IMG/VR virus record: IMGVR_UViG_3300007171_000012
DNA: 62,719 nucleotides
Source: an uncultured virus (IMG/VR IMGVR_UViG_3300007171_000012)
Lineage: Duplodnaviria > Heunggongvirae > Uroviricota > Caudoviricetes
Strand: one strand, 5' to 3'
Positions 1 through 62,719 of the stretch are shown in pieces (positions within the stretch are counted from its first letter, which is position 1; each line of letters opens with the position of its first letter). The notes beneath the pieces are model-generated. The model saw only the letters and a list, made by a program, of their open reading frames with translations, made no database searches and had not been told where the DNA came from. Made by a program: the position numbers and the translations under genes.

Positions 1-756
1 ATTCGTAAGTTTGCTCCGCAATGCCGTTATTACAATGCTGGCTCTTCTGAGGAGTTTGGAGATGTTGTGACTATGCCTCAATCAGAATCTCATCCTCTTC
101 GTCCGCGTAGCCCTTATGGAGCAGCTAAAGCTTCAGCAAGACATCTTGTAAAAGTTTATAGAGAGTCTTATGGCATATATGCAGTTCAAGGATGGCTCTT
201 TAACCACGAAGGAACTCGCAGAGGAGAAGAATTTGTTACTCGAAAAATCACTAAAGCTGTCGCTCGTATTAAAAAAGCAATAGACGCATCAGAAGCTTAT
301 GATCTCTTAGAACTTGGTAATATTGATTCTACAAGAGATTGGAGTGATGCAGAAGATTTTGTTGATGGTGTTTGGAGAATGTTGAATCAAGATTACTATA
401 GAGAATTTTCTAGATCTTGGAGTCTTGATCCTGATTACAGCAAACAATTGCGTGAATATGTTCTTTCGTCTAATGAAACCCACAGCGTTCGCGAATTTGT
501 TGAATTGGCATTCGCCGCAGCAGGTATCGAAGGCTACTGGCAAGGCACAGGACTAAATGAAATGTTCTTGCATAAAGAAACTGGTAGGTTGTTGATGGCA
601 ATCAATCAAAATTTTTATCGCCCAGCCGAAGTTGACATCCTTTATGGAGATTCTGAAAAAGCTCGCGAAGAACTTGGTTGGTCGCCAAAAACTTCTTTCA
701 AACAATTAGTTGACAAAATGGTAAGGCATGATATGCTAGAGCATGGCCAAGTCTAA
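1..756 (+). CDS. gmd: GDP-mannose 4,6-dehydratase (5'-truncated)
   Basis: Frame open from base 1; AGSSEEFG, PRSPYGAAK (YxxxK), FNHEG.RRGEEFVTRKIT, RDW.DAEDFV, YRPAEVD motifs. Confidence 0.93.
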   Translation: MRKFAPQCRYYNAGSSEEFGDVVTMPQSESHPLRPRSPYGAAKASARHLVKVYRESYGIYAVQGWLFNHEGTRRGEEFVTRKITKAVARIKKAIDASEAYDLLELGNIDSTRDWSDAEDFVDGVWRMLNQDYYREFSRSWSLDPDYSKQLREYVLSSNETHSVREFVELAFAAAGIEGYWQGTGLNEMFLHKETGRLLMAINQNFYRPAEVDILYGDSEKAREELGWSPKTSFKQLVDKMVRHDMLEHGQV

Positions 757-1093
757 GATTAATAAAAAACATATTCTTGCTCGACTCACGCTTGTTCCTC
801 TTAGGGACAAGCGTATGTTTTATATGCGAGAGATGAAATTTTTGAATGATCTTTGTGAGCGGTATTCTTTAGAGTTCATGAATATCGTTTCTTTTGATAG
901 AAAATTTGACTCTTTAGCCTATATAGTTTCTGATAAATTGAAAGAAACAATGGATCAAAAGTTTCGAGCTTTCAATTATTGTATTGATCTTTCTCGTTAT
1001 GAGAGTTATAATCTTGGAGATAAAACTGGCGAAGATATTGAAGTCAAGATGCCAGTGAAAACAATTAAACAATTTTTAAATGAGCAAGACTAA
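743..1093 (+). CDS. hypothetical protein
   Basis: ORF; TTGACA(710)-N16-TATGCT(732) promoter just upstream of ATG. Confidence 0.75.
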   Translation: MAKSKINKKHILARLTLVPLRDKRMFYMREMKFLNDLCERYSLEFMNIVSFDRKFDSLAYIVSDKLKETMDQKFRAFNYCIDLSRYESYNLGDKTGEDIEVKMPVKTIKQFLNEQD

Positions 1094-2213
1094 AGAAAAA
1101 GAAATTCAAAAATCAAGCGATATTCTTAGTTCGTTCTTGAAGCAAAATTCTCAAGATCATTATAATTTCGAACAAGAAATCGACTACAAAGTATCTAGTG
1201 GATCTTTGCAGCTAGATCTTCATTTAGGCGGCGGATTAGGTCCAGGTCTTCACCGATTTTGCGGTATGAATGAGGGAGGCAAAACTAGTTCTGCGCTATC
1301 CTTTATGAAAAACTTTTTGGCAAATATTCCCAAATCAAAAGGTTTTTATATCAAGGCTGAAGGGCGACTTTCTAAAGAAATGCGTGAAAGATCGGGCGTG
1401 AATTTTGTCTTTAATGCCGATGAATGGGTTGAAGGAACTTGCTTTGTATTTGAAAGTAATATTTATGAAACAGTTGTCGATGCTATGCGCCAATTGGTTG
1501 CTAAAAATGATGAAGGCAATGTGTATTTCTTTTTGCTTGATTCTGTGGATGGATTGATTTCTAAGGGAGATCTTGATAAGGGATTTGAGGACTCAAATAA
1601 AGTTGCTGGTGGCGCAGTCATCGCTGCAAATTTTATGAAGAGATTGTCGATTGCTTTAGCAAAGCGCGGGCATTTGGCTATTTTTATTAGTCAAGTTCGC
1701 GCTGATATTAAATTAGATCCATATTCTAAAGCTCCTGTTCGACAAACTTCTGCTACTGGAGGTAATGCTCTTCTTCACTTTGCGAACTTTATTTTAGAAT
1801 TTGAGCCTAGATTCAAGGGCGATCTTATTCTCAAAAATCCTGCTGATAAAGTTATTGATGCTACAAATAACCCTCCAATTGGTCATTACGCGAAAGTTAC
1901 TGTCAAAAAATCTCCTAATGAAAAAACTAATTTGACAATTCCATATCCAATCAAGTATGGTCGAACAAATGGCAATTCTGTTTGGATTGAAAAGGAAGTC
2001 GTTGATCTTTTATTTTTATGGGAGTTCTTGATTAGAAAAAGTGCGTGGATTTCTGCGACAGAAGAATTTGATGAATTGCTACGGGAAAATGGTTTCGATA
2101 AATTCGAAAAGATTCAAGGACAAGATGCATTATTTGCTTATATCGAAAATAACAAACCACTGTGCGATTTCTTAGTTTCATATTTTAAGAAAGCTATTGC
2201 CAATGAAGTTTAA
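1080..2213 (+). CDS. RecA/UvsX-like recombinase
   Basis: SSGSLQLD..LGGG, Walker A GMNEGGKTS, Walker B LLDSV, FISQVR, TGGNAL.H. Confidence 0.88.
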   Translation: MSKTKEKEIQKSSDILSSFLKQNSQDHYNFEQEIDYKVSSGSLQLDLHLGGGLGPGLHRFCGMNEGGKTSSALSFMKNFLANIPKSKGFYIKAEGRLSKEMRERSGVNFVFNADEWVEGTCFVFESNIYETVVDAMRQLVAKNDEGNVYFFLLDSVDGLISKGDLDKGFEDSNKVAGGAVIAANFMKRLSIALAKRGHLAIFISQVRADIKLDPYSKAPVRQTSATGGNALLHFANFILEFEPRFKGDLILKNPADKVIDATNNPPIGHYAKVTVKKSPNEKTNLTIPYPIKYGRTNGNSVWIEKEVVDLLFLWEFLIRKSAWISATEEFDELLRENGFDKFEKIQGQDALFAYIENNKPLCDFLVSYFKKAIANEV

Positions 2214-2610
2214 AACGCTCACTGGATCGACTGCTGAATTAAAAAATGCCAAAAGATTTTTGATTGATTGGAATGGCAAAAGCAGAAGCAAATTCCAATA
2301 TTCCGTCAAAGAGTTTCTTTTCCCATTTTGGAAAACTGACATTGTTTTTGAAGAATTAAAGTTGGTTGGCACAAGAATGTCATTTGACTTTTATAATGCA
2401 AATAAAAAAATTGCAGTAGAAGTTCAAGGCCAACAGCACACTAAATATGTCAAATTCTTTCATGGCAGTCGTTTCAAATATTTAGAACAATTAAAAAGAG
2501 ATGATAAAAAAATGCGCTTTTGCGAAGTCAATGGAATCTCTCTTGTGGAGATATATCCAAATGATTTAGTTTCTACTGAATTGTTCGAAAGTTTTGGGGT
2601 CATTTTATGA
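2203..2610 (+). CDS. PD-(D/E)XK (Vsr/DUF559-like) endonuclease
   Basis: FDFY...IAVEVQG.QH...RD..K..FC motif. Confidence 0.65.
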   Translation: MKFKTLTGSTAELKNAKRFLIDWNGKSRSKFQYSVKEFLFPFWKTDIVFEELKLVGTRMSFDFYNANKKIAVEVQGQQHTKYVKFFHGSRFKYLEQLKRDDKKMRFCEVNGISLVEIYPNDLVSTELFESFGVIL

Positions 2611-2643
2611 TTGACAATTTGAGGTAATTGAATATGATTTGGT

Positions 2644-4152
2644 ATGATCTATAATCTTGAGCTAGAAAAACAACTTCTTGCTGCTCTAATCAAAGAACCT
2701 GAGAGTTATTCCGAAATTTCTAATTTCATTAACTCTCGGGATTTTTATTCTGAAGATTCGAATTTACACAGCACCATTTTTACAATTATTAAACAGTCAA
2801 TTGATGCTGGGGAGCAGATTGACGAAGTTATTATTGCTCAACGTGTAGGATCTTTAGGACTCTCTTTTGAAGATCGAGTTAATCCTGCTGATTATATCCG
2901 TTCTCTAGCTTTGAGAAAAGTTCCCAAGGGCAATCTTTTAAAGACTGCCCGTGAACTGAAAAAATTTACTATTCGCCGCGAAATCTTTGAGTCCGCTCAA
3001 GAAGTGGCGAAGAAGATGAAGTCTATTGGGCCAGAAACTCCTTATTCTCAAATTATCGAGCAGGCCGATAATGTTTATAATTCTCGTATTAATCTGTATG
3101 AGATTGGTAACGATGTTCCTGAGAATATTTATGAGGAAATGGAGGCATTGATCGAAGAAAGAGGAAATAATCCTATCAAAGAATTTGGTATGATGGGGCC
3201 GCACCCAAAGATCAATGAAATTTATGGTTCTCTTCTGCGCCCTGGAAATATTACTGTTGTTGTTGCTCGTTCTGGTGTCGGAAAGACGCAGTGGTGCATG
3301 GATTACAGCACCAAAGTCGCAATCAAATACGACGTTCCAGTTCTACACTTCGACAACGGAGAAATGAGCAAGGAAGAATTGATCATGCGTCAGTGCGCGG
3401 CAATCACTGGAGTTCCCATGCATTTGCTTGAAACTGGAGATTGGCGTAGGGCTGGTCAGGATATTGTGAATAAGGTTCGTGATGCTTGGCCAAAAATCAA
3501 AAAGATGAAATTCTTCTACTATAATGTGGGTGGAATGGATGTCGATTCGATGCTTAAAGTTTTAAGAAGATTTTACTATGGCAAAGTAGGCAGAGGAAAT
3601 AAAATGATTTTCTCATTTGACTATATTAAAACAACTTCAGAAGCCGCTGGCGGCAAAAATGAATGGCAGGTTGTTGGCGAAATGGTCGATAAATTTAAAA
3701 AATGCATTCAAAAAGAAATCTTGCATGAAGGCAATCCTATTATTCCAATGATTACTTCTGTCCAATCAAATAGAAGCGGTATCACTAATAATCGCCAATC
3801 TCAAAATATTATTGATGACGAAAGTATTGTTTCTCTTTCAGATCGAATTACTCAATTTTGTTCTCACATGTTTATTTTGAGAAATAAAACTGCTGATGAA
3901 ATTGAAACAGAGGGTCGTTCATTTGGAACTCATAAATTCATCAACGTCAAAGCTCGACACTTGGGCAAAGATATTGCAGGCGCTGTTGAACCAGTTAGAA
4001 TTGGCGATACACTCAGAAAGAATTTTATCAATTTGGAATTTAAAAACTTCTGCATCACAGAAAGAGGCGATTTGCGAGATATTGCAAGAGCGGCAGAAGG
4101 CAACCTAGACCTAGACGAAAATGACGGAGACGAAATCCCAGACTTCGATTGA
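2644..4152 (+). CDS. dnaB: replicative DNA helicase (DnaB family)
   Basis: DnaB N-terminal domain; Walker A ARSGVGKT, EMS..EL..R, FDYI, QSNR, KARH. Confidence 0.9.
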   Translation: MIYNLELEKQLLAALIKEPESYSEISNFINSRDFYSEDSNLHSTIFTIIKQSIDAGEQIDEVIIAQRVGSLGLSFEDRVNPADYIRSLALRKVPKGNLLKTARELKKFTIRREIFESAQEVAKKMKSIGPETPYSQIIEQADNVYNSRINLYEIGNDVPENIYEEMEALIEERGNNPIKEFGMMGPHPKINEIYGSLLRPGNITVVVARSGVGKTQWCMDYSTKVAIKYDVPVLHFDNGEMSKEELIMRQCAAITGVPMHLLETGDWRRAGQDIVNKVRDAWPKIKKMKFFYYNVGGMDVDSMLKVLRRFYYGKVGRGNKMIFSFDYIKTTSEAAGGKNEWQVVGEMVDKFKKCIQKEILHEGNPIIPMITSVQSNRSGITNNRQSQNIIDDESIVSLSDRITQFCSHMFILRNKTADEIETEGRSFGTHKFINVKARHLGKDIAGAVEPVRIGDTLRKNFINLEFKNFCITERGDLRDIARAAEGNLDLDENDGDEIPDFD

Positions 4153-5197
4153 TCCATCGCAGATTCAATCTGTGCTTGAAACTCTTGGATATAAATTGCT
4201 AGATTTTGGCAATCATTGGCGAACAAGAGCTATTTTTAGGGGAGGGGTAAATAATACATCAATTCAGATTTACAAAAACTCTGGAGTATGGACAGACTTC
4301 TCCTCTGGAAATAAAGCCAGTCCATTTGAAAAATTACTTCAATTAACTCTCGCTTCAGATCAAAATAAATTAAAACAAATTCTGTCTTCTTTGAAGAAGT
4401 CTGACGAATTTGTATATACAAAAAAAGAAACTATCGAAATGGAAGAAATTTATCCAGAATCAATACTTCAGAAGCTTTTCCCAAATTATAATTTTTATAC
4501 AAAAAAGAATATCTCAGAAAAGACTCTCAAGTTTTACAAGACAGGACTCGCGGGCGCGGGAAAAATGTATCGAAGAATGGTATTCCCAATCTATAACGAG
4601 CATAAGCAAATCATTGGTTTTAGTGGTCGAAAAATTGACGAAGGCAATGATCAAGTGCCAAAATGGAAACACCTCGGAAAAAGAAGAAATTGGGTTTATC
4701 CAGCAATGATCCCAAATGATGAGTCTGTGGATTCAATTATTAAGTCTTGCCAAGAAGTAATTCTTGTAGAAAGTATTGGAGATAGCATCGCTTTGCATGA
4801 GCAGGGTATTAAAAACACACTTGTTACATTTGGTATTGGATGCAGTCCAGCAGTTATTTCGTATTTGATTTCCGCTCCAATTAAAAAAATTACTATCGCT
4901 GGTAATAATGATTTTAGATCTGCGGCAAATCATGGATATAACGGAACAATTAAAATCCTAATGGCTCTTAGGAATTATTTTGATTTTGAATCTTTGGAAA
5001 TTAAACTTCCTCCACATCCATACAATGATTTCTTTGAAGCTCATCAGGCTGGCGCAGATCTTAAACAGTGGCATAGTCTTGAGTTGAATCGAAAAGAATA
5101 TATGGAAGATCTCAAACAATACGTTACTAAATACATGACATTCTTTAAACAAAAAGATGTGGAGTCTTTACTAAAAACAATTGCAAATCATGAATGA
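4121..5197 (+). CDS. DNA primase (DnaG-like, TOPRIM)
   Basis: RMVFPI.N....IIGFSGR, VILVES..D; follows the helicase. Confidence 0.82.
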   Translation: MTETKSQTSIDPSQIQSVLETLGYKLLDFGNHWRTRAIFRGGVNNTSIQIYKNSGVWTDFSSGNKASPFEKLLQLTLASDQNKLKQILSSLKKSDEFVYTKKETIEMEEIYPESILQKLFPNYNFYTKKNISEKTLKFYKTGLAGAGKMYRRMVFPIYNEHKQIIGFSGRKIDEGNDQVPKWKHLGKRRNWVYPAMIPNDESVDSIIKSCQEVILVESIGDSIALHEQGIKNTLVTFGIGCSPAVISYLISAPIKKITIAGNNDFRSAANHGYNGTIKILMALRNYFDFESLEIKLPPHPYNDFFEAHQAGADLKQWHSLELNRKEYMEDLKQYVTKYMTFFKQKDVESLLKTIANHE

Positions 5198-6224
5198 ACC
5201 AGAAACCCCATTATCTGCTAGCAGAATAAAAACCGCTCAATCTTGCAGTTGGCTTTACTGGTGCAAATATAAATTGAACTTACCAGATGCTTCAAATGAT
5301 GGAGCAAAAAGAGGTTCTATTTGCCACTTGATTTTTGAACTTCTTGGTGAGACTAAAAGAAAAAAGATCTTTAATAAAATTATTAAAGAGAAAGATGTAT
5401 TTTGCGTTCCATCTATTCAACGACTTATCAAAAAACATGCTAAGAAATTGCAGGTAGATGATGATGAAAATATCGAATTGATCAAAGAAATGACTTTGAA
5501 TGGTTTGATGTATGATTTCTATGGAACTAAAAACGGAAAACCTACTTACTCTCTTTCTGAAAAAGATTTCGAAATTATTGTCTCTACTGATGACAAAAAG
5601 TATAAAATCAAAGGATTTATTGATAAACTATTTCTTTATAAGAAGAATAAATTTGCTTTGATTAGAGATTTTAAGACTAGCAAGCAAAAATTCAAGGGCA
5701 AAGAAATATGTGATAATTTGCAGGATTATATGTATAGCCTAGCAGCTAGACATCTATATCCAGAATACAATAATCGAGTAAGTGAATTTTTATTTCTCAA
5801 ATTTGATTTAAACGATCAAGATCCAGAGTCTGATGGAGTTATTCAAATGCGTCCTATTTCAGAAGATGATTTGGACGGTTTTGAATACCAGTTGTCTGAA
5901 ATTCAACAATATCTTGATAATTTCTCTGAGCAAGATGCTATAAATAATTTTGCAGCAAGTCAGCCATATCCATCTGACAATTCTTTTAGTGGACCTCTTC
6001 AATGCGGATTTGCAAAATCAAAGGGCCAACTCAAAAAAGATGGGACTCCAATGTGGCATTGCCCAATGAAATTTGATTTTACATATTATGCAATTATAAA
6101 TGCAGAAGGTAAACACGTTAAATCTTATTTAAAAGAAGAATTTGATAAATCGCTAATCCCAGAGGGATGTAAAGCCGAAAAACGTCATTACTCAGGTTGT
6201 CCAAAACATCAAAAAAGGTATTGA
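5190..6224 (+). CDS. PD-(D/E)XK exonuclease (RecB/Cas4-like)
   Basis: LSASRI...C, RG...H..FE, KGFID, DFKTSK, Q...Y, C-terminal Cys residues. Confidence 0.8.
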   Translation: MNEPETPLSASRIKTAQSCSWLYWCKYKLNLPDASNDGAKRGSICHLIFELLGETKRKKIFNKIIKEKDVFCVPSIQRLIKKHAKKLQVDDDENIELIKEMTLNGLMYDFYGTKNGKPTYSLSEKDFEIIVSTDDKKYKIKGFIDKLFLYKKNKFALIRDFKTSKQKFKGKEICDNLQDYMYSLAARHLYPEYNNRVSEFLFLKFDLNDQDPESDGVIQMRPISEDDLDGFEYQLSEIQQYLDNFSEQDAINNFAASQPYPSDNSFSGPLQCGFAKSKGQLKKDGTPMWHCPMKFDFTYYAIINAEGKHVKSYLKEEFDKSLIPEGCKAEKRHYSGCPKHQKRY

Positions 6225-6256
6225 CATCGGGTGTATATACATTACTCTAGTAATGT

Positions 6257-6997
6257 ATGATTCCCATTTTTAAATCAACCTATTCAATAGGAAAAAGTAT
6301 TTTAACTCTGGATCATCCCGACAAGGTTCGTGATGATGGTCCAGATAGTATTTTTTCTATTGCCAAGGATAATAATTTATCGACTATTTATTTGGTCGAA
6401 GATTCGATGGTCGGCTTTTTTGATGCATTTAAAAAATGTCAAGAGCTGGGCATTCAGCTTATTTTTGGCTATAGATTTACTTGCTGTAATAATTATGAGA
6501 ATAATGATTCGAATCATAAGCTTATTGCATTTGCTAAAAATGATCAAGGGTGCAAAGATCTGAATCGCTTTTACAGCTTTGTTAATACTCAGCATGACGG
6601 CAGAATAAGCGATGAAGATTTAGTTAAAATGTGGACCGAAAATATGCTATTGGCAGTTCCATTTTATGATTCTTTTATTTTTAATAATCACTTTTGTTTA
6701 GGCAATTGCATTCCAGATTTCAAATCAATTCCTGTTTTATATTTTATTGAAAGAAATAATCTTCCATTCGATAATATGATCGAAAAAGCAGTTAGAGAAT
6801 ACGCTTCTAATCATTCTGTTTATATACCTGAATTGGTAAAATCTATTTATTATCGCTACAAATCAGATGTAGAAGCTTTCCAAACATACAAGATTCTTTG
6901 TAATCGCAGCTTTGGAAGACAGGCTACTCTTTCTTCTCCAAACCTTAACCATTTCGGCAGCGACGAATTCTGCTGGGAGTCCTTTCAAGAACAATGA
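6257..6997 (+). CDS. stand-alone PHP domain of DNA polymerase III alpha
   Basis: STYSI..S, LVEDSMVGF, GIQLIFG, LIAFAKNDQG..DL resemble the DnaE N-terminal PHP domain. Confidence 0.75.
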   Translation: MIPIFKSTYSIGKSILTLDHPDKVRDDGPDSIFSIAKDNNLSTIYLVEDSMVGFFDAFKKCQELGIQLIFGYRFTCCNNYENNDSNHKLIAFAKNDQGCKDLNRFYSFVNTQHDGRISDEDLVKMWTENMLLAVPFYDSFIFNNHFCLGNCIPDFKSIPVLYFIERNNLPFDNMIEKAVREYASNHSVYIPELVKSIYYRYKSDVEAFQTYKILCNRSFGRQATLSSPNLNHFGSDEFCWESFQEQ

Positions 6998-7626
6998 AAT
7001 CAGAACTTTTAAGATTTAAAAATAGGCAAAAATATTTGATTTTTGACACTGAAACAGAAGGTCTGAATTTGGTCAAGTCTCGCCCTTGGCAGATCGCTTG
7101 GATTGTTGCCGAAGGAAAAAATATCGTGTCTAAAAATGACCGATACATCCAATGGGACAATATTAAAGTATCTGAAGGTGCCGCAAAAATTACTGGATTT
7201 ACAGAGCAAGAATACGAGCGCAGAGCAGAAGATCCAAAAATTGTTTGGAATGATTTTTCAAAGTATCTTTTTGATCCAGAATATATCATTATTGGGCAAA
7301 ACCTTTTGGGTTTTGATGTTTACATGATAAATGTATGGATGAAGGCGATGGGTCTGCAAAGCGATTATTCTTATATTGATCGAATCATCGACACCAAATC
7401 TATTGCAACAGCTATCTTCAAAAATATTCTACCAGAAAAAGAAAACTTTTCATCTTGGCAATATAAGTTATTGAACCATAAAGAAAAGGGGTTAAAAACA
7501 TCTCAGCTAACGCTATTAAAACACTATGGAATTCCTCACGATCCTAATAAATTGCACGATGCTCTTTATGATATTGAAATGAATTTCCAAATTTTCTTAA
7601 AGCAGATTTATGACATTGAATTATGA
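6994..7626 (+). CDS. DEDDh 3'-5' exonuclease (DnaQ-like)
   Basis: FDTETEG, GQN..GFD, HDALYD motifs. Confidence 0.88.
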   Translation: MKSELLRFKNRQKYLIFDTETEGLNLVKSRPWQIAWIVAEGKNIVSKNDRYIQWDNIKVSEGAAKITGFTEQEYERRAEDPKIVWNDFSKYLFDPEYIIIGQNLLGFDVYMINVWMKAMGLQSDYSYIDRIIDTKSIATAIFKNILPEKENFSSWQYKLLNHKEKGLKTSQLTLLKHYGIPHDPNKLHDALYDIEMNFQIFLKQIYDIEL

Positions 7627-10181
7627 ATAATTTTTTCGAACCATACGATTCACCATTCCCAGCGGGCGTTAAACTGCCAAGCATCAAAATTGAAAAAAAG
7701 TATTATGATTTATTGGAGTGTTCTCCAGAAGTCAGCAACTTTCTATTCTTGCGTAAGCTTTGCTTCAAAGGAGTGAAGGATCGAGGAATTGATAAGCTTG
7801 CGAATAAACAAGAATATTATCAGCGACTAACGATGGAGCTTTCTATTTTTGAAGAACTTGGATTTGTTGATTATGTTCTTCTGAATTGGGATGTCCTAAA
7901 TTTTTGTCATGAAGCTGGTATTCCTACTGGAGCAGGTCGAGGATCTGCGGCAGGTTCTTTAGTTCTATATGTTATTGGAGTAACTAATATTGATCCAATT
8001 AAATACGATCTATTCTTTGAACGTTTTGTTTCTAAGAGTCGAGCAAAGAAAATTATTAAAAATGGAGAAGAATTCTTGGATGGATCTCTTGCTCCTGATG
8101 TTGACAATGACATTAGCTATGATCGCCGCCAAGAAGTTATCGAATATATTAATCAAAAATATCAAGGTAAGACTTCTAAAATTCTAACTTTGAATACCTT
8201 GAGCAGCAAGTTATGCATTAAAGAATGCGGCAAAATTGTCGCTGAAATGCCAGAATCTGCTGTTAATGAAATCAGTGATACAATTCCAAAAAAATTCGGC
8301 AAGGTAGCAAAGTTAGAGGCCGCTTATTCAGAGAGCGAGGCTTTCAAGGCTTTTGCAAATAAGAATAAAAGAGTTTATAGCATCGCCAAAAAGATTGAGG
8401 GCTTGAATAAAAATACTGGAGTTCATCCTTCTGGTATTGCAATCAGCTTTTATGAGCTAGAAGACATTATGCCAATTCAAAAAACAGGCGACGACTCTGT
8501 TGTTTCTGGTTATGACATGAATAATGTTTCAGAATTGACGGTCAAGTTTGATATTCTTGGATTGAGAACTCTTTCTGTGGTGCATGATGTTTGCAAGCAA
8601 TTGAATATAAAAGTGAGCGACATTGATTGCGATCACCCATCTATTTATGCTGCTCTTCAAGTTCTGAAGGCTCCTAGCGGGCTTTTTCAGATCGAAGCTG
8701 ACACCAACTTCAGAGTAGCGCAGAAGGTGGCTCCTAAGAACCTAGAGCAGCTATCTGCGGTTGTGGCTATCGCCAGACCAGGTGCGCTCGATTTCATGGA
8801 TCGTTATGCTGATTATGCTCGGAATGGAGAATTCCAATCTGTTCATCCATTTTTTGATGATGTGCTTGGCTACACAGGAGGAATTCCTTTGTATCAGGAG
8901 CAGTTGATGAAAATGGCAGTAAAGGTCGGATTTAGTCTTGATGAATCTGAACAACTTAGAAGAATCGTCGGCAAAAAGAAAGTCGAGCAGATGGGAGAGT
9001 GGAAAAATAAAATTGCAGAAAAAATCTCCGCAAATAATCTTGATCCAGCTATCGGTGAAGTGCTATGGAAAGTCGCAGAAGATTCAGCAAACTATTCTTT
9101 CAATAAATCGCATAGCATTTCTTATGCTTATCTTGCAGCGATTACAGTTTATTTAAAATTTAATTATCCTCAAGAGTTCTTTCTTAGTCTTTTGAAGTTT
9201 GCTCAGTATGAGCCAAACCCTCATGAAGAAATCAACAAAATCACTCAGGAATTAAGCCATTTTGATATTCAACTTTTGCCGCCAGATTTGAGCAAATCTG
9301 AAATCGACTTTAAAATCGAAGGTAAGAATATTAGATATGGACTCAATACTATCAAAGGTGTTTCGACTAAAATTCTAGAATCCCTTTTAGAATTTAGAGA
9401 AAATGAATTCGAAAACAAATATGAAGTATTTCTTGCTGCAAAGCAAGCGGGCGTAAATATTGGAGTTTTGTCTGCTCTTATTCAAGCTGGAGTGCTTGAT
9501 GGATTCGTTAAAAATGATCGTTGCCGTTTGGTTCTTGAAGCTCAGACGTTCAATATTTTGACTGACCGCGAAAAAAGAAATTTCGTAGCGATTGGCAAGC
9601 AATACAATTACGATATTCTTGAGTCAATTAGCGCGTGTGTAAAAGAAGGTTTGATTGGCGATGATAATAAAAAGATCTTTTCCGAAAAGCGTTTCGCTAC
9701 ATTTAAACAAAAATATTCTCCTTATAAAGAGATCTATGAAAAAAATCGTAAACATTTGAAGTTTGCTAATTGGCATTTCGAATCTAAGCTTTTGGGCTAT
9801 AGTTATTCGCAAAATATCCGAGAGATTTTTAAGTCAGAAATGGGAGGATTCCTTTCTTCTTCTCACGAAATTCAATCTCAAGAAAATAATAGCACAGTTA
9901 GATTTGTTGGAACGGTGAATGATGTAATCGCCAGAACGAGCGCCAGTGGAAATAAATACGCTAGAATTGAAGCTTCTGATGAAAGTGGAAATTTGACAGC
10001 TTTAATGCTTGATTCTGCGCGAGATCCACGCTATACCAATTATATCAAATCTGGGAAAGTGATGCCAAAAAAAGGCGGGATTGTAATTTTTAGCGGCAAA
10101 AAAAATAATGACATTGTTATTATTGAAAAAATGTCGCTACTTGAAGACAAAATTTACATGAAGCTCTCAGAAGTAAAATAA
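7623..10181 (+). CDS. dnaE: DNA polymerase III alpha (C family) catalytic subunit lacking PHP
   Basis: GRGSAAGSLV, FERF, PDVDND, HPSG, KFDILGL, YQEQ.M, YSFNKSHS..Y, C-terminal OB fold. Confidence 0.93.
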   Translation: MNNFFEPYDSPFPAGVKLPSIKIEKKYYDLLECSPEVSNFLFLRKLCFKGVKDRGIDKLANKQEYYQRLTMELSIFEELGFVDYVLLNWDVLNFCHEAGIPTGAGRGSAAGSLVLYVIGVTNIDPIKYDLFFERFVSKSRAKKIIKNGEEFLDGSLAPDVDNDISYDRRQEVIEYINQKYQGKTSKILTLNTLSSKLCIKECGKIVAEMPESAVNEISDTIPKKFGKVAKLEAAYSESEAFKAFANKNKRVYSIAKKIEGLNKNTGVHPSGIAISFYELEDIMPIQKTGDDSVVSGYDMNNVSELTVKFDILGLRTLSVVHDVCKQLNIKVSDIDCDHPSIYAALQVLKAPSGLFQIEADTNFRVAQKVAPKNLEQLSAVVAIARPGALDFMDRYADYARNGEFQSVHPFFDDVLGYTGGIPLYQEQLMKMAVKVGFSLDESEQLRRIVGKKKVEQMGEWKNKIAEKISANNLDPAIGEVLWKVAEDSANYSFNKSHSISYAYLAAITVYLKFNYPQEFFLSLLKFAQYEPNPHEEINKITQELSHFDIQLLPPDLSKSEIDFKIEGKNIRYGLNTIKGVSTKILESLLEFRENEFENKYEVFLAAKQAGVNIGVLSALIQAGVLDGFVKNDRCRLVLEAQTFNILTDREKRNFVAIGKQYNYDILESISACVKEGLIGDDNKKIFSEKRFATFKQKYSPYKEIYEKNRKHLKFANWHFESKLLGYSYSQNIREIFKSEMGGFLSSSHEIQSQENNSTVRFVGTVNDVIARTSASGNKYARIEASDESGNLTALMLDSARDPRYTNYIKSGKVMPKKGGIVIFSGKKNNDIVIIEKMSLLEDKIYMKLSEVK

Positions 10182-10196
10182 CTTGTGTAAAATATT

Positions 10197-12464
10197 ATGA
10201 TGGACGTTGATAAAATCAAATTTACATCCAGTGCCAGCAGGTCAATGGATCAACTAAAGCCTTTTGTGGAAACAAAGGGTCACAATATAGCCAATTCAAT
10301 TCACGTTTTTTATCTTTGCTTTGCTAATGCTAACTCTGCATTTCTGGAATTTATTCAATCCAGAGGCATTGAATTAGAAGCAAAGACAATCGAAACTTTA
10401 CTGAATAGGTTTGCTTCTAAAAACCCAGATCAATTCATCGGCGCGACTGCTCCTTATAGAATTTGCGAATCAATTAATTCTTTGATCAGAAAATCTTTTA
10501 AAGTCGCTAATAAATATGAACATTCGTATGTTGGAACCGAACATTTAATTTATTCATTCTTAGAAGAGGACCAAAATTTCTCCGAGCTTCTTTTGAAAAA
10601 TGATATTGATACTGAGCATTTAAAACTATCTGCCTTAGCATTTATTTCTGGAGAAGACGGCTCTTTTGATTTTGGGCCAGATTTCTACGATGATGAGTAT
10701 GAAGATGATGAAGAAGATGATCCTTCGACTTCTTATTTGGAAAAGTATTGCGCCCTGTTTAATCAGACAGCAAATACAGAATCATTTCCACGAATCTCTG
10801 GGAGAGATAAAGAAATCTCCTTGATTGAAGAGGTTCTTTGCAGGAAGACTAAAAGCAATTGTATTTTAATTGGAGAAGCTGGAACTGGCAAGACAAGTAT
10901 TGTCGAAGGTCTTGCTCAATTAATCGAACAAAAAGATTATAACGGGCCTCTAGCAGATAAGAAGATCTTCGCTTTAGATTTGGGATCTCTTGTTGCTGGC
11001 ACAAAATATAGAGGACAGTTTGAAGAGCGCTTTTCTAAATTGCTCACAGAATTGAAGAATAGAAAAGATGGTATTCTTTTTATTGACGAAATCCACACAA
11101 TTATTGGCACTGGCAGTCGCGAAGGATCGCAAGATTTGGCGAATATGCTAAAACCTGCATTAGCTCGCGGAGAAATTATGTGTATTGGAGCTACAACTTC
11201 TACAGAGTATAAAAAATACTTTGAAAAGGATGCTGCGCTCGCTCGCCGTTTTCATGTTGTCAATGTCGATGAGCCAGAGTTGGAGTATGTGTTAAAAATG
11301 CTGAAAACTTCTTTGCCTAGTTATGAACAGCATCACAACGTTTCCTTTCCTAACAAAATCGCTAATGTTGCAGCAAAGATGTGTCAGGTATATTTGCCAA
11401 ACCAAAGATTCCCAGATAAACTATTTGATGTAATTGATCAAGCTGCTTCAAAAGCGAGAATTCGTTCTTCTGGAAATAAAGTAAAAGTTACTATTGATGA
11501 TGTTTGCGAAGTGATCGCTGATAAAATTAATGTAGATGTCAAAACAATTAAAGAATCTCAAAATAAAACATTTGCAGAATTTGAAGAAAATATCAATAAA
11601 AACATCTTTGGCCAAGAATCTAATATTTCAAAAATTTATGATATTCTCTCTTGCGCAAAAGCTGGGTTCCAAAATAAAAATAAACCAATTTCAAGCTTCT
11701 TTTTTGTTGGACCAACTAGCGTTGGAAAAACATTTGCGGCAAAACAGATTGCGAAAGAATTCTACGGTAACGAAAAGAGCTTTCTGCAATTGAACATGAG
11801 CGAATATCAAGAACAAACATCAATATCTCGACTTATTGGCGCAAGTGCTGGATATGTTGGTTATGAAGATGGAGGCTTATTGACTGAATTTGTTCGAAAA
11901 AATCCAAACAGCTTGATTCTTTTTGATGAAGCTGAAAAGTGCAATCCTAATGTTTTGAATTTGTTGTTGCAGATTTTGGACGAAGCAAAGATTAATGATA
12001 ATTTGAATCGTTCTATTGATTTCTCTCGCTGCATTATTGTTCTTACAAGTAATATTGGAGCGGATACAAGTTCTAAAAAACAAATGGGATTTGTTCCAGA
12101 GCAAACTACAGAAGAAGAAAATTACGAAAGATCCGTCAAAAAAATGCTACCTCCCGAATTAATTTCTCGTATTGATGAGGTGGTAGTGTTTAAAAATCTT
12201 GATAAAAAATCTGTTGCGAAAATCTTTGATGCGAAGCTTTCTGAAGTTGTTGAAAATCTGAATCAAAAGGGTATTTCTGTAAATTTTGAATTTACTGGAG
12301 AAGATTTATTTGATTTGCATAAAAACTCAGAAGAACACGCTCGCCAAGTAAAGAAAATCGTTCGCCAAAAGCTTGAGGTTCCTTTGTCAAAATTTATTAT
12401 TAATAATCCTAAGAAGAAAAATATCTCTGCAAAAATTCTTGACGGCGAACTGAATCTATGCTAA
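10197..12464 (+). CDS. Clp/Hsp100 AAA+ ATPase (ClpA/ClpC-like)
   Basis: Clp-N (YVGTEHL); two AAA modules (GEAGTGKT, FIDEIH, KDAALARRF; GPTSVGKT, GYVGYEDGG.LTE, LFDEAEK). Confidence 0.92.
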   Translation: MMDVDKIKFTSSASRSMDQLKPFVETKGHNIANSIHVFYLCFANANSAFLEFIQSRGIELEAKTIETLLNRFASKNPDQFIGATAPYRICESINSLIRKSFKVANKYEHSYVGTEHLIYSFLEEDQNFSELLLKNDIDTEHLKLSALAFISGEDGSFDFGPDFYDDEYEDDEEDDPSTSYLEKYCALFNQTANTESFPRISGRDKEISLIEEVLCRKTKSNCILIGEAGTGKTSIVEGLAQLIEQKDYNGPLADKKIFALDLGSLVAGTKYRGQFEERFSKLLTELKNRKDGILFIDEIHTIIGTGSREGSQDLANMLKPALARGEIMCIGATTSTEYKKYFEKDAALARRFHVVNVDEPELEYVLKMLKTSLPSYEQHHNVSFPNKIANVAAKMCQVYLPNQRFPDKLFDVIDQAASKARIRSSGNKVKVTIDDVCEVIADKINVDVKTIKESQNKTFAEFEENINKNIFGQESNISKIYDILSCAKAGFQNKNKPISSFFFVGPTSVGKTFAAKQIAKEFYGNEKSFLQLNMSEYQEQTSISRLIGASAGYVGYEDGGLLTEFVRKNPNSLILFDEAEKCNPNVLNLLLQILDEAKINDNLNRSIDFSRCIIVLTSNIGADTSSKKQMGFVPEQTTEEENYERSVKKMLPPELISRIDEVVVFKNLDKKSVAKIFDAKLSEVVENLNQKGISVNFEFTGEDLFDLHKNSEEHARQVKKIVRQKLEVPLSKFIINNPKKKNISAKILDGELNLC

Positions 12465-12475
12465 TATACCTGCAT

Positions 12476-12706
12476 ATGAGTAAGAAAAATCAAAACAAGA
12501 ATCAGGCTAATATCGTTGGTGCAATGAAGGGCAGTAAGGGTCGCTTCTTTGGTCTAACCACCAAGTCTGGAGATGTCATTAACGCTCAATTTGTCAATGA
12601 AACTCCAAGCACTGTTGTTATCTATGATAGAAATCGTTTTCTCCATCGTAGATTGAACAAGACTAGTCTCAAGAGCTTCTCAATGGGAAGTCTTCAGTTG
12701 GGCTAA
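12476..12706 (+). CDS. small basic hypothetical protein
   Basis: ORF preceded by a TTGACG/TAATAT promoter and followed by a terminator. Confidence 0.7.
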   Translation: MSKKNQNKNQANIVGAMKGSKGRFFGLTTKSGDVINAQFVNETPSTVVIYDRNRFLHRRLNKTSLKSFSMGSLQLG

Positions 12707-12724
12707 GATAATCATCTATCCTTG

Positions 12725-12755
12725 AAAACCTCAGTCGAAAGACTGGGGTTTTTTT
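12725..12755 (+). terminator. intrinsic terminator
   Basis: AAAACCTCAGTC-GAAA-GACTGGGGTTTT followed by a T tract. Confidence 0.85.
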
Positions 12756-12767
12756 GTATTATAAAAT

Positions 12768-13829
12768 ATGAATTTTGAATCAATTTATAAGTCTAGACCC
12801 TTTCTTTTTGAAGCTCAACAAGATGATGTTGGCGGCGGCGAAGAAATTGTTGCTCATTTAATCCAGAATTCCGAAATCAAGGAGTTTGATTCTATTGAAT
12901 TTTTATCTTCTAATTATGAATACGACTGCTATTTAGTGGTCAAGAACAACATCGGATACTGTGTTAAATACAGTTTCGATCCCAACAATACTTCATTAAA
13001 AAATGAAGCGCAAGCATTACAGCAGCCATCTCTAGCGCATCCAAAAATCTTTGATTGTCAGAAAATTAAATTCGGTGATATTCTTCATTATTCGATAATA
13101 TCATTTGAATTTGCGGAGAACGTTAAAGACTTTGGACTCGCAAGTTTGATAGAAAACTGGGATGTTTTTTTTAATTGCTACGCTAGAATAAAAGACAAAA
13201 ATGCTGATCATTCATTTTTCGAATATTTGAATTCTTTTTATGCATCTACAGAATTAAACAACTTTCCTGAAGATGCATTGGCAGCAGTGAAGGACTACTA
13301 CGACTTTGATGCTTTAAAAGACCTGCTTGCCTCAGTAAAATACGAAATCAATAGTTTGTCTAAACCTTCTTTAGTGAAGAAGGATGAATTTTGTCATGGT
13401 AGATTACAGCCTTCAAATATCTTGACTCGTAATGGAATGTTCAAGATGATTGACTTTGTAGATTGCTACGCAGGCAATCAATTCTTAGATTTAGCAAGGC
13501 TGTCTATTTATTTAGGATTAGATTCAAATAAAGAGAAAGAAATGTTATCATCATTTTTAAAATTGCGATCCGAATCTTTGACAAAAGAAATTTGGCAAGA
13601 ATACAGATCATGTTATGATGTTATGATTCGGCTCGTATTTATAGAATTGATTGTTTCTTATTTAAAAGAAGTTTATATCTTTTCTTCATTTAGACCCGCA
13701 AAAATACTTTCTATTATTGAGGTGTTCTCAAAAAACAGCGCATCATTCTTTAGAATGCCAGCTATTGGTAAATACCATGAATTCGTTTACAATATGATGT
13801 TAGAGCCTTTGATTGGCAAAGAATCATGA
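12768..13829 (+). CDS. APH/choline-kinase-like phosphotransferase fold protein
   Basis: CHGRLQPSNIL...MIDF.D...DLA; Brenner-motif Asp replaced by Arg. Confidence 0.65.
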   Translation: MNFESIYKSRPFLFEAQQDDVGGGEEIVAHLIQNSEIKEFDSIEFLSSNYEYDCYLVVKNNIGYCVKYSFDPNNTSLKNEAQALQQPSLAHPKIFDCQKIKFGDILHYSIISFEFAENVKDFGLASLIENWDVFFNCYARIKDKNADHSFFEYLNSFYASTELNNFPEDALAAVKDYYDFDALKDLLASVKYEINSLSKPSLVKKDEFCHGRLQPSNILTRNGMFKMIDFVDCYAGNQFLDLARLSIYLGLDSNKEKEMLSSFLKLRSESLTKEIWQEYRSCYDVMIRLVFIELIVSYLKEVYIFSSFRPAKILSIIEVFSKNSASFFRMPAIGKYHEFVYNMMLEPLIGKES

Positions 13830-13982
13830 TTGTAATTTCACAACGATCTTTTCAACTTCTTCTATTTCTAAATTTAATCTATCGAAAGATTCGATGTCTC
13901 CTCTCATATATGCAGAATTTTTTTCATTTTGCAGGGATGAGATTTTATTTTTAAGAAGATCTATTAATGTCTGAATATTCAT
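13824..13982 (-). CDS. small coiled-coil hypothetical protein (52 aa)
   Basis: MNIQTLIDLLKNKISSLQNEK...; read manually, directly downstream of the 1027-aa ORF. Confidence 0.6.
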   Translation of the reverse strand: MNIQTLIDLLKNKISSLQNEKNSAYMRGDIESFDRLNLEIEEVEKIVVKLQS

Positions 13983-13983
13983 A

Positions 13984-16900
13984 TTAGGTAAAAATTAATG
14001 TTCTCCAAAATTCTTGAGAACTGTGTCTTGGTAAATAAAGATATTTCAAGCCATCATCAGTTGTAATGATTTCGATTCTATTTCCAATTAAAGCGGTTCC
14101 CATACCATATGGAACAGTAGCAAATGGAACAATTTGATTTTTTACAATATCATAATAATAAATACGACCAGTAGAATCTTTTTGAAGATAAATTCGATCT
14201 ACATCATCATAAGTGAACATTGACCCAGTGGAGAATGTTTCTGTCATTGGGAAATATGTAATAAATTCATTTATTTCACTTGCCAAATCATATCTCATAA
14301 GGTTCGGGCTACCGCCTCTCCAGAAATATAAATACTTATTATTTAGAGAGGAATCTGATGTATTTGTGATACATTTAATGCTGATTCCTGTTGAAGAAGC
14401 TGGCATTGTTAATATAGAGTAATGGGTATTTTGATCAGGAGCGTTACCAACAAGAGCAAAAGTAAGAGTATTGGCTGTATTGGCGGTAATAGCTGCTTCA
14501 GTAGCTAATGTTGTTGCCCCGACAAATCTAACTCTTTTTCCAACTAATGTATTAGTTGGCCAGTTTTGAGAAGAGTCAACTAATGTTGTAGTTGATCCGC
14601 TCGATGCAATTCCATAATTTTCCATGATTATGTATTGAGTCGTCGTATCAGGAGTAAATCCTTGTGCTAAAAAGTTTAATGTTGTTGCGCTATTAGACGT
14701 AATGGCAAATTCACTTCCTGCACCAGTTCCACTAATGATTCTAACTTTTCTGCCATTAACAAGAGTCGCAGTTCCAGTAGCATCATTTGCTACGTAAGAT
14801 TTGCTTATAGTGAATACAGTTGATGAAGTTACAGATGTCACTGCATAAGTTCCATTATAATTTGTAGTTCCTGCTATAGTAATATTTTGCCCAACATTTA
14901 GGTTATGAGTTCCTGTTACAGTAACTGTAGTTAATCCTGTTCCACCATTTGCAAAAGAAGATATTGTTAATGCTGATTGAGTTGGCAGGTTAGACCAATA
15001 ATTTATTGGCCAGTTTTTACTAGAATCGGTTAATGAAGTTGTAGTTCCAGATGTAGCAAATCCAGAAGTGCCATTGCCAATTTTAGCTCCAATTGATTGC
15101 TCAATGCCAAATGCTTTTGAGTCTAAAATAACATATCGCATTTGTCCATTAATTGGGACAGTTCCACTTACCAGCGTCAATGTATTTGATGTGTTTGATA
15201 AAATACGTCTTGCTGTTGTGGTTGCGCCGCCATTTCCCGATGATGGAGTCAAGCATAATTGAAGAATTTTACCAGCATGCTCATTTGTTACCCAGTTTTT
15301 ACTAATATCAACTAATGCTGTGGCCGATTGCGATAATGCAACTGTCGGAGAATTAGAACTTGTGATTGCATATTGAAAAGTTAATGAGCTTCCTATACCA
15401 ATAATTGTTTTTGATCCATTAAACTCTGATTGAGTTATACCAGCTATTGTAATAGTATCTCCTATTTTAAAATTATGAACTGCACCAGTTGTAACTGTTG
15501 TAATATCGCTTATAGATAAAATTTCTAACGTGCATCCAGTTCCACCGCTAGGGCTTACAGTTGTAGCTTTACCAGTTCCAGTAGTATAACTTTGACCAGC
15601 AGTTTCTAATGCAACTGATAATACAGCGCCATTTGCAGGATTAACTGATGTTACTCTCGCTGTTCCAGATGATCCACCTGTAGTAATTGTTAAAATTTGA
15701 TCAACTAAATAACCAGTTCCGCCTGCTGTTGGCGTGCTATTTAATGAAGCAATACCACCAGTTGTTTTGGCTATAGAACTGATACCAATTGGTTCTAATC
15801 CAGACTGTGTTGCGCTAGCTGATCTTGGAACTCCGAAATCAAATTGCTTGGATGAGGACGCTTGATCTGTTTCAATACTATATTGATACATTGTTGATCT
15901 GGAATCTCCAATAATCATTAATTTGTCGCAATCTCGATAAACAGCGTAAGTAGATGTGTTATCTGGCGCAACACTCCAATCTCTTGTCAAATAAAATGTT
16001 GTAGCAGTATTAGCTAATATTGTTCTTACTTGTCCGATTCCAGTTCCTCCAGTGATTCTTAATTGAAAATTATTGTATTTCAATGGAGTTAATGATGCAG
16101 ATGTATTTATTAAAGTTCTTGCAGATCCTCCTGTTGCTGTTCCAGAAATTAAAGATCCTCCTTCTTCAGTAAATTTTTCAAATGATACGTCAGTTGACAA
16201 TGCAGTTGGAAGCACCACTGATTGAGAGCTTTTAATATACCACATATCAGCTAATATATCATAATATTGAAGTGCATAAGAAGTAGTTCCTAACACTGTT
16301 ATACACCAGATCCCTCCACTTAAAATAACAAATTGGGAAGTTGAATCAGGCTGAACTGACCAATTAGTATCTACAGTTACTATATTAGATTCAATTTGAT
16401 AAAAACTTGTCCCCGCTGCGGTAGAAGTTGCTAAAACTCCACCCCACCATGTATTTAAAGTATGAAAAGCTGGATCTGATAAAGTAAGCGTGTTATTATT
16501 ATTCCATAATACACTTCTAATTTGGGTAGCACCGCCACCAAAATCAACTCTGGCTTGATAATCTCGATATTGATTTATTTTCCATTGTTTAATATATGGA
16601 GAAGCGGTCGCATCAATTATCTGCGAAGTAGAAGCCGCTGTTGTCATACCTCTATCTTTTACAATTGGCGCAGAAACTGATGTAATAGTTCTTTCTTGTC
16701 CAGCGCCAGTTCCAGAAATAATTCTTATTTTTTTGCCGATCGCGGCATTGTTATTGAAACATGCTAATTCTATAGTATTAGCTGCTCCTCCATTTGAAAT
16801 AGCTCTTCCATAATGCCCTACAGATGGAGAGTAACCTAATTCTAATAATACTGATGGACCAATAACTGGACTTGCTAATTGCTGCCATGAATCTCCAATT

Positions 16901-17067
16901 GTATCATATTTATAAAAAGTGCTTCCAACTAAATAATAAATACTTTTATCGCTATCTAAAGTTGATTTGGTTAAAGCCGAAATCGCACTAACTGCGGTAG
17001 GTAAAGGACGAAGCCATTCAAAAATTGGCAAGTCAACTTGTTTTTTGAGATTATTTGTTACACTCAT
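13984..17067 (-). CDS. virion structural/fibre protein with beta-propeller-like ends and internal Thr/Gly/Ser repeats
   Basis: Repeated ATSG.TT.L.DSS.NW and RIISGTGAG units; Kelch-like YY..G..FY.YD...D.W segments. Confidence 0.6.
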   Translation of the reverse strand: MSVTNNLKKQVDLPIFEWLRPLPTAVSAISALTKSTLDSDKSIYYLVGSTFYKYDTIGDSWQQLASPVIGPSVLLELGYSPSVGHYGRAISNGGAANTIELACFNNNAAIGKKIRIISGTGAGQERTITSVSAPIVKDRGMTTAASTSQIIDATASPYIKQWKINQYRDYQARVDFGGGATQIRSVLWNNNNTLTLSDPAFHTLNTWWGGVLATSTAAGTSFYQIESNIVTVDTNWSVQPDSTSQFVILSGGIWCITVLGTTSYALQYYDILADMWYIKSSQSVVLPTALSTDVSFEKFTEEGGSLISGTATGGSARTLINTSASLTPLKYNNFQLRITGGTGIGQVRTILANTATTFYLTRDWSVAPDNTSTYAVYRDCDKLMIIGDSRSTMYQYSIETDQASSSKQFDFGVPRSASATQSGLEPIGISSIAKTTGGIASLNSTPTAGGTGYLVDQILTITTGGSSGTARVTSVNPANGAVLSVALETAGQSYTTGTGKATTVSPSGGTGCTLEILSISDITTVTTGAVHNFKIGDTITIAGITQSEFNGSKTIIGIGSSLTFQYAITSSNSPTVALSQSATALVDISKNWVTNEHAGKILQLCLTPSSGNGGATTTARRILSNTSNTLTLVSGTVPINGQMRYVILDSKAFGIEQSIGAKIGNGTSGFATSGTTTSLTDSSKNWPINYWSNLPTQSALTISSFANGGTGLTTVTVTGTHNLNVGQNITIAGTTNYNGTYAVTSVTSSTVFTISKSYVANDATGTATLVNGRKVRIISGTGAGSEFAITSNSATTLNFLAQGFTPDTTTQYIIMENYGIASSGSTTTLVDSSQNWPTNTLVGKRVRFVGATTLATEAAITANTANTLTFALVGNAPDQNTHYSILTMPASSTGISIKCITNTSDSSLNNKYLYFWRGGSPNLMRYDLASEINEFITYFPMTETFSTGSMFTYDDVDRIYLQKDSTGRIYYYDIVKNQIVPFATVPYGMGTALIGNRIEIITTDDGLKYLYLPRHSSQEFWRTLIFT

Positions 17068-17070
17068 ATA

Positions 17071-17628
17071 TTAAGAAAAAGATAAATTTGATCTGATGGC
17101 TTGTTGATAATTAAGGCGGGAGGTATCTACATATTTCCAAAATTCAGGTATAGCGATATATGAAGTTACCGCATTTCCGTTTGTTATGTAAATAGCATTG
17201 CTTGTAGAATCGACAGGTCTAACTACACTTGATGTAGATGTTGTTACCGTCCCTTCAACAATTACACGCTGTCTTTGGTTTGTATCAACTACTGATAATG
17301 ATTCGCTCATTTTTAGTAAACGGCGCATCAAAATATTTTGCTCTTGCAAAGCGCTCAAAGTCTCTTCTGTAGCAGCATTAATTTCCGTATCATCATAATA
17401 AATTTGTAATGAATCAGTATCAGACATACTTGATGTATCAAAATTCAAATCTAATACATTGCCAGATACAGTCGCGCCTAAAGGTGGCGAAGCGAAATTA
17501 TAAATGATGATATTATCGGTTGTATTGGTAATCAATAATACGCTAGATAAATTTATAGACAAATAATCAACAAATGTGATTTGTCCATTGGCTGAATTAA
17601 ATTGATAATTTGTAATTAATTTTTTCAT
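17071..17628 (-). CDS. putative virion protein
   Basis: ORF in minus-strand structural operon. Confidence 0.55.
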   Translation of the reverse strand: MKKLITNYQFNSANGQITFVDYLSINLSSVLLITNTTDNIIIYNFASPPLGATVSGNVLDLNFDTSSMSDTDSLQIYYDDTEINAATEETLSALQEQNILMRRLLKMSESLSVVDTNQRQRVIVEGTVTTSTSSVVRPVDSTSNAIYITNGNAVTSYIAIPEFWKYVDTSRLNYQQAIRSNLSFS

Positions 17629-17631
17629 TTT

Positions 17632-19638
17632 TTATCCGAGCGCTATCGCGTAAGCTATTGCTTTTACACTTAAATCATCAAGTTGGTTTTGCAAATTTCC
17701 ACTTATTCCTGAAACATAATTTATTGTGGCATAAGAGCCTGTTGCATTGTTTAGATCTGATATTTGATTTTGTAAATAACCGCTGACGCCAGTTACATAA
17801 TTTGATAAACCAGAAACATCTTCAGTATTAATTTGTCTAGCTATCCATGCTCCACTTGCAGAATTATAAATTAAAGAATCTTTGTTTTGTGCATTTTTTG
17901 CATATACGTTGTGCAATTCTTCTATTTCAAATCCATTTTGGACTTTAATATACACTTTTCCATTGTTGCTACTAGAGCGAAGCACTATCCCCAAATAAAC
18001 TAAGTGATTATTTCCATAAGGCTTATTTCCAGTTCCATAGATGATATTGCCCCCTGTTCCAAGCCACATTGGATCTCCAGCCGCGCCAGAGCTTGTATTA
18101 AAGCCTTCTAGTGTTCCTTCTGTAATAATATAGCCAAATTCGTTAATTGCTAAATCTTGAGCCAATAATCCAATTGTTTTTGATGAAGTTCTTTCTCCAG
18201 TATTGGAAGCTAAAGAAATCAAAGGATTTGCTCCATTTGCCCCATTGATATAAACAGGTTGGCCTTTGTAAATTGTTTGACCTTGATCATTTTTGCCATA
18301 CAAATGAATTATATCTACAGGATCTCCACTAATTAAAACTGGAATATCAGTTACAGTCGGTCTTGTCTGGAAATCTTTTAAACCGCTAATATCTTGATTA
18401 CCAGTCGTATAAACGATGTCAGGTATTCCAGTTATAAATCCAGATGGATTACTAGCGGGATAAAATGCTCCAGTTTGCGAAGAAGTGATAAAATCGCCAG
18501 TTTGATTTTTTAAAACATAAGATCCAGTTTGAGAGGCAAGGTTATTGATTTGCAATTGCAAACTTCCGCTTATACCAGTAGTATAAGAGATTGTGCTATA
18601 ATTTGACAAATCAACACCTGTTATAAATCCAGATGGATTAGAGCGCGGATAAAACGCTCCAGTTTGATCTACTGTAATAAAGTTACCAGTCTGAGAAGCT
18701 AAAACATATGAGCCTGTTTGGCCATTCAAACTATTAATTTGAATTTGCAAAGAGCCGCTCGCGCCAGTAACATAAGCTTTAGTAGCATAAGAAGACAAAT
18801 CAACGCCCGTTATGAATCCAGAGGGATTAGATGCAGCGTAAAATCCACCTGTTTGACTTGTGGTAATGAAATTGCCCGTTTCAGATGGACGAACAACTTG
18901 ACCTGTGACATATGCTGATAAATCCATTCCAGTAATAAAGCCAGAAGGATTAGATGCTGCATAAAAATCGCCAGTTTGACTTATAGTAACAAAGTTCCCT
19001 GTTTGAGATGGTCGCACTACATCACCTGTAATGTATCCAGACAAATCAACTCCAGTGATAAAACCCGATGGATTGGAAGATGGATAAAAATCACCAGTCT
19101 GACTTGCAGTGACAAAGCTGCCTGTTTCAGATGGACGAACTACTGCTCCTGTTACATAATTAGACAAATCAACCCCAGTGATGAATCCGCTTGGATTTGA
19201 GCGTGGATAAAATGCTCCAGTCTGACTTGTGGTAATGAAATTTCCTGTCTGAGATGGGCGCACAACGTCGCCTGTGACGTATCCAGACAGATCTACGCCA
19301 GTGATGAACCCAGAAGGGTTAGAGAGCGGGTAAAAAGCTCCTGTTTGGCTTGTAGTGATGAAGTTGCCAGTTTCAGATGGACGAACTACACTACCAGTAA
19401 CCAAATTAAAATACTGCCCAGAAGAAAGGTGATAATATTGTCCCGATTGCCCGCCATTCAATCCGCCAAGCAAATTATGTAAAAGCTCATCACTTGCGCC
19501 AGATTGGTGAGTGACTGAGTGATTAATAACCCCTTGATTTAAAGTCAAAGGATTTAAATTAATGTTTTCACCAGTATCATTAATACCGAGATTGATAGGC
19601 GCTTCTTGAATTACATTTATGACAATTTGATCGCTCAT
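17632..19638 (-). CDS. repeat-containing virion/fibre protein
   Basis: 41-aa tandem repeats; C-terminal AIAYAIALG. Confidence 0.6.
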   Translation of the reverse strand: MSDQIVINVIQEAPINLGINDTGENINLNPLTLNQGVINHSVTHQSGASDELLHNLLGGLNGGQSGQYYHLSSGQYFNLVTGSVVRPSETGNFITTSQTGAFYPLSNPSGFITGVDLSGYVTGDVVRPSQTGNFITTSQTGAFYPRSNPSGFITGVDLSNYVTGAVVRPSETGSFVTASQTGDFYPSSNPSGFITGVDLSGYITGDVVRPSQTGNFVTISQTGDFYAASNPSGFITGMDLSAYVTGQVVRPSETGNFITTSQTGGFYAASNPSGFITGVDLSSYATKAYVTGASGSLQIQINSLNGQTGSYVLASQTGNFITVDQTGAFYPRSNPSGFITGVDLSNYSTISYTTGISGSLQLQINNLASQTGSYVLKNQTGDFITSSQTGAFYPASNPSGFITGIPDIVYTTGNQDISGLKDFQTRPTVTDIPVLISGDPVDIIHLYGKNDQGQTIYKGQPVYINGANGANPLISLASNTGERTSSKTIGLLAQDLAINEFGYIITEGTLEGFNTSSGAAGDPMWLGTGGNIIYGTGNKPYGNNHLVYLGIVLRSSSNNGKVYIKVQNGFEIEELHNVYAKNAQNKDSLIYNSASGAWIARQINTEDVSGLSNYVTGVSGYLQNQISDLNNATGSYATINYVSGISGNLQNQLDDLSVKAIAYAIALG
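18787..19401 (-). repeat. five tandem 123-bp (41-aa) coding repeats, with two degenerate copies extending to ~18420
   Basis: Unit VTGxVVRPSxTGNFITTSQTGAFYPxSNPSGFITGVDLSxY. Confidence 0.9.
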
Positions 19639-19973
19639 GTATTTTTGGTGATATTTTTAGTTAAATAAACAGGTCCATACATAAGTCTATCTGGGCATTC
19701 ATTTTCTTTATCCGCGAATAAATCCCAGCTACAAGGAGCTAAATCAATAGCTTCTGTTTGAGAGCCATTTAAACTGATTTTGGCTATACCGCTTGGAATG
19801 CTCAAAATTTCTGCTGTGAATACAGCTTGCAATTCGTTATCAAAATCTCTTCTGATTTGACCTGTAAGTGAAACTCCACTTAAATTATAAACTGATCCAT
19901 TTTTTTGGATAGTCAATGTCAAATTAAAACACGATCTTTGTTCAATACTTATGCCTGTATATGCCGCACTCAT
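19635..19973 (-). CDS. small virion protein (Ig/BppU-like)
   Basis: YNLSG..LTGQIRR...G...ISL...QT......WDL pattern; GTGTAA motif upstream. Confidence 0.55.
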   Translation of the reverse strand: MSAAYTGISIEQRSCFNLTLTIQKNGSVYNLSGVSLTGQIRRDFDNELQAVFTAEILSIPSGIAKISLNGSQTEAIDLAPCSWDLFADKENECPDRLMYGPVYLTKNITKNT

Positions 19974-20032
19974 CAAACAATATTACACTTAAAAAACAAT
20001 AGAAAATCAATAAATTATAATTAGAATCAACC

Positions 20033-20518
20033 ATGATTCAACTCTACAAACCGAATTCTAAAAACACTGGCTGCGCGTTTTCATTTAACGTTGGCAGAAC
20101 TGGAAAAGAAAAAGAGCCTTGTGTATATATCAATGCTATTATGCAGCACTCTTGGAATGAAAAGACCAAGAATGGCTCTTTTGCAGAAAACGCAAAAAAT
20201 CCAGAAAAGACAATTATCGTTAAATTGAACGAATTTGAACTTGGTGGATTTATTTATGCTATTGAAAACTATCTTGAATATAGTGCATTTCATACTTTTG
20301 AAGACAATAAGACTACCATCTCATTTAAGCCTTATACCAAACAAAATGGCACAAAGGCGTTTTCTTTAACTGTAACTAAAAACTCTGCCGCAAAATTTGG
20401 CATCGGCATGGAAATGGGTGAAGCTTATGCTGTAAGAGAGTTTTTCAAAGGAATGCTTGGAAAAACTTTTGATTTCAGAGCGGTAAATAGTTACAATTCA
20501 GCAAAGCCGAATGAATAA
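20033..20518 (+). CDS. hypothetical protein (possible ssDNA-binding, Whirly/PC4-like)
   Basis: ORF; the fold guess is from residue pattern only. Confidence 0.5.
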   Translation: MIQLYKPNSKNTGCAFSFNVGRTGKEKEPCVYINAIMQHSWNEKTKNGSFAENAKNPEKTIIVKLNEFELGGFIYAIENYLEYSAFHTFEDNKTTISFKPYTKQNGTKAFSLTVTKNSAAKFGIGMEMGEAYAVREFFKGMLGKTFDFRAVNSYNSAKPNE

Positions 20519-22397
20519 AAAAACGATACTCATACATAGTAATTTTTGCAAAGCCTTTACTGGATTTGGCAAGCACAAGAAAAATATCTTGCGCTACTTG
20601 TTTAAAACTGGTAAATACAATATTGTAGAATTGGCTAATGGTCGCCACTGGCAAGATCCAGAAATGGAAAGAATGCCTTGGAAGTGTGTTGGGTCTTTAC
20701 CAGATGCTGCCACTTTTATGCAGATCAAAGATCCTAATCAACAAAGAGCCGCTGGATATGGCGCATTGATGATCGACAAAGCAATCAAAGAATTTAAGCC
20801 AGATGTTTATATTGGTATTGAAGATATTTGGGCCTTTGATGGATTTTATCAAAAACCTTGGTGGAACAAAATCAATACAATGATTTGGACAACATTAGAC
20901 AGTCTTCCTATTCTTCAGTCTGCTATTGATGCAGCGCCAAAAGTCAAAAATTATTATGTGTGGGCGTCATTCGCTGAAAAAGCGATGAATAACATGGGTT
21001 ATGATCATGTTAAGACGTTGCGTGGAAGTCTCGACGTAAATCAGTTCTATAGATTCGATGATGATAAAAGAGAGTCTTTGAGAAAGAGATTCGGGCTTTC
21101 TAATGAGTTTATTATTGGATTTGTTTTTAGGAATCAGCTTAGAAAAAGTGTGCCAAATATGTTGGATGGCTTTAAGCTTTTTAAAAACGAAGTTCCAGAA
21201 GCTAAACTTTTGCTTCATACTCATTGGTCAGAAGGATGGGATATTCCAAAGCTTATAGAAGAGAAAGGTATCAATCCAAACGATATTCTTACTACATACT
21301 TTTGCTCAAAATGCAAACAATATGAAATAAGACCTTTCTCTGGCCAAGAACAAGATTGCAAATTCTGCGGATCTAAAAAAACCGTAAATACAACAAACAT
21401 TAACCAAGGAGTCAATGAGAAACAACTTAATCAAATCTACAATCTTATGGATGTCTATTGTCACCCTTTCACTAGCGGAGGTCAAGAAATCCCCATCCAA
21501 GAAGCTAAACTTGCAGAGCTTATCACACTTGTCACAAATTATTCCTGTGGAGTAGATTACTGTGATGATGAAAGCGGTGCATTGCCGCTTGATTGGGCGG
21601 AATATAGAGAACCTGGAACTCAGTTTATTAAAGCATCTACTGACCCAACAAGTATTTTTAAACAATTGATGAAAGTTTATCAAATGTCTTCTATTGAAAA
21701 AGCTGCGTGGGGTTTAAAAGCTCGCCAATTTGTAATTGATAAATGCTCGATTGAAGCTATTGGTAAACAGCTAGAAGAAATCATTGATTCAATGCCAACA
21801 GTCGATTACGATTTTTCGATGGAGCCTAAAAAATTAAATGCATTTTATGAGCCTATTATGACATTGAGCAATCAAGATTTTATTATTGATTTGCATAAAA
21901 ATATGCTGTATGAATCTATTGACAAAAATAGCACGATCACCAAGCATTGGCTTTCTGAAATGTCAAAAGGGCTGTCTAAAGAACAGTTTTTTAATCACAT
22001 CAAAAATATTTGTTTGAATTCGCAATTAAATAAGCCTGTCGAATTTGAAGATGTTTTAGATAAAGAGGATAAAGGAAAAAGAATCGCTATAGTTGTTCCA
22101 GAGTCGGCTACAGATGTATTGATGATTAATTCTTTGGTTAAAAATTTAAAAAAAGAATACCCTAATCATAATATCTATATTATTACCAAGCCTCAATACT
22201 TTGAATTGATTGAAGACAATTTATATATTCATAAGTGCATTGCTTATTCTGAATCAATTGATAGCCCCGCTATTTTAGAGGGCATTCATGATCATGAGGG
22301 ATATTTTGATTTGGCATTTTTCCCGACAGTCGCAACTCAAAAGAATGTTACTTATATCCACAACGGAAAAGACAAAATTCAATTTAATTTACAATGA
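20511..22397 (+). CDS. GT-B glycosyltransferase (GT4-like) with Zn-ribbon insert
   Basis: TGFG, RNQLRKS.P, YNLMDVYCHP..SGGQEIP.QEA; CxxC...CxxC. Confidence 0.8.
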   Translation: MNKKTILIHSNFCKAFTGFGKHKKNILRYLFKTGKYNIVELANGRHWQDPEMERMPWKCVGSLPDAATFMQIKDPNQQRAAGYGALMIDKAIKEFKPDVYIGIEDIWAFDGFYQKPWWNKINTMIWTTLDSLPILQSAIDAAPKVKNYYVWASFAEKAMNNMGYDHVKTLRGSLDVNQFYRFDDDKRESLRKRFGLSNEFIIGFVFRNQLRKSVPNMLDGFKLFKNEVPEAKLLLHTHWSEGWDIPKLIEEKGINPNDILTTYFCSKCKQYEIRPFSGQEQDCKFCGSKKTVNTTNINQGVNEKQLNQIYNLMDVYCHPFTSGGQEIPIQEAKLAELITLVTNYSCGVDYCDDESGALPLDWAEYREPGTQFIKASTDPTSIFKQLMKVYQMSSIEKAAWGLKARQFVIDKCSIEAIGKQLEEIIDSMPTVDYDFSMEPKKLNAFYEPIMTLSNQDFIIDLHKNMLYESIDKNSTITKHWLSEMSKGLSKEQFFNHIKNICLNSQLNKPVEFEDVLDKEDKGKRIAIVVPESATDVLMINSLVKNLKKEYPNHNIYIITKPQYFELIEDNLYIHKCIAYSESIDSPAILEGIHDHEGYFDLAFFPTVATQKNVTYIHNGKDKIQFNLQ

Positions 22398-23560
22398 GCC
22401 ATTTAATCGAAGAATACGCAAAAAATCTTGGAGTAAAAATTTCTAAACCAATGGTGTCAAAACATTTTTGGCCTTTGATTTATGATAATTATATCACTAT
22501 TTGTTTAGAAGATCAATCTCCATCAAAAAGCTATAAATATTACGAAATCGTAATAGATATGATCAGGGGATTTTTAAATAAACAGGATATCAAAATACTC
22601 CAAATAGGATCTTCTAAAAGCCCAAAATTAAATAATGTAGATGCAAGAATTTTGGATTTGAATTTTAAAAATGCAGCATATATCATTTCAAAATCAAAAC
22701 TTCATATTGGCGTAGATAACATTTTCTCTCATTATGCAAGCTCTATTGATATCCCGTTAGTTAATATTTTCGGAAATGTTTACGCTAATGTCTCAAAAGG
22801 TTATTGGAGTAAAAAATCTATAAATATTGAAGCTCCATGGAAAGTAAAGCCAAGTTTAAATGCGGCAGATTCTAATGATTCCATCAATAAAATCAAACCC
22901 GAAACAATTGCTTCTGCAATACTAAAACAGCTTTCTATTCACGCAGAGATTCCTTTGGAAACAAAATTCATTGGAGATTACTACTCTAATAAAGTCACAG
23001 AATTGATTCCAAATTTTTTTCAGCCTATTGAAGAATTAAAAAATCAAATTGTGTTTATTCGATTGGATTATGAATATGATTCGAATTGTTTTTCCAACTG
23101 GTGCAATTTCTTGAATACTTACTCGATTTTTTCGAAGCAACTCCTTCCTTTGCAGTTTTGCCGTTCATTTGCCAATAAAATTAAAAGTATTTCTTTTATT
23201 GTCTCTGAGGATTCTCCTGTGTCAGAAGAATATTTAGAACAATTGTCGTCTTTGAATATATCAGTTACTTTATTAGTGGAAAATGAATCAGATCTTCCAA
23301 AAATCAGAGAAAAGTTTTTTGATCATTCTGTGCATTTATATTTTAAATCAAATAAAAATATGTTGCCTGAAGATTGTAAAGATTTTTCTAAGCTATACTT
23401 TAATTCTTCAAAGATTATTTTTGCAAACGGCAAAACATACCCTAGCAAATATCACTGGCAGCAAAGAAAGAATCTTATTGACAAAAACTTCAATTTAGAA
23501 GATAATGAGTTGCTCTTAGAAGAGCTAAATCATTTTTATATTTATGCAAGAACAAAATAA
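22394..23560 (+). CDS. glycosyltransferase-like (GT9-like) protein
   Basis: ILQIGS, AYII.KSKLHIGVD...SHYA......V.IFG. Confidence 0.6.
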   Translation: MSHLIEEYAKNLGVKISKPMVSKHFWPLIYDNYITICLEDQSPSKSYKYYEIVIDMIRGFLNKQDIKILQIGSSKSPKLNNVDARILDLNFKNAAYIISKSKLHIGVDNIFSHYASSIDIPLVNIFGNVYANVSKGYWSKKSINIEAPWKVKPSLNAADSNDSINKIKPETIASAILKQLSIHAEIPLETKFIGDYYSNKVTELIPNFFQPIEELKNQIVFIRLDYEYDSNCFSNWCNFLNTYSIFSKQLLPLQFCRSFANKIKSISFIVSEDSPVSEEYLEQLSSLNISVTLLVENESDLPKIREKFFDHSVHLYFKSNKNMLPEDCKDFSKLYFNSSKIIFANGKTYPSKYHWQQRKNLIDKNFNLEDNELLLEELNHFYIYARTK

Positions 23561-24371
23561 TAAAGTGGATTCTTTAGTCGCTTATCCTCAAAGACCAATG
23601 GATAAATATAAGCGCAATTCATATGGGTTAATTGATTCAGTATCGTATGTTTTTAACGACGACGGCTCAATTAATTGGAGGGCTATGATCAAGCCAGAGT
23701 TTCTTTATGCGAATAAAGATTGGTTTGAAATTCGCAAGAAGGCTGTTCCAGATTCTATTGAAGGACTCGATGATAAGCAATTGCTTATTATGTTGGGTGG
23801 ACTCAAGGAGTTGGCCAAATTGAGAGGATTTCTTTCTGTCAATTACGATATTTCTCATCCTTCGCCTTCTTATGTCGTCGCGAAATGTGAAATTCAATGG
23901 GCGAAAAACTACGAAACAAATAATGAAGAATTGATTTATCAGGATGTCGGTAATGCTACCGCTGATAATACCGACGACTTTTGCATTAAATTCCTCGAAA
24001 CTATCGCATGCAATAGAGCATTTGTTCGCTGCGTTAGAAACTTTTTAAATATTCATATTGTGGGAGCCGACGAAATCGACAAATCAAAAAACAGAGTGGC
24101 AGATATTGGAGATTTGATTGTCTCTAATGCTCTTCCAATTAGTGCGCAAGGAACCCTTGAAAAAGCCGTCAACGAGAAGTTGAAGCTGCTATCCTTTGAA
24201 GAGTTCAAGGCATTTCTTAGAACGCTTTGGAAGAAAGCTAATGATGAACAAGACAAGCCTGTGCTGGAGCTTCTTGAAGAAGCAAAGAATTGGAAAGAGT
24301 TCAAAGACATTTCGGCAAAAACCTCTCGCGTTTTGCTCAAGATAGTGAATGAACATCAAAAGAATAACTAA
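23544..24371 (+). CDS. hypothetical protein, possible Rad52-like single-strand annealing protein
   Basis: GL.ELA..RG...ETIA.NRAFVRCVRNFLNI...G.DEI. Confidence 0.5.
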   Translation: MQEQNNKVDSLVAYPQRPMDKYKRNSYGLIDSVSYVFNDDGSINWRAMIKPEFLYANKDWFEIRKKAVPDSIEGLDDKQLLIMLGGLKELAKLRGFLSVNYDISHPSPSYVVAKCEIQWAKNYETNNEELIYQDVGNATADNTDDFCIKFLETIACNRAFVRCVRNFLNIHIVGADEIDKSKNRVADIGDLIVSNALPISAQGTLEKAVNEKLKLLSFEEFKAFLRTLWKKANDEQDKPVLELLEEAKNWKEFKDISAKTSRVLLKIVNEHQKNN

Positions 24372-24807
24372 TCCAATCGAATTCAATGAATTGATTGACG
24401 ATTTAGATTCTCTTTTTGAATACGAGAATCAAAGCCAAGGCCACAAATTGTTAAAGCATAACGCGGAAACAATTAAAGCGGCCTTTGGCCATCCTTCTAT
24501 ATTAGCTTGGGACTTATTTGTTTGGGCTAACAAGGAAGATGGAAAATTTGATTCTTGCATTATGTTTTTTAATGAGAAAAGCGTTAAGTTTGGAGAGCTT
24601 ATATTTTCTGAATATTTATGGCTATCTAAAAATCCAAAAGTTGGATATGCCTTATTCAGACAGGCAGTAAGCTTTGCTAAAAAAAATGGCTTCAAATTTA
24701 TCAGCATGTCCACTGTCAAGTCTCATCCAAAACATGAAAAAGTAAAATCATTTTATGAGAAAATCGGTTTATTAGAAGACTGCATTACATATATAGGAAA
24801 ATTATGA
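24349..24807 (+). CDS. GNAT-family acetyltransferase-like protein
   Basis: G.ALF..A..FAK..G......V..FYEKIG. Confidence 0.6.
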   Translation: MNIKRITNPIEFNELIDDLDSLFEYENQSQGHKLLKHNAETIKAAFGHPSILAWDLFVWANKEDGKFDSCIMFFNEKSVKFGELIFSEYLWLSKNPKVGYALFRQAVSFAKKNGFKFISMSTVKSHPKHEKVKSFYEKIGLLEDCITYIGKL

Positions 24808-24965
24808 ACAACAAAACTGCAAAAAAAATCCGCAAAATTATCCCTCCTACCGACAAAATTAGTCGCCGTAATTACCGAAGAGCCAAAAAGGTTTATAGCA
24901 GGCTGTCCAAAGACGCAAAGCCAGTATTCCTAGAATCTCTCAAGAAAATTATGGAATTAAATTGA
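24804..24965 (+). CDS. small basic hypothetical protein (53 aa)
   Basis: ATGA overlap with upstream gene; MNNKTAKKIRK...RRNYRRAKK. Confidence 0.55.
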   Translation: MNNKTAKKIRKIIPPTDKISRRNYRRAKKVYSRLSKDAKPVFLESLKKIMELN

Positions 24966-26087
24966 TGTTTTATATATCTTGTATAGCCCAGTAGGATCAA
25001 CTCCTGCCACTTTCAAGACGTAATACAATCCAGATTGGTCAACTGAGTAAGTCAGTTGGCCAATATTGTTTATATCGTTCTGAACAAAAGTATTGCCCGT
25101 TTCATTCAAAACTAATTTCAATTCTGAAGAAGTAAAATCGGAACCTTGTTGAACTTCGACTGTGTAAGCTAGCGTATGATATAATCCACTTTCAATAAAA
25201 TCAATTGGATAAGCACTTGATCCAATAATTTGTCCAGTTTTATAATCCAAATTCATTGATTCAAGGCCATCGAATAGTTCAAATTGATTACTAGAAACTA
25301 TAGATGTTTGTATAGCGGGATTTTCTTTCGCAAATATTTTTGGGCCAAAGGACAAAGCTTTGCCAGATCCTAATGATGAATATGGAACAATTTTGAAATA
25401 ATATGGAGTATCATAATTAAGGCCAAACGGTTTAATTCTTAAGGACAAAAGATTATCAAAATTCTGAATATTCTGGGAATATAAAAAATCAATATTTGTT
25501 TTTGGAGGAATAGATGCATCTTCATACAGAATAATGTTATCTCCAGTAGAAGCGTAAATATCATATCTTTCAAAATTTACATATTTAAAATTATTATCGA
25601 ATTTTAAGTCAACAACAATCTCGTCAAATACTTGAGTAGCAGATGAATCTGACCCAGAAGGCTCTTGTCCATCAGATACAACACATTCTGGCTCATTTAT
25701 AGAAGGAACATTTCCATAAACATAAAATTCTCCAGTAAATATTTTATTATCTAAAAAATTAGATATTTTTAAACGCACTCCAAAATCTTTGGTATAAGCT
25801 CCAAAAACACTTCTATTCGTTGTTTCTGAAAAATAAAAAGATCTACTTGTTCCACCAGAAAGATAATTTGGGAATACTAAATTGCCGCTTATATCTAAAA
25901 TATCAAAAGATAAATTATTAATCAAAGGATTTTCAATGAGTTGTTGATCATTTTCTACGGCATTAAGCTGGTGATCTAATAAAGAAAATGATAATGTTAC
26001 ATCTTTTTCAAGATGCACTCCACTACCAGAAAACACATTATTAAGATCGCCAGTATTTAGATTGAAATAGGTATCAAATTCATACAT
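24957..26087 (-). CDS. putative tail-associated protein
   Basis: Follows the tail tip J gene; FN3-like segment. Confidence 0.55.
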   Translation of the reverse strand: MYEFDTYFNLNTGDLNNVFSGSGVHLEKDVTLSFSLLDHQLNAVENDQQLIENPLINNLSFDILDISGNLVFPNYLSGGTSRSFYFSETTNRSVFGAYTKDFGVRLKISNFLDNKIFTGEFYVYGNVPSINEPECVVSDGQEPSGSDSSATQVFDEIVVDLKFDNNFKYVNFERYDIYASTGDNIILYEDASIPPKTNIDFLYSQNIQNFDNLLSLRIKPFGLNYDTPYYFKIVPYSSLGSGKALSFGPKIFAKENPAIQTSIVSSNQFELFDGLESMNLDYKTGQIIGSSAYPIDFIESGLYHTLAYTVEVQQGSDFTSSELKLVLNETGNTFVQNDINNIGQLTYSVDQSGLYYVLKVAGVDPTGLYKIYKTSI

Positions 26088-26090
26088 AAT

Positions 26091-29000
26091 TTAAATAATT
26101 GAAAAGTTAGAAACAATAGGTTTGTCAATTGAAGTTAATTGACCAGAGTAAGCTACAAAAGCGCCTGTTTCTTTTGGAATAGAATTCAAATAATAGCTTC
26201 CGTCGCCTAAGCTAATTAGGTTTAATTTCCATTGCCCTAATGAAGAAAGACCTGTTAGCAAATAATTACTTGTCGATGAGTTGACTATATCAGAATAATA
26301 TTCACTCGAAATAGTATTATAAAATTTAATTTGAGTTCCAGTTAATCCAATTGGATTCTCCCACGATGCAGTCAATGAGAATCCAGTTGAAGTTAAATTG
26401 GTTCCTGAAAAAGATAAAATATTTGGAGCGGCTAATTCTTTTACTTCGACATTGTTGATGATCGTTGGGGATGAAGAATAAGTATTAGGAAGAAAATCTT
26501 CGGCAATAAAGTTTTCAATTTCTTCAAACTTTCCTGTATTATATTTGCTAGCGACTACAGTATATTCGTTTTGATTTTGTTCGCGGATTGAAATTATCTT
26601 ATAGATTTGATCGGTTGCATTTTTTCTTTCTAATCTATATGGACTTCCGAGAGCAATTTTAGAAACTAAATTTGCATTAATATCATTTTGGTCAATATAC
26701 ACTTTCGAGCCAAAATCTAAATTGGTATAGCCAGTAAGCGCAAATTTGGTAATTTGAGAATGATTCAACTGTTCAATTTCTGATGAAAGCGCCCCTTTGT
26801 AACCTTCGCTCTGATCAAATTTGAAAGAGCCTGAAATAGAGCCTGAAGGCGCTGATCTGTAATTTCCAACTGATGAATAAACAAACCCAGTAGAGAATAA
26901 AGACGATTCATCGACTACATTAAAAATATCTAACATTCCAGTTTGGGTAATAATTTTATCATACAGTGTATTATTTTGATAGATTTTCCCAGTTGAGAAA
27001 ATAAATCCAGTGGCTCCTGTTGAATAGTAGCAATACAGATTTTGATTATTAGAATAGTTTTTGCCAGTATATATAGGATATTGAATTCCAGAAGGATAAT
27101 CTACATTGATTATTTTATCCGCATATCCAGAAAAGTAGTATCTTCCTGTCAAATAATTATAGCTTGAATTGATTAATCCAGTTGTGATGTCAAAATAATC
27201 AGTTCTATTTCTTTGAATATTGCTTAAATCATTTAGTTCTTTATTTGTTGAATATCCAGTTGGCGTATATACAGTAATTGTATTATCAAAAGATCCTGAT
27301 ATGAATGAATTATCAATAGTTAAATATTTTTGCGGCAAATTAATATCTAGAATTCGACCATAATTTACTTGTCTTGTCTTCAATTCATCTTCTACTATGA
27401 TTAGATCACCAGGTCGGCACAATAAAGATTCCAAACCAGCTAAAAACTCAATCGTTTGATTTTCTTTAATGGTTTGATAAATGATATGCTGGCCTATTCT
27501 GCGGGCCATAGCTCTTGATGTAACTCCTAAAGTATTTATTGTTGTTTTGAATATTCCTCTTTTTCTAATATCTGATTCATCTTGGACGTATTCAATTTTA
27601 CTTTGATAGTTATCAAATCTATCTAAATATGCCACTTCTACAGTATTAAACTGCTGATCTCTGCGCATATTGGTATAATTGAACGCTCCATCTTTTACAT
27701 TGCTATTTGTAAAAATAGCAATAGGAGTTCTTGGTCTATCATCTAAAAAGTGAATTTCTGAGTTACTGAAAAATACTATTCCTCTGAAAAGACTAGCTAC
27801 GACATTAATAGCATCAAATATTTTAGTTTGTTCTCTGAAAATGATATTGCATGAATATCGAGGCTCTAATCCTCCTACTCCATCAGAGACTCCAACAAAA
27901 AATCCGTCATCGTCAACTGCATCACAAAAACGAGCAATTTTATAAAGCTCCCATTTATTAATTTGTGAAGCGTCTATATAAGAGCCTAAACCGTATCTTT
28001 TGCTTGTCAAGAGATCGTATATGATCCATGCAGGATTATCTGTCCAGCCTTCTTTAAATTGACCGTCCCAATCTCCTTCGTAAATTTTACTATCTCCATT
28101 ATAATCTGTTGATTTAGAAATATACCTTTTATCTGAACCGTCGATATTTAATGGATTGTAGTTTTTGGGTATTTGAATTTTCTTTAATCTACAGTCGTAA
28201 CTTCTTTCTGGAACGGATGAAAAAGATCTGGCGTCAATTTTTACTCCTACTAATGAAGAAAAAGGATATGATAAATCATTTTGAATAATTTCGGTAACTT
28301 TATTCAAATAAACTTCCTTGTTGATTAAGATAGAGTTTGTTTCTGCGGATAGTTTAGTTACTTTTAAATATCTTTTAGTAGAAGTAGAGTTTTCGCCTTC
28401 TTGAAGAGCGGGCAATTTAAATAAAACGTCTTCTCCGATTTCTTGCAAAGCATTATTGGAAGAATCGAATTCTTTTACTGTTGATTTTAAATCAGATGAT
28501 ATTTTAGAATCTGGACATCCTAAATCAATTAACATTTGCCCTTCTACCAAAGCCAAAATCGAAAATACTCTAATTGTTTTAGTGGTTTCATCAATTTGTC
28601 CATTAGTAATCTTTCCATATTCAACTTTAATATTGACAATAGATGGTATTTTTGATCCTGCTTTAACAGGTTTATTGTCAGAGGTAAAGGAAGCTGGTTT
28701 GTCAATTTCAACTGTATCACTCAGCGCCGAAAGGCCAAGCGTTAAATAAACAGCGTTAACATTTGGATTTTCAATAGTATGAGTTACCGCTGTTGCATCT
28801 TCATCAATAGAGTTTTTAGCATTCCAATCAGAGTAGTCTTGATTTTGAGTTCCTCCTTGTTTGCCTAATAAAATAGCCCTAGTATCAAGAGAGCCTTCTG
28901 CTTCTGAGTTGATTGCGTCTGCAAGCGGTATATTTAAATTAGCCTTGCTTGTATCTCCAGCTTTTAAATCAGTGATTCTTTGCACTTGAAACGCTGTTTT

Positions 29001-30317
29001 AAATGGGCCTAACAATTTAGTGTTATAATCATGATCTACAAAAATATTTTTGAAATGTTCAAGAGGTTCTTGCTGCTCGTCTCCATCTTTAAATTCACAA
29101 GAAATATTCAAGAAATTGTATTTACTTGTTTTTGACGAACTATTTGGCTCTATTCCTTTGTATAAGTTTAAATTTGTTCCTGATTTAGCAAATGGTATAG
29201 TGTTGTCTAGATATATTTTATAATATTGCTCGCTAGGATCGCTAGGATTTATGTAATAACTTGAATACGCATTCAACTTGAATACCAAACATCCAAATAT
29301 TTGATTTTTATAATTTTTAGTTGCCAAATCAACATATGGAACTAGAAATTCTTGTATATTGGAAGATGCAAATGATTTTTCAAAATCTCCTAAGTTAAAA
29401 AAAGTATTACTTAATTTTTTATCGTTCGCAGTTTCCGCTGCATATGAAGATGCCTGCCCCCAATTAACTGTTTTCTTATTGGATGAAGAACCTAGTTTAA
29501 TAACTAAGAATACATCATTTTTCGATTTCCAATTAAATGAGCTGTCGCGAGAATTAAAATATTGTGATTTGAAATTTTCTAAATTTACTTGAGCTTTAGA
29601 ACAAATATCTCTTTGTAAAATATTATTTACGGAAGAATTTATTTCTGTAGATAATTCTGAAGAAAACTGATTTAGTATTGTTCCCGAAGCAAATAAAGAG
29701 TCTTTTCTATAGTGTATCTCTACAGGAACATTAACATCTGTCGATGAAAAATAAGACAATTTAGATAGATTGTTTTTATCTCCTATCCATTGCCATCCTT
29801 TACCGCTAAGGCCGATACTTTTTTCGGTTAAAGAAGAATAAAAATAATTATTACTTCCTTTTTGAACATATTTAGACATCAGCAAGTTAGATTGCTGCGC
29901 TCTCAAATTCATTTTAGGAGTCCATCCATTAGGAGGTGAAAATTGATAATATTTATACGACTCTTTATCAGTATCGTAAAATCTAGACCCTAATTGATTC
30001 AGTAAGCTATCAATATTAATATCAAAAATTTTGTCTGTATTTGGCGGCTGTTCAGAATTTTTATCCGTTACTTGGATTGGAGTATTGTCTAAATAAACGC
30101 CTTGTAAAACACTTTTGCCAGCACCTAAAACTTGTCCATTTTGATTAACTAATCCTTCAATAGGTCCATCTGAAATCAAATCAACAATTTCTACTACGCT
30201 ATAAGAATTAAGAACTTGAAAATTACCAATTTCAGGTGGTCTTAAAACTGCTGGTTGTGGTTTTGGCTTGCTTTTGCCACCACCTTGTAAGATTTTTTTA
30301 TTAAATATGTGTTTCAT
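26091..30317 (-). CDS. tail tip protein J (lambda gpJ/TipJ-like)
   Basis: DLISDGPIEGLV, LSYP.S......DA..F, WDG.FK..WTDNPAWI.YD, EPRYSCN, RPGD.I.V.D. Confidence 0.9.
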   Translation of the reverse strand: MKHIFNKKILQGGGKSKPKPQPAVLRPPEIGNFQVLNSYSVVEIVDLISDGPIEGLVNQNGQVLGAGKSVLQGVYLDNTPIQVTDKNSEQPPNTDKIFDINIDSLLNQLGSRFYDTDKESYKYYQFSPPNGWTPKMNLRAQQSNLLMSKYVQKGSNNYFYSSLTEKSIGLSGKGWQWIGDKNNLSKLSYFSSTDVNVPVEIHYRKDSLFASGTILNQFSSELSTEINSSVNNILQRDICSKAQVNLENFKSQYFNSRDSSFNWKSKNDVFLVIKLGSSSNKKTVNWGQASSYAAETANDKKLSNTFFNLGDFEKSFASSNIQEFLVPYVDLATKNYKNQIFGCLVFKLNAYSSYYINPSDPSEQYYKIYLDNTIPFAKSGTNLNLYKGIEPNSSSKTSKYNFLNISCEFKDGDEQQEPLEHFKNIFVDHDYNTKLLGPFKTAFQVQRITDLKAGDTSKANLNIPLADAINSEAEGSLDTRAILLGKQGGTQNQDYSDWNAKNSIDEDATAVTHTIENPNVNAVYLTLGLSALSDTVEIDKPASFTSDNKPVKAGSKIPSIVNIKVEYGKITNGQIDETTKTIRVFSILALVEGQMLIDLGCPDSKISSDLKSTVKEFDSSNNALQEIGEDVLFKLPALQEGENSTSTKRYLKVTKLSAETNSILINKEVYLNKVTEIIQNDLSYPFSSLVGVKIDARSFSSVPERSYDCRLKKIQIPKNYNPLNIDGSDKRYISKSTDYNGDSKIYEGDWDGQFKEGWTDNPAWIIYDLLTSKRYGLGSYIDASQINKWELYKIARFCDAVDDDGFFVGVSDGVGGLEPRYSCNIIFREQTKIFDAINVVASLFRGIVFFSNSEIHFLDDRPRTPIAIFTNSNVKDGAFNYTNMRRDQQFNTVEVAYLDRFDNYQSKIEYVQDESDIRKRGIFKTTINTLGVTSRAMARRIGQHIIYQTIKENQTIEFLAGLESLLCRPGDLIIVEDELKTRQVNYGRILDINLPQKYLTIDNSFISGSFDNTITVYTPTGYSTNKELNDLSNIQRNRTDYFDITTGLINSSYNYLTGRYYFSGYADKIINVDYPSGIQYPIYTGKNYSNNQNLYCYYSTGATGFIFSTGKIYQNNTLYDKIITQTGMLDIFNVVDESSLFSTGFVYSSVGNYRSAPSGSISGSFKFDQSEGYKGALSSEIEQLNHSQITKFALTGYTNLDFGSKVYIDQNDINANLVSKIALGSPYRLERKNATDQIYKIISIREQNQNEYTVVASKYNTGKFEEIENFIAEDFLPNTYSSSPTIINNVEVKELAAPNILSFSGTNLTSTGFSLTASWENPIGLTGTQIKFYNTISSEYYSDIVNSSTSNYLLTGLSSLGQWKLNLISLGDGSYYLNSIPKETGAFVAYSGQLTSIDKPIVSNFSII

Positions 30318-30970
30318 GAACCCTTGGTATTTGTTATTAATGCTGCTTTATTATTCTTGGAGCCGACGAGAGCATCTTTTGTATCGTATCTTTGAGGATA
30401 AGATTTTATTGTGGTTTGGATTACATTTGATCCCGCTCGTAATCTTCCATATCCAACTGGAACAGGACTTCCTTGTTCTGCTAAATTGGCTTTTGAGCTT
30501 ATTAAAAACGATTGTTTAGCTCCGCTAATAGTTGCTTCTGTAGGTTTATTATCAGGCTTTGGAGCAAGCATCATTTGGAGGGCCATGCTTATCATCATCA
30601 TCCCAAGGCTAGAAACAAAACTAGCAGCCGTTCCAAGTGAAAATCCTAAAATAGCTCCAGTAGTTCCTGCGTAAGCTAATCCTGTGCCGACTACCGCTAA
30701 AGCCACCGCGCCACTTCCACAAATAATAGGAACTAAATCTATTTGTTCGGGGCTATTGCATACGTCCAATTGTTCGATATGCTCCATTTTTTCGCCATTA
30801 ACTAAAATACCATAATGTATTCCTTGTTCAGATAATTCGTTCATTCTTTTTCTAAATGAATTAAATTTGGAACTAATAGCCTCCAAAATTTCTTTTGGCT
30901 TTTTAATTTCAAAAAACATAGAGTTTTGAAATTCTTGAGCAAGAATGCCATGTAAATTAACTAATGTCAT
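30314..30970 (-). CDS. tail assembly protein I (lambda gpI-like)
   Basis: V.LHG.L, I.LVP.I.GSG, hydrophobic stretch, QG.PVPVGYGRL..GS.VI. Confidence 0.85.
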   Translation of the reverse strand: MTLVNLHGILAQEFQNSMFFEIKKPKEILEAISSKFNSFRKRMNELSEQGIHYGILVNGEKMEHIEQLDVCNSPEQIDLVPIICGSGAVALAVVGTGLAYAGTTGAILGFSLGTAASFVSSLGMMMISMALQMMLAPKPDNKPTEATISGAKQSFLISSKANLAEQGSPVPVGYGRLRAGSNVIQTTIKSYPQRYDTKDALVGSKNNKAALITNTKGS

Positions 30971-31377
30971 AAAATCTTATCCTTTATCCTTGTTAATATC
31001 TTTACATCATAATCTTTGTTTTTAGGATCATAAACATAAAATTTGCGAGAATTAATTGAAAAAATAATAAATGATAGGCATGCAGCTTCGGACATTTTAA
31101 TATCAAATTCAGATGGATTTTCATCACCTACAACATGACTATGAAAAACTCCCAATAAAGAATATTGATTTTTGAATTTTAAATAATTCGCTGGATTGAT
31201 AACAAAAAAAGAACGAGGGTCAGAAGATTCATTTTTTTCAATAGTCGCTATAAAATTTTCCTGCTTTTTATCAAACCCGATGAATCCACAAATTTCATTA
31301 TTGAAATTGCGCATAGAATGATTGATGATGAAATCTTTTATTTCACCAATAGATTTAGATACGATTTTATCTTCCAT
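30967..31377 (-). CDS. JAB/Mov34-domain tail assembly protein (gpK-like, no NlpC domain)
   Basis: EICGF...FHSH....ENPSEFD; lies between L and I. Confidence 0.8.
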   Translation of the reverse strand: MEDKIVSKSIGEIKDFIINHSMRNFNNEICGFIGFDKKQENFIATIEKNESSDPRSFFVINPANYLKFKNQYSLLGVFHSHVVGDENPSEFDIKMSEAACLSFIIFSINSRKFYVYDPKNKDYDVKILTRIKDKIL

Positions 31378-33703
31378 ATTTTTCAGTTCCAGGAAATCCT
31401 CCAAAAGGCAAATAAGAAAAAGAGCTTCTTGGAGAATCTGCTCCAGTATTATTGTTTTGATAATAAATAACTGTATCTAAAACATCCATACTATTTGTAT
31501 ATGATCCGCTCAATGTTAAAGTCTTAGAGGAGTTATTTGATCCAGTAACTTTATATGGAGAGGTATTTGATAAGTCCATATCCCACCAAGCATACAATCC
31601 GCTTTTATGTCTATCAAATAATTCGCTGTATTTTCTAGGTTTTAATCCAATATTAGCGGCATTTGTAAAATCACTTGCATCATCTTTTCTTTCAAAGAAC
31701 GCGCTTCGATCATAAGCCAAACTCCCAGTCCATATTGCAGTCGATCCAAAAACTATATTACTAGTTACTTTTAGATTTGATTCTGGTGTTCCATCGTTTA
31801 AACTTGGAGTAGAAAGAGATTCGGAAAATTGCCAGTCATTAATGCCAAATTTTAAATCACTCATTCCATTATCGAATGAAGAATTTTTAAAAACAAAGAA
31901 TTCTCCCGAAACAATTGATCCTTTGATTTTCCCACTAGGAGGCGCAAGAGAAAAAGTTCTTATTTGGTCTGCGCCAGATAAAGAAATAAATCCGTTTGTA
32001 AATGATGTTGGTTGTGACCCAGTAGAAGTTCCGCCCGAACAAATAATATGAAATGGAGCCATATTTTGAGCAGACCATTTTATTGATAGTTGTTTTGGAG
32101 TTACAGCATATCCTGTTGCTAAAAATGTTCCAGTTAGGCTAGCTGTAGCAAAATTTAAAACTAATTCTTGATTTGACCCAGCCCCAGAAACATATAAATT
32201 GATACCGCTGTATTGGCAATTTGATTTGACATTATGCAATACATTGAATGGCTGTTTTGATTTCGAAATGCCACTTGGAAATTGAATCCAACTAGAGATT
32301 TGCCAATAATCTTTTGAGCAAATATTATCACTTAAAAAGTTATCACTATATAGTCCAAGGCCAGTAGGTTCAAATACACAAATTTCTGATAATCCTGGAT
32401 AATATCCATTGCATCCACTACCACTAATTTTGATCGAAGTTACAGTTCTAGGAGCAAATCCAGAAGTAATTTTAGAACCATCAGTAGGAATGCCTGATAG
32501 AACACCAGACGCGACAAGATTCAATCCACTATAAAATGAAATATAAGCAGCGTTAAAGTTTGTAGAAGTTTCTGATCTATCATACAAATCAATTCTATTG
32601 ATAGTTTTAGCAGAACTCCATTCTAAATTTATCCAAGGATCGGGAGCAGCAATGCTATCGCTAGCCCAATAATAGGAGCCTCCAGTTTTGCAATTGATTG
32701 CATTAGATGGCAAATATTCGTCCGATAAGTAGCTAGATGCAGTTGCCGACGCTAAAGGGGCAATATTATTGTATCCATTAAATCCATTCTTATGAGCGAA
32801 GCTTAAATAGTTATTAGAAATAGATTGGGGAGTTACATTAGCTGTCCATATAAAAGAATTCTGAAATCTTTTTTTACAGCCATCAAGTTTTTTATTGCAC
32901 CCATCTCGCATCCAATATGTTTCATTAGCACCAGGTTGATTCTGATTTGATGAAATATGACCTGTTTGAGATACATACCAAATTTTTACTGGAGAATTAT
33001 CTACAATAATTTTAGGATTTTCGATATAAGTTAAATCTCCACTATTAAATGATTTGCCAGTTTGCCATTTTTGCGTTTGGTGCCATAATCCGCTGTAATT
33101 TATTTTTCTTCCATCTTCGGTTTCGATTGGAGGGCCAGCGTATCGGCATCCATTGCCGCGATAATACCATGAACAATAGCGAGATAAAATTAAGCGATTA
33201 TTAATATCGAAATTGTCTAAATCGAGTGGTGATGTTAATTCTAGCTCAACAAATACTTTATTTTCCGCCGTCTTCTGACTTACAACAAAAGTATCATTGC
33301 TGATTTCGGCTGTTGAATCTGCTTGACCCCAAGGATTACCTCCGTCGAAGTTTACATCGTCTAAATATTTAACAAAAGTTCTTTTGCGTATAATTTTCGC
33401 AAATTGCAAATCATGATTGTTTAATAATAAATCAGTCATGAAATAATCCTTATTAGAGATTCTAATTTTTGGGCGAGCCATTTGGCCATTGGCGTTCACC
33501 TCAAAACCTTCAGATTCGACTGGAACAGGCAAATATTCAATTCCTTGCCATTTTACGCTTTTAGAAAAAATAGATCCGCCATGAAATGCAATATAAACGC
33601 CTTCTTTATCAACAGTATTGAAATATAGCAAAAATAATTCTATAATAGCTGTAGGCTGTAAGTCTAATAAGCTTGCGGCAATCTTGTCTTGTCCTTGTCC
33701 CAT
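31367..33703 (-). CDS. minor tail protein L (lambda gpL-like) with large internal insertion
   Basis: WQG.EY.P.P...EGFE, C.W.YRG.GC.Y, C.K...GC..RF, terminal LPFGGFPG. Confidence 0.85.
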   Translation of the reverse strand: MGQGQDKIAASLLDLQPTAIIELFLLYFNTVDKEGVYIAFHGGSIFSKSVKWQGIEYLPVPVESEGFEVNANGQMARPKIRISNKDYFMTDLLLNNHDLQFAKIIRKRTFVKYLDDVNFDGGNPWGQADSTAEISNDTFVVSQKTAENKVFVELELTSPLDLDNFDINNRLILSRYCSWYYRGNGCRYAGPPIETEDGRKINYSGLWHQTQKWQTGKSFNSGDLTYIENPKIIVDNSPVKIWYVSQTGHISSNQNQPGANETYWMRDGCNKKLDGCKKRFQNSFIWTANVTPQSISNNYLSFAHKNGFNGYNNIAPLASATASSYLSDEYLPSNAINCKTGGSYYWASDSIAAPDPWINLEWSSAKTINRIDLYDRSETSTNFNAAYISFYSGLNLVASGVLSGIPTDGSKITSGFAPRTVTSIKISGSGCNGYYPGLSEICVFEPTGLGLYSDNFLSDNICSKDYWQISSWIQFPSGISKSKQPFNVLHNVKSNCQYSGINLYVSGAGSNQELVLNFATASLTGTFLATGYAVTPKQLSIKWSAQNMAPFHIICSGGTSTGSQPTSFTNGFISLSGADQIRTFSLAPPSGKIKGSIVSGEFFVFKNSSFDNGMSDLKFGINDWQFSESLSTPSLNDGTPESNLKVTSNIVFGSTAIWTGSLAYDRSAFFERKDDASDFTNAANIGLKPRKYSELFDRHKSGLYAWWDMDLSNTSPYKVTGSNNSSKTLTLSGSYTNSMDVLDTVIYYQNNNTGADSPRSSFSYLPFGGFPGTEKYGR

Positions 33704-33731
33704 GTTTTATTTTACACCATATTATAATTAA

Positions 33732-34187
33732 ATGCCTATGCAGTTTCAACGAATAAACCAAGCGACTGATCAAATAAAACAAAAGATCATATCTTATTGC
33801 ATCAAATCTAAACCTTATGATTTTTGTCATTTACCGTCTCGCATAACCTCAATAATTAAAATCAAAGAATATATTGAATTTTTATTCAAGATTTGCGAAG
33901 TGTATTTAGGAACTGTCGCAGGTCAAATAAAGCTATTTGTTGCTGTCAAAAGAGATAATCAAAATGCAGAAATAGAATTCATTTTTGGCGACCATTTTGG
34001 ATTCCTCGAAAACTTTAAAAAGTTTCGTTTTTTCTTTTGCAGTTTACACCCCGAAATACGAACATTTCGCGCTCAAATAACCAGAAAGCATAAATTAAAA
34101 CATTTTATGAACTTTTTGAGCAAAAAAGACCGAAATATGCAAATTATTCTTGACAATCAAGAAATTGTTGTATTATGGAATACATAA
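33732..34187 (+). CDS. hypothetical protein
   Basis: ORF divergent from the tail operon. Confidence 0.55.
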   Translation: MPMQFQRINQATDQIKQKIISYCIKSKPYDFCHLPSRITSIIKIKEYIEFLFKICEVYLGTVAGQIKLFVAVKRDNQNAEIEFIFGDHFGFLENFKKFRFFFCSLHPEIRTFRAQITRKHKLKHFMNFLSKKDRNMQIILDNQEIVVLWNT

Positions 34188-34702
34188 TGGCTTATAGAAA
34201 TAAATATGACACAACAGGATCTTCGTTCGCTTTAGGACAAAATGCAGAGTCTAGCTTCGTTGCTGCTATTCAAAAAGGCGGATCGAAAATTACGGAGTCA
34301 TCTAAGCAAGATCAATTCAAACACATTGACTTCTACATTGAGACTTTCGACAATCTAAAGTTCTCTGTAGAGGTTAAGTCTCGAAAGAAGGTGAAACGTA
34401 AAGATGATAAGGTTAATGATGACTTGATCTGGATCGAATTCAAGAATGTCGCGGGCAAAAGAGGTTGGCTTTATGGAGCCGCAGATCTAATTGCATTTGA
34501 GCGTGAAAATGATTTCGTTATGGTTAATCGAAAATCATTGGCGAGACTTTGCGAAAAGCTTTGTGATTTGACAAAGTTAAATACTGATGTTTCTATGCCT
34601 CTATACACTGGCTATCAACGCAGAGGAAGACTTGACATGTTATCTTTGATTAAGATGTCTGATATTTTAGACAACATCAGATATACATTAATCAAAAAAT
34701 GA
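34187..34702 (+). CDS. PD-(D/E)XK nuclease-like protein
   Basis: HIDF......VEVKSRK...WIEF.N..G..GWL.G.AD. Confidence 0.6.
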   Translation: MAYRNKYDTTGSSFALGQNAESSFVAAIQKGGSKITESSKQDQFKHIDFYIETFDNLKFSVEVKSRKKVKRKDDKVNDDLIWIEFKNVAGKRGWLYGAADLIAFERENDFVMVNRKSLARLCEKLCDLTKLNTDVSMPLYTGYQRRGRLDMLSLIKMSDILDNIRYTLIKK

Positions 34703-35358
34703 ACGAGTTTCTTATCCCACCTTTACAGCAAAGGTGGGTCTTTCATTTAATTTTCATTCGCATTCCTAAAAATGCAAGCACCTCTGTTTATCAGCATTTG
34801 GGGGCTTTCAATTTAGTTAATAAATATAGTTCTTTGTTTCATAAGAACCTGAATAAGCCTTTGTATAAAGGATGGTTTGATCCTACTCATGCCAAACCTG
34901 CTGAGATTGCAAATATTCTTCCTGTTAGATGTTCTGACTATCATTCTTTTGCTATTGTTAGAAATCCTTGGGATCGTTTTGTGTCTATGTATTCCTTTGG
35001 CAATAAAATGCAATTATGGAAACTATTTGGTTTAAAAGAAGAACCTTCATTTGAGCGCTTTTGCGAAATTACAAAAGAAAAATTTGAAAATAAAGCCAGC
35101 GATTTTTTTCCAGTGCAAGATCAAACTGAATGGTTGCGGGGACCATTTGAACCAAAACAAATTTTACGATTTGAAAATCTTCAAATATCTTTTGAACAGA
35201 TGTTGAAAGATTTGGCGGTGCAGCATATTCCTGCTCAATTGCCTCATATCAATTCTAGCAAACACGATTACTATAAACAATATTACAATGACAAATCGCG
35301 AAAACTTGTCGAGCAAATATTTTATCGTGATATTGAAAAATTTAAATATACTTTTTAA
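34699..35358 (+). CDS. sulfotransferase family 2 protein
   Basis: FIRIPKNASTS, FAIVRNPWDRFVSMY, LRFENL, H.N.S...Y..YY. Confidence 0.85.
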   Translation: MNEFLIPPLQQRWVFHLIFIRIPKNASTSVYQHLGAFNLVNKYSSLFHKNLNKPLYKGWFDPTHAKPAEIANILPVRCSDYHSFAIVRNPWDRFVSMYSFGNKMQLWKLFGLKEEPSFERFCEITKEKFENKASDFFPVQDQTEWLRGPFEPKQILRFENLQISFEQMLKDLAVQHIPAQLPHINSSKHDYYKQYYNDKSRKLVEQIFYRDIEKFKYTF

Positions 35359-35366
35359 TATATAAA

Positions 35367-35603
35367 ATGAAAGCAAAAATCATTGGCATCAGCGAAAACT
35401 TTACTCATTTTTCTTTGTCTCAATCAATCGACATTTCGATTAAACATTTAGAGCAGAAAATTCACGAACTTTTTATTGACGAGAAAAAACATATTATCGA
35501 AATCTCTGAAACTTTTTTTGTAAATAATAAAACAATCATCATCAAAGGTTTGATCAGCGATAACGTAAACGTAGGCAAAATTGCAATTGAAATTAATTTT
35601 TAA
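35367..35603 (+). CDS. hypothetical protein
   Basis: ORF in operon. Confidence 0.55.
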   Translation: MKAKIIGISENFTHFSLSQSIDISIKHLEQKIHELFIDEKKHIIEISETFFVNNKTIIIKGLISDNVNVGKIAIEINF

Positions 35604-35719
35604 TTTAGAAGATTTTTTCTCTTGACATTTTTACTGATTCTGAGTATTCTGAATTCGTCACGATCAAAGAGCAACTGCTCACCGATCAATTAAACAAAAA
35701 AAAATAAATAACAAAAAAC

Positions 35720-35914
35720 ATGAAGCAAAAGGCTAGGTATCGGGTTTATGACTCTCGCGGCAATTATCAGCAGTCTTACAGTAATGAACTGTCAGGCGGT
35801 TTTGGTTGGGCCAAAGATTGCGCAAAGCGAACCAATGGTTACGTTGTCGAGCATCTGCTCGAAAATGATAAGGAGATTTCTTCCGAAATCGTATTTGATC
35901 TTCGAAATAAGTGA
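35720..35914 (+). CDS. hypothetical protein
   Basis: ORF downstream of a TTGACA/TATTCT promoter. Confidence 0.6.
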   Translation: MKQKARYRVYDSRGNYQQSYSNELSGGFGWAKDCAKRTNGYVVEHLLENDKEISSEIVFDLRNK

Positions 35915-36195
35915 TGCCATTAGTAAAGATTGACCCGAATGATATTTTTCGGTATGTAGTTGGAAATACTACTATTGATCCTATTGAGGCTCAAATCAAT
36001 AAGCGTTACGAAGTTTTTGATGAGTTTATATACGATCACGAATCCAAAACTAAAATTAACCAGTCGAAAGATTTCGTAAATTTTTCAAAGAAGATTTCTA
36101 ATCTTCGTAAAATGTCTGAATCTTTAGCTCGGCAATTTATTGTTGATCGTTGTGAAGAACTTTCAAAAATGAAGATTGATGTTGATTTGGGTTGA
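35914..36195 (+). CDS. hypothetical protein
   Basis: Translationally coupled ORF. Confidence 0.6.
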   Translation: MPLVKIDPNDIFRYVVGNTTIDPIEAQINKRYEVFDEFIYDHESKTKINQSKDFVNFSKKISNLRKMSESLARQFIVDRCEELSKMKIDVDLG

Positions 36196-36995
36196 TGAAT
36201 AAAAAAGTGGCTTTCATTGCTTTGACAAATTCTTCTTTTAATAAAGAAAATTTGATGGAGCGCTTCTTTTCTAAAGAGCATTCTGATAAATATAATCTTT
36301 ATATTCATAATAAAAATCCTATTCTCAGCGATTTTTTCAAAAAGTTTGAGATACCAAGTGAATACAAAGTCGAAACCCAATGGGGCAAATATTCTTTAGT
36401 GTTGGCTACCGTCAGGCTTTTAATGTTTGCTTTACAAAATCCAGAAAATGAAAAATTTGTTTTAATCAGTGAAAGCCACTGTCCTCTTTACGGAATGCAG
36501 AAAATGCATTCTATTATTTTTGATCGCTATCCTATTTTGTCTTTTAGCAATCAACCCAAGGAAGAATCTTGGTCTTTATCTAGGCTTGATGCTCTTATAA
36601 AAGATAAGGGCAGAAATCCATTCGATAAATCTCACGCCAAATTTGTTTCTCAGTGGTTCGTTTGTGATAGAAAATCGGCAGAAGTTTTTGTAAAAAACGA
36701 AATCAAATTTCGCAAATTTTTTAATCTTGATAAATTATGTTTCCCCGATGAAATTTATTTTCATTTGATGGCTCGGCATTTTAATTTGCCAGTTCAGTAT
36801 AAAAATAATTGCCATTTTAATTGGTATTTAAAATCATCAAAATATTTGGTAAATTCTGGGCATCGAGAAAAGCCAAAAACATATTGCAAAATAACCAATC
36901 GAACAATTGACGTTTTTCGCGAAAAAAGTGATTGCATCTTTTTTAGAAAGATCTATAATGGCACCATCTTGGACGAAGAATATCTATTGCAATGA
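36195..36995 (+). CDS. GT14 (core-2/I-branching beta-1,6-GlcNAc transferase-like) protein
   Basis: KVAF, LYIH, T.WG.YSLV.A...L...AL......FVLISE...PL, SQW, PDE.YF. Confidence 0.8.
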   Translation: MNKKVAFIALTNSSFNKENLMERFFSKEHSDKYNLYIHNKNPILSDFFKKFEIPSEYKVETQWGKYSLVLATVRLLMFALQNPENEKFVLISESHCPLYGMQKMHSIIFDRYPILSFSNQPKEESWSLSRLDALIKDKGRNPFDKSHAKFVSQWFVCDRKSAEVFVKNEIKFRKFFNLDKLCFPDEIYFHLMARHFNLPVQYKNNCHFNWYLKSSKYLVNSGHREKPKTYCKITNRTIDVFREKSDCIFFRKIYNGTILDEEYLLQ

Positions 36996-37642
36996 TTGTC
37001 AAACCAATTTCAAAAAAAATCGCAAACGCAGTTGTATCAAATAAACATTATTCTAGGAGGCTTGGAATCTTTTGGGAAGGATTTGGTCTTTATAAAGATG
37101 ATGTTTTAATTGGAGTTTGTTGTTTTGGTCAGCCCTCTGCGGCAATTCAAAAACACGCTTTTAAAAATAGAGATTTCCGTCTTTACGAGTTGACTCGTCT
37201 TGTTGTTGATTCTGGTCATAAGAACGCAGCTTCTTTTTTGATTTCTCAATCTTTCAAACTTCTTTCTGCAAAGCCCTGCGCAATTGTAAGCTATGCAGAT
37301 TCGGCTCATGGTCATTCTGGCGTTGTCTATCAAGCAACAAATTGGATATATACAGGCGCTACTTTATCGCATGACAAACTTTATGTTGTCGATGGCATTC
37401 CTACCCACCCAATTACTCTTCGTGATAAATTGGGCATAACAAATCCTGCTCAATGGGCAACTCAAAACGGCATTGAACGAATCTCTCCAAAACCAAAGCA
37501 TAGATACTTTTATTTTCTTGGCAATAAAAAAGAGCAAAAGATCATGAAATCTGCGCTTGCATATTCTCAAATTTCTGATTATCCAAAATCAGAGAAAACT
37601 CTCTATGACGCAGGAGATAAAAACTGCGCAGAATACCTATGA
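36992..37642 (+). CDS. Mom-like DNA base modification protein (GNAT fold)
   Basis: HYS, GV..FG.P, ELTRL, NAAS..IS, SYAD...GH.G.VYQATNW.YTG, KHRY. Confidence 0.78.
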   Translation: MIVKPISKKIANAVVSNKHYSRRLGIFWEGFGLYKDDVLIGVCCFGQPSAAIQKHAFKNRDFRLYELTRLVVDSGHKNAASFLISQSFKLLSAKPCAIVSYADSAHGHSGVVYQATNWIYTGATLSHDKLYVVDGIPTHPITLRDKLGITNPAQWATQNGIERISPKPKHRYFYFLGNKKEQKIMKSALAYSQISDYPKSEKTLYDAGDKNCAEYL

Positions 37643-38175
37643 ACATATTAAAAGGAACTAAAACATATTTGATCGGTCCAATGCAATACGGCGATGGTCG
37701 ATTGTGGCGTGAAGATATTGCTGATTTCTTGAAAAATATTGGCGTAACGTATTTTGATCCTTATAAAAAACCATTTATTAATGCTCCAGAAGAAGACGAG
37801 AACATTCATGACCGAATGTTTGAATTGATGAAAAGTGGAGAATACGATGAAGTCGCTCAACATTTTAAGCAAGTTAGATCCTTTGATTTGTCAATGGTTG
37901 ATCGCAGCGATTTTATTATTTGCTATTTAAATCCAAAAATTCCAACTTATGGAACCGTCGAAGAACTTTCTTGGGCTGTTCGCATGAAAAGGCCAGTTTT
38001 TATTGTTGTCGAGGGCGGCAAAGTGAATACGCCTCTTTGGGTATTAGGAATGTTGCCTCATAAATACATTTACGATTCTTTTGAAGAAGTAAAAAAAGTC
38101 TTGACAAATATTGATTCTGGTATTAAATCAATTGACTCCGATAGATGGAGATTATTTAAACAAGAACTGCGATGA
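37639..38175 (+). CDS. nucleoside 2-deoxyribosyltransferase-like protein
   Basis: TYL.GPM....WR, FDP, DL..VDRSD, GT.EEL.WA....PV. Confidence 0.75.
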   Translation: MNILKGTKTYLIGPMQYGDGRLWREDIADFLKNIGVTYFDPYKKPFINAPEEDENIHDRMFELMKSGEYDEVAQHFKQVRSFDLSMVDRSDFIICYLNPKIPTYGTVEELSWAVRMKRPVFIVVEGGKVNTPLWVLGMLPHKYIYDSFEEVKKVLTNIDSGIKSIDSDRWRLFKQELR

Positions 38176-38738
38176 ATATTGTAACTTCAGATCATAAAAC
38201 AACTTTGCTTTTAAATAATGCTTGGCAGCCAATCAATACGGTTACTGCTAGAACCGCATTTACCCATCTTCTGAAGGGCCATGCAACCGCGTTGGATAAA
38301 AATGGAGCATTGTTTCATACTCTAAATTCATGGAATTCATCCGCAGAATTTTACGATGACCAGCCAGTGCTGCGAAGTGCTAAAGCTTGTTGGCCAATTC
38401 CAACAATTATCGTTGTTACGAGCAAGTTTTTTCGCCGTCCTAAAAAGAAGAAATTGAGTCTTTTTGATCTTGCGAAAATTCACGGCTATGTTTGTCAGTA
38501 TTGTCTTACCAAAACTCCTTTGTCTGATTTGACAATTGATCATGTTAAGCCAAAAAGCAAAGGTGGCACAGATGATCACGAAAATCGTGTTCTCGCTTGT
38601 CGCCCTTGCAATACCAAGAAAAGTTCTCACTCTCCTTGGTTTGACGTAAACGGGAAAATTCCTACGGCTCCAGCAATTCCAGCTTTAATGCTGAATGCTC
38701 CAAAGATTCGAAAGGAATGGGAAGGGTTTATACATTAA
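38172..38738 (+). CDS. HNH endonuclease (McrA-like)
   Basis: CQYC...LTIDHV.PKSKGG....N.V.AC..CN.KK. Confidence 0.88.
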   Translation: MNIVTSDHKTTLLLNNAWQPINTVTARTAFTHLLKGHATALDKNGALFHTLNSWNSSAEFYDDQPVLRSAKACWPIPTIIVVTSKFFRRPKKKKLSLFDLAKIHGYVCQYCLTKTPLSDLTIDHVKPKSKGGTDDHENRVLACRPCNTKKSSHSPWFDVNGKIPTAPAIPALMLNAPKIRKEWEGFIH

Positions 38739-38796
38739 TTGAAAAAAAATTGGAAAAAATACATCCAATATTTATAATTTGGTGTAAGAACTTTAA

Positions 38797-38862
38797 ATGA
38801 GATATTTTATTCCATCAACAAAAACCGTGTCACTCGCAAATCGCGAGTGGAATGCGGCATGA
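38797..38862 (+). CDS. putative 21-aa leader peptide MRYFIPSTKTVSLANREWNAA
   Basis: GTGTAA motif 9 nt upstream; stop codon lies in a sequence complementary to the terminator 5' arm. Confidence 0.55.
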   Translation: MRYFIPSTKTVSLANREWNAA

Positions 38863-38892
38863 CGTTGGGGTAAAAAGATCATTGACCTTCCC

Positions 38893-38922
38893 AACCCAGC
38901 CGTCAAAAGCTGGGTTTTTTTT
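38893..38922 (+). terminator. intrinsic terminator of putative attenuator
   Basis: AACCCAGC-cgtcaaaa-GCTGGGTT followed by a T tract. Confidence 0.85.
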
Positions 38923-38951
38923 GTAAAAAAAAAGTTTCTCAAAAAAAGACG

Positions 38952-38979
38952 TTGACAAATTCAGAACGTCTGGTATAGT
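38952..38979 (+). promoter_or_regulatory. sigma70-type promoter for the RNA island
   Basis: TTGACA-N16-TATAGT. Confidence 0.75.
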
Positions 38980-39132
38980 CAAAACATCAACGGCAGCGAG
39001 CGCCTGAAGCCGCTAAAGTCCGAGAGGGAGATTAGGGTGAAACAAACCTACTAAATACAAAAAATCTAAAAGAGGAGTGATCAGTCCCTCTGTGAACGTT
39101 TTTAAGTAAGCGTAACTGATCATTTTTCAAAT

Positions 39133-39209
39133 GCTCTCATCGTCTAGTCGGGCAGGACACATGACTTTCAATCATGAAACGCAGGGTTCGATTCCCGCTG
39201 GGAGTGCCA
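39133..39209 (+). tRNA. tRNA-Glu(TTC)
   Basis: Cloverleaf; CATGA-cttTCaa-TCATG anticodon arm; CCA. Confidence 0.92.
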
Positions 39210-39355
39210 ATTTAGAATATCTAAAAATTCCTCATTGACAATGAGTTGAGTTTGTGATAGGATATTCTATACAGTTTGGAGCTTGCAAGCCCCAACTAAG
39301 TCTGCAAAGACGCAGAGACAGCTATTTATACCTGTCAGCTTGCTAAATTTTCAAT

Positions 39356-39432
39356 CGTGGGTAGGACAAGATGGTTAGTCAGGAGTCTCATAAGCTCTCT
39401 TCTGGGGGATTCAAGCGCCCCACCCGCAACCA
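39356..39432 (+). tRNA. tRNA-Met(CAT), initiator-like
   Basis: C1xA72 mismatch, ctcataa loop, atypical T loop, CCA. Confidence 0.8.
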
Positions 39433-39435
39433 ATT

Positions 39436-39514
39436 TTTGAGTGCTGTTAGATAAGGGATACTTCTTCAACTATTACTTGAAACCAATAAACCCCTTGTCG
39501 CTTGTTGCCTCAAA
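39436..39514 (+). ncRNA. Y RNA-like #1 (short, no tRNA-like module)
   Basis: TTTGAGTGC...TTGCCTCAAA bulged stem, GATACTTC motif; paralog of 51026-51094. Confidence 0.65.
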
Positions 39515-39525
39515 TGATTTTCAAT

Positions 39526-39602
39526 TGGCGGGCATGCAGTAGTGGTGCTGCGCGAGTCTCATAAGCTCGATTGTCTGGGTTCGACTCCCAGCCCTCCTAC
39601 CA
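39526..39602 (+). tRNA. tRNA-CAT (Met or Ile2)
   Basis: CGAG arm with ctcataa loop, GGTTCGACTCC, CCA; mismatched acceptor stem. Confidence 0.8.
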
Positions 39603-39683
39603 ATTTATTGTTAGTGTAAACATAACCATGAAGATCAGGGTTTCGGTCGCCTGATGTAAAAGAAAAGACCGTGCAATTTCAAA

Positions 39684-39753
39684 CGCTCGTTGGAGCCTGT
39701 GCATGTCGCGATCACGGGTAGCCTACAGGTGAAAAACCAAAGGCGAGCGACCA
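39684..39753 (+). ncRNA. orphan CCA-ended hairpin RNA
   Basis: CGCTCGT/GCGAGCG-ACCA acceptor-like stem with CCTGT/ACAGG inner stem; no cloverleaf. Confidence 0.45.
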
Positions 39754-39756
39754 ATT

Positions 39757-39856
39757 TATAAACAAAAAGATCCAGCTTCCGCAGGGCTGGTCGTGGAAGG
39801 CCCGCCTATCTAACAGGGCTGATAGCTTAAATGTCGTTAAAAGCGTTTTGTTTGTA
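39757..39856 (+). ncRNA. structured RNA resembling the 23S rRNA H88 (E-site) region
   Basis: Closing stem TATAAACAAAA/TTTTGTTTGTA; ordered motifs GATCC...GTGGAAGG...GCTTAA...TAAAAG. Confidence 0.45.
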
Positions 39857-39897
39857 GTTTTATTTGATTTTTTATTAAAACGGTGTAATATACTGTT

Positions 39898-40272
39898 GTG
39901 AATACAAAACAAAAAGGAAATATTGGGCTTGGAGTTGCAATTGCATATTTTACTAATCGTTTATTAACAGTTTCTATTCCAATTAACGATTCCCAACCTT
40001 ATGATTTAGTTGTCGAATTTGAAGATAAAAGTCTTCAAAAAATTCAAGTAAAAACAACATCATTTGTTTCTCAATATGGCATACCCTCGGTTGGATTGCG
40101 ATCTACTGGTGGAAATCAAAGTAGAAACTATGCGAAATACTTTGACAAAAATTCTTGCGATTATATTTTCGTTTATGTTTTAAATACAAATAATAGTTAT
40201 TTAATACCTAGTTGCGAATGCAATAAAAATACTATTAACTTGGGAACTAAATTTGAAAAATTTAAAATTTAA
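39898..40272 (+). CDS. free-standing PD-(D/E)XK homing-type endonuclease
   Basis: KG..G...AIA.F.....VS.P..D...YDLVV......KIQVKT; GTGTAA upstream. Confidence 0.8.
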   Translation: MNTKQKGNIGLGVAIAYFTNRLLTVSIPINDSQPYDLVVEFEDKSLQKIQVKTTSFVSQYGIPSVGLRSTGGNQSRNYAKYFDKNSCDYIFVYVLNTNNSYLIPSCECNKNTINLGTKFEKFKI

Positions 40273-40273
40273 A

Positions 40274-40365
40274 GGGTTCTAACAATAAGAATAGCTGGTG
40301 CTGTTAGGAAGCTGTAACCTTCCTCCCATTAGGGCAAGGAGTTCGATTCTGCCTAGAACCCACCA
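40274..40365 (+). tRNA. tRNA-Tyr(GTA), atypical D and T arms
   Basis: GGGTTCT/AGAACCC-ACCA, GGAAG-ctgtaac-CTTCC, variable arm. Confidence 0.75.
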
Positions 40366-40374
40366 ATTTTTTAT

Positions 40375-40466
40375 GGAAGTGTGGCAGAGCGGTCAATTGC
40401 ACTATCTTGGAAAGATAGAGGTCGCCAAATGGTGGCCCGTAGGTTCAAATCCTACCGCTTCCGCCA
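40375..40466 (+). tRNA. tRNA-Ser(GGA)
   Basis: Type II cloverleaf, G73, CCA. Confidence 0.93.
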
Positions 40467-40477
40467 ATTTTTTTAAT

Positions 40478-40555
40478 GGGGCTGTATCGGAACTGCCTTC
40501 TAAGCAGTGGCACCGTAAGGGAACGATGCAGGTTCGAATCCTGCCAGCCCCGCCA
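40478..40555 (+). tRNA. tRNA-Arg(TCT)-like lacking the D arm, with long variable region
   Basis: GGGGCTG/CAGCCCC-GCCA; only TATCGGA before ACTGC-cttctaa-GCAGT; canonical T arm. Confidence 0.7.
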
Positions 40556-40556
40556 T

Positions 40557-40916
40557 TTATTTTTCAAAAAAATGCCTTGTTCTATGACACATGCAACAAA
40601 GCAAAGCGCATTTATTTACTTCTTCAATACAACTTGATAAAGAAATCTTTCTCATTCTTTCCCAAACCATATCTTTTTGTTTCGGATCTTTGTGGTGGAA
40701 ATCGAAAAGATAATAATTTTGATTTGTCGCAACCAATTTACAATCTTCGCATTCAGATCCCTTATGGTCGATCATGTCGAGTTTGCGCTGAATCCAGCGG
40801 TCGCGGCAGTAGTTATTAAAACATTTTTTACAAAGAGAATTAGTTCGATTTTCTTTTCCTTTGCTGTAGAAGCAATTATCTGATTTTTCTTCTTTACAAG
40901 TGCTACAAATTTTCAT
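40557..40916 (-). CDS. HNH endonuclease (free-standing)
   Basis: CxxC...CxxC, G..C..C, FDFHH.DP..K, KCALLC..CHR.RH. Confidence 0.85.
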   Translation of the reverse strand: MKICSTCKEEKSDNCFYSKGKENRTNSLCKKCFNNYCRDRWIQRKLDMIDHKGSECEDCKLVATNQNYYLFDFHHKDPKQKDMVWERMRKISLSSCIEEVNKCALLCCMCHRTRHFFEK

Positions 40917-40961
40917 ATAAGTATTTACACTTGCTTAGTAGCAAAAAGACTAATTTTTTAT

Positions 40962-41051
40962 GGGTGTGTGGTCGAGTGGTTTATGGCGTCGGTCTTGAAA
41001 ACCGAAGGTGGTGAAAGCTGCCCGTGGGTTCAAATCCTACCGCACCCGCCA
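40962..41051 (+). tRNA. tRNA-Ser(TGA)
   Basis: Type II cloverleaf, CCA. Confidence 0.93.
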
Positions 41052-41060
41052 ATTTTCAAT

Positions 41061-41137
41061 CCCTGTCTGGTGTAAGTGGTCTGCACGATTCGCTGAAGAC
41101 GAGTAGGATGCCTGATCGAAACGGGCGACAGGGGCCA
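41061..41137 (+). tRNA. tRNA-Phe(GAA)
   Basis: ATTCG-ctgaaga-CGAGT; T loop ATCGAAA; CCA. Confidence 0.85.
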
Positions 41138-41245
41138 ATTTTTCAATTGACATTCATCTGAAAAGAGCCTATAGTGAACGCAACAGTAAGTCACATGCTT
41201 CGGCAGACTATGATAGCGGGCAAATCACATGTGATGAATATCAAA

Positions 41246-41320
41246 CGGGGTGAAGCTTTAATGGTGAAGCAGCAGGCTTTTAACTTGCAGAACTGGGATC
41301 GTTACCCAGCGCCCTGACCA
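41246..41320 (+). tRNA. tRNA-Lys(TTT)
   Basis: GCAGG-cttttaa-CTTGC; T loop ATCGTTA; CCA. Confidence 0.88.
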
Positions 41321-41328
41321 ATTTTTAT

Positions 41329-41405
41329 GCAACAAAAGCCACAGCGGACGGGCATCTGACTCTTACTCAGCTATCGTGTGGGTTCAACTCCCACTTGTTG
41401 CACCA
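41329..41405 (+). tRNA. tRNA-Lys(CTT)
   Basis: CTGA-ctcttac-TCAG; CCA. Confidence 0.82.
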
Positions 41406-41413
41406 TTTTCAAA

Positions 41414-41489
41414 TCCCAAGTAGCACAGCGGTAGTTGCGACTGGCTGTTAACCAGTATGTCGGTGGTTCGATCCCACCCTTGGGAGCCA
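41414..41489 (+). tRNA. tRNA-Asn(GTT)
   Basis: Canonical cloverleaf, CCA. Confidence 0.93.
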
Positions 41490-41496
41490 ATTTAAT

Positions 41497-41577
41497 TGTG
41501 GGAAGCGAATTATAGCACGATCAACAATTTCTCTTGCAAGAATGATCGGAGTGGTGAAAGTCCCTGTCTCACAGCCA
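41497..41577 (+). ncRNA. degenerate tRNA-like CCA-ended RNA
   Basis: TGTGGGA/TCTCACA-GCCA; extended CGATCA/TGATCG arm; no canonical D or T loops. Confidence 0.5.
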
Positions 41578-41585
41578 ATTTTTAC

Positions 41586-41659
41586 GGTCCATAAGCATTA
41601 TGGCGATGCACCCTCCTTGTAAGTGGGAGATGTCAGTTCGATTCTGACATGGGCCTCCA
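41586..41659 (+). tRNA. tRNA-Thr(TGT)
   Basis: Cloverleaf, cttgtaa loop, CCA. Confidence 0.9.
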
Positions 41660-41671
41660 TTTTTAAAAGAT

Positions 41672-41809
41672 TTATAGTGGTGACATGAGTTGGTTACTTC
41701 TATTCTAAAGACGAGGCGCAGGTTCGAATCCTGCCGCAACTGCCCATAGGTGAGAGCGTAGCTCAGTGGTTAGAGCGCGAAAAATACCAAATCAGAACAT
41801 TCCCTATAA
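41672..41809 (+). ncRNA. YrlA-type Y RNA #2 (permuted tRNA-like module)
   Basis: TTATAGTGG...TTCCCTATAA stem, GTTACTTC motif; T arm GCAGGTTCGAATCCTGC precedes D arm TAGCTCAGTGGTTAGAGC. Confidence 0.8.
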
Positions 41810-41813
41810 TAAT

Positions 41814-41888
41814 TGGACTATAGCTCAGAGGCAGAGCGCACGCCCGATAAGCGTGAAGTCGAGATTTCGAAATTCTCTAGTCCAACCA
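41814..41888 (+). tRNA. tRNA-Ile(GAT)
   Basis: CACGC-ccgataa-GCGTG (C33); CCA. Confidence 0.88.
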
Positions 41889-41947
41889 ATTTTTTCTTGA
41901 CAGTCACCAAAACGCCTCTTAATATGCGAACCAGTTTGGTGCTTAAT

Positions 41948-42022
41948 AGGCGCGTAGCTGAGTGGTTGTAGCACCTCCTTGATAAGGTGGAGACGCAGGT
42001 TCAATCCCTGCCGCGCCTACCA
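41948..42022 (+). tRNA. tRNA-Ile(GAT)
   Basis: Cloverleaf, ttgataa loop, CCA. Confidence 0.88.
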
Positions 42023-42039
42023 AATTTTCAAAAAACAGG

Positions 42040-42067
42040 TTGACAAAATCAGAAATATCTGCATAAT
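42040..42067 (+). promoter_or_regulatory. sigma70-type promoter of the large ncRNA
   Basis: TTGACA-N16-CATAAT. Confidence 0.7.
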
Positions 42068-42074
42068 CAATCAC

Positions 42075-43030
42075 ATCGCCGCGACGAACTAAGAGTTCTT
42101 CAAAGCGATCTTGGGAAAACAAAGAGTTTCCTTCGTAAAAAGTTCTTTAATATCATAAAAAATTTGCCCGCTTGGGGGCATTACAGGATAATCCAGAAGC
42201 GATTCTGGGAAAGGGATAAGGTTCCTACACCGCCCACTAATTTAGTTCGCTAAGTTAGCCCACCAAGCAAGCCGAGAGATACGACAATATAAGCCATTAA
42301 AACTTATGTTGTTGAAGCCTACGGGTCGAAGAGAGTAAAACAGTGAGGTCAACGATGTAGCTGGTTCTGAAAGGAAAACTCAAATGGGTCTGAAAGCATG
42401 AATCTCAAAGGGTAGTCATAAGTCAGAGTAGAGATACAAAGGCGAATGGCATGCTGAGAGGTTGCCTGAGAGTCAAATCGAGGGTAGTCTTGACTGCGAT
42501 GAAAAAGTAGCGATACTGATTCTAGTTGATGTGTTGTATTCTTGATTTTGAGAGATTTTGAGAGCAGCGTGGTTGCGCACATTGACGTAGGTTTCCATTT
42601 ATTTTGCTGGTTCGAGTCCAGCCTCCCCCGCCATCAGAGCATCCAGCTTATGCTTTGACGGGGGGAGTAGCCAAATGGGTAAAGGCAGTTGCATATTAAA
42701 CAACGTATAAATATTAAAAGCAAAAGACGTAACCCCGAACGCTCGAAAATCGACTAAGACAGAAGCGAAAGCAATTCTGTGCGAACCTTGGCTCGCAAAG
42801 CACAAGGCGTTTGATCAGAGAAGGAAATCTTGCAGGACGGCCATCCTCCGAGGTTCTAGAAATGATCGAGTAGAGTAAACGGTAAATCGCAAATGCCAGC
42901 GATTCATAAAATGGCGTCGATGACTGGATACTATCGAGAGGTAGTGGATAAGTAAGGAAATAGTGGCTTGGAATGCTGCTTAATAATCTTATGAAAGACT
43001 GGTCGCCCTAGCCTGTAATCTCAGGGCTTA
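42075..43030 (+). ncRNA. large (~950 nt) structured ncRNA, probably GOLLD-class
   Basis: No credible ORF, purine-rich with many hairpins, own promoter, inside a phage tRNA array, embedded tRNA-like module; class recalled from memory, not searched. Confidence 0.6.
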
Positions 43031-43095
43031 GATAACAATTTTCGATTGACTTCCCGCGCCTCTGATGCAAGCGTAATTCGGGAAGTGTTTTTAAA

Positions 43096-43170
43096 GCGTG
43101 TATCGTATAATGGTTATTATACAACGTTGCCAACGTTGATATGTCAGTTCGATTCTGACTACACGCACCA
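43096..43170 (+). tRNA. tRNA-Gly(GCC)
   Basis: CAACG-ttgccaa-CGTTG; CCA. Confidence 0.92.
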
Positions 43171-43180
43171 ATTTTCATAT

Positions 43181-43278
43181 CGTGCAGTTGCCTAGCTTGG
43201 TAAGGAGCCTGACTTGGAATCAGGTAGCGGGGACAAGAGTGTTTACCGTCGTGGGTTCGAATCCCACCTGCGCGACCA
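43181..43278 (+). tRNA. tRNA-Pro(TGG) with long variable arm
   Basis: CCTGA-cttggaa-TCAGG, ~26-nt variable region, canonical T arm, CCA. Confidence 0.8.
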
Positions 43279-43286
43279 ATTTTAAA

Positions 43287-43364
43287 TAGGTATTAGCGTA
43301 ACTTGGCTATCGCGCTACATTTGGGATGTAGAGATTATGGGTTCAAATCCCATATACCTAACCA
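43287..43364 (+). tRNA. tRNA-Pro(TGG)
   Basis: CTACA-tttggga-TGTAG; CCA. Confidence 0.9.
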
Positions 43365-43371
43365 ATTTATT

Positions 43372-43451
43372 TGCCTCGGCATCGGATGCTTGGTGATCCA
43401 CGCGCTAATCGCGGAAATGTTAATGCGGTTCGAATCCGCAGCTAGGCACCA
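43372..43451 (+). ncRNA. tRNA-like RNA with non-canonical anticodon arm
   Basis: D arm GGAT/ATCC, CGCG-ctaat-CGCG, perfect T arm TGCGGTTCGAATCCGCA, CCA. Confidence 0.6.
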
Positions 43452-43465
43452 GATTTCAAAAAAAC

Positions 43466-43540
43466 GGCCTGATCATATAACGGTTATTATGCACCCTTGG
43501 TATGGGTGATACTGGAGTTCGACTCTCCATCGGGCCTCCA
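43466..43540 (+). tRNA. tRNA-Thr(GGT)
   Basis: CACCC-ttggtat-GGGTG; CCA. Confidence 0.9.
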
Positions 43541-43553
43541 AACAATTTTCAAT

Positions 43554-43628
43554 GGGCGGTTAGTATAACGGAAGAATACTTGAATACGAATCAAGAGACG
43601 GCGGGTTCAATTCCCCCACTGCCTACCA
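43554..43628 (+). tRNA. tRNA-Arg(ACG)
   Basis: CTTGA-atacgaa-TCAAG; CCA. Confidence 0.85.
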
Positions 43629-43645
43629 GTTTTAATAAATTTTAA

Positions 43646-43720
43646 GGTCCATTAGTGTAAAGGAAGCATCACTAGATTGTCAATCTTGAGGAAGGGGATC
43701 GTTCCCCCTATGGACCGCCA
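43646..43720 (+). tRNA. tRNA-Asp(GTC)
   Basis: ttgtcaa loop, G73, T loop ATCGTTC, CCA. Confidence 0.87.
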
Positions 43721-43810
43721 ATTTCGCCGTAAAGCACAAGAGGTTAGTAACGCGCCTGATTACTGATTATGATGCGAGAGATCGGGCTTAGGGTTCTCAC
43801 GGCAATATAT

Positions 43811-43886
43811 GGGCGCACATGTTCCTTGGGGGCGATTGTCACTTGCAATGACGATGTGGCGAGTTCAATTCTCGTTGTGTCCACCA
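43811..43886 (+). tRNA. tRNA-Ala(TGC)
   Basis: G3:U70, cttgcaa loop, CCA; weak D arm. Confidence 0.82.
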
Positions 43887-44093
43887 TTTTTTTTACTTTA
43901 AAAAGCCGTGTTGGAGTGGCAACCAACTAGCCATAGGTGAATAAAATAGGCGAAGAGTAGCGGGTTGTTCCGCAAAACACTGTGGGTAATCCCCGCGATA
44001 GCAGTAGCGTTATTGGTGAATATATGGGAGTTTTTTGTTTGACAAAACGTAGATCATATGCTCTACTCTTCGGAGTAACCAACTGTCTAATTT

Positions 44094-44168
44094 GGGGCTA
44101 TGGCGCAATGGTAGCGCAGATCCTTTGCAAGGATAAGGTTGAGAGTTCGAATCTCTCTAGCTCCACCA
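44094..44168 (+). tRNA. tRNA-Ala(TGC)
   Basis: GGGGCTA/TAGCTCC-ACCA, canonical cloverleaf. Confidence 0.93.
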
Positions 44169-44177
44169 AATTTTCAA

Positions 44178-44302
44178 TGCGGTCTAGTCAAAATAAAACC
44201 GAATTAAAAGGCATTAAATCTCGGAATGCCCAAGAAGAAGGAGATTACGGGGTAATTCGGAGTCCCCAGCAAAGGCGTAAGTGACGATTCGCCACCGCAC
44301 CA
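44178..44302 (+). ncRNA. CCA-ended RNA with two predicted pseudoknots
   Basis: TGCGGT/ACCGCA-CCA; GGCATT/AATGCC with AATCTC/GAGATT; GGGG/CCCC with CCGAATTA/TAATTCGG. Confidence 0.6.
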
Positions 44303-44311
44303 ATTTCAAAC

Positions 44312-44385
44312 ATGCCGTTCGTCTAATGGTAAGACTACTGCCTCCAAAACAGAAAACGCGGGTTCGATTCCTGCACGGTATGCCA
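44312..44385 (+). tRNA. tRNA-Trp(CCA)
   Basis: ctccaaa loop, G73, CCA. Confidence 0.87.
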
Positions 44386-44393
44386 ATTTTTAT

Positions 44394-44469
44394 CGCGTCG
44401 TGGGGAGAATGGCTATCTCACTGCCTGCAAAGCAGATTCATGCTGGTTCAAGTCCAGTCGGCGCGTCCA
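44394..44469 (+). tRNA. tRNA-Cys(GCA)
   Basis: CTGC-ctgcaaa-GCAG, U73, CCA. Confidence 0.88.
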
Positions 44470-44507
44470 ATTTCTATTACTCATGAAATTCGTGTAATAA
44501 TGAGTAT

Positions 44508-44927
44508 ATGTCAAAAAAAGACTTAAAAGAAAAAAAATGCAAGAATTGTGGAGAGGTGAAATCTACTAAAGACTTCTATCCTCAAAAAGCTTATAATAAT
44601 GGTATAGTTTATGATACTTGGGATTGCTATTGCAAATCTTGTAGATTAGAAACTTCAGCCGAGCGAAGAAGGGCTTTAAAAAGAAAAGCTATAGAATATC
44701 TTGGTGGAAAATGCGCTGATTGTGGAGAATCAAGAGATATTCCATCTATTTATGATTTTCACCATTTAGATCCTAGCAAAAAAGATTTTTCAATTGGCAA
44801 ACAAGCAAAAAAATTTGATTCTGTGAAGAAAGAACTCGACAAATGTGTTCTTCTTTGTGCAAACTGTCACAGGATAAGACATTCTCAAAATCAAAAGGAG
44901 GTTGGCTTAGAAGCAGCCACGGATTGA
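44508..44927 (+). CDS. HNH endonuclease (free-standing)
   Basis: GGKCADCG...YDFHHLDPS.KDF...KCVLLCANCHR.RH. Confidence 0.87.
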   Translation: MSKKDLKEKKCKNCGEVKSTKDFYPQKAYNNGIVYDTWDCYCKSCRLETSAERRRALKRKAIEYLGGKCADCGESRDIPSIYDFHHLDPSKKDFSIGKQAKKFDSVKKELDKCVLLCANCHRIRHSQNQKEVGLEAATD

Positions 44928-45119
44928 GAATCCTCACGATTTATCGTGACCTTTAAAGAGTAGGACGAAGCACCCAATCCGTGCGAAATGCTAAATAATG
45001 TCGGGCCGTAAAGTGGCATATATTAGTGATGTGCTGTGGGGAAAATGTGGATAGTGATAAGGCACCCCCGAAACGGTAAGGCATATTCTCCTTTTGGCGT
45101 AGTAGCACACTTTTGATTT
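44888..45119 (+). ncRNA. mimic of the 23S rRNA GTPase-associated centre (H43/H44, L11 site) with two insertions
   Basis: AGGAGGTTGGCTTAGAAGCAGCCAC[ins]CCTTTAAAGAGT[ins]GCGTAGTAGCACAC, closed by AAATCAAAAG/CTTTTGATTT. Confidence 0.8.
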
Positions 45120-45123
45120 ATTT

Positions 45124-45585
45124 TTAATTTTGGGCTACGCTGCGACAAAGCTGAATAAATTCATCTGGCAACAGATTATGTTTGGCTTTATTCACGGCGG
45201 AAGTTGTCAAGACTAAGTTATCTAGATTTGAAGATCCTCCTCGGCTCTTTGGAATCTTATGGTCTAGTGAATAAGAAGAGGGAATAGATAAATTTATTGG
45301 TTGACTTGTAAAGTAACATGTCGGATTATCTCCGATATGCTCCAACAAATCAGCTAAAGAAAAGTCAATCGTGTTGCCGTATTTTTTGAAAGCTGTCATT
45401 TTACTTAATAAGTGCTGATTATGATAGCTATCTTTAAACCACGCTCTCTGTTTGGTTTTTCGTTCAGGGTTTAAATGATAGATAACAGTATAATAAGAAC
45501 ATCCTATTATTTCGGAGATTTCTTTATGATTGTGACCGAGATTTTTAAGTCTTTGCATTTCTGATAAATCGTATTTTAAATCCAT
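45124..45585 (-). CDS. HNH endonuclease with N-terminal HTH
   Basis: EISEIIGCS..TV.YHL; SLDHKIPKSRGG....DNL......N.AK. Confidence 0.82.
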   Translation of the reverse strand: MDLKYDLSEMQRLKNLGHNHKEISEIIGCSYYTVIYHLNPERKTKQRAWFKDSYHNQHLLSKMTAFKKYGNTIDFSLADLLEHIGDNPTCYFTSQPINLSIPSSYSLDHKIPKSRGGSSNLDNLVLTTSAVNKAKHNLLPDEFIQLCRSVAQN

Positions 45586-45629
45586 AAAAGTAATTACACT
45601 TGTTGTAATGAAAATAGAAATTTTACAAA

Positions 45630-45704
45630 GGGGAATTAGCTGAGTGGTAAAGCAACTCGTTTACACCGAGGAGATCAGCGGTTCGAATCCGTTATTCCCT
45701 ACCA
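45630..45704 (+). tRNA. tRNA-Val(TAC)
   Basis: CTCG-tttacac-CGAG; CCA. Confidence 0.92.
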
Positions 45705-45712
45705 ATTTTCAT

Positions 45713-45790
45713 GCGTCTGTAGCCCAACTGGCAGCAGGCAATAGATTAAGGGTCTATACAGTGTGGGTTCGAATCCCACCAGACGCACCA
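45713..45790 (+). tRNA. tRNA-Leu(AAG), short variable loop
   Basis: ATAGA-ttaaggg-TCTAT; CCA. Confidence 0.82.
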
Positions 45791-45804
45791 ATCTACAAAT
45801 TCAA

Positions 45805-46029
45805 ATGGCAAATAAAAACACATTAATAACCACCTCATGGTGTGGACCGTGCAAAATAATCAAAGACTTTTTAGCGAAAAATCCAAAAGATATTATTTTG
45901 ATTGACGCAGATGAAAATCAAGAGTATTGTAAAGACAATAACGTAAGAACAGTTCCAACTTTAATTGCGGATGATAAGCGCTTGACTGGCGCAAAAGATA
46001 TTATTGATTACCTTTTAACTCTCTCTTAA
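45805..46029 (+). CDS. thioredoxin/glutaredoxin-like protein
   Basis: WCGPC, VRTVPTL. Confidence 0.85.
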   Translation: MANKNTLITTSWCGPCKIIKDFLAKNPKDIILIDADENQEYCKDNNVRTVPTLIADDKRLTGAKDIIDYLLTLS

Positions 46030-46045
46030 AGAGAAACTTTTCATG

Positions 46046-46165
46046 AAATAGGATCAACTTTGACGGAGTAATTAACCGTGAGTGTTTGGATAGACAACGG
46101 AAGATGTAAGGTTCGATTCCCAACAGGCTCTGGTGAGTATGCATTTTCTAGGAACGGCGTGAAAT
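46046..46165 (+). ncRNA. orphan structured RNA with a T-loop motif
   Basis: GATCA/TGATC closing stem, internal GGTTCGATTCC, 3' T tract. Confidence 0.4.
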
Positions 46166-46199
46166 CCCAGACTGATCTGATTTTTTTGTATTTTATAAT

Positions 46200-46277
46200 G
46201 GCTGCGTAGTCCAACTGGTAGGAGACGTTTGACTTAGAATCAAAACAGTGTCGGTTCGAATCCGACCGCAGCTACCA
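46200..46277 (+). tRNA. tRNA-Leu(TAG), short variable loop
   Basis: TTTGA-cttagaa-TCAAA; CCA. Confidence 0.9.
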
Positions 46278-46319
46278 TTTTTCGCTTGCTTTGTAAATTA
46301 TTTTTGGCATGATCAAAGC

Positions 46320-46667
46320 ATGACGACAATCAAGGATTCAAATGGCGTTGAGTTAACTTATGATGAAACAATCAATGTTGGTGATATTGTTACCGCTTAT
46401 CACAGTGGGTATCATAAAATTACAGAGATAACCCCACGCTACGAAATAGGCGGCAGTCCTCGCGTTCCATTATTTACATATGTTCTTGTTGCTAAAGCTG
46501 ATGGCACGCTTGCAAAAAGAAGCTCTATTACTAAAGAATGTGATGCGAGCTTTTGCCGCCATGTTAAACAAGAACTAGCAAAAACTATCACTAAAAAAAA
46601 GGAAGAACTCGCTCGTCTTGAATCTCTTCAAATTATCTTCGAAAATAATAATGGCTCGTTACGCTAA
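46320..46667 (+). CDS. hypothetical protein
   Basis: ORF with ATG at 46320; 3' end overlaps a tRNA-Leu. Confidence 0.6.
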   Translation: MTTIKDSNGVELTYDETINVGDIVTAYHSGYHKITEITPRYEIGGSPRVPLFTYVLVAKADGTLAKRSSITKECDASFCRHVKQELAKTITKKKEELARLESLQIIFENNNGSLR

Positions 46668-46729
46668 TTGGCAGTGCGGCAATACTCAAAATATTGTGGT
46701 TTTCAGTTCGAATCTGAAACGAGCTACCA
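46653..46729 (+). tRNA. tRNA-Leu(CAA), short variable loop
   Basis: CAATA-ctcaaaa-TATTG; CCA. Confidence 0.87.
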
Positions 46730-46742
46730 TTTAAAATAAAAA

Positions 46743-46772
46743 AAAGACCGTCTTGTAAAAGGCGGTCTTTTT
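46743..46772. terminator. bidirectional intrinsic terminator
   Basis: AAAGACCGTC-ttgtaaaa-GGCGGTCTTT flanked by A and T tracts between convergent genes. Confidence 0.8.
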
Positions 46773-46792
46773 ATATAGATTGATTGTCAATA

Positions 46793-47200
46793 TCAGTTTA
46801 AAGTCAAAAGATACTTGGTCTTATTAAGAGAGCCAAGAATTTCATCCCTAATATTTAAAAGATCAGTATTGGAAAAATAACGCTCCCAAGATTGAAGCAC
46901 TGAAATATTATCATTTAAAAACGAAACGAATGCCGCAGAATCAAGGTTGACGAAACCCATTCCAGCACCGCTGAAATCGAAGCGTCCATAAGCTCCTTGG
47001 TAAGTTTCCACAAACTCGTCAATAGACTCGCTCAAAGCGCTGTAAAGCTCGCCAAAAGCATGATGCTGGGCAAATGAGTAAGTTTGCCAATGGAAAATTT
47101 TAAATTGAATCTGTAATTGAATCAACTTGGAAACAATTCCAGATTGACCCATTGCGGCGATAGACTCAGAAAAGTCTAGTTCAAGTGATTTTTTATTCAT
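46793..47200 (-). CDS. ferritin/Dps-like four-helix bundle protein
   Basis: KIFHWQT.S.A.H.AF.ELY......D.FVE..QG.YGR; N.RDEIL..LNK.KYLLTL. Confidence 0.75.
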   Translation of the reverse strand: MNKKSLELDFSESIAAMGQSGIVSKLIQLQIQFKIFHWQTYSFAQHHAFGELYSALSESIDEFVETYQGAYGRFDFSGAGMGFVNLDSAAFVSFLNDNISVLQSWERYFSNTDLLNIRDEILGSLNKTKYLLTLN

Positions 47201-47283
47201 AAAATATGTTACACTTTTTTCTGTCAAATTCTACAGATTTGTATTGACTATGACGCAAAATGGTGTAGAATGATTTCATAAAC

Positions 47284-47361
47284 GGCTCCATAGCCCAACT
47301 GGCAGCAGGCAACAGACTTAAAATCTGTAAAGTGTGGGTTCGAATCCCACTGGAGCTACCA
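47284..47361 (+). tRNA. tRNA-Leu(TAA), short variable loop
   Basis: ACAGA-cttaaaa-TCTGT; CCA. Confidence 0.9.
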
Positions 47362-47379
47362 ACTTTCATTATAATTAAA

Positions 47380-47452
47380 AGGGGTGTAGCAGAACGGTTA
47401 ATGCGGGCCTCTCATAAAGGTTAGATAATGGGTTCAACTCCCATCGCCCCTA
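47380..47452 (+). tRNA. tRNA-CAT (Met or Ile2), no encoded CCA
   Basis: AGGGGTG/CGCCCCT, ctcataa loop; 3' end overlaps the HNH stop codon. Confidence 0.85.
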
Positions 47453-47986
47453 TTTCATATTTTTATCTGGATTATGAATTTCAAAATGGCAATTAGCGCA
47501 TAGTAATTTACATTTTCTAAATTCTTTTAAAATTGATTCCCAATTTGTATTGGAGAGAATTCTTGAGTCTAATGAAAAAGATTTGTTTTGTGGGTCATTA
47601 TGATGAAATTGCAGGGCAGAAGAATTTTTTTTGTAACCGCAATTGGAGCATTTTCCTCCAGCCATTTTTATTAATTCTAATTTTCTACTAAGTGCTTTGT
47701 TTTTTTGACGTTCATTTGTATTAGGCTGGCTATAATAAGTATTTTTTGATTTACACTCAATTGAGCAATAAAACTTTTGTTGACCAATTAATTGTTTTGA
47801 GCAGCACTTGCAGCTTCTTCCATTTAATAATGTTTTTAAATCTTTTGCTTGAGGAGGATTGTTGGTATTTAACCCCAATTTTCTCAACCAATATCTAATA
47901 GTTGTTTGAGAACAATCCATTTCTTTTGCTATTTGGTAAGTAGATAAATTTTTTGAAATTAAATCTTGCAATTTTTCATAGTTCAT
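47450..47986 (-). CDS. HNH endonuclease with N-terminal HTH
   Basis: STYQIAKEM.CSQTTIRYWL; GGKCSNCG...LQFHH.DP..K...KCKLLCANCH.E.H. Confidence 0.87.
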   Translation of the reverse strand: MNYEKLQDLISKNLSTYQIAKEMDCSQTTIRYWLRKLGLNTNNPPQAKDLKTLLNGRSCKCCSKQLIGQQKFYCSIECKSKNTYYSQPNTNERQKNKALSRKLELIKMAGGKCSNCGYKKNSSALQFHHNDPQNKSFSLDSRILSNTNWESILKEFRKCKLLCANCHFEIHNPDKNMK

Positions 47987-48032
47987 ATATATTATTACAC
48001 AATTCATAACAACTTGTGAACTATTAAATAAT

Positions 48033-48136
48033 GGGAGTGTTGCTAATGTTGGCCATAGGGCGAAACTTATAATCTCGTAGAGCAACGGCTAGATAAGCCG
48101 TTAGTAACGTGGGTTCGATTCCCACCACTCCTACCA
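48033..48136 (+). tRNA. tRNA-Ile(TAT) with very long variable arm
   Basis: GGGAGTG/CACTCCT-ACCA, cttataa loop, AACGGCT/AGCCGTT variable stem. Confidence 0.75.
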
Positions 48137-48148
48137 CTTTCAAACATC

Positions 48149-48397
48149 ATGGAAATACATGCAACGCAACATTTAAAAGTTCAAATTTCAGATCAAGAGC
48201 AGAAAAGAATTGTTCTGGAGTATTTTTATTCTAAATTTAAATGGAAAAAAGATTATTTTATTAAAAATGGTCAAGTGATGGAAGATGTAGAATATTCTAC
48301 TTCTCATCGTTGGACAGATGAAGAATTTGTGCGGGAAGCTCAAGAAGATGATTATTTCGTGGCTGGAATCATCAAATTGATTAATAAATTGCCTTGA
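48149..48397 (+). CDS. hypothetical protein
   Basis: ORF. Confidence 0.6.
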   Translation: MEIHATQHLKVQISDQEQKRIVLEYFYSKFKWKKDYFIKNGQVMEDVEYSTSHRWTDEEFVREAQEDDYFVAGIIKLINKLP

Positions 48398-48427
48398 TTT
48401 ATTCGAGATTAACATTACTATCATTTG

Positions 48428-49075
48428 ATGAAATTCAATTTTCTTAAAGATTGTGGTGAGAATTTTTGCAAGTTCTTTGATTGGACTGTTGATTATCTCT
48501 GTCAACATAAAAAGAAAATTGTAATCGCCAATAGCCGAAACATAGATCTCGGAGATTCTAAATGTTCAGGATGGTGCGACGGAGAAACAATTACCGTCGC
48601 CAAAAAAAATCCATTATTTGAGCAGGTTTATTGTCATGAATTTTCTCACATGACTCAATGCATCGAAAAGCATGCCGTCTGGAAAGATGAATATGAGTTT
48701 TGGAAGCATTTAGACAAGCAAAATCTTTGCCCCAAAAATTGGGCGGCAGTAATGGAGGTTATAGCTTTAGAACATGATTGCGAAAAGAGATCTTTAGCGT
48801 TTGGTAAAAAATGGAAACTTTTCGATACCGAAAAGTATGCGCAGCAAGCTAATCTTTATTTGTTTTATTATCAATACGTTTATTTAAAACAAAAATGGAT
48901 CGACTCGACCTCCATCTATCATCCAATTCTCTTGGGGAAAATGCCCAAAAAGATTGCTCCTCTTTCGTCTTTTAATTCAATTAATATGCCTCTGATGGCA
49001 TTATTTGACGAATGCCTTGAAAAAAAGGGAAAATTCTACAAAAAAGGCTTTACATGGAATAAATTGAAGCTATAA
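48428..49075 (+). CDS. HExxH metallopeptidase-like protein
   Basis: HEFSH...ALE.DCE. Confidence 0.55.
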   Translation: MKFNFLKDCGENFCKFFDWTVDYLCQHKKKIVIANSRNIDLGDSKCSGWCDGETITVAKKNPLFEQVYCHEFSHMTQCIEKHAVWKDEYEFWKHLDKQNLCPKNWAAVMEVIALEHDCEKRSLAFGKKWKLFDTEKYAQQANLYLFYYQYVYLKQKWIDSTSIYHPILLGKMPKKIAPLSSFNSINMPLMALFDECLEKKGKFYKKGFTWNKLKL

Positions 49076-49082
49076 TAAGTGC

Positions 49083-49595
49083 ATGAGCGTTTACGTCATT
49101 GGCGATCCACATCTTGGACATCAAAACATTGCTAAATATCGCAAGTTTGTATCTTCTTCGGAAGATAATACTCGCCTCATCCAAGAAGATTGGACTAAGC
49201 GCATCAACAAAAATGATGTCGTTTATGTTCTTGGCGATGCAGCATTCGATTCCCATTCTTTAGCTTTGTTTGGCAATTTGAAGGGTCGTAAGATTTTGAT
49301 TAAAGGCAATCATGATGACTTGGTTGACACGCGCGATCAATTGAATGTTTTCGAAGAAATTCACGGAATCATCAAATACAAAGGAATGTGGCTCAGTCAT
49401 TGCCCGATTCATCCTGATGAATTGCGCAAGTGCAAACTGAACGTTCACGGTCATGTTCATATGCATACAATCATGAAAGGTTGGGGGCCGTGGCGTAAAG
49501 AAGATCCTCGTTATGTGAATACTTGTGTTGATGTGGTTTACCCTAAATTTGGGACTTGTTTTTTAACACTTGATTATTTGAAGAGTTTGGTGTAA
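49083..49595 (+). CDS. calcineurin-like metallophosphoesterase
   Basis: D.HLGH, LGD, GNHD, SH.P, HGHVH. Confidence 0.9.
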   Translation: MSVYVIGDPHLGHQNIAKYRKFVSSSEDNTRLIQEDWTKRINKNDVVYVLGDAAFDSHSLALFGNLKGRKILIKGNHDDLVDTRDQLNVFEEIHGIIKYKGMWLSHCPIHPDELRKCKLNVHGHVHMHTIMKGWGPWRKEDPRYVNTCVDVVYPKFGTCFLTLDYLKSLV

Positions 49596-49603
49596 TATAA
49601 AAT

Positions 49604-50233
49604 ATGCCAATTCCATCTCCTAAAAATAAATCAGAAAATTACTTCGCATCGCGAGGATACAAAATTAAAGGAGAAAAAGAGTGCGAAAATTGCGGTGAAA
49701 AAATATTAATCTATTTGAATAGAGATTTAGAAAGAAAAAGATTTTGTTCTCGGACTTGCATGGGAATTAAAAATGCAGAAATTAATAATTTTATACCCCC
49801 AATACCGACAAAAGAAAGTCGCGAAAAAGCAGGCATTAGTTTGTCTCGAAAAATGGCCGAAGGTTTAATTCCTAAACCTCCAAAAGCAACCAAAGAATCC
49901 CGACAAAAAGGCGGATTAAAAATCAGAGGAGAAAACCATCCTAATTGGATTCAAGATCGTTCTAAAGTAAAAATAGGAAGATATGAAAGTCAATCACGAT
50001 CAGGACCATATTCTGCATGGCGTAAAGACGTTTTTGAAAGAGATCAATATACATGTCAATTTTGTGAACAAAAAGGTGGAAAATTGAATGCTCATCATAT
50101 AAAGCCATGGTCTAAATATCCTGATTTGCGTTTTAATTTAGAAAATGGCTTGACATTATGTGTAATTTGTCATAAGAAAGAACATAAAAATGCCTCCAAT
50201 TCCCACTCCAAAAAACAAAGAAAAAAGAAATGA
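49604..50233 (+). CDS. HNH endonuclease
   Basis: RGENHPNW, WRK.VFERD.YTCQ.C, LNAHHIKPW..YP.LRF...NG.TLC..CH...H. Confidence 0.88.
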   Translation: MPIPSPKNKSENYFASRGYKIKGEKECENCGEKILIYLNRDLERKRFCSRTCMGIKNAEINNFIPPIPTKESREKAGISLSRKMAEGLIPKPPKATKESRQKGGLKIRGENHPNWIQDRSKVKIGRYESQSRSGPYSAWRKDVFERDQYTCQFCEQKGGKLNAHHIKPWSKYPDLRFNLENGLTLCVICHKKEHKNASNSHSKKQRKKK

Positions 50234-50387
50234 ATTTGTAAGTCGCTGCGTATCGCAGATTTCTTCAGAATACAAAGATAATAAGCAAGCAGTAGCAATT
50301 TGCTACAATCAATTCAAAGAAGCAAAAGCATCAGCAGATGGTGTCGTAGATCTCGGTAATGATGAAATGCTTATTTTAAAAGATTAA
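50190..50387 (+). CDS. small conserved phage protein (PIP.P...E....FVSRC...QAVAICY)
   Basis: ORF with a motif common in phage small proteins. Confidence 0.65.
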   Translation: MPPIPTPKNKEKRNEFVSRCVSQISSEYKDNKQAVAICYNQFKEAKASADGVVDLGNDEMLILKD

Positions 50388-50388
50388 T

Positions 50389-50782
50389 GGGCCGCTTCTG
50401 GTTTCGACTTGATAAGTGAAATATTAACTAGCATGTAGGAGTTGATCGGATGGCTCCTTAAAAATCCGCTCAAAAAAACAAACGGCAAAAACAAAGTTGT
50501 CACCTTCCGTAAGTCTGCAAAAGTTGCCCGCAAGGCTTCTCTCGCTGCTGCGTAAGTATCACGCTCAGAAGAACGCTCGCTCTTTTCTGAGTATCAAATC
50601 GAGCAAAAACTGGGTTTGTTAATTTTTTCAGTTTAAAAATTAACTGGTGGAGGACAAAGTAGGAACTACCAAGAACCGAATGTCCCTGAGAGTGATTCAC
50701 TTTGACGAATCAAATATAAGCATGTTTGAAGGTTAATACAAATTTGTTGAGGACAGGAGTTCGACTCTCCTGCGGTCCACCA
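50389..50782 (+). ncRNA. ssrA: tmRNA
   Basis: GGGCCGC/GCGGTCC-ACCA (G3:U70), GGTTTCGAC, GCATG repeats, PK1, T arm; tag 50484-50555 GKNKVVTFRKSAKVARKASLAAA*. Confidence 0.93.
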
Positions 50783-50787
50783 ATTTT

Positions 50788-50897
50788 GGGCATGACATGG
50801 TGTAGGTGAGGGTTCGATTCCCTCTCGGTCCACTCGACGGGCTGAATGGTAGTAGTGCGGCGGCACTCTTTGGGTTCGATTCCCAACATGTCCACCA
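50788..50897 (+). ncRNA. CCA-ended RNA with two T arms and an Ala-type acceptor stem
   Basis: GGGCATG/CATGTCC-ACCA; GAGGG-TTCGATT-CCCTC and TTGGG-TTCGATT-CCCAA. Confidence 0.7.
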
Positions 50898-50903
50898 ATT
50901 AAT

Positions 50904-50970
50904 GGGGGAAAGATCGACATGCATTCAGGATCGTAGCCTGAAACGGTCGCTGCGAGTCTGGAACCCACCA
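50904..50970 (+). ncRNA. orphan small CCA-ended RNA
   Basis: GGG...CCC-ACCA; TTCAGG/CCTGAA hairpin. Confidence 0.35.
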
Positions 50971-51025
50971 AATTTTCTCAAAAACCGATTGACTTTCGCC
51001 AGAATATCGGCATAATAGATACAGA

Positions 51026-51094
51026 TTTGAGTGCTGAATGAAACGGTTACTTCATTACTCGGAAAAACCACCGTTTCAACTGTGTTGCCTCAAA
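51026..51094 (+). ncRNA. Y RNA-like #3 (short)
   Basis: TTTGAGTGC...TTGCCTCAAA, TGAAACGG/CCGTTTCA, GTTACTTC; promoter TTGACT-N16-CATAAT upstream. Confidence 0.7.
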
Positions 51095-51099
51095 CTTTT

Positions 51100-51228
51100 T
51101 GTATCATTCCAGCTTTCGCAATGAGGGTGCAGAAAAGACTCGTAGTATGCTTGAGAGGCTTCGGCCTATGACCTTGTTGAAGGTGTTGGAAGTATGCAAG
51201 CGACCTGATCGAAGGTTGGAATGATATA
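51100..51228 (+). ncRNA. orphan structured RNA within the Y-RNA cluster
   Basis: ~19-bp closing stem TGTATCATTCCAGCTTTCG/CGAAGGTTGGAATGATATA; internal GGC-TTCG-GCC. Confidence 0.55.
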
Positions 51229-51236
51229 AAAAACTT

Positions 51237-51372
51237 TTTCAGTGGCGATTTTAAACGGCTACTTCTTTATTATGGTAAATAAAAGGTCTTGGTTCGAATC
51301 CAAGCTGGGCGTAGATGCCTTGTGGTGTAATGGTAGCATCAAAAACTATCCGTTTTTACCTATTCCCTGAAA
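51237..51372 (+). ncRNA. YrlA-type Y RNA #4
   Basis: TTTCAGTGG...TTCCCTGAAA, GCTACTTC; T arm CTTGGTTCGAATCCAAG precedes D arm TGGTGTAATGGTAGCAT. Confidence 0.8.
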
Positions 51373-51382
51373 TTCTTCTCTT

Positions 51383-51496
51383 TAGGTGGCGCAAATTGCA
51401 GTTACTTCATAATCCCACGGGCGGTTCGGTTCGATTCCGAGTATGGTGTAATGGTAGCACTCCTGTTCAAAAAGCCTGTAATTAATTATTCCCCTA
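51383..51496 (+). ncRNA. YrlA-type Y RNA #5 (minimal acceptor-like stem)
   Basis: TAGGTGG...TTCCCCTA, GTTACTTC, TCGGTTCGATTCCGA then TGGTGTAATGGTAGCAC. Confidence 0.75.
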
Positions 51497-51690
51497 TTTT
51501 TTCTATGAAACCTTACGGACAAAAACTTTCAAAATCTCGCTTGGGCATTCATGCCAGCGACCATTGCGGTTGTGAAACTTGCAATACTTATAATTGGAAA
51601 AAATCAAAAACAACAGCGCGAAAAACCGCTAAACAAAAAATCTCCGAAGAAATCCTTGACTACGAGGAAAATATAGATACAATTAACGAC

Positions 51691-53001
51691 ATGAAGACCA
51701 ACGTAAAAAATACTCCGAAGCCAATTCGCACTCACGAAGGCGCGGTAGCGAAAAGAATCAAGCCTCTTGAAGAACTTCGACGTTCTGTTATGGCTTGTAT
51801 GTTGTGGGAAAATTCTTTTTATGAATCTGGCGTGACTATCGCAGATCGTATCAAGGATCTCGTAGCAAAAGTTAGTGGCAAAGAAGCAATGGAAATTGCT
51901 ATTGAAGCTCGCGAAAACATGAAGCTCCGTCATACTCCTTTGTATATTGCGCGACTCATGGCTCAAAATCCAAAGCAGCGTGAATATGTTGCTGATACTC
52001 TGTCTCGCATCATCCAGCGTGCAGATGAGCTTTCTGAATTTCTTTCTATTTATTGGAAGGAAGGAAAGTGTCCAATTGCTAATCAAGTCAAGAAGGGTCT
52101 TGCGACTGCTTTCACTAAGTTCGATGAATATGCCTTGGCAAAATACAATCGAGATGGTGCCGTTAAGTTGAAGGATGTTCTTTTCATGGTTCATGCTCGC
52201 CCAAATTCTAAGGCGCAGGAAGATCTTTGGAAGCGTCTGGTTAACGATGAACTCAAGACTCCTGATACTTGGGAAGTTGAACTCTCAGCTTCTAAGGATA
52301 AAAAGGCTTCTTGGACTCGCCTTCTCAATGAGAAGAAGCTTGGAGCTTTGGCTCTTCTTCGAAATCTGCGCAACATGGAACAAGCTGGCGTCAATGAAAA
52401 GTTGATCCGCGAAAGTTTGGTAAACATGAAGACTGATCGTGTTCTTCCTTTCCGTTTTATTTCTGCTGCGCGTAATGCGCCTAAGTATGAAGCTGAACTT
52501 GAAGAGTCCATGCTGAAGAGCTTGGATAAGCACGAAAAGCTTTCTGGCAAGACTATTATCCTTGTTGATATTTCGGTTTCGATGCATAGCAAGGTTTCTG
52601 GCAAGAGCGACATTTCTCGTCTCGATGCTGCATGTGGTGTTGCAATGCTTCTTCGTGAAATTTGCAGCACTGTCGAAGTCCACAGCTTCTCTTATGAAAC
52701 AAAGCTTGTTCCTTCTCGTAGGGGCTTCGCCCTTGCCGAAGCAATCAGCAAGTCTCAGAAGCACCAAGGCACCTATCTTGGTGAATCAGTTAAGAAGATG
52801 AATCTTCGATCTGGTGATCGCCTCATTGTCATCACAGATGAACAATCTGCTGACCGAGTTCCTGATCCCGTTTTTGATAAGGCTTACATGATCAATGTGG
52901 CCTCTTACAGAAATGGTGTAGGCTATGGAAAGTGGACACATGTGGATGGCTGGAGCGAATCTGTGGTTGATTACATTATTGCTCTTGAAAAAGACCAATA
53001 A
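51691..53001 (+). CDS. rsr: Ro60/Rsr TROVE-domain RNA-binding protein
   Basis: THEGA, FYESG, AR....LRH.P, FDEY.LAKY, TWE..LS, ALLRNLRN, VLPFRF; vWA DISVSM...VITDEQ; promoter TTGACT-N16-TACAAT before ATG. Confidence 0.93.
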   Translation: MKTNVKNTPKPIRTHEGAVAKRIKPLEELRRSVMACMLWENSFYESGVTIADRIKDLVAKVSGKEAMEIAIEARENMKLRHTPLYIARLMAQNPKQREYVADTLSRIIQRADELSEFLSIYWKEGKCPIANQVKKGLATAFTKFDEYALAKYNRDGAVKLKDVLFMVHARPNSKAQEDLWKRLVNDELKTPDTWEVELSASKDKKASWTRLLNEKKLGALALLRNLRNMEQAGVNEKLIRESLVNMKTDRVLPFRFISAARNAPKYEAELEESMLKSLDKHEKLSGKTIILVDISVSMHSKVSGKSDISRLDAACGVAMLLREICSTVEVHSFSYETKLVPSRRGFALAEAISKSQKHQGTYLGESVKKMNLRSGDRLIVITDEQSADRVPDPVFDKAYMINVASYRNGVGYGKWTHVDGWSESVVDYIIALEKDQ

Positions 53002-53044
53002 AAAGTGTATAATAAAAGCAGAGGGGTGAAAGCCCCCTAAAATT

Positions 53045-53119
53045 GCGGGATTGGTGTAATGGCTAACATATCTTCCTTCCAAGTAGAGGCTGAGAGTTCG
53101 ATTCTCTCATCCCGCACCA
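53045..53119 (+). tRNA. tRNA-Gly(TCC)
   Basis: cttccaa loop; CCA. Confidence 0.92.
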
Positions 53120-53122
53120 AAT

Positions 53123-53196
53123 TGGTCCATGTTGTAATGGTAGCAAAACTGACTTTGAATCAGCGAGTGGGGGTTCGATTCCCTCTGGACCTGCCA
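53123..53196 (+). tRNA. tRNA-Gln(TTG)
   Basis: CTGA-ctttgaa-TCAG; CCA. Confidence 0.9.
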
Positions 53197-53203
53197 ATTT
53201 TCA

Positions 53204-53279
53204 TCCGAGAGTAACATATTTGGTAATGTCCTAGACTGTGAATCTAGCTAATCAGGTTCGATCCCTGACTCGCGGACCA
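53204..53279 (+). tRNA. tRNA-His(GTG)
   Basis: CTAGA-ctgtgaa-TCTAG; U-1:A73 instead of G-1:C73; CCA. Confidence 0.85.
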
Positions 53280-53285
53280 TTTTAT

Positions 53286-53380
53286 GGAAGGTTGTCAGAG
53301 CGGTCTAACGTATCTCTTTGCTAAAGAGAAGATGTCGTGAATAACGGGGTCCAAGGGTTCGAATCCCTTACCTTCCTCCA
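53286..53380 (+). tRNA. tRNA-Ser(GCT)
   Basis: TCTCT-ttgctaa-AGAGA, long variable arm, CCA. Confidence 0.92.
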
Positions 53381-53421
53381 AATTTTTTGTATTTAAAATC
53401 CATTTTTGTGTAATATGAAGT

Positions 53422-54612
53422 ATGGGTCCAAGACAGCTTCAATCACAAATCCATTCTGATTATTCTAACGTATCAGATACATGGGTGGCGTATAGAACTG
53501 GCATTACAGGTTTATATGCGAGTTCTTCAAGAAAAGATGATTATCCTGATCACTTAATTAGGGAGTATAATAAAAAAATCAAAAATCTAAATCAAGCTAC
53601 AGGCTTGTTTATTTATCCGTTTGATGGCGGATATAGATTTATTGGCACTCAGATTTTACCGCCTGTTGGTATTGATACCATCAGCGGTTTTGCGTTTCCA
53701 AATGAAACGCTTTCTTCTCCTACAGGAGCTTCTTATGCTTGGAGTATTGATGGAACTCTTAGAGGAACGGGATCTACATTCACTCCTACGGTTTATGATA
53801 TTGGTAAAACTATATCTTGTATAGTTGACAATACTGCTTATTTCACTACTGTATGGCACCCAAATCAAATTTCTGCGGTAAAAGCATTTTGGTGGGCTGC
53901 TGCTAATAATAGTGTTTATAAATCAGGAACTTCCAATGTAGCTGTAGATGGAGACGTAGTTGGAAATTTTGTTGGCTTGATTAATTTGGAATCAGGTATT
54001 GCCGCAGGATCACCAGCTTATTATAAAACAGGATTATTGGATACAGCATGTATTCAAATGCCAGATTCAGCTTATTTTAACATTGATCCTCCTCCAGAAG
54101 ATATTCCTTTGAATCAAAAATACTTTAATGTATTTATGGGAGCAAGATCGACTGGGGCAGCAAGCAATAACCATTATTTATTCTCTACTAGCAGCGGCAG
54201 CACTGCGCAAGAAAATATTCTATCTTTCGGACCCTTATACAATAGTAGCCGAAATTATTTTGTGACAGCATCTACTGCTACAGGCGATAATTATACTTAT
54301 ACAGGATCTGCCGCCTCAACAGGATACGTTGTATATAATGCTGTTGCAGCTTATAATGATGGAACTATTGATTTACGAATTAATGGCTCTAGCAACGTAT
54401 CAGGCACTTTGGGCGGCACTGGATTGGCTGCTAATCAAAACAATATCATGTATCTAAACAGAAGCGTCGGAGCATTAGCGAACACTTCTAATCCTAGCGA
54501 TTTAACCGCTGTTATTTTGACGGCAGGAGATACTCCAGTTTCCGCGCAAGATACTAATAGACTCGAAAGATTTATTGGTTTATTGGGAAATGTTAATATT
54601 CCTCTTGTTTGA
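53422..54612 (+). CDS. putative virion protein with Ig-like and LamG/ConA-like domains
   Basis: Beta-rich Gly/Thr/Ser composition; GTGTAA-N8-ATG. Confidence 0.55.
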   Translation: MGPRQLQSQIHSDYSNVSDTWVAYRTGITGLYASSSRKDDYPDHLIREYNKKIKNLNQATGLFIYPFDGGYRFIGTQILPPVGIDTISGFAFPNETLSSPTGASYAWSIDGTLRGTGSTFTPTVYDIGKTISCIVDNTAYFTTVWHPNQISAVKAFWWAAANNSVYKSGTSNVAVDGDVVGNFVGLINLESGIAAGSPAYYKTGLLDTACIQMPDSAYFNIDPPPEDIPLNQKYFNVFMGARSTGAASNNHYLFSTSSGSTAQENILSFGPLYNSSRNYFVTASTATGDNYTYTGSAASTGYVVYNAVAAYNDGTIDLRINGSSNVSGTLGGTGLAANQNNIMYLNRSVGALANTSNPSDLTAVILTAGDTPVSAQDTNRLERFIGLLGNVNIPLV

Positions 54613-54632
54613 TTTTGAGTGTAAATATCCTC

Positions 54633-55394
54633 ATGGAATTTACAGGTAAAAAAGAATTGATAAAAAAAGTTCAAAACTTTTATGGATTAAGCGCAGATGG
54701 AATTGACGGACCTAATACATGGAATGCTATTTTAAAAGGATTAAAGGTGTCTGAGTCCCCAGTCAATCCTCAAATTACTGATGCTGTCACTCAACTTTCT
54801 CCAAAATCTATTGATTTAATTCTGGAATATGAAGTCGGTGGCGGCAAATCTTATTATTCTAAATATCTTAAAAATCCAACTTGGCCAAAAGGCGCAAGCG
54901 GAGTAACAATTGGTATTGGTTATGATCTGGGATACAATGATTTGATTCAATTTTCTAAAGACTGGAAAGATAAAATCAGCCCTGTAGATTTTGCTCGTTT
55001 ATCTCAAATGCTTGGCAAAAAAAGTTCTACAGCGGCAAATGCAGTTAATGATGTCAAAGATATTTTTATTCCTTGGGAAGCTGCATTTGAAGTATTTCAA
55101 CAATCTACTATTCCGCGCTTTATAGATCAAACTCTAAAAGCTTTCCCACAAGCTGATCAATTGCATCCAGATGCTTTTGGCGCACTTGTCAGCATTGTCT
55201 TCAATAGAGGCTCTTCTGTTACTGGAGAAAGCCGTAGAGAGATGTGGAATATTAGAACACTTGTTCCTTCTAAAAATTATAAAGCAATTGCCAATGAAGT
55301 AAGATCAATGAAAAGACTTTGGGTTGGCAAAGGGTTAGATGGACTTTTAAAAAGAAGAGAAGAAGAAGCGAAAATTATTGAATCCTGCGCCTAA
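54633..55394 (+). CDS. endolysin: PG-binding domain plus lysozyme-like (pesticin-type) domain
   Basis: ADGIDGPNTW; LILEYE.G...WP.GASGVTIGIGYDLG; ALVS.VFNRG; GL.KRRE.EA. Confidence 0.87.
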   Translation: MEFTGKKELIKKVQNFYGLSADGIDGPNTWNAILKGLKVSESPVNPQITDAVTQLSPKSIDLILEYEVGGGKSYYSKYLKNPTWPKGASGVTIGIGYDLGYNDLIQFSKDWKDKISPVDFARLSQMLGKKSSTAANAVNDVKDIFIPWEAAFEVFQQSTIPRFIDQTLKAFPQADQLHPDAFGALVSIVFNRGSSVTGESRREMWNIRTLVPSKNYKAIANEVRSMKRLWVGKGLDGLLKRREEEAKIIESCA

Positions 55395-55411
55395 AAAGTG
55401 TAAACAAAAAC

Positions 55412-55729
55412 ATGGAAACAGAAAAGTCTCTTTTCAAAGAATTTATTGAGGGCGGATGGGTAATTCCTTTGATTGGAGCAGTCGCTATGTCGGCGCGATT
55501 GCTATCGTCGGAGCAAAACATGACGATTAAAGAACAGCTTAAAAAAATATTGAGCGCAGCTATTTTAGCTGGAATTTCATGGTTTGTATTAGAACAGATA
55601 GATGTTCCTAGTTTGTATAAAGCAATTACATATGGCGTAATTGGTGTAATTAGTCCAGAAATTATTAACGGCATCGTTAAACTTGGTAAAAAATTTCAAT
55701 CCTCTCCTGAAAAATTTTTAAAAAAATGA
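55412..55729 (+). CDS. putative holin
   Basis: Three hydrophobic segments and basic C terminus; follows the endolysin. Confidence 0.7.
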   Translation: METEKSLFKEFIEGGWVIPLIGAVAMSARLLSSEQNMTIKEQLKKILSAAILAGISWFVLEQIDVPSLYKAITYGVIGVISPEIINGIVKLGKKFQSSPEKFLKK

Positions 55730-55986
55730 AACGAGAAATGTCAATTTTTTTTCTAATGATAATTATATTAGCCTTTTTATTAAGAGGATCTTTTTTAATT
55801 TATCAAATTGAATCAATTGATGAAACTATTCATTTGCATCGTAATTTTTCTCAAGAAAATTTGGATTTATTTTGTAAGCAAATAGAGCATTTTGAGTATT
55901 TTTTGTATTTGTTTGCTGGTTTAATTGTATCTATAGTTAGCCAATTCAGACCTTTTAAAAAAAATAAAAGAATCAAGAGCGCTTAA
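55726..55986 (+). CDS. two-TM membrane protein (lysis cassette)
   Basis: Two hydrophobic segments, basic tail. Confidence 0.55.
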   Translation: MKREMSIFFLMIIILAFLLRGSFLIYQIESIDETIHLHRNFSQENLDLFCKQIEHFEYFLYLFAGLIVSIVSQFRPFKKNKRIKSA

Positions 55987-56004
55987 TTAAGTGTAAAATA
56001 TAAT

Positions 56005-56187
56005 ATGAATACAATTGTTCAACTTCTACAAGCAACTCCTTGGTTTTCGGTTGTAACCGCAACCGTTACTTTAGCTTCTGCTATTGCTGCTGTTACTCCT
56101 ACCCCAAAAGCAGGCAGCACATTATCAAAAGTATATAAGGTTGTCGATTTTCTCGCAATTAATATTGGCAACGCCAAGCAGAAATAA
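56005..56187 (+). CDS. small holin-like membrane protein
   Basis: VT.ASAIAA.TPTP.......YK..D.LA.NIG.AK. Confidence 0.6.
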   Translation: MNTIVQLLQATPWFSVVTATVTLASAIAAVTPTPKAGSTLSKVYKVVDFLAINIGNAKQK

Positions 56188-56225
56188 TCTTGACAAATAA
56201 ACGAAACTAACTATACTGGGTCGCA

Positions 56226-56450
56226 ATGAATAAAACCATTTCGACCCAGTTTTTTTTGGTCCAAGAATCAAGCGATAAAGAAAAAATCGTTTTGCTCGAA
56301 AGCAAATCGAAGAAAAGTGTTTTGGACCTTTATCAAGTAATGTGCGAAAGCAAGCCTAATTCTAAATTTTTGGTCGTGCGTGAAGAAACGCTCACCGAGG
56401 TAATCGCTGAATCTGAAGATCTTCGTCAATCTCTTCTTCCGCTTGGGTGA
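56226..56450 (+). CDS. hypothetical protein
   Basis: TTGACA-N16-TATACT promoter upstream. Confidence 0.65.
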   Translation: MNKTISTQFFLVQESSDKEKIVLLESKSKKSVLDLYQVMCESKPNSKFLVVREETLTEVIAESEDLRQSLLPLG

Positions 56451-56502
56451 ATTTTTCAAAAAAACGTTGACTTTTCTTCAAAATACGCTACAGTGAGCGC
56501 AT

Positions 56503-58434
56503 ATGAAAACCGCAGCTATTGCTTCTCCTCTCATTGCTTCTGAAAATCTCGAAAGCTCGATCATGGGAATGGATTCCGCTGGAATCAGTCAGGCGACTTA
56601 TTTCCTGCGAGATAAAATTTACTCCAATAAAATTCTTGCAGTAGTGCGCGAATATCTGTGCAATGCTATTGATGAGCATAAAAAGCATGGAATCGTAAAA
56701 CCTGTTGAAGTTGGTTTTCGTTCAGAAGGAAATGATCTTGTATTTTTTGTGCGAGATTTTGCTCATGGACTCAGTGGACATGATGTTCGTAATGTTTTTG
56801 GAATGTATTTCCGAAGCACCAAATCAAAGAGTAATGAGCTAATCGGTGGATTCGGTATTGGCTCGAAAGCGGGTCATTGTTACACTGATACTTTTTTTGT
56901 TACTTCGTTCTTTGAAAATCAAAAAACCACTTACACTTGTATGCTGGGGGGCGATTCTGGTGTTCCAGTGGGTCATATTTACGAAATTGGTCAGTGCGAT
57001 ACAACAGAACAAGGATTGGAAATCTCCATGCCAATCAATCGTGCTGATGCTGCTGAGTTTGAAAAAGAGATTGAATTTTTTGTTGCTTTTTCGCCAGCAG
57101 AAATTGAGTTTTACAAATTAGATAAAACTATTTTTAAAAAGAAAGATCCTGCTTTTTCTAAAAGCATTGATGGATTTGGCGTCCGATTGATTGAATGGAT
57201 TGGTCAACTTCCTTCGTCGTCTCATATTGATCGCTATACCATGCATGATCACGCGATTTTGCAGATGGGTGGCGTTTGTTATGGATCTATTGATCTCGAC
57301 GCATCTATTCGCGTCAAACCAAATCATATTCTTGTTGTTGATATTCCTGTTGGAATGATGTCTATTCCTATCAGCCGAGAATCTTTTGAAGATACTCCAA
57401 GCAATAAGAGAATTCACGATCAAATTCGCAAGATTCTTACCGATTTGATAGAAGAAGATTTGGCTCAATTTAAAGCCAAAGATGTATCTCAGGCAGTAAT
57501 AGAGTATCTTGCTGATCCATTTTCGAAATTGAATTATATTGGAGAAGTATTCTCTGCTCCAAAAGCTCGCATTCATAAGGATTATTGGCCATTTTTGAGC
57601 AATATTCGCCAATCGAATATTAATGGCACTTTGCAAAATAAGAAAAATAAAACTGTCGTAGTGGTCATCCCCGACAATTATGCGGAAAAATATTGGCAAC
57701 GAAAGATGCTTGATTTTAGCAAAAGCGTTAATCATAATTATTATTATATTAGTGCCGCATTTGTCAGGACTTATCCTAATACTGATTTGTCCGATCATTT
57801 TGAATTCGTCGCTGTCAAAAAACTCCCTTTCCCAAAAGTCGCGAAAGATAGCAAGAGATATGCAATTTATTCTAATCATGGTAATTGCGGAACTTTCTCG
57901 CCGTTGGAATTGCATAATTATTGGCGCAAGGCAACAAATATGCCAGAAGCGTCAACTACAAAAGAAGCAAGCAAGCAAATCAAAGATTATCTTGATAACG
58001 CTTCTAGCGCTCGCGATTTGCAGCGTTATGTAATCGCTAATCGTAATAATACGTCTAAAAACACCTCGACAATTACTTTTTATACATCTTCTGAAAAATT
58101 CTTGCAGGAAATGTGCAAAGAGCTTGGTTGGCTGGAATATGGAAGCGATGAATATAGAACTTTGCGCGATAGCTTGATCAAAAAAGACAAAGAAAAAGAA
58201 GAAATTAACAATGCAATTGCTAATTCCCGCCGCCGATGGTTGGATATGAATAGCCGCACTCGTCGTTTGATTGAAAAAAATCCTAAAAATGCTTTGCGCA
58301 TCGTTAAGTTTTGGCAGAATGTTCGCCAAGAATCTTCATTCAGAGCAAAAATAATCAAAACTCTTGAGCATGCTGGTTATGTATGTCCTGTATATACGCG
58401 ATCAGAATTTCGCAGAATCTTGAAGATGAAATAA
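56503..58434 (+). CDS. rIIA: rIIA-like protein
   Basis: GHKL ATPase N terminus (IYSNK..AVVREY.CNA.D, VRDF..GLS, STK..SN..IGGFGIGSK); upstream of rIIB. Confidence 0.85.
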   Translation: MKTAAIASPLIASENLESSIMGMDSAGISQATYFLRDKIYSNKILAVVREYLCNAIDEHKKHGIVKPVEVGFRSEGNDLVFFVRDFAHGLSGHDVRNVFGMYFRSTKSKSNELIGGFGIGSKAGHCYTDTFFVTSFFENQKTTYTCMLGGDSGVPVGHIYEIGQCDTTEQGLEISMPINRADAAEFEKEIEFFVAFSPAEIEFYKLDKTIFKKKDPAFSKSIDGFGVRLIEWIGQLPSSSHIDRYTMHDHAILQMGGVCYGSIDLDASIRVKPNHILVVDIPVGMMSIPISRESFEDTPSNKRIHDQIRKILTDLIEEDLAQFKAKDVSQAVIEYLADPFSKLNYIGEVFSAPKARIHKDYWPFLSNIRQSNINGTLQNKKNKTVVVVIPDNYAEKYWQRKMLDFSKSVNHNYYYISAAFVRTYPNTDLSDHFEFVAVKKLPFPKVAKDSKRYAIYSNHGNCGTFSPLELHNYWRKATNMPEASTTKEASKQIKDYLDNASSARDLQRYVIANRNNTSKNTSTITFYTSSEKFLQEMCKELGWLEYGSDEYRTLRDSLIKKDKEKEEINNAIANSRRRWLDMNSRTRRLIEKNPKNALRIVKFWQNVRQESSFRAKIIKTLEHAGYVCPVYTRSEFRRILKMK

Positions 58435-58472
58435 TGATTGACAAAAACAACAATAACTGTAAAATATAAACA

Positions 58473-59459
58473 ATGAAATACATTATCAACAACAACAGTA
58501 TCGTATTTTTTCACGGGCGCAAGCCTATCAAGGTGGAAAAGTCTTCTCCTCAATACATTCGTATTATTCGTGCATTCGACCTTGATCCAGATGAACAAGA
58601 GTCTGCAATTCATGATATTTTGAATGAGAAGGTTGGAGTTTTCGAGCGTGATGGTTTCGTCGTAACTGAAGAAGAAGTTTCTTATCAAGGCGAAACTCTC
58701 CCAAGTGTTCTTGCGGCTAAGATTCGCGCTATTGTCAATGAAGGTCTTCCAATCTCTCTATTCGGAAAATTTTGGGAAAATCTTCAAAAGAATCCTTCTG
58801 CTTCGTCTGTTCGCGAACTTTATGAATTCCTCGCTTACAAGGAACTGCCAATCACTGAAGATGGCTGTTTCCTCGCCTACAAGGGACTCTCAAGCGATTA
58901 TTGGTCTATCTCTGGCAACACCAAGACCAAAGTTACTAAAGGCACTGTAGATGCCTCTGGGCGCATCTTTAACGGTATTGGTGAGGAAATTGAAGTTCGT
59001 CGTTTTGATGTTGACGACAATCGCAATGTTCACTGCTCATTCGGTCTTCATGTCGGTTCACTTGATTACGCGAAGGACTTTGCTCAGGGACGATTGGTTG
59101 TTGTCAAGGTAAATCCGAAAGATGTCGTTAGTGTTCCTACTGACTACTCTTGCCAAAAGTGCCGAGTGTCTGCTTACAAGGTCGTGGATGATTTCGAAAA
59201 GGAAATTGTTGCATCAGTAACTGATGAAAATGCAGTTGAAATTGAATCTGAAGATCGCAAGGAAAATTCCAAGTTCCTTGATCGTATTGACGCTTACCTC
59301 ACAAATAAGGCCAATCAAGGACTTGGTGCTGTTTCTGTGCGCTCTATTCAGAATTCGTTCTCGCCAGAATATCCATCGCGTGTCCGTGTTCTTTCCGCGC
59401 TCTCTGATTTGGGATATTGCTGGGAAGAAAGTGATGAAGGTTATGTAGTTATTCTATAA
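58473..59459 (+). CDS. rIIB: rIIB-like protein
   Basis: F.ENL..NPS......LY.FL....LPITEDG.FLAYK, CS.GLHVG...YA, VKVNP.DVVSVP.DY. Confidence 0.9.
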   Translation: MKYIINNNSIVFFHGRKPIKVEKSSPQYIRIIRAFDLDPDEQESAIHDILNEKVGVFERDGFVVTEEEVSYQGETLPSVLAAKIRAIVNEGLPISLFGKFWENLQKNPSASSVRELYEFLAYKELPITEDGCFLAYKGLSSDYWSISGNTKTKVTKGTVDASGRIFNGIGEEIEVRRFDVDDNRNVHCSFGLHVGSLDYAKDFAQGRLVVVKVNPKDVVSVPTDYSCQKCRVSAYKVVDDFEKEIVASVTDENAVEIESEDRKENSKFLDRIDAYLTNKANQGLGAVSVRSIQNSFSPEYPSRVRVLSALSDLGYCWEESDEGYVVIL

Positions 59460-59476
59460 CTGTTGTTGAGTATAGG

Positions 59477-59509
59477 AAAGGGGAGGGGGAAACTCCTCCC
59501 CTTTTTTTT
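59477..59509 (+). terminator. intrinsic terminator
   Basis: AAAGGGGAGG...CCTCCCCTTT followed by a T tract. Confidence 0.85.
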
Positions 59510-59526
59510 AAAAAAAATATAAAAAA

Positions 59527-59778
59527 ATGGCTTCTCGCAATTCAATTACAGGAGACGAAATTAAATCAAAAACTCTTTCATCAGAAGGTAGGAAAAATCA
59601 TGATCGTATTTTTGCAAAGAAAAGTGCGCATGAATGGTTAAAAGATGAAAGCGTCAGAATGCTCGATCCTGATGGATGGCGTTATGATGATGGCGTGACT
59701 ATGGATACGCTAATTTCTTATAAAGAATTTCAAAAACGACTTGTTCAAAGCACAGTAATGGGGGTGATAAATGACTAA
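59527..59778 (+). CDS. hypothetical protein
   Basis: ORF, MASRNSITGD.I.SK. Confidence 0.65.
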   Translation: MASRNSITGDEIKSKTLSSEGRKNHDRIFAKKSAHEWLKDESVRMLDPDGWRYDDGVTMDTLISYKEFQKRLVQSTVMGVIND

Positions 59779-59980
59779 TAGGCAAAAATATATCATTGAT
59801 TGTGACGATGACGGTCACTGGTATTATTTCCCTCTTGAAATGAGGGACGAATTCCAGAAATGGATTGACATTCAATACGGAGACGATTATGATAATCCCA
59901 TGTATGGAAGTTATCCTGATTGGTTGAAGTGTATCGACGGTCCACATTCAATTACATTTGAAAATCCAGAATTTCGATAA
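59771..59980 (+). CDS. hypothetical protein
   Basis: Coupled ORF, DDDGHWY. Confidence 0.65.
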   Translation: MTNRQKYIIDCDDDGHWYYFPLEMRDEFQKWIDIQYGDDYDNPMYGSYPDWLKCIDGPHSITFENPEFR

Positions 59981-59982
59981 TC

Positions 59983-60180
59983 ATGACATACACAATCACA
60001 ATAGATCTAAGCAAAATTGATGAGCAAGGACCAACATGCTTGCATAAAACATGTTCAGCCTGTCATGGAACTGGACGTAAAGCAGACGGCAGCTATTGTA
60101 TTCATGCATTGAGTTGTCCGTGTCCAAGCTGTAGTCCATTTACTTTAAATCTGAATCGAAAAGTTATTTGTCGTGTCTGA
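59983..60180 (+). CDS. small Cys-rich (Zn-finger-like) protein
   Basis: CLH..C..C.GTG.K.DG..CIH..SCPCP.C. Confidence 0.65.
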   Translation: MTYTITIDLSKIDEQGPTCLHKTCSACHGTGRKADGSYCIHALSCPCPSCSPFTLNLNRKVICRV

Positions 60181-60550
60181 AATTTACCTTACATACGCCG
60201 AAAAGCAAAAATTGCTTGAACTCGGAGCAGATGAATCTTCAATCCATGAAGATATTAGTGAGTTTTCTAGGATGTGTGATCATAAAGATTGCGCTAAACT
60301 CAATCAAGCTGAGTTAACGAAAGAACAGTGTGCTAAACTGATTCCTGAAGGTAACTATTGCTATAATCGTGTCAATGGCGTATTCAAAGTCTGCCCATTT
60401 TGGGACAAGATTGTTGACTTTCCGACACAAGATAACGGATATTGCCATTACCTGAAAAGAGGAGATTGGCAGCGTGGAGGATCGGGCTTACTTTGGGATC
60501 AGTGTAAAGAATGTGGCGTAAATGAATATCAAGAAGACTATGAATCATGA
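60173..60550 (+). CDS. Cys-rich hypothetical protein
   Basis: IP.G.YCY...CPFW...GYC.YL...LLWDQCKECG. Confidence 0.65.
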   Translation: MSEIYLTYAEKQKLLELGADESSIHEDISEFSRMCDHKDCAKLNQAELTKEQCAKLIPEGNYCYNRVNGVFKVCPFWDKIVDFPTQDNGYCHYLKRGDWQRGGSGLLWDQCKECGVNEYQEDYES

Positions 60551-60912
60551 GTAGAGAAATTAAATTTAGAGTTTGGAATGGACATAAATTTCTCGATAAT
60601 AATTTCGCTATTACAAATAAAGGAAGTATTATTGACATAGAAGATTGTTTATGGAACTTTGAAGATGAGAATTGCGTTATTCAACAATACACAGGTCTAA
60701 AAGACAAGAATGAAGTGGAGATTTACGAAGGGGATATTGTGAAAGTTGGCTACGGTGAACATGAAGGGGCATTAGGAAAGGCTAATTTTCAATACGGCTC
60801 TTTCATGTTAACCAGCAAATACGGAGGAAATTTCATGGATACTTATAGATCATGTCTATACGGAGAGGTAATCGGCAACATCTTTGAAAATCCAGAACTA
60901 TTAGAATCATGA
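60547..60912 (+). CDS. YopX family protein
   Basis: REIKFRVW...QYTGLKDKN..EIYEGDIV...EVIGNIFENPELLE. Confidence 0.9.
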   Translation: MSREIKFRVWNGHKFLDNNFAITNKGSIIDIEDCLWNFEDENCVIQQYTGLKDKNEVEIYEGDIVKVGYGEHEGALGKANFQYGSFMLTSKYGGNFMDTYRSCLYGEVIGNIFENPELLES

Positions 60913-61124
60913 AAGCTCAAAAGTATTACGATATTGAATTTTACATGGCACCTCCTATTGACAAATGGAGTAAACTGGCAGGATTCTCCTACATGAGAAA
61001 ATCTTTTGCTGAAGGAGCATGGTCCATGTTAAAAGCTTATTATAATCAAAGATACGAATACCGATTATTGTGTGATGGCCAAGTGATTGATGAAATCGGC
61101 AAACAAACAATCAAAGTAAATTAA
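60909..61124 (+). CDS. hypothetical protein
   Basis: Coupled ORF. Confidence 0.6.
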   Translation: MKAQKYYDIEFYMAPPIDKWSKLAGFSYMRKSFAEGAWSMLKAYYNQRYEYRLLCDGQVIDEIGKQTIKVN

Positions 61125-61203
61125 CAAGTCGGTAGAATTCAAGTTTCTGAATATTTTACCAAAAATTGTTGACAATTGAGTGAATCTTGAGTATTGTCGC
61201 TTT

Positions 61204-62412
61204 ATGCAAACGATTGAAAACATCTCCATCTTTGGCGAACCAATTCAGAACGCCGTTGACCAAATGAAGAATGTTCTTGCTAAGGGTGCGGCTCGCGCTG
61301 CTCTAATGGCAGATCATCACTTGGGCTATAGCGTGCCTGTCGGTGGCGTTGTCGCTTATCGAAACGGTATTTCTCCTTCTGGAGTTGGATTCGATATTGG
61401 ATGTGGCAATAAGGCCGTGCGATTGAATGTTCATTACGGACAAATTGCATCGGATATGGAGCGCATCATGGACGAAGTAGCTAGAAATATTTCGTTCGGT
61501 ATTGGTCGCGTTTCAAAGTCTCGACATATCGCTGGTCAAGAAGATGTTTCAGATCATGCTCTTTTTTCCGATCCTCTTTGGAATGATCTTGATTCTATCA
61601 AGCCTCTAAAGGATATGGCTCGCAATCAGCTTGGGACTGTTGGTTCTGGAAATCATTATGTTGATATTTTTTATGACGAATTGGGTCGCGTGTGGGTGGG
61701 TGTCCACTTTGGATCGCGAGGTCTTGGTCATAAGATTGCATCGCATTATATCAAGGCTGGTGGCGGAACTGATGGAATGTTTGTAGATCCTGTTGTGCTT
61801 GACACCAATTCTGATTTGGGCCGCGAATACATCGCCGCAATGAATCTTGCTGGTCAGTATGCTTACGCTGGTCGCGATTGGGTATGCCGCGAAGTTGCTC
61901 GCATCATTGGCGGGGATATTGTGGACGAAGTTCATAATCATCATAACTTTGCTTGGTATGAAAATCATGGTGGCGAAGATTTGTGGGTTGTTCGCAAGGG
62001 AGCGACTCCAGCTTTTCCTAATCAGCGTGGTTTTGTCGGCGGCACTATGGGAGAAAACTCAGTTATTCTTGAAGGTGCTGAGTCTGAATTTTCTTCTGCT
62101 TCTCTATATTCGACCGTTCACGGTGCAGGTCGCGTTATGTCGCGAAATGAAGCGGCTGGCAAGGTCAAGTGGAAAGGTGGAGTAAAGACTCGCATTTCTG
62201 AAGGAAAGGTTTCTCAGGCAATGATGGATGAATGGGTTAATCGCGCAGGAGTTGTCTTGCGAGGAGCAGGTGTTGACGAATCTCCACATTGCTACAAGCG
62301 TCTGGGGGATGTCTTGCTTGCTCAACATGATACTATTCGCATTCTCCATGTTCTCACTCCTATTGGAGTAGCAATGGCTGGCTCAGAAACCTTTGATCCT
62401 TACAAGGATTAA
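61204..62412 (+). CDS. rtcB: RtcB RNA ligase
   Basis: M.D.H.GY..PVG, VGFDIGCG, GT.GSGNHY, HFGSRG.G, HN, RKGATPA, HGAGR.MSR, DESP..YK. Confidence 0.95.
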   Translation: MQTIENISIFGEPIQNAVDQMKNVLAKGAARAALMADHHLGYSVPVGGVVAYRNGISPSGVGFDIGCGNKAVRLNVHYGQIASDMERIMDEVARNISFGIGRVSKSRHIAGQEDVSDHALFSDPLWNDLDSIKPLKDMARNQLGTVGSGNHYVDIFYDELGRVWVGVHFGSRGLGHKIASHYIKAGGGTDGMFVDPVVLDTNSDLGREYIAAMNLAGQYAYAGRDWVCREVARIIGGDIVDEVHNHHNFAWYENHGGEDLWVVRKGATPAFPNQRGFVGGTMGENSVILEGAESEFSSASLYSTVHGAGRVMSRNEAAGKVKWKGGVKTRISEGKVSQAMMDEWVNRAGVVLRGAGVDESPHCYKRLGDVLLAQHDTIRILHVLTPIGVAMAGSETFDPYKD

Positions 62413-62427
62413 AAATCAATACAATTT

Positions 62428-62470
62428 GCGGCTCTCCTGAAATTTCTTGGGAGAGTCGTAAAATTTTTTA
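62428..62470 (+). terminator. probable terminator
   Basis: GCGGCTCTCC...GGAGAGTCGT hairpin after rtcB. Confidence 0.55.
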
Positions 62471-62485
62471 ATTAAAATTAAAACA

Positions 62486-62719
62486 ATGAAACAACCTTAC
62501 AATTTATTTTTGGATGATATTCGCATGCCAAAAGACGCTTGGATTTATCCAAGACGCAACGAACAGAAACAAATTATTTCTGGTCAATCGCTTGAACAAA
62601 TTTCGGGTATTCCAAACGACAATTGGGAAATTGTGCGTTCCTATGATCAATTTGTGGCGATGATTGAAAAGAATGGAATTCCAGATGTGGTCAGCTTCGA
62701 TCATGACTTATCAGAAGAA
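62486..62719 (+). CDS. cyclic-phosphate processing receiver-domain protein (3'-truncated)
   Basis: Read manually: LFLDDIR.P...W.IVRSY.QF...I...G.P..VSFDHDL. Confidence 0.75.
   Translation, partial: MKQPYNLFLDDIRMPKDAWIYPRRNEQKQIISGQSLEQISGIPNDNWEIVRSYDQFVAMIEKNGIPDVVSFDHDLSEE

What the first reader, a model, noticed from the sequence alone, without database searches (positions are those of the whole stretch)
50788..50897. Two-headed tRNA mimic with alanine identity directly after tmRNA
Seen: acceptor GGGCATG/CATGTCC-ACCA (G1-C72, G2-C71, G3.U70, A73), an unpaired D-loop-like ACATGGTGTAG and a terminal T arm (50870-50886). Where the anticodon arm should be there is a second module: T arm (50808-50824), a 7-bp looped stem TCGGTCC/GGGCTGA, a D-loop-like ATGGTAGT and a hairpin AGTGC/GCACT. 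No anticodon is present. Known: G3.U70 is the AlaRS determinant and the tmRNA tRNA-like domain lacks a D stem. Inference: an mRNA-less tmRNA-like RNA (possible SmpB/EF-Tu ligand) or a double-elbow decoy.
Basis: partly seen in the sequence, partly recalled or inferred. Interest (0 to 1): 0.74.

Follow-up and report, generated by a model that had tools for sequence, protein, structure and literature searches.

The report
Two-headed alanine-type tRNA mimic in phages
A 110-base phage RNA gene next to a tmRNA folds into two tRNA 'top halves' whose acceptor strands are swapped between the halves, is conserved with compensating changes in about a dozen other phage-like contigs, matches no described RNA family, and its job is still unknown.

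Summary
ARAGORN calls nothing there, and Rfam gives no hit reaching any family's cut-off.

It is not a decaying tRNA fusion. I found 12 further distinct copies of the same architecture in viral and metagenome contigs, 56-87% identical for the seven aligned to the window. Ten of the 13 lie in same-strand tRNA arrays, and each of five phage records has one copy.

Covariation supports the strand-swapped pairing: the 5' strand of unit A pairs with the 3' strand of unit B, and the reverse. These helices are 98% and 91% paired, against 69% and 64% for the unswapped alternative.

The open head has G1-C72, G2-C71, G3.U70 and A73 in 13 of 13, although no scan that found 11 of the 12 others required it. 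Three members are circular permutations in which the other head is the open one.

Links to tmRNA (adjacent only here) and to the downstream Ro60/Y-RNA cluster (2 of 13) are not general. The tmRNA-specific D-loop motif is absent.

Relatives without alanine-like stems exist, including in cultured mycobacteriophages.

Best reading: a new tRNA-mimic family, matured like a tRNA and probably recognised by AlaRS. The downstream function is only inferred.

The parts
50788..50794 (+). outer (open) acceptor, 5' strand GGGCATG
   Evidence: Pairs with 50887-50893. 80 of 84 cells are canonical over 12 members, and pairs 4-6 are 36 of 36 canonical with 3-4 pair types each. 98.2% paired in alignment A4.
50795..50807 (+). 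linker 1, D-loop-like, with GG at 50799-50800
   Evidence: Unpaired in the MFE structure. A GG sits at linker position 3-6 in 11 of 12 members. Docking of this GG on a T loop is inferred.
50808..50824 (+). T arm 1 (GAGGG TTCGATT CCCTC)
   Evidence: 58 of 60 cells canonical, with 4-5 pair types at pairs 1-2. The GGTTCGANTCC core was required by the scan patterns.
50825..50845 (+). inner (closed) acceptor-like head: TCGGTCC + A73-like A + loop CTCGAC + GGGCTGA
   Evidence: 75 of 84 cells canonical; pair 7 pairs in only 5 of 12. 91.1% paired in A4. Loop length is 4-12 nt across members. The patterns imposed GGTCCA and GGGC. L325 and the permuted members give support free of that bias.
50846..50853 (+). 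linker 2, D-loop-like ATGGTAGT
   Evidence: An RTATGGTAY-like motif recurs in window-type and wider-class members.
50854..50867 (+). hairpin AGTGC-GGCG-GCACT
   Evidence: The stem covaries (GTGC/GCAC, GGC/GCC, TGCC/GGCA, GGAC/GTCC) under a mostly GACG loop. 75.7% paired in A4. The terminator scan flagged it only because of the downstream T run.
50870..50886 (+). T arm 2 (TTGGG TTCGATT CCCAA)
   Evidence: 57 of 60 cells canonical. Compensatory TTGGG/CCCAA to TCGGG/CCCGA change in L124 and L158.
50887..50897 (+). outer acceptor 3' strand CATGTCC + discriminator A + CCA
   Evidence: U70, C71, C72 and A73 in 12 of 12 members and in L325. CCA is encoded in 5 of 13.
50389..50782 (+). tmRNA gene immediately upstream (context, not part of the element)
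   Evidence: ARAGORN; Rfam RF00023 at 113.2 bits.
51451..53001 (+). Ro60/TROVE ORF downstream (context)
   Evidence: Pfam TROVE E=1e-17; phrog_850 E=5.4e-48. Relatives match from residue 77-94 onward, so the start is probably over-called.

Best explanation
Window 50788-50897 is a gene for a stable non-coding RNA of a previously undescribed phage family, a 'two-headed' tRNA mimic.

The RNA consists of two acceptor-stem/T-arm minihelices, the top half of a tRNA, present twice. They are joined at a five-way junction. The 5' acceptor strand of unit A pairs with the 3' strand of unit B to form the open head that carries the 5' and 3' ends. The 5' strand of unit B pairs with the 3' strand of unit A to form the head closed by a short loop.

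Each unit has a stem-less, GG-containing D-loop-like linker. This linker probably docks on a canonical T loop to form a tRNA elbow (inferred). There is no anticodon arm.

The gene sits in a tRNA array a few bases from its neighbours. Most likely it is cut out by RNase P and the tRNA 3'-end machinery (inferred from context and anatomy).

Both heads carry the alanine identity set: G1-C72, G2-C71, G3.U70 and A73. At least the open, CCA-bearing head is therefore probably a substrate of host AlaRS (inferred from the established identity rules; not tested).

Because it cannot decode, I think it acts as a decoy or sponge. It would occupy a host factor that reads the acceptor/T-arm/elbow half of tRNA(Ala) or tmRNA. 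Candidates are AlaRS, EF-Tu, and an acceptor-end-directed tRNA toxin or defence nuclease. This last step is a guess.
For: Anatomy and absence from tRNA and Rfam detectors.

Homologues. 12 further distinct window-type copies were found.
- L124, beside an 81%-identical Ro60 gene.
- L158, L150 and L181, from 45 viral loci.
- L193, L197, L210, L214, L220, L228 and L245, from 58 metagenome loci.
- L325, from a scan that left the inner head free.
- Identity to the window is 87% for the two closest and 56-66% for five others.

Covariation.
- Alignment A4 (8 sequences): 92.1% of cells paired against 74.9 +/- 1.9 in shuffles (0 of 500 reach it). 15 of 29 pairs change on both sides, against 9.3 in shuffles. 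Slid controls give 35-55%.
- RNAalifold predicts the outer stem, both T arms and a 6-bp inner stem on its own.
- Swapped helices are 98.2% and 91.1% paired. The unswapped alternative gives 69.1% and 64.3%.
- At acceptor positions 4-7, swapped pairing gives 44/48 and 39/48, and cis pairing 25/48 and 18/48.

Alanine identity.
- GGG...UCC + A on the open head in 12 of 12 and in L325. The patterns did not constrain that head.
- In the window, only tRNA-Ala among 30 tRNA genes has GG-G3.U70-A73. The tmRNA has it too.

Circular permutation. In L220, L228 and L181 the hairpin-bearing unit comes first. The head that is closed in the window type is therefore open there, and it is again alanine-like.

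Context. 10 of 13 members have same-strand tRNA genes in the fetched flanks, with spacers of 1-5 nt to neighbours in the window, L158 and L181. There is one copy in each of five phage records. There are none among 17 hits in 185,579 species genomes.
Against: - No expression or processing data. The only RNA-library contigs laid on the region cover the tmRNA body, which says nothing about the element.
- Folding energy is ordinary (z = -0.92). Single-sequence MFE recovers the whole fold in only 3 of 10 other members, and the outer stem in 8 of 10.
- The inner head's GGGC/GGTCCA was imposed by my scan patterns for most members.
- Relatives of the wider class lack alanine features. L308 has a non-alanine inner hairpin with a 3-nt loop. 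L350 and L313 have A3-U70. JoeDirt has G1, A2, A3. The architecture, not alanine identity, is therefore the common denominator.
- No partner protein co-occurs. SmpB, CCA-adding enzyme, AlaRS, peptidyl-tRNA hydrolase and FemAB are each absent from all five phage records, of which one is complete.
- The decoy function is unsupported by any direct evidence.
Confidence: 0.55

Rival explanations
1. It is an mRNA-less tmRNA-like accessory RNA. It would be charged with alanine, bound by SmpB and EF-Tu, and would work with or against the neighbouring phage tmRNA in ribosome rescue.
For: - It lies 5 nt after a tmRNA.
- It has an alanine-type acceptor, a stem-less D-loop-like segment with GG at the same distance from the acceptor as in the phage's own tmRNA, and a T arm.
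- A tmRNA is also near the element in G004 (about 2.4 kb away) and L220 (about 0.8 kb away).
Against: - The element is directly adjacent to a tmRNA in 1 of 13 members, and within about 3 kb in 3 of 13.
- Complete genome G003 has the element, but its best tmRNA match scores only 33.7 bits, below the cut-off of 47.
- The UUCGAC/GGAC motif of the tmRNA tRNA-like domain (Rfam consensus) is missing in both halves.
- No SmpB gene is present in any of the five phage records.
Confidence: 0.1
2. It is part of the Ro60/Y-RNA system encoded just downstream. T arm 1, the closed stem and the D-like segment have the same order as the tRNA-like module of YrlA-type Y RNAs. The element would then be a Ro60-associated or Ro60-regulated RNA.
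For: - A TROVE/Ro60 ORF lies at 51451-53001.
- Y-RNA-like genes lie between the element and that ORF.
- The T - acceptor-like stem-loop - D order matches the YrlA description (PMC4201824, passages read).
- M. smegmatis YrlA with a 7-bp acceptor-like stem is cut by RNase P and receives CCA (same passages).
Against: - TROVE is present in only 2 of 5 phage records holding the element, G001 and G005.
- Only 1 of 17 Ro60-related viral loci holds the element.
- A sigma70-like promoter (50989-51016; the same place in L124) separates it from the Y RNA cluster.
- The element lacks the 5' GNCGAA-type strand and the GTTACTTC/TTGTTCC motifs that I saw in all 14 Y-RNA regions read.
Confidence: 0.08
3. It has only a role in cis. 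It would be a tRNA-shaped punctuation or processing signal that lets RNase P and RNase Z release the tmRNA 3' end or separate transcripts, and the excised RNA itself would have no function.
For: - It sits between the tmRNA and the next transcription unit.
- tRNA-like punctuation elements are known elsewhere (t-elements in plant mitochondria; listing only).
Against: - A single acceptor/T-arm minihelix would be enough for that role.
- The second head, both GG linkers and the tetraloop hairpin are nonetheless conserved with covariation.
- The element also lies between ordinary tRNAs that need no help.
Confidence: 0.1
4. It is a decaying tandem pair of tRNA(Ala) or tmRNA pseudogenes, or integration-site (att) remnants, with no function.
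For: - Many loci found by the same patterns are exactly that: a tRNA-Ala followed by partial 3' repeats. All 17 genome hits and most metagenome hits are of this kind.
- Each half resembles a truncated tRNA.
Against: - The compensatory changes follow the swapped pairing, not the tandem (cis) pairing.
- Conservation extends to 56-66% identity.
- Each phage record has a single copy.
- Loop-length changes of 2 nt, with intact stems around them, argue for selection on the fold.
Confidence: 0.03

Closest known systems
tRNA-like domain of tmRNA (Rfam RF00023)
   Same: A 7-bp acceptor with G3.U70, A73 and CCA; a D-loop analogue without a stem that carries GG; a canonical T arm; encoded in phage tRNA arrays.
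   Different: No tag reading frame, no pseudoknots and no UUCGAC/GGAC motif. There are two heads instead of one. Only partial T-arm matches to the tmRNA families, 12.6-18.7 bits against cut-offs of 47-84.
Two-piece (circularly permuted) tmRNA genes (Rfam RF04321)
   Same: The gene order T arm - acceptor 3' strand - spacer - acceptor 5' strand, as at the inner head. Permuted and unpermuted gene orders both occur within one family.
   Different: At 110 nt it has no coding piece. Cleavage of the spacer is not shown. Scores are 12.6 and 18.7 bits against a cut-off of 47.
YrlA-type bacterial and phage Y RNAs (Chen et al. 2014, PMC4201824; abstract and passages read)
   Same: A tRNA mimic with a T arm, a closed acceptor-like stem-loop and a D element in that order. 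It is encoded near Ro60 in this window. [quoted passage not shown]
   Different: No Ro60-binding stem or motif. It has its own open acceptor end with CCA, a second T arm and no D stem. A Ro60 gene is present in only 2 of the 5 phage records that hold it.
Phage T4 stable RNAs rnaC and rnaD (species 1 and 2)
   Same: Small stable RNAs of unknown function encoded inside a phage tRNA cluster next to tRNA-Arg (annotation). rnaC ends with a T arm and an acceptor-like stem.
   Different: One T arm at most, no alanine-type acceptor and no sequence similarity. That they are RNase P products is recalled, not checked here.
tRNA(Ala) acceptor/T-arm minihelix (laboratory AlaRS substrate; PMC11392972 and PMC9976931 seen as search listings only; the rest recalled)
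   Same: Each head is an acceptor/T-arm minihelix with G3.U70 and A73, the features that suffice for alanylation of minihelices.
   Different: This is a natural gene with two minihelices joined by strand exchange. Charging has not been tested.

Membership tests
tRNA (RF00005) | Cloverleaf with D arm and anticodon arm, detectable by ARAGORN or the Rfam model | tested here: not met
   ARAGORN makes no call at 50788-50897. No RF00005 match even at E<=10.
tRNA (RF00005) | 7-bp acceptor stacked on a canonical T arm, with discriminator base and CCA | tested here: met
tmRNA (RF00023 and clan) | Alanine-type acceptor (G3.U70) plus T arm | tested here: met
tmRNA (RF00023 and clan) | UUCGAC...GGAC D-analogue motif of the tRNA-like domain | tested here: not met
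   The motif is present in the window's tmRNA and in the Rfam consensus (alignment). It is absent from both halves of the element.
tmRNA (RF00023 and clan) | Tag reading frame and pseudoknots; model score above the gathering cut-off | tested here: not met
   The element is 110 nt with no room for either. ARAGORN reports no tag. Best scores are 17.3 to 18.7 bits against cut-offs of 47 to 84.
YrlA / bacterial Y RNA | Ro60-binding stem formed by the RNA's ends, with the conserved 5' GNCGAA-type strand | tested here: not met
   The motif is named in PMC4201824. It is seen in neighbouring Y RNAs but not in the element, whose ends form an acceptor stem.
YrlA / bacterial Y RNA | tRNA-like module in the order T arm - acceptor-like stem-loop - D arm | tested here: inconclusive
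   The order is the same, but the D element has no stem.
YrlA / bacterial Y RNA | Encoded within about 4 kb of a Ro60 (TROVE) gene | tested here: inconclusive
   True in the window and in L124. No TROVE gene in G002, G003 or G004.
AlaRS substrates (tRNA-Ala identity set) | G3.U70 with G1-C72, G2-C71 and A73 in a 7-bp acceptor | tested here: met
   Open head in 13 of 13 members; closed head in 13 of 13, partly imposed by the scan patterns.
AlaRS substrates (tRNA-Ala identity set) | Actual aminoacylation with alanine | not testable with these tools
   Needs a charging assay.

The most novel reading that the evidence does not exclude
The 'loop' of the closed head is really a spacer. RNase P cuts 5' of its GGG, and the 3' machinery trims to the conserved A and adds CCA. 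The mature RNA would then be a non-covalent pair of two ~50-nt RNAs, held together only by two intermolecular acceptor stems. That makes a bivalent molecule with two alanine-accepting ends and two elbows.

For:
- A73 follows the closed stem in 13 of 13 members, although the loop varies from 4 to 12 nt (part of this is imposed by my scan patterns).
- CCA is encoded there in 3 of 13 (L210, L214, L325).
- In the circularly permuted members the roles of the open and closed heads are exchanged.
- M. smegmatis YrlA gives a precedent (PMC4201824).

Against:
- The window's closed head reads A-CTC in a genome where 29 of 30 tRNA genes encode CCA.
- Class relatives have 3- to 5-nt loops on stems that are not alanine-like.
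Probability: 0.22. Interest if true: 0.9.

Novelty: new variant of a known kind. Interest (0 to 1): 0.72.

Why it matters
Phage tRNA arrays are usually read as codon-usage aids or as spare parts against anticodon nucleases. This array also holds a conserved member that cannot decode. It keeps two tRNA elbows and alanine-type acceptor ends, with an acceptor-strand exchange I have not seen described.

If it is charged or bound by AlaRS, EF-Tu or a defence factor, it would be a new way for phages to manipulate the tRNA-handling machinery. It would also be a natural bivalent tRNA scaffold.

The wider class exists unannotated in cultured Mycobacterium smegmatis phages (JoeDirt, Silverleaf and others), so its expression and function can be tested directly.

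Tried and rejected
**Similarity to GenBank phages.** BLAST of the region (801 nt) and of the element (110 nt) found nothing. An exact 25-mer scan of viral contigs also found nothing.

**D-loop plus T-arm pattern.** It gave the known homologue and one ordinary tRNA-Ala, L141.

**Generic two-T-loop scan.** None is a window-type member by my script.

**Genome collection scan.** All 17 hits are tRNA-Ala followed by partial repeats.

**Covariance model R1.** It is not specific. It also scores tandem tRNAs at E of about 1e-9 to 1e-5. I therefore used it only to align members and to count copies per phage record.

**Sequencing runs.**
- Only contigs were available.
- One RNA-library contig covers tmRNA positions 50517-50752, and none covers the element. 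This is no evidence either way.
- DNA contigs of two runs confirm that tmRNA and element stay linked.

**Partner-gene searches.** SmpB, PolyA_pol (CCA-adding enzyme), AlaRS, Pth and FemAB all came back empty in five phage records, four of them incomplete.

**Literature.** Four full-text searches returned no paper describing a two-T-arm or strand-swapped tRNA-like RNA of phages. Subscription journals are not covered. The supplementary tables of PMC4201824, which list phage YrlA loci, were not opened.

**L239.** Dropped as doubtful: its outer stem has A3-U70, linker 1 is 44 nt and T stem 1 is imperfect.

**Protein coding.** Not tested by search. The 2-nt loop-length differences between close homologues argue against a conserved frame.

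Full report
**1. The observation**

The window looks like part of a large phage. It shares 98% of its sampled words with a 93-kb IMG/VR record, G001. It holds 30 tRNA genes and a tmRNA at 50389-50782.

Five bases after the tmRNA's CCA lies the 110-nt element, 50788-50897. The minimum-free-energy fold reproduces the drawing exactly.

The fold has these parts:
- a 7-bp outer acceptor GGGCATG/CATGTCC with G3.U70, then ACCA
- T arm 1
- a closed 7-bp stem TCGGTCC/GGGCTGA
- a 5-bp hairpin with a GGCG loop
- T arm 2

The folding energy is unremarkable: z = -0.92, and 33 of 200 shuffles fold as well. ARAGORN calls nothing at the element. No Rfam family reaches its cut-off there. At E<=10 only sub-threshold fragments appear: T-arm matches to tmRNA models, mascRNA, and two plastid UTR families on the minus strand.

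**2. Surroundings**

Upstream of the tmRNA is an HNH endonuclease ORF. The 516-codon ORF at 51451-53001 downstream is a Ro60/TROVE protein (Pfam E=1e-17, phrog_850 E=5e-48).

Between the element and that ORF lie three things:
- a 73-nt CCA-ending piece
- a sigma70-like promoter (50989-51016)
- several Y-RNA-like genes, some with the T arm / closed stem / D arm module described for YrlA (PMC4201824, abstract and passages)

This made a Y-RNA connection the first hypothesis to test.

**3. Homologues**

Of 17 viral loci encoding Ro60 relatives (47-81% identity), only the closest, L124, holds the element. I then scanned by architecture.
- A pattern for two T loops with GTCCA after the first gave 45 viral loci. 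Four of them are members: L158, L163 (the L124 contig), L181 and L150.
- A stricter pattern gave 58 metagenome loci. Seven are new members (L193, L197, L210, L214, L220, L228, L245), two are repeats of known ones, and one is doubtful, L239.
- The same pattern gave 17 loci in 185,579 species-representative genomes. None is a member. All are tRNA-Ala genes followed by partial repeats.
It added L325.

In total there are 13 distinct window-type members. The covariance model R1 finds exactly one copy in each of the five phage records. Identity to the window is 87% for L124 and L158 and 56-66% for five others.

**4. Is the fold selected?**

On the model-guided alignment A4 (8 sequences), 92.1% of cells pair, against 74.9 +/- 1.9 in shuffles (0 of 500 reach it). 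Fifteen of 29 pairs change on both sides, against 9.3 in shuffles. Sliding the partners by 1-3 columns drops pairing to 35-55%. A4 is fitted to the model, which favours the structure. However, RNAalifold run freely on A4 predicts the same outer stem, both T arms and a 6-bp inner stem.

In my anchor-based table of 12 members, the 3' strands are defined only by their place after the T stem:

| Helix | Canonical cells | Notes |
|---|---|---|
| Outer stem | 80 of 84 | 3-4 pair types at each of pairs 4-6 |
| Inner stem | 75 of 84 | pair 7 pairs in only 5 of 12 |
| T arm 1 | 58 of 60 | |
| T arm 2 | 57 of 60 | |

The key question is swapped versus tandem pairing. The two 5' strands both begin GGG and the two 3' strands both end TCC, so only positions 4-7 discriminate.

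| Measure | Swapped, outer | Swapped, inner | Cis, unit A | Cis, unit B |
|---|---|---|---|---|
| Pairs at acceptor positions 4-7 | 44/48 | 39/48 | 25/48 | 18/48 |
| Cells paired in the whole helix, A4 | 98.2% | 91.1% | 69.1% | 64.3% |

Two cautions apply.
- Members were chosen by a script that required good swapped pairing. The eight different outer helices are nonetheless each self-complementary.
- Single-sequence folding recovers the full architecture in only 3 of the 10 other members folded, and the outer stem in 8 of 10.

**5. Alanine identity**

The open head has G1-C72, G2-C71, G3.U70 and A73 in 13 of 13. The patterns did not constrain it.

The closed head has the same set in 13 of 13, but those patterns imposed GGTCCA and GGGC on it. 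Two observations free of that bias support it:
- L325 was found without any constraint on the inner head. It reads AGATTCC-A-CCA...GGGATCT, with G3.U70.
- In three members (L220, L228, L181) the hairpin-bearing unit comes first. The head that is closed in the window type is open there, and it is again alanine-like.

In the window itself, only tRNA-Ala among 30 tRNA genes shows GG-G3.U70-A73. The tmRNA shares it. That G3.U70, helped by A73 and G2-C71, suffices for AlaRS, even on minihelices, is established knowledge that I recall. No charging was tested.

**6. Circular permutation and the wider class**

BLAST of L220 hit an unannotated spacer in five cultured M. smegmatis phages: JoeDirt, Silverleaf, Zaria, Wamburgrxpress and Calm (7 records).

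That 121-nt stretch folds into the same five-way junction: outer stem, T arm, closed 6-bp stem, hairpin and T arm (z = -2.2). Its stems are not alanine-like. The shared block, hairpin GGGTAGCTCCC plus T arm, precedes the outer 3' strand in JoeDirt and the inner 3' strand in L220. That is what a circular permutation would give.

The free-inner scan also showed other relatives:
- one with a non-alanine closed stem (L308)
- several with no closed stem (L350, L313, L315, L286, L369)
- a group with an extra anticodon-like arm (L284 group)
- one with three T arms (L324)

The constant core is therefore an acceptor, two GG linkers and two canonical T arms. The alanine-type second head is a feature of the window's subfamily.

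**7. What it is not**

*tmRNA accessory.*
- Direct adjacency to a tmRNA occurs only here. A tmRNA above the Rfam cut-off is near the element in 3 of 13 members.
- Complete genome G003 has the element without a tmRNA above the cut-off, without SmpB and without TROVE.
- The UUCGAC/GGAC motif is absent.

*Y RNA.*
- There is no Ro60-binding strand.
- TROVE is present in 2 of 5 phage records.
- A promoter-like site separates the element from the Y RNA cluster.

*Pseudogenes or att remnants.* These are excluded by the swapped covariation.

**8. Mechanism**

Shown:
- the conserved fold
- the strand swap
- the identity nucleotides
- the tRNA-array context, with 1-5-nt spacers to neighbours

Inferred:
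- excision by RNase P and the 3' machinery
- two elbows formed by GG-to-T-loop docking
- recognition by AlaRS

Guessed:
- a decoy or sponge role for a factor that reads the top half of tRNA(Ala) or tmRNA

The bolder two-piece model is set out under the novel case. The window's own closed head (A-CTC, in a genome where 29 of 30 tRNA genes encode CCA) argues against it here. The encoded inner CCA in L210, L214 and L325 argues for it.

**9. Expression**

This could not be tested. Only assembled contigs were available, and the RNA-library contigs cover the tmRNA body only.

The DNA contigs of two runs show that tmRNA and element stay linked in relatives. They also show that window 50892-50964 is an indel flanked by a CCACCAA repeat.

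**10. Novelty**

No Rfam 15 family matches. Four full-text searches found no description.

The nearest known things are:
- the tmRNA tRNA-like domain
- permuted tmRNA genes
- YrlA
- in concept, the T4 stable RNAs rnaC and rnaD of the tRNA cluster

I file it as a new variant of a known kind, tRNA-mimic non-coding RNAs, with an architecture that has not been described.

Noticed in passing
window 51027-51095, 51233-51372, 51385-~51480; ORF 51451-53001: A cluster of Y-RNA-like genes (one simple, two with a T arm and D arm) lies upstream of a phage Ro60/TROVE gene. The listed ORF start overlaps the last Y RNA and is probably over-called, because relatives match only from residue 77-94 onward.
   Followed up: partly
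window 50892-50964: A 73-nt piece ending in CCCACCA, flanked by the direct repeat CCACCAA, is absent from related DNA in two sequencing runs and from L124. It has a 6-bp stem with a 7-nt loop but is not called as a tRNA.
   Followed up: partly
window 48033-48136: A 104-nt tRNA-like gene with a 7-bp acceptor, a T arm, ACCA and a long internal insertion. Rfam tRNA scores 38.5 bits and the tmRNA model 33.5 bits. ARAGORN makes no call.
   Followed up: partly
window 51101-51226: A long-range inverted repeat (TATCATTCCA ... TGGAATGATA) encloses about 105 nt between two Y-RNA-like genes. It is unexplained.
   Followed up: no
L389:1432-1552 (Mycobacterium phage JoeDirt NC_042313; also Silverleaf, Zaria, Wamburgrxpress, Calm): An unannotated 121-nt two-T-arm RNA with the same five-way architecture lies between tRNA-Lys and tRNA-Asn. 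It is at least 99% identical in 7 records of 5 cultured phages.
   Followed up: partly
L388:1470-1531 (Roseobacter phage DSS3P8 KT870145); also L195, L206/L217, L213/L234: Unannotated single 'mini tRNA(Ala)' genes. They have a 7-bp G3.U70 acceptor paired in cis, a short D-like segment, a T arm and ACCA, but no anticodon arm. Each lies next to ordinary tRNA genes.
   Followed up: no
L022, L093, L105, L027 (viral contigs); L284, L298, L354, L372, L377, L381; L324: Further families of tRNA-like RNAs with two T arms (three in L324). One is closed by AGTCAG/CTGACT. Another has an extra anticodon-like arm.
   Followed up: no
L040, L041, L053, L057, L063, L064, L089, L092, L109, L160, L166: A recurrent motif, ...CTTACAGCAA... 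followed by a T arm, lies directly after tRNA genes in many viral contigs.
   Followed up: no
L146, L151, L154, L164, L184; L276, L287, L290 and many others: tmRNA 3'-end fragments (GGAC + T arm + acceptor 3' strand) lie after tRNAs or beside tRNA-like hairpins in viral contigs. They may be attachment-site copies.
   Followed up: no
L191, L225, L255 (Saccharibacteria MAG): A complete tRNA-Ala is enclosed by a ~15-bp inverted repeat and followed by a tmRNA-like 3' piece. The arrangement may be a permuted tmRNA.
   Followed up: no
L124:600-1125: In the closest relative, the tRNA-Leu(CAA) that precedes the element in L158 has lost its 5' part. What looks like a minus-strand ORF abuts the remaining 3' end. 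The two-headed element is intact.
   Followed up: no
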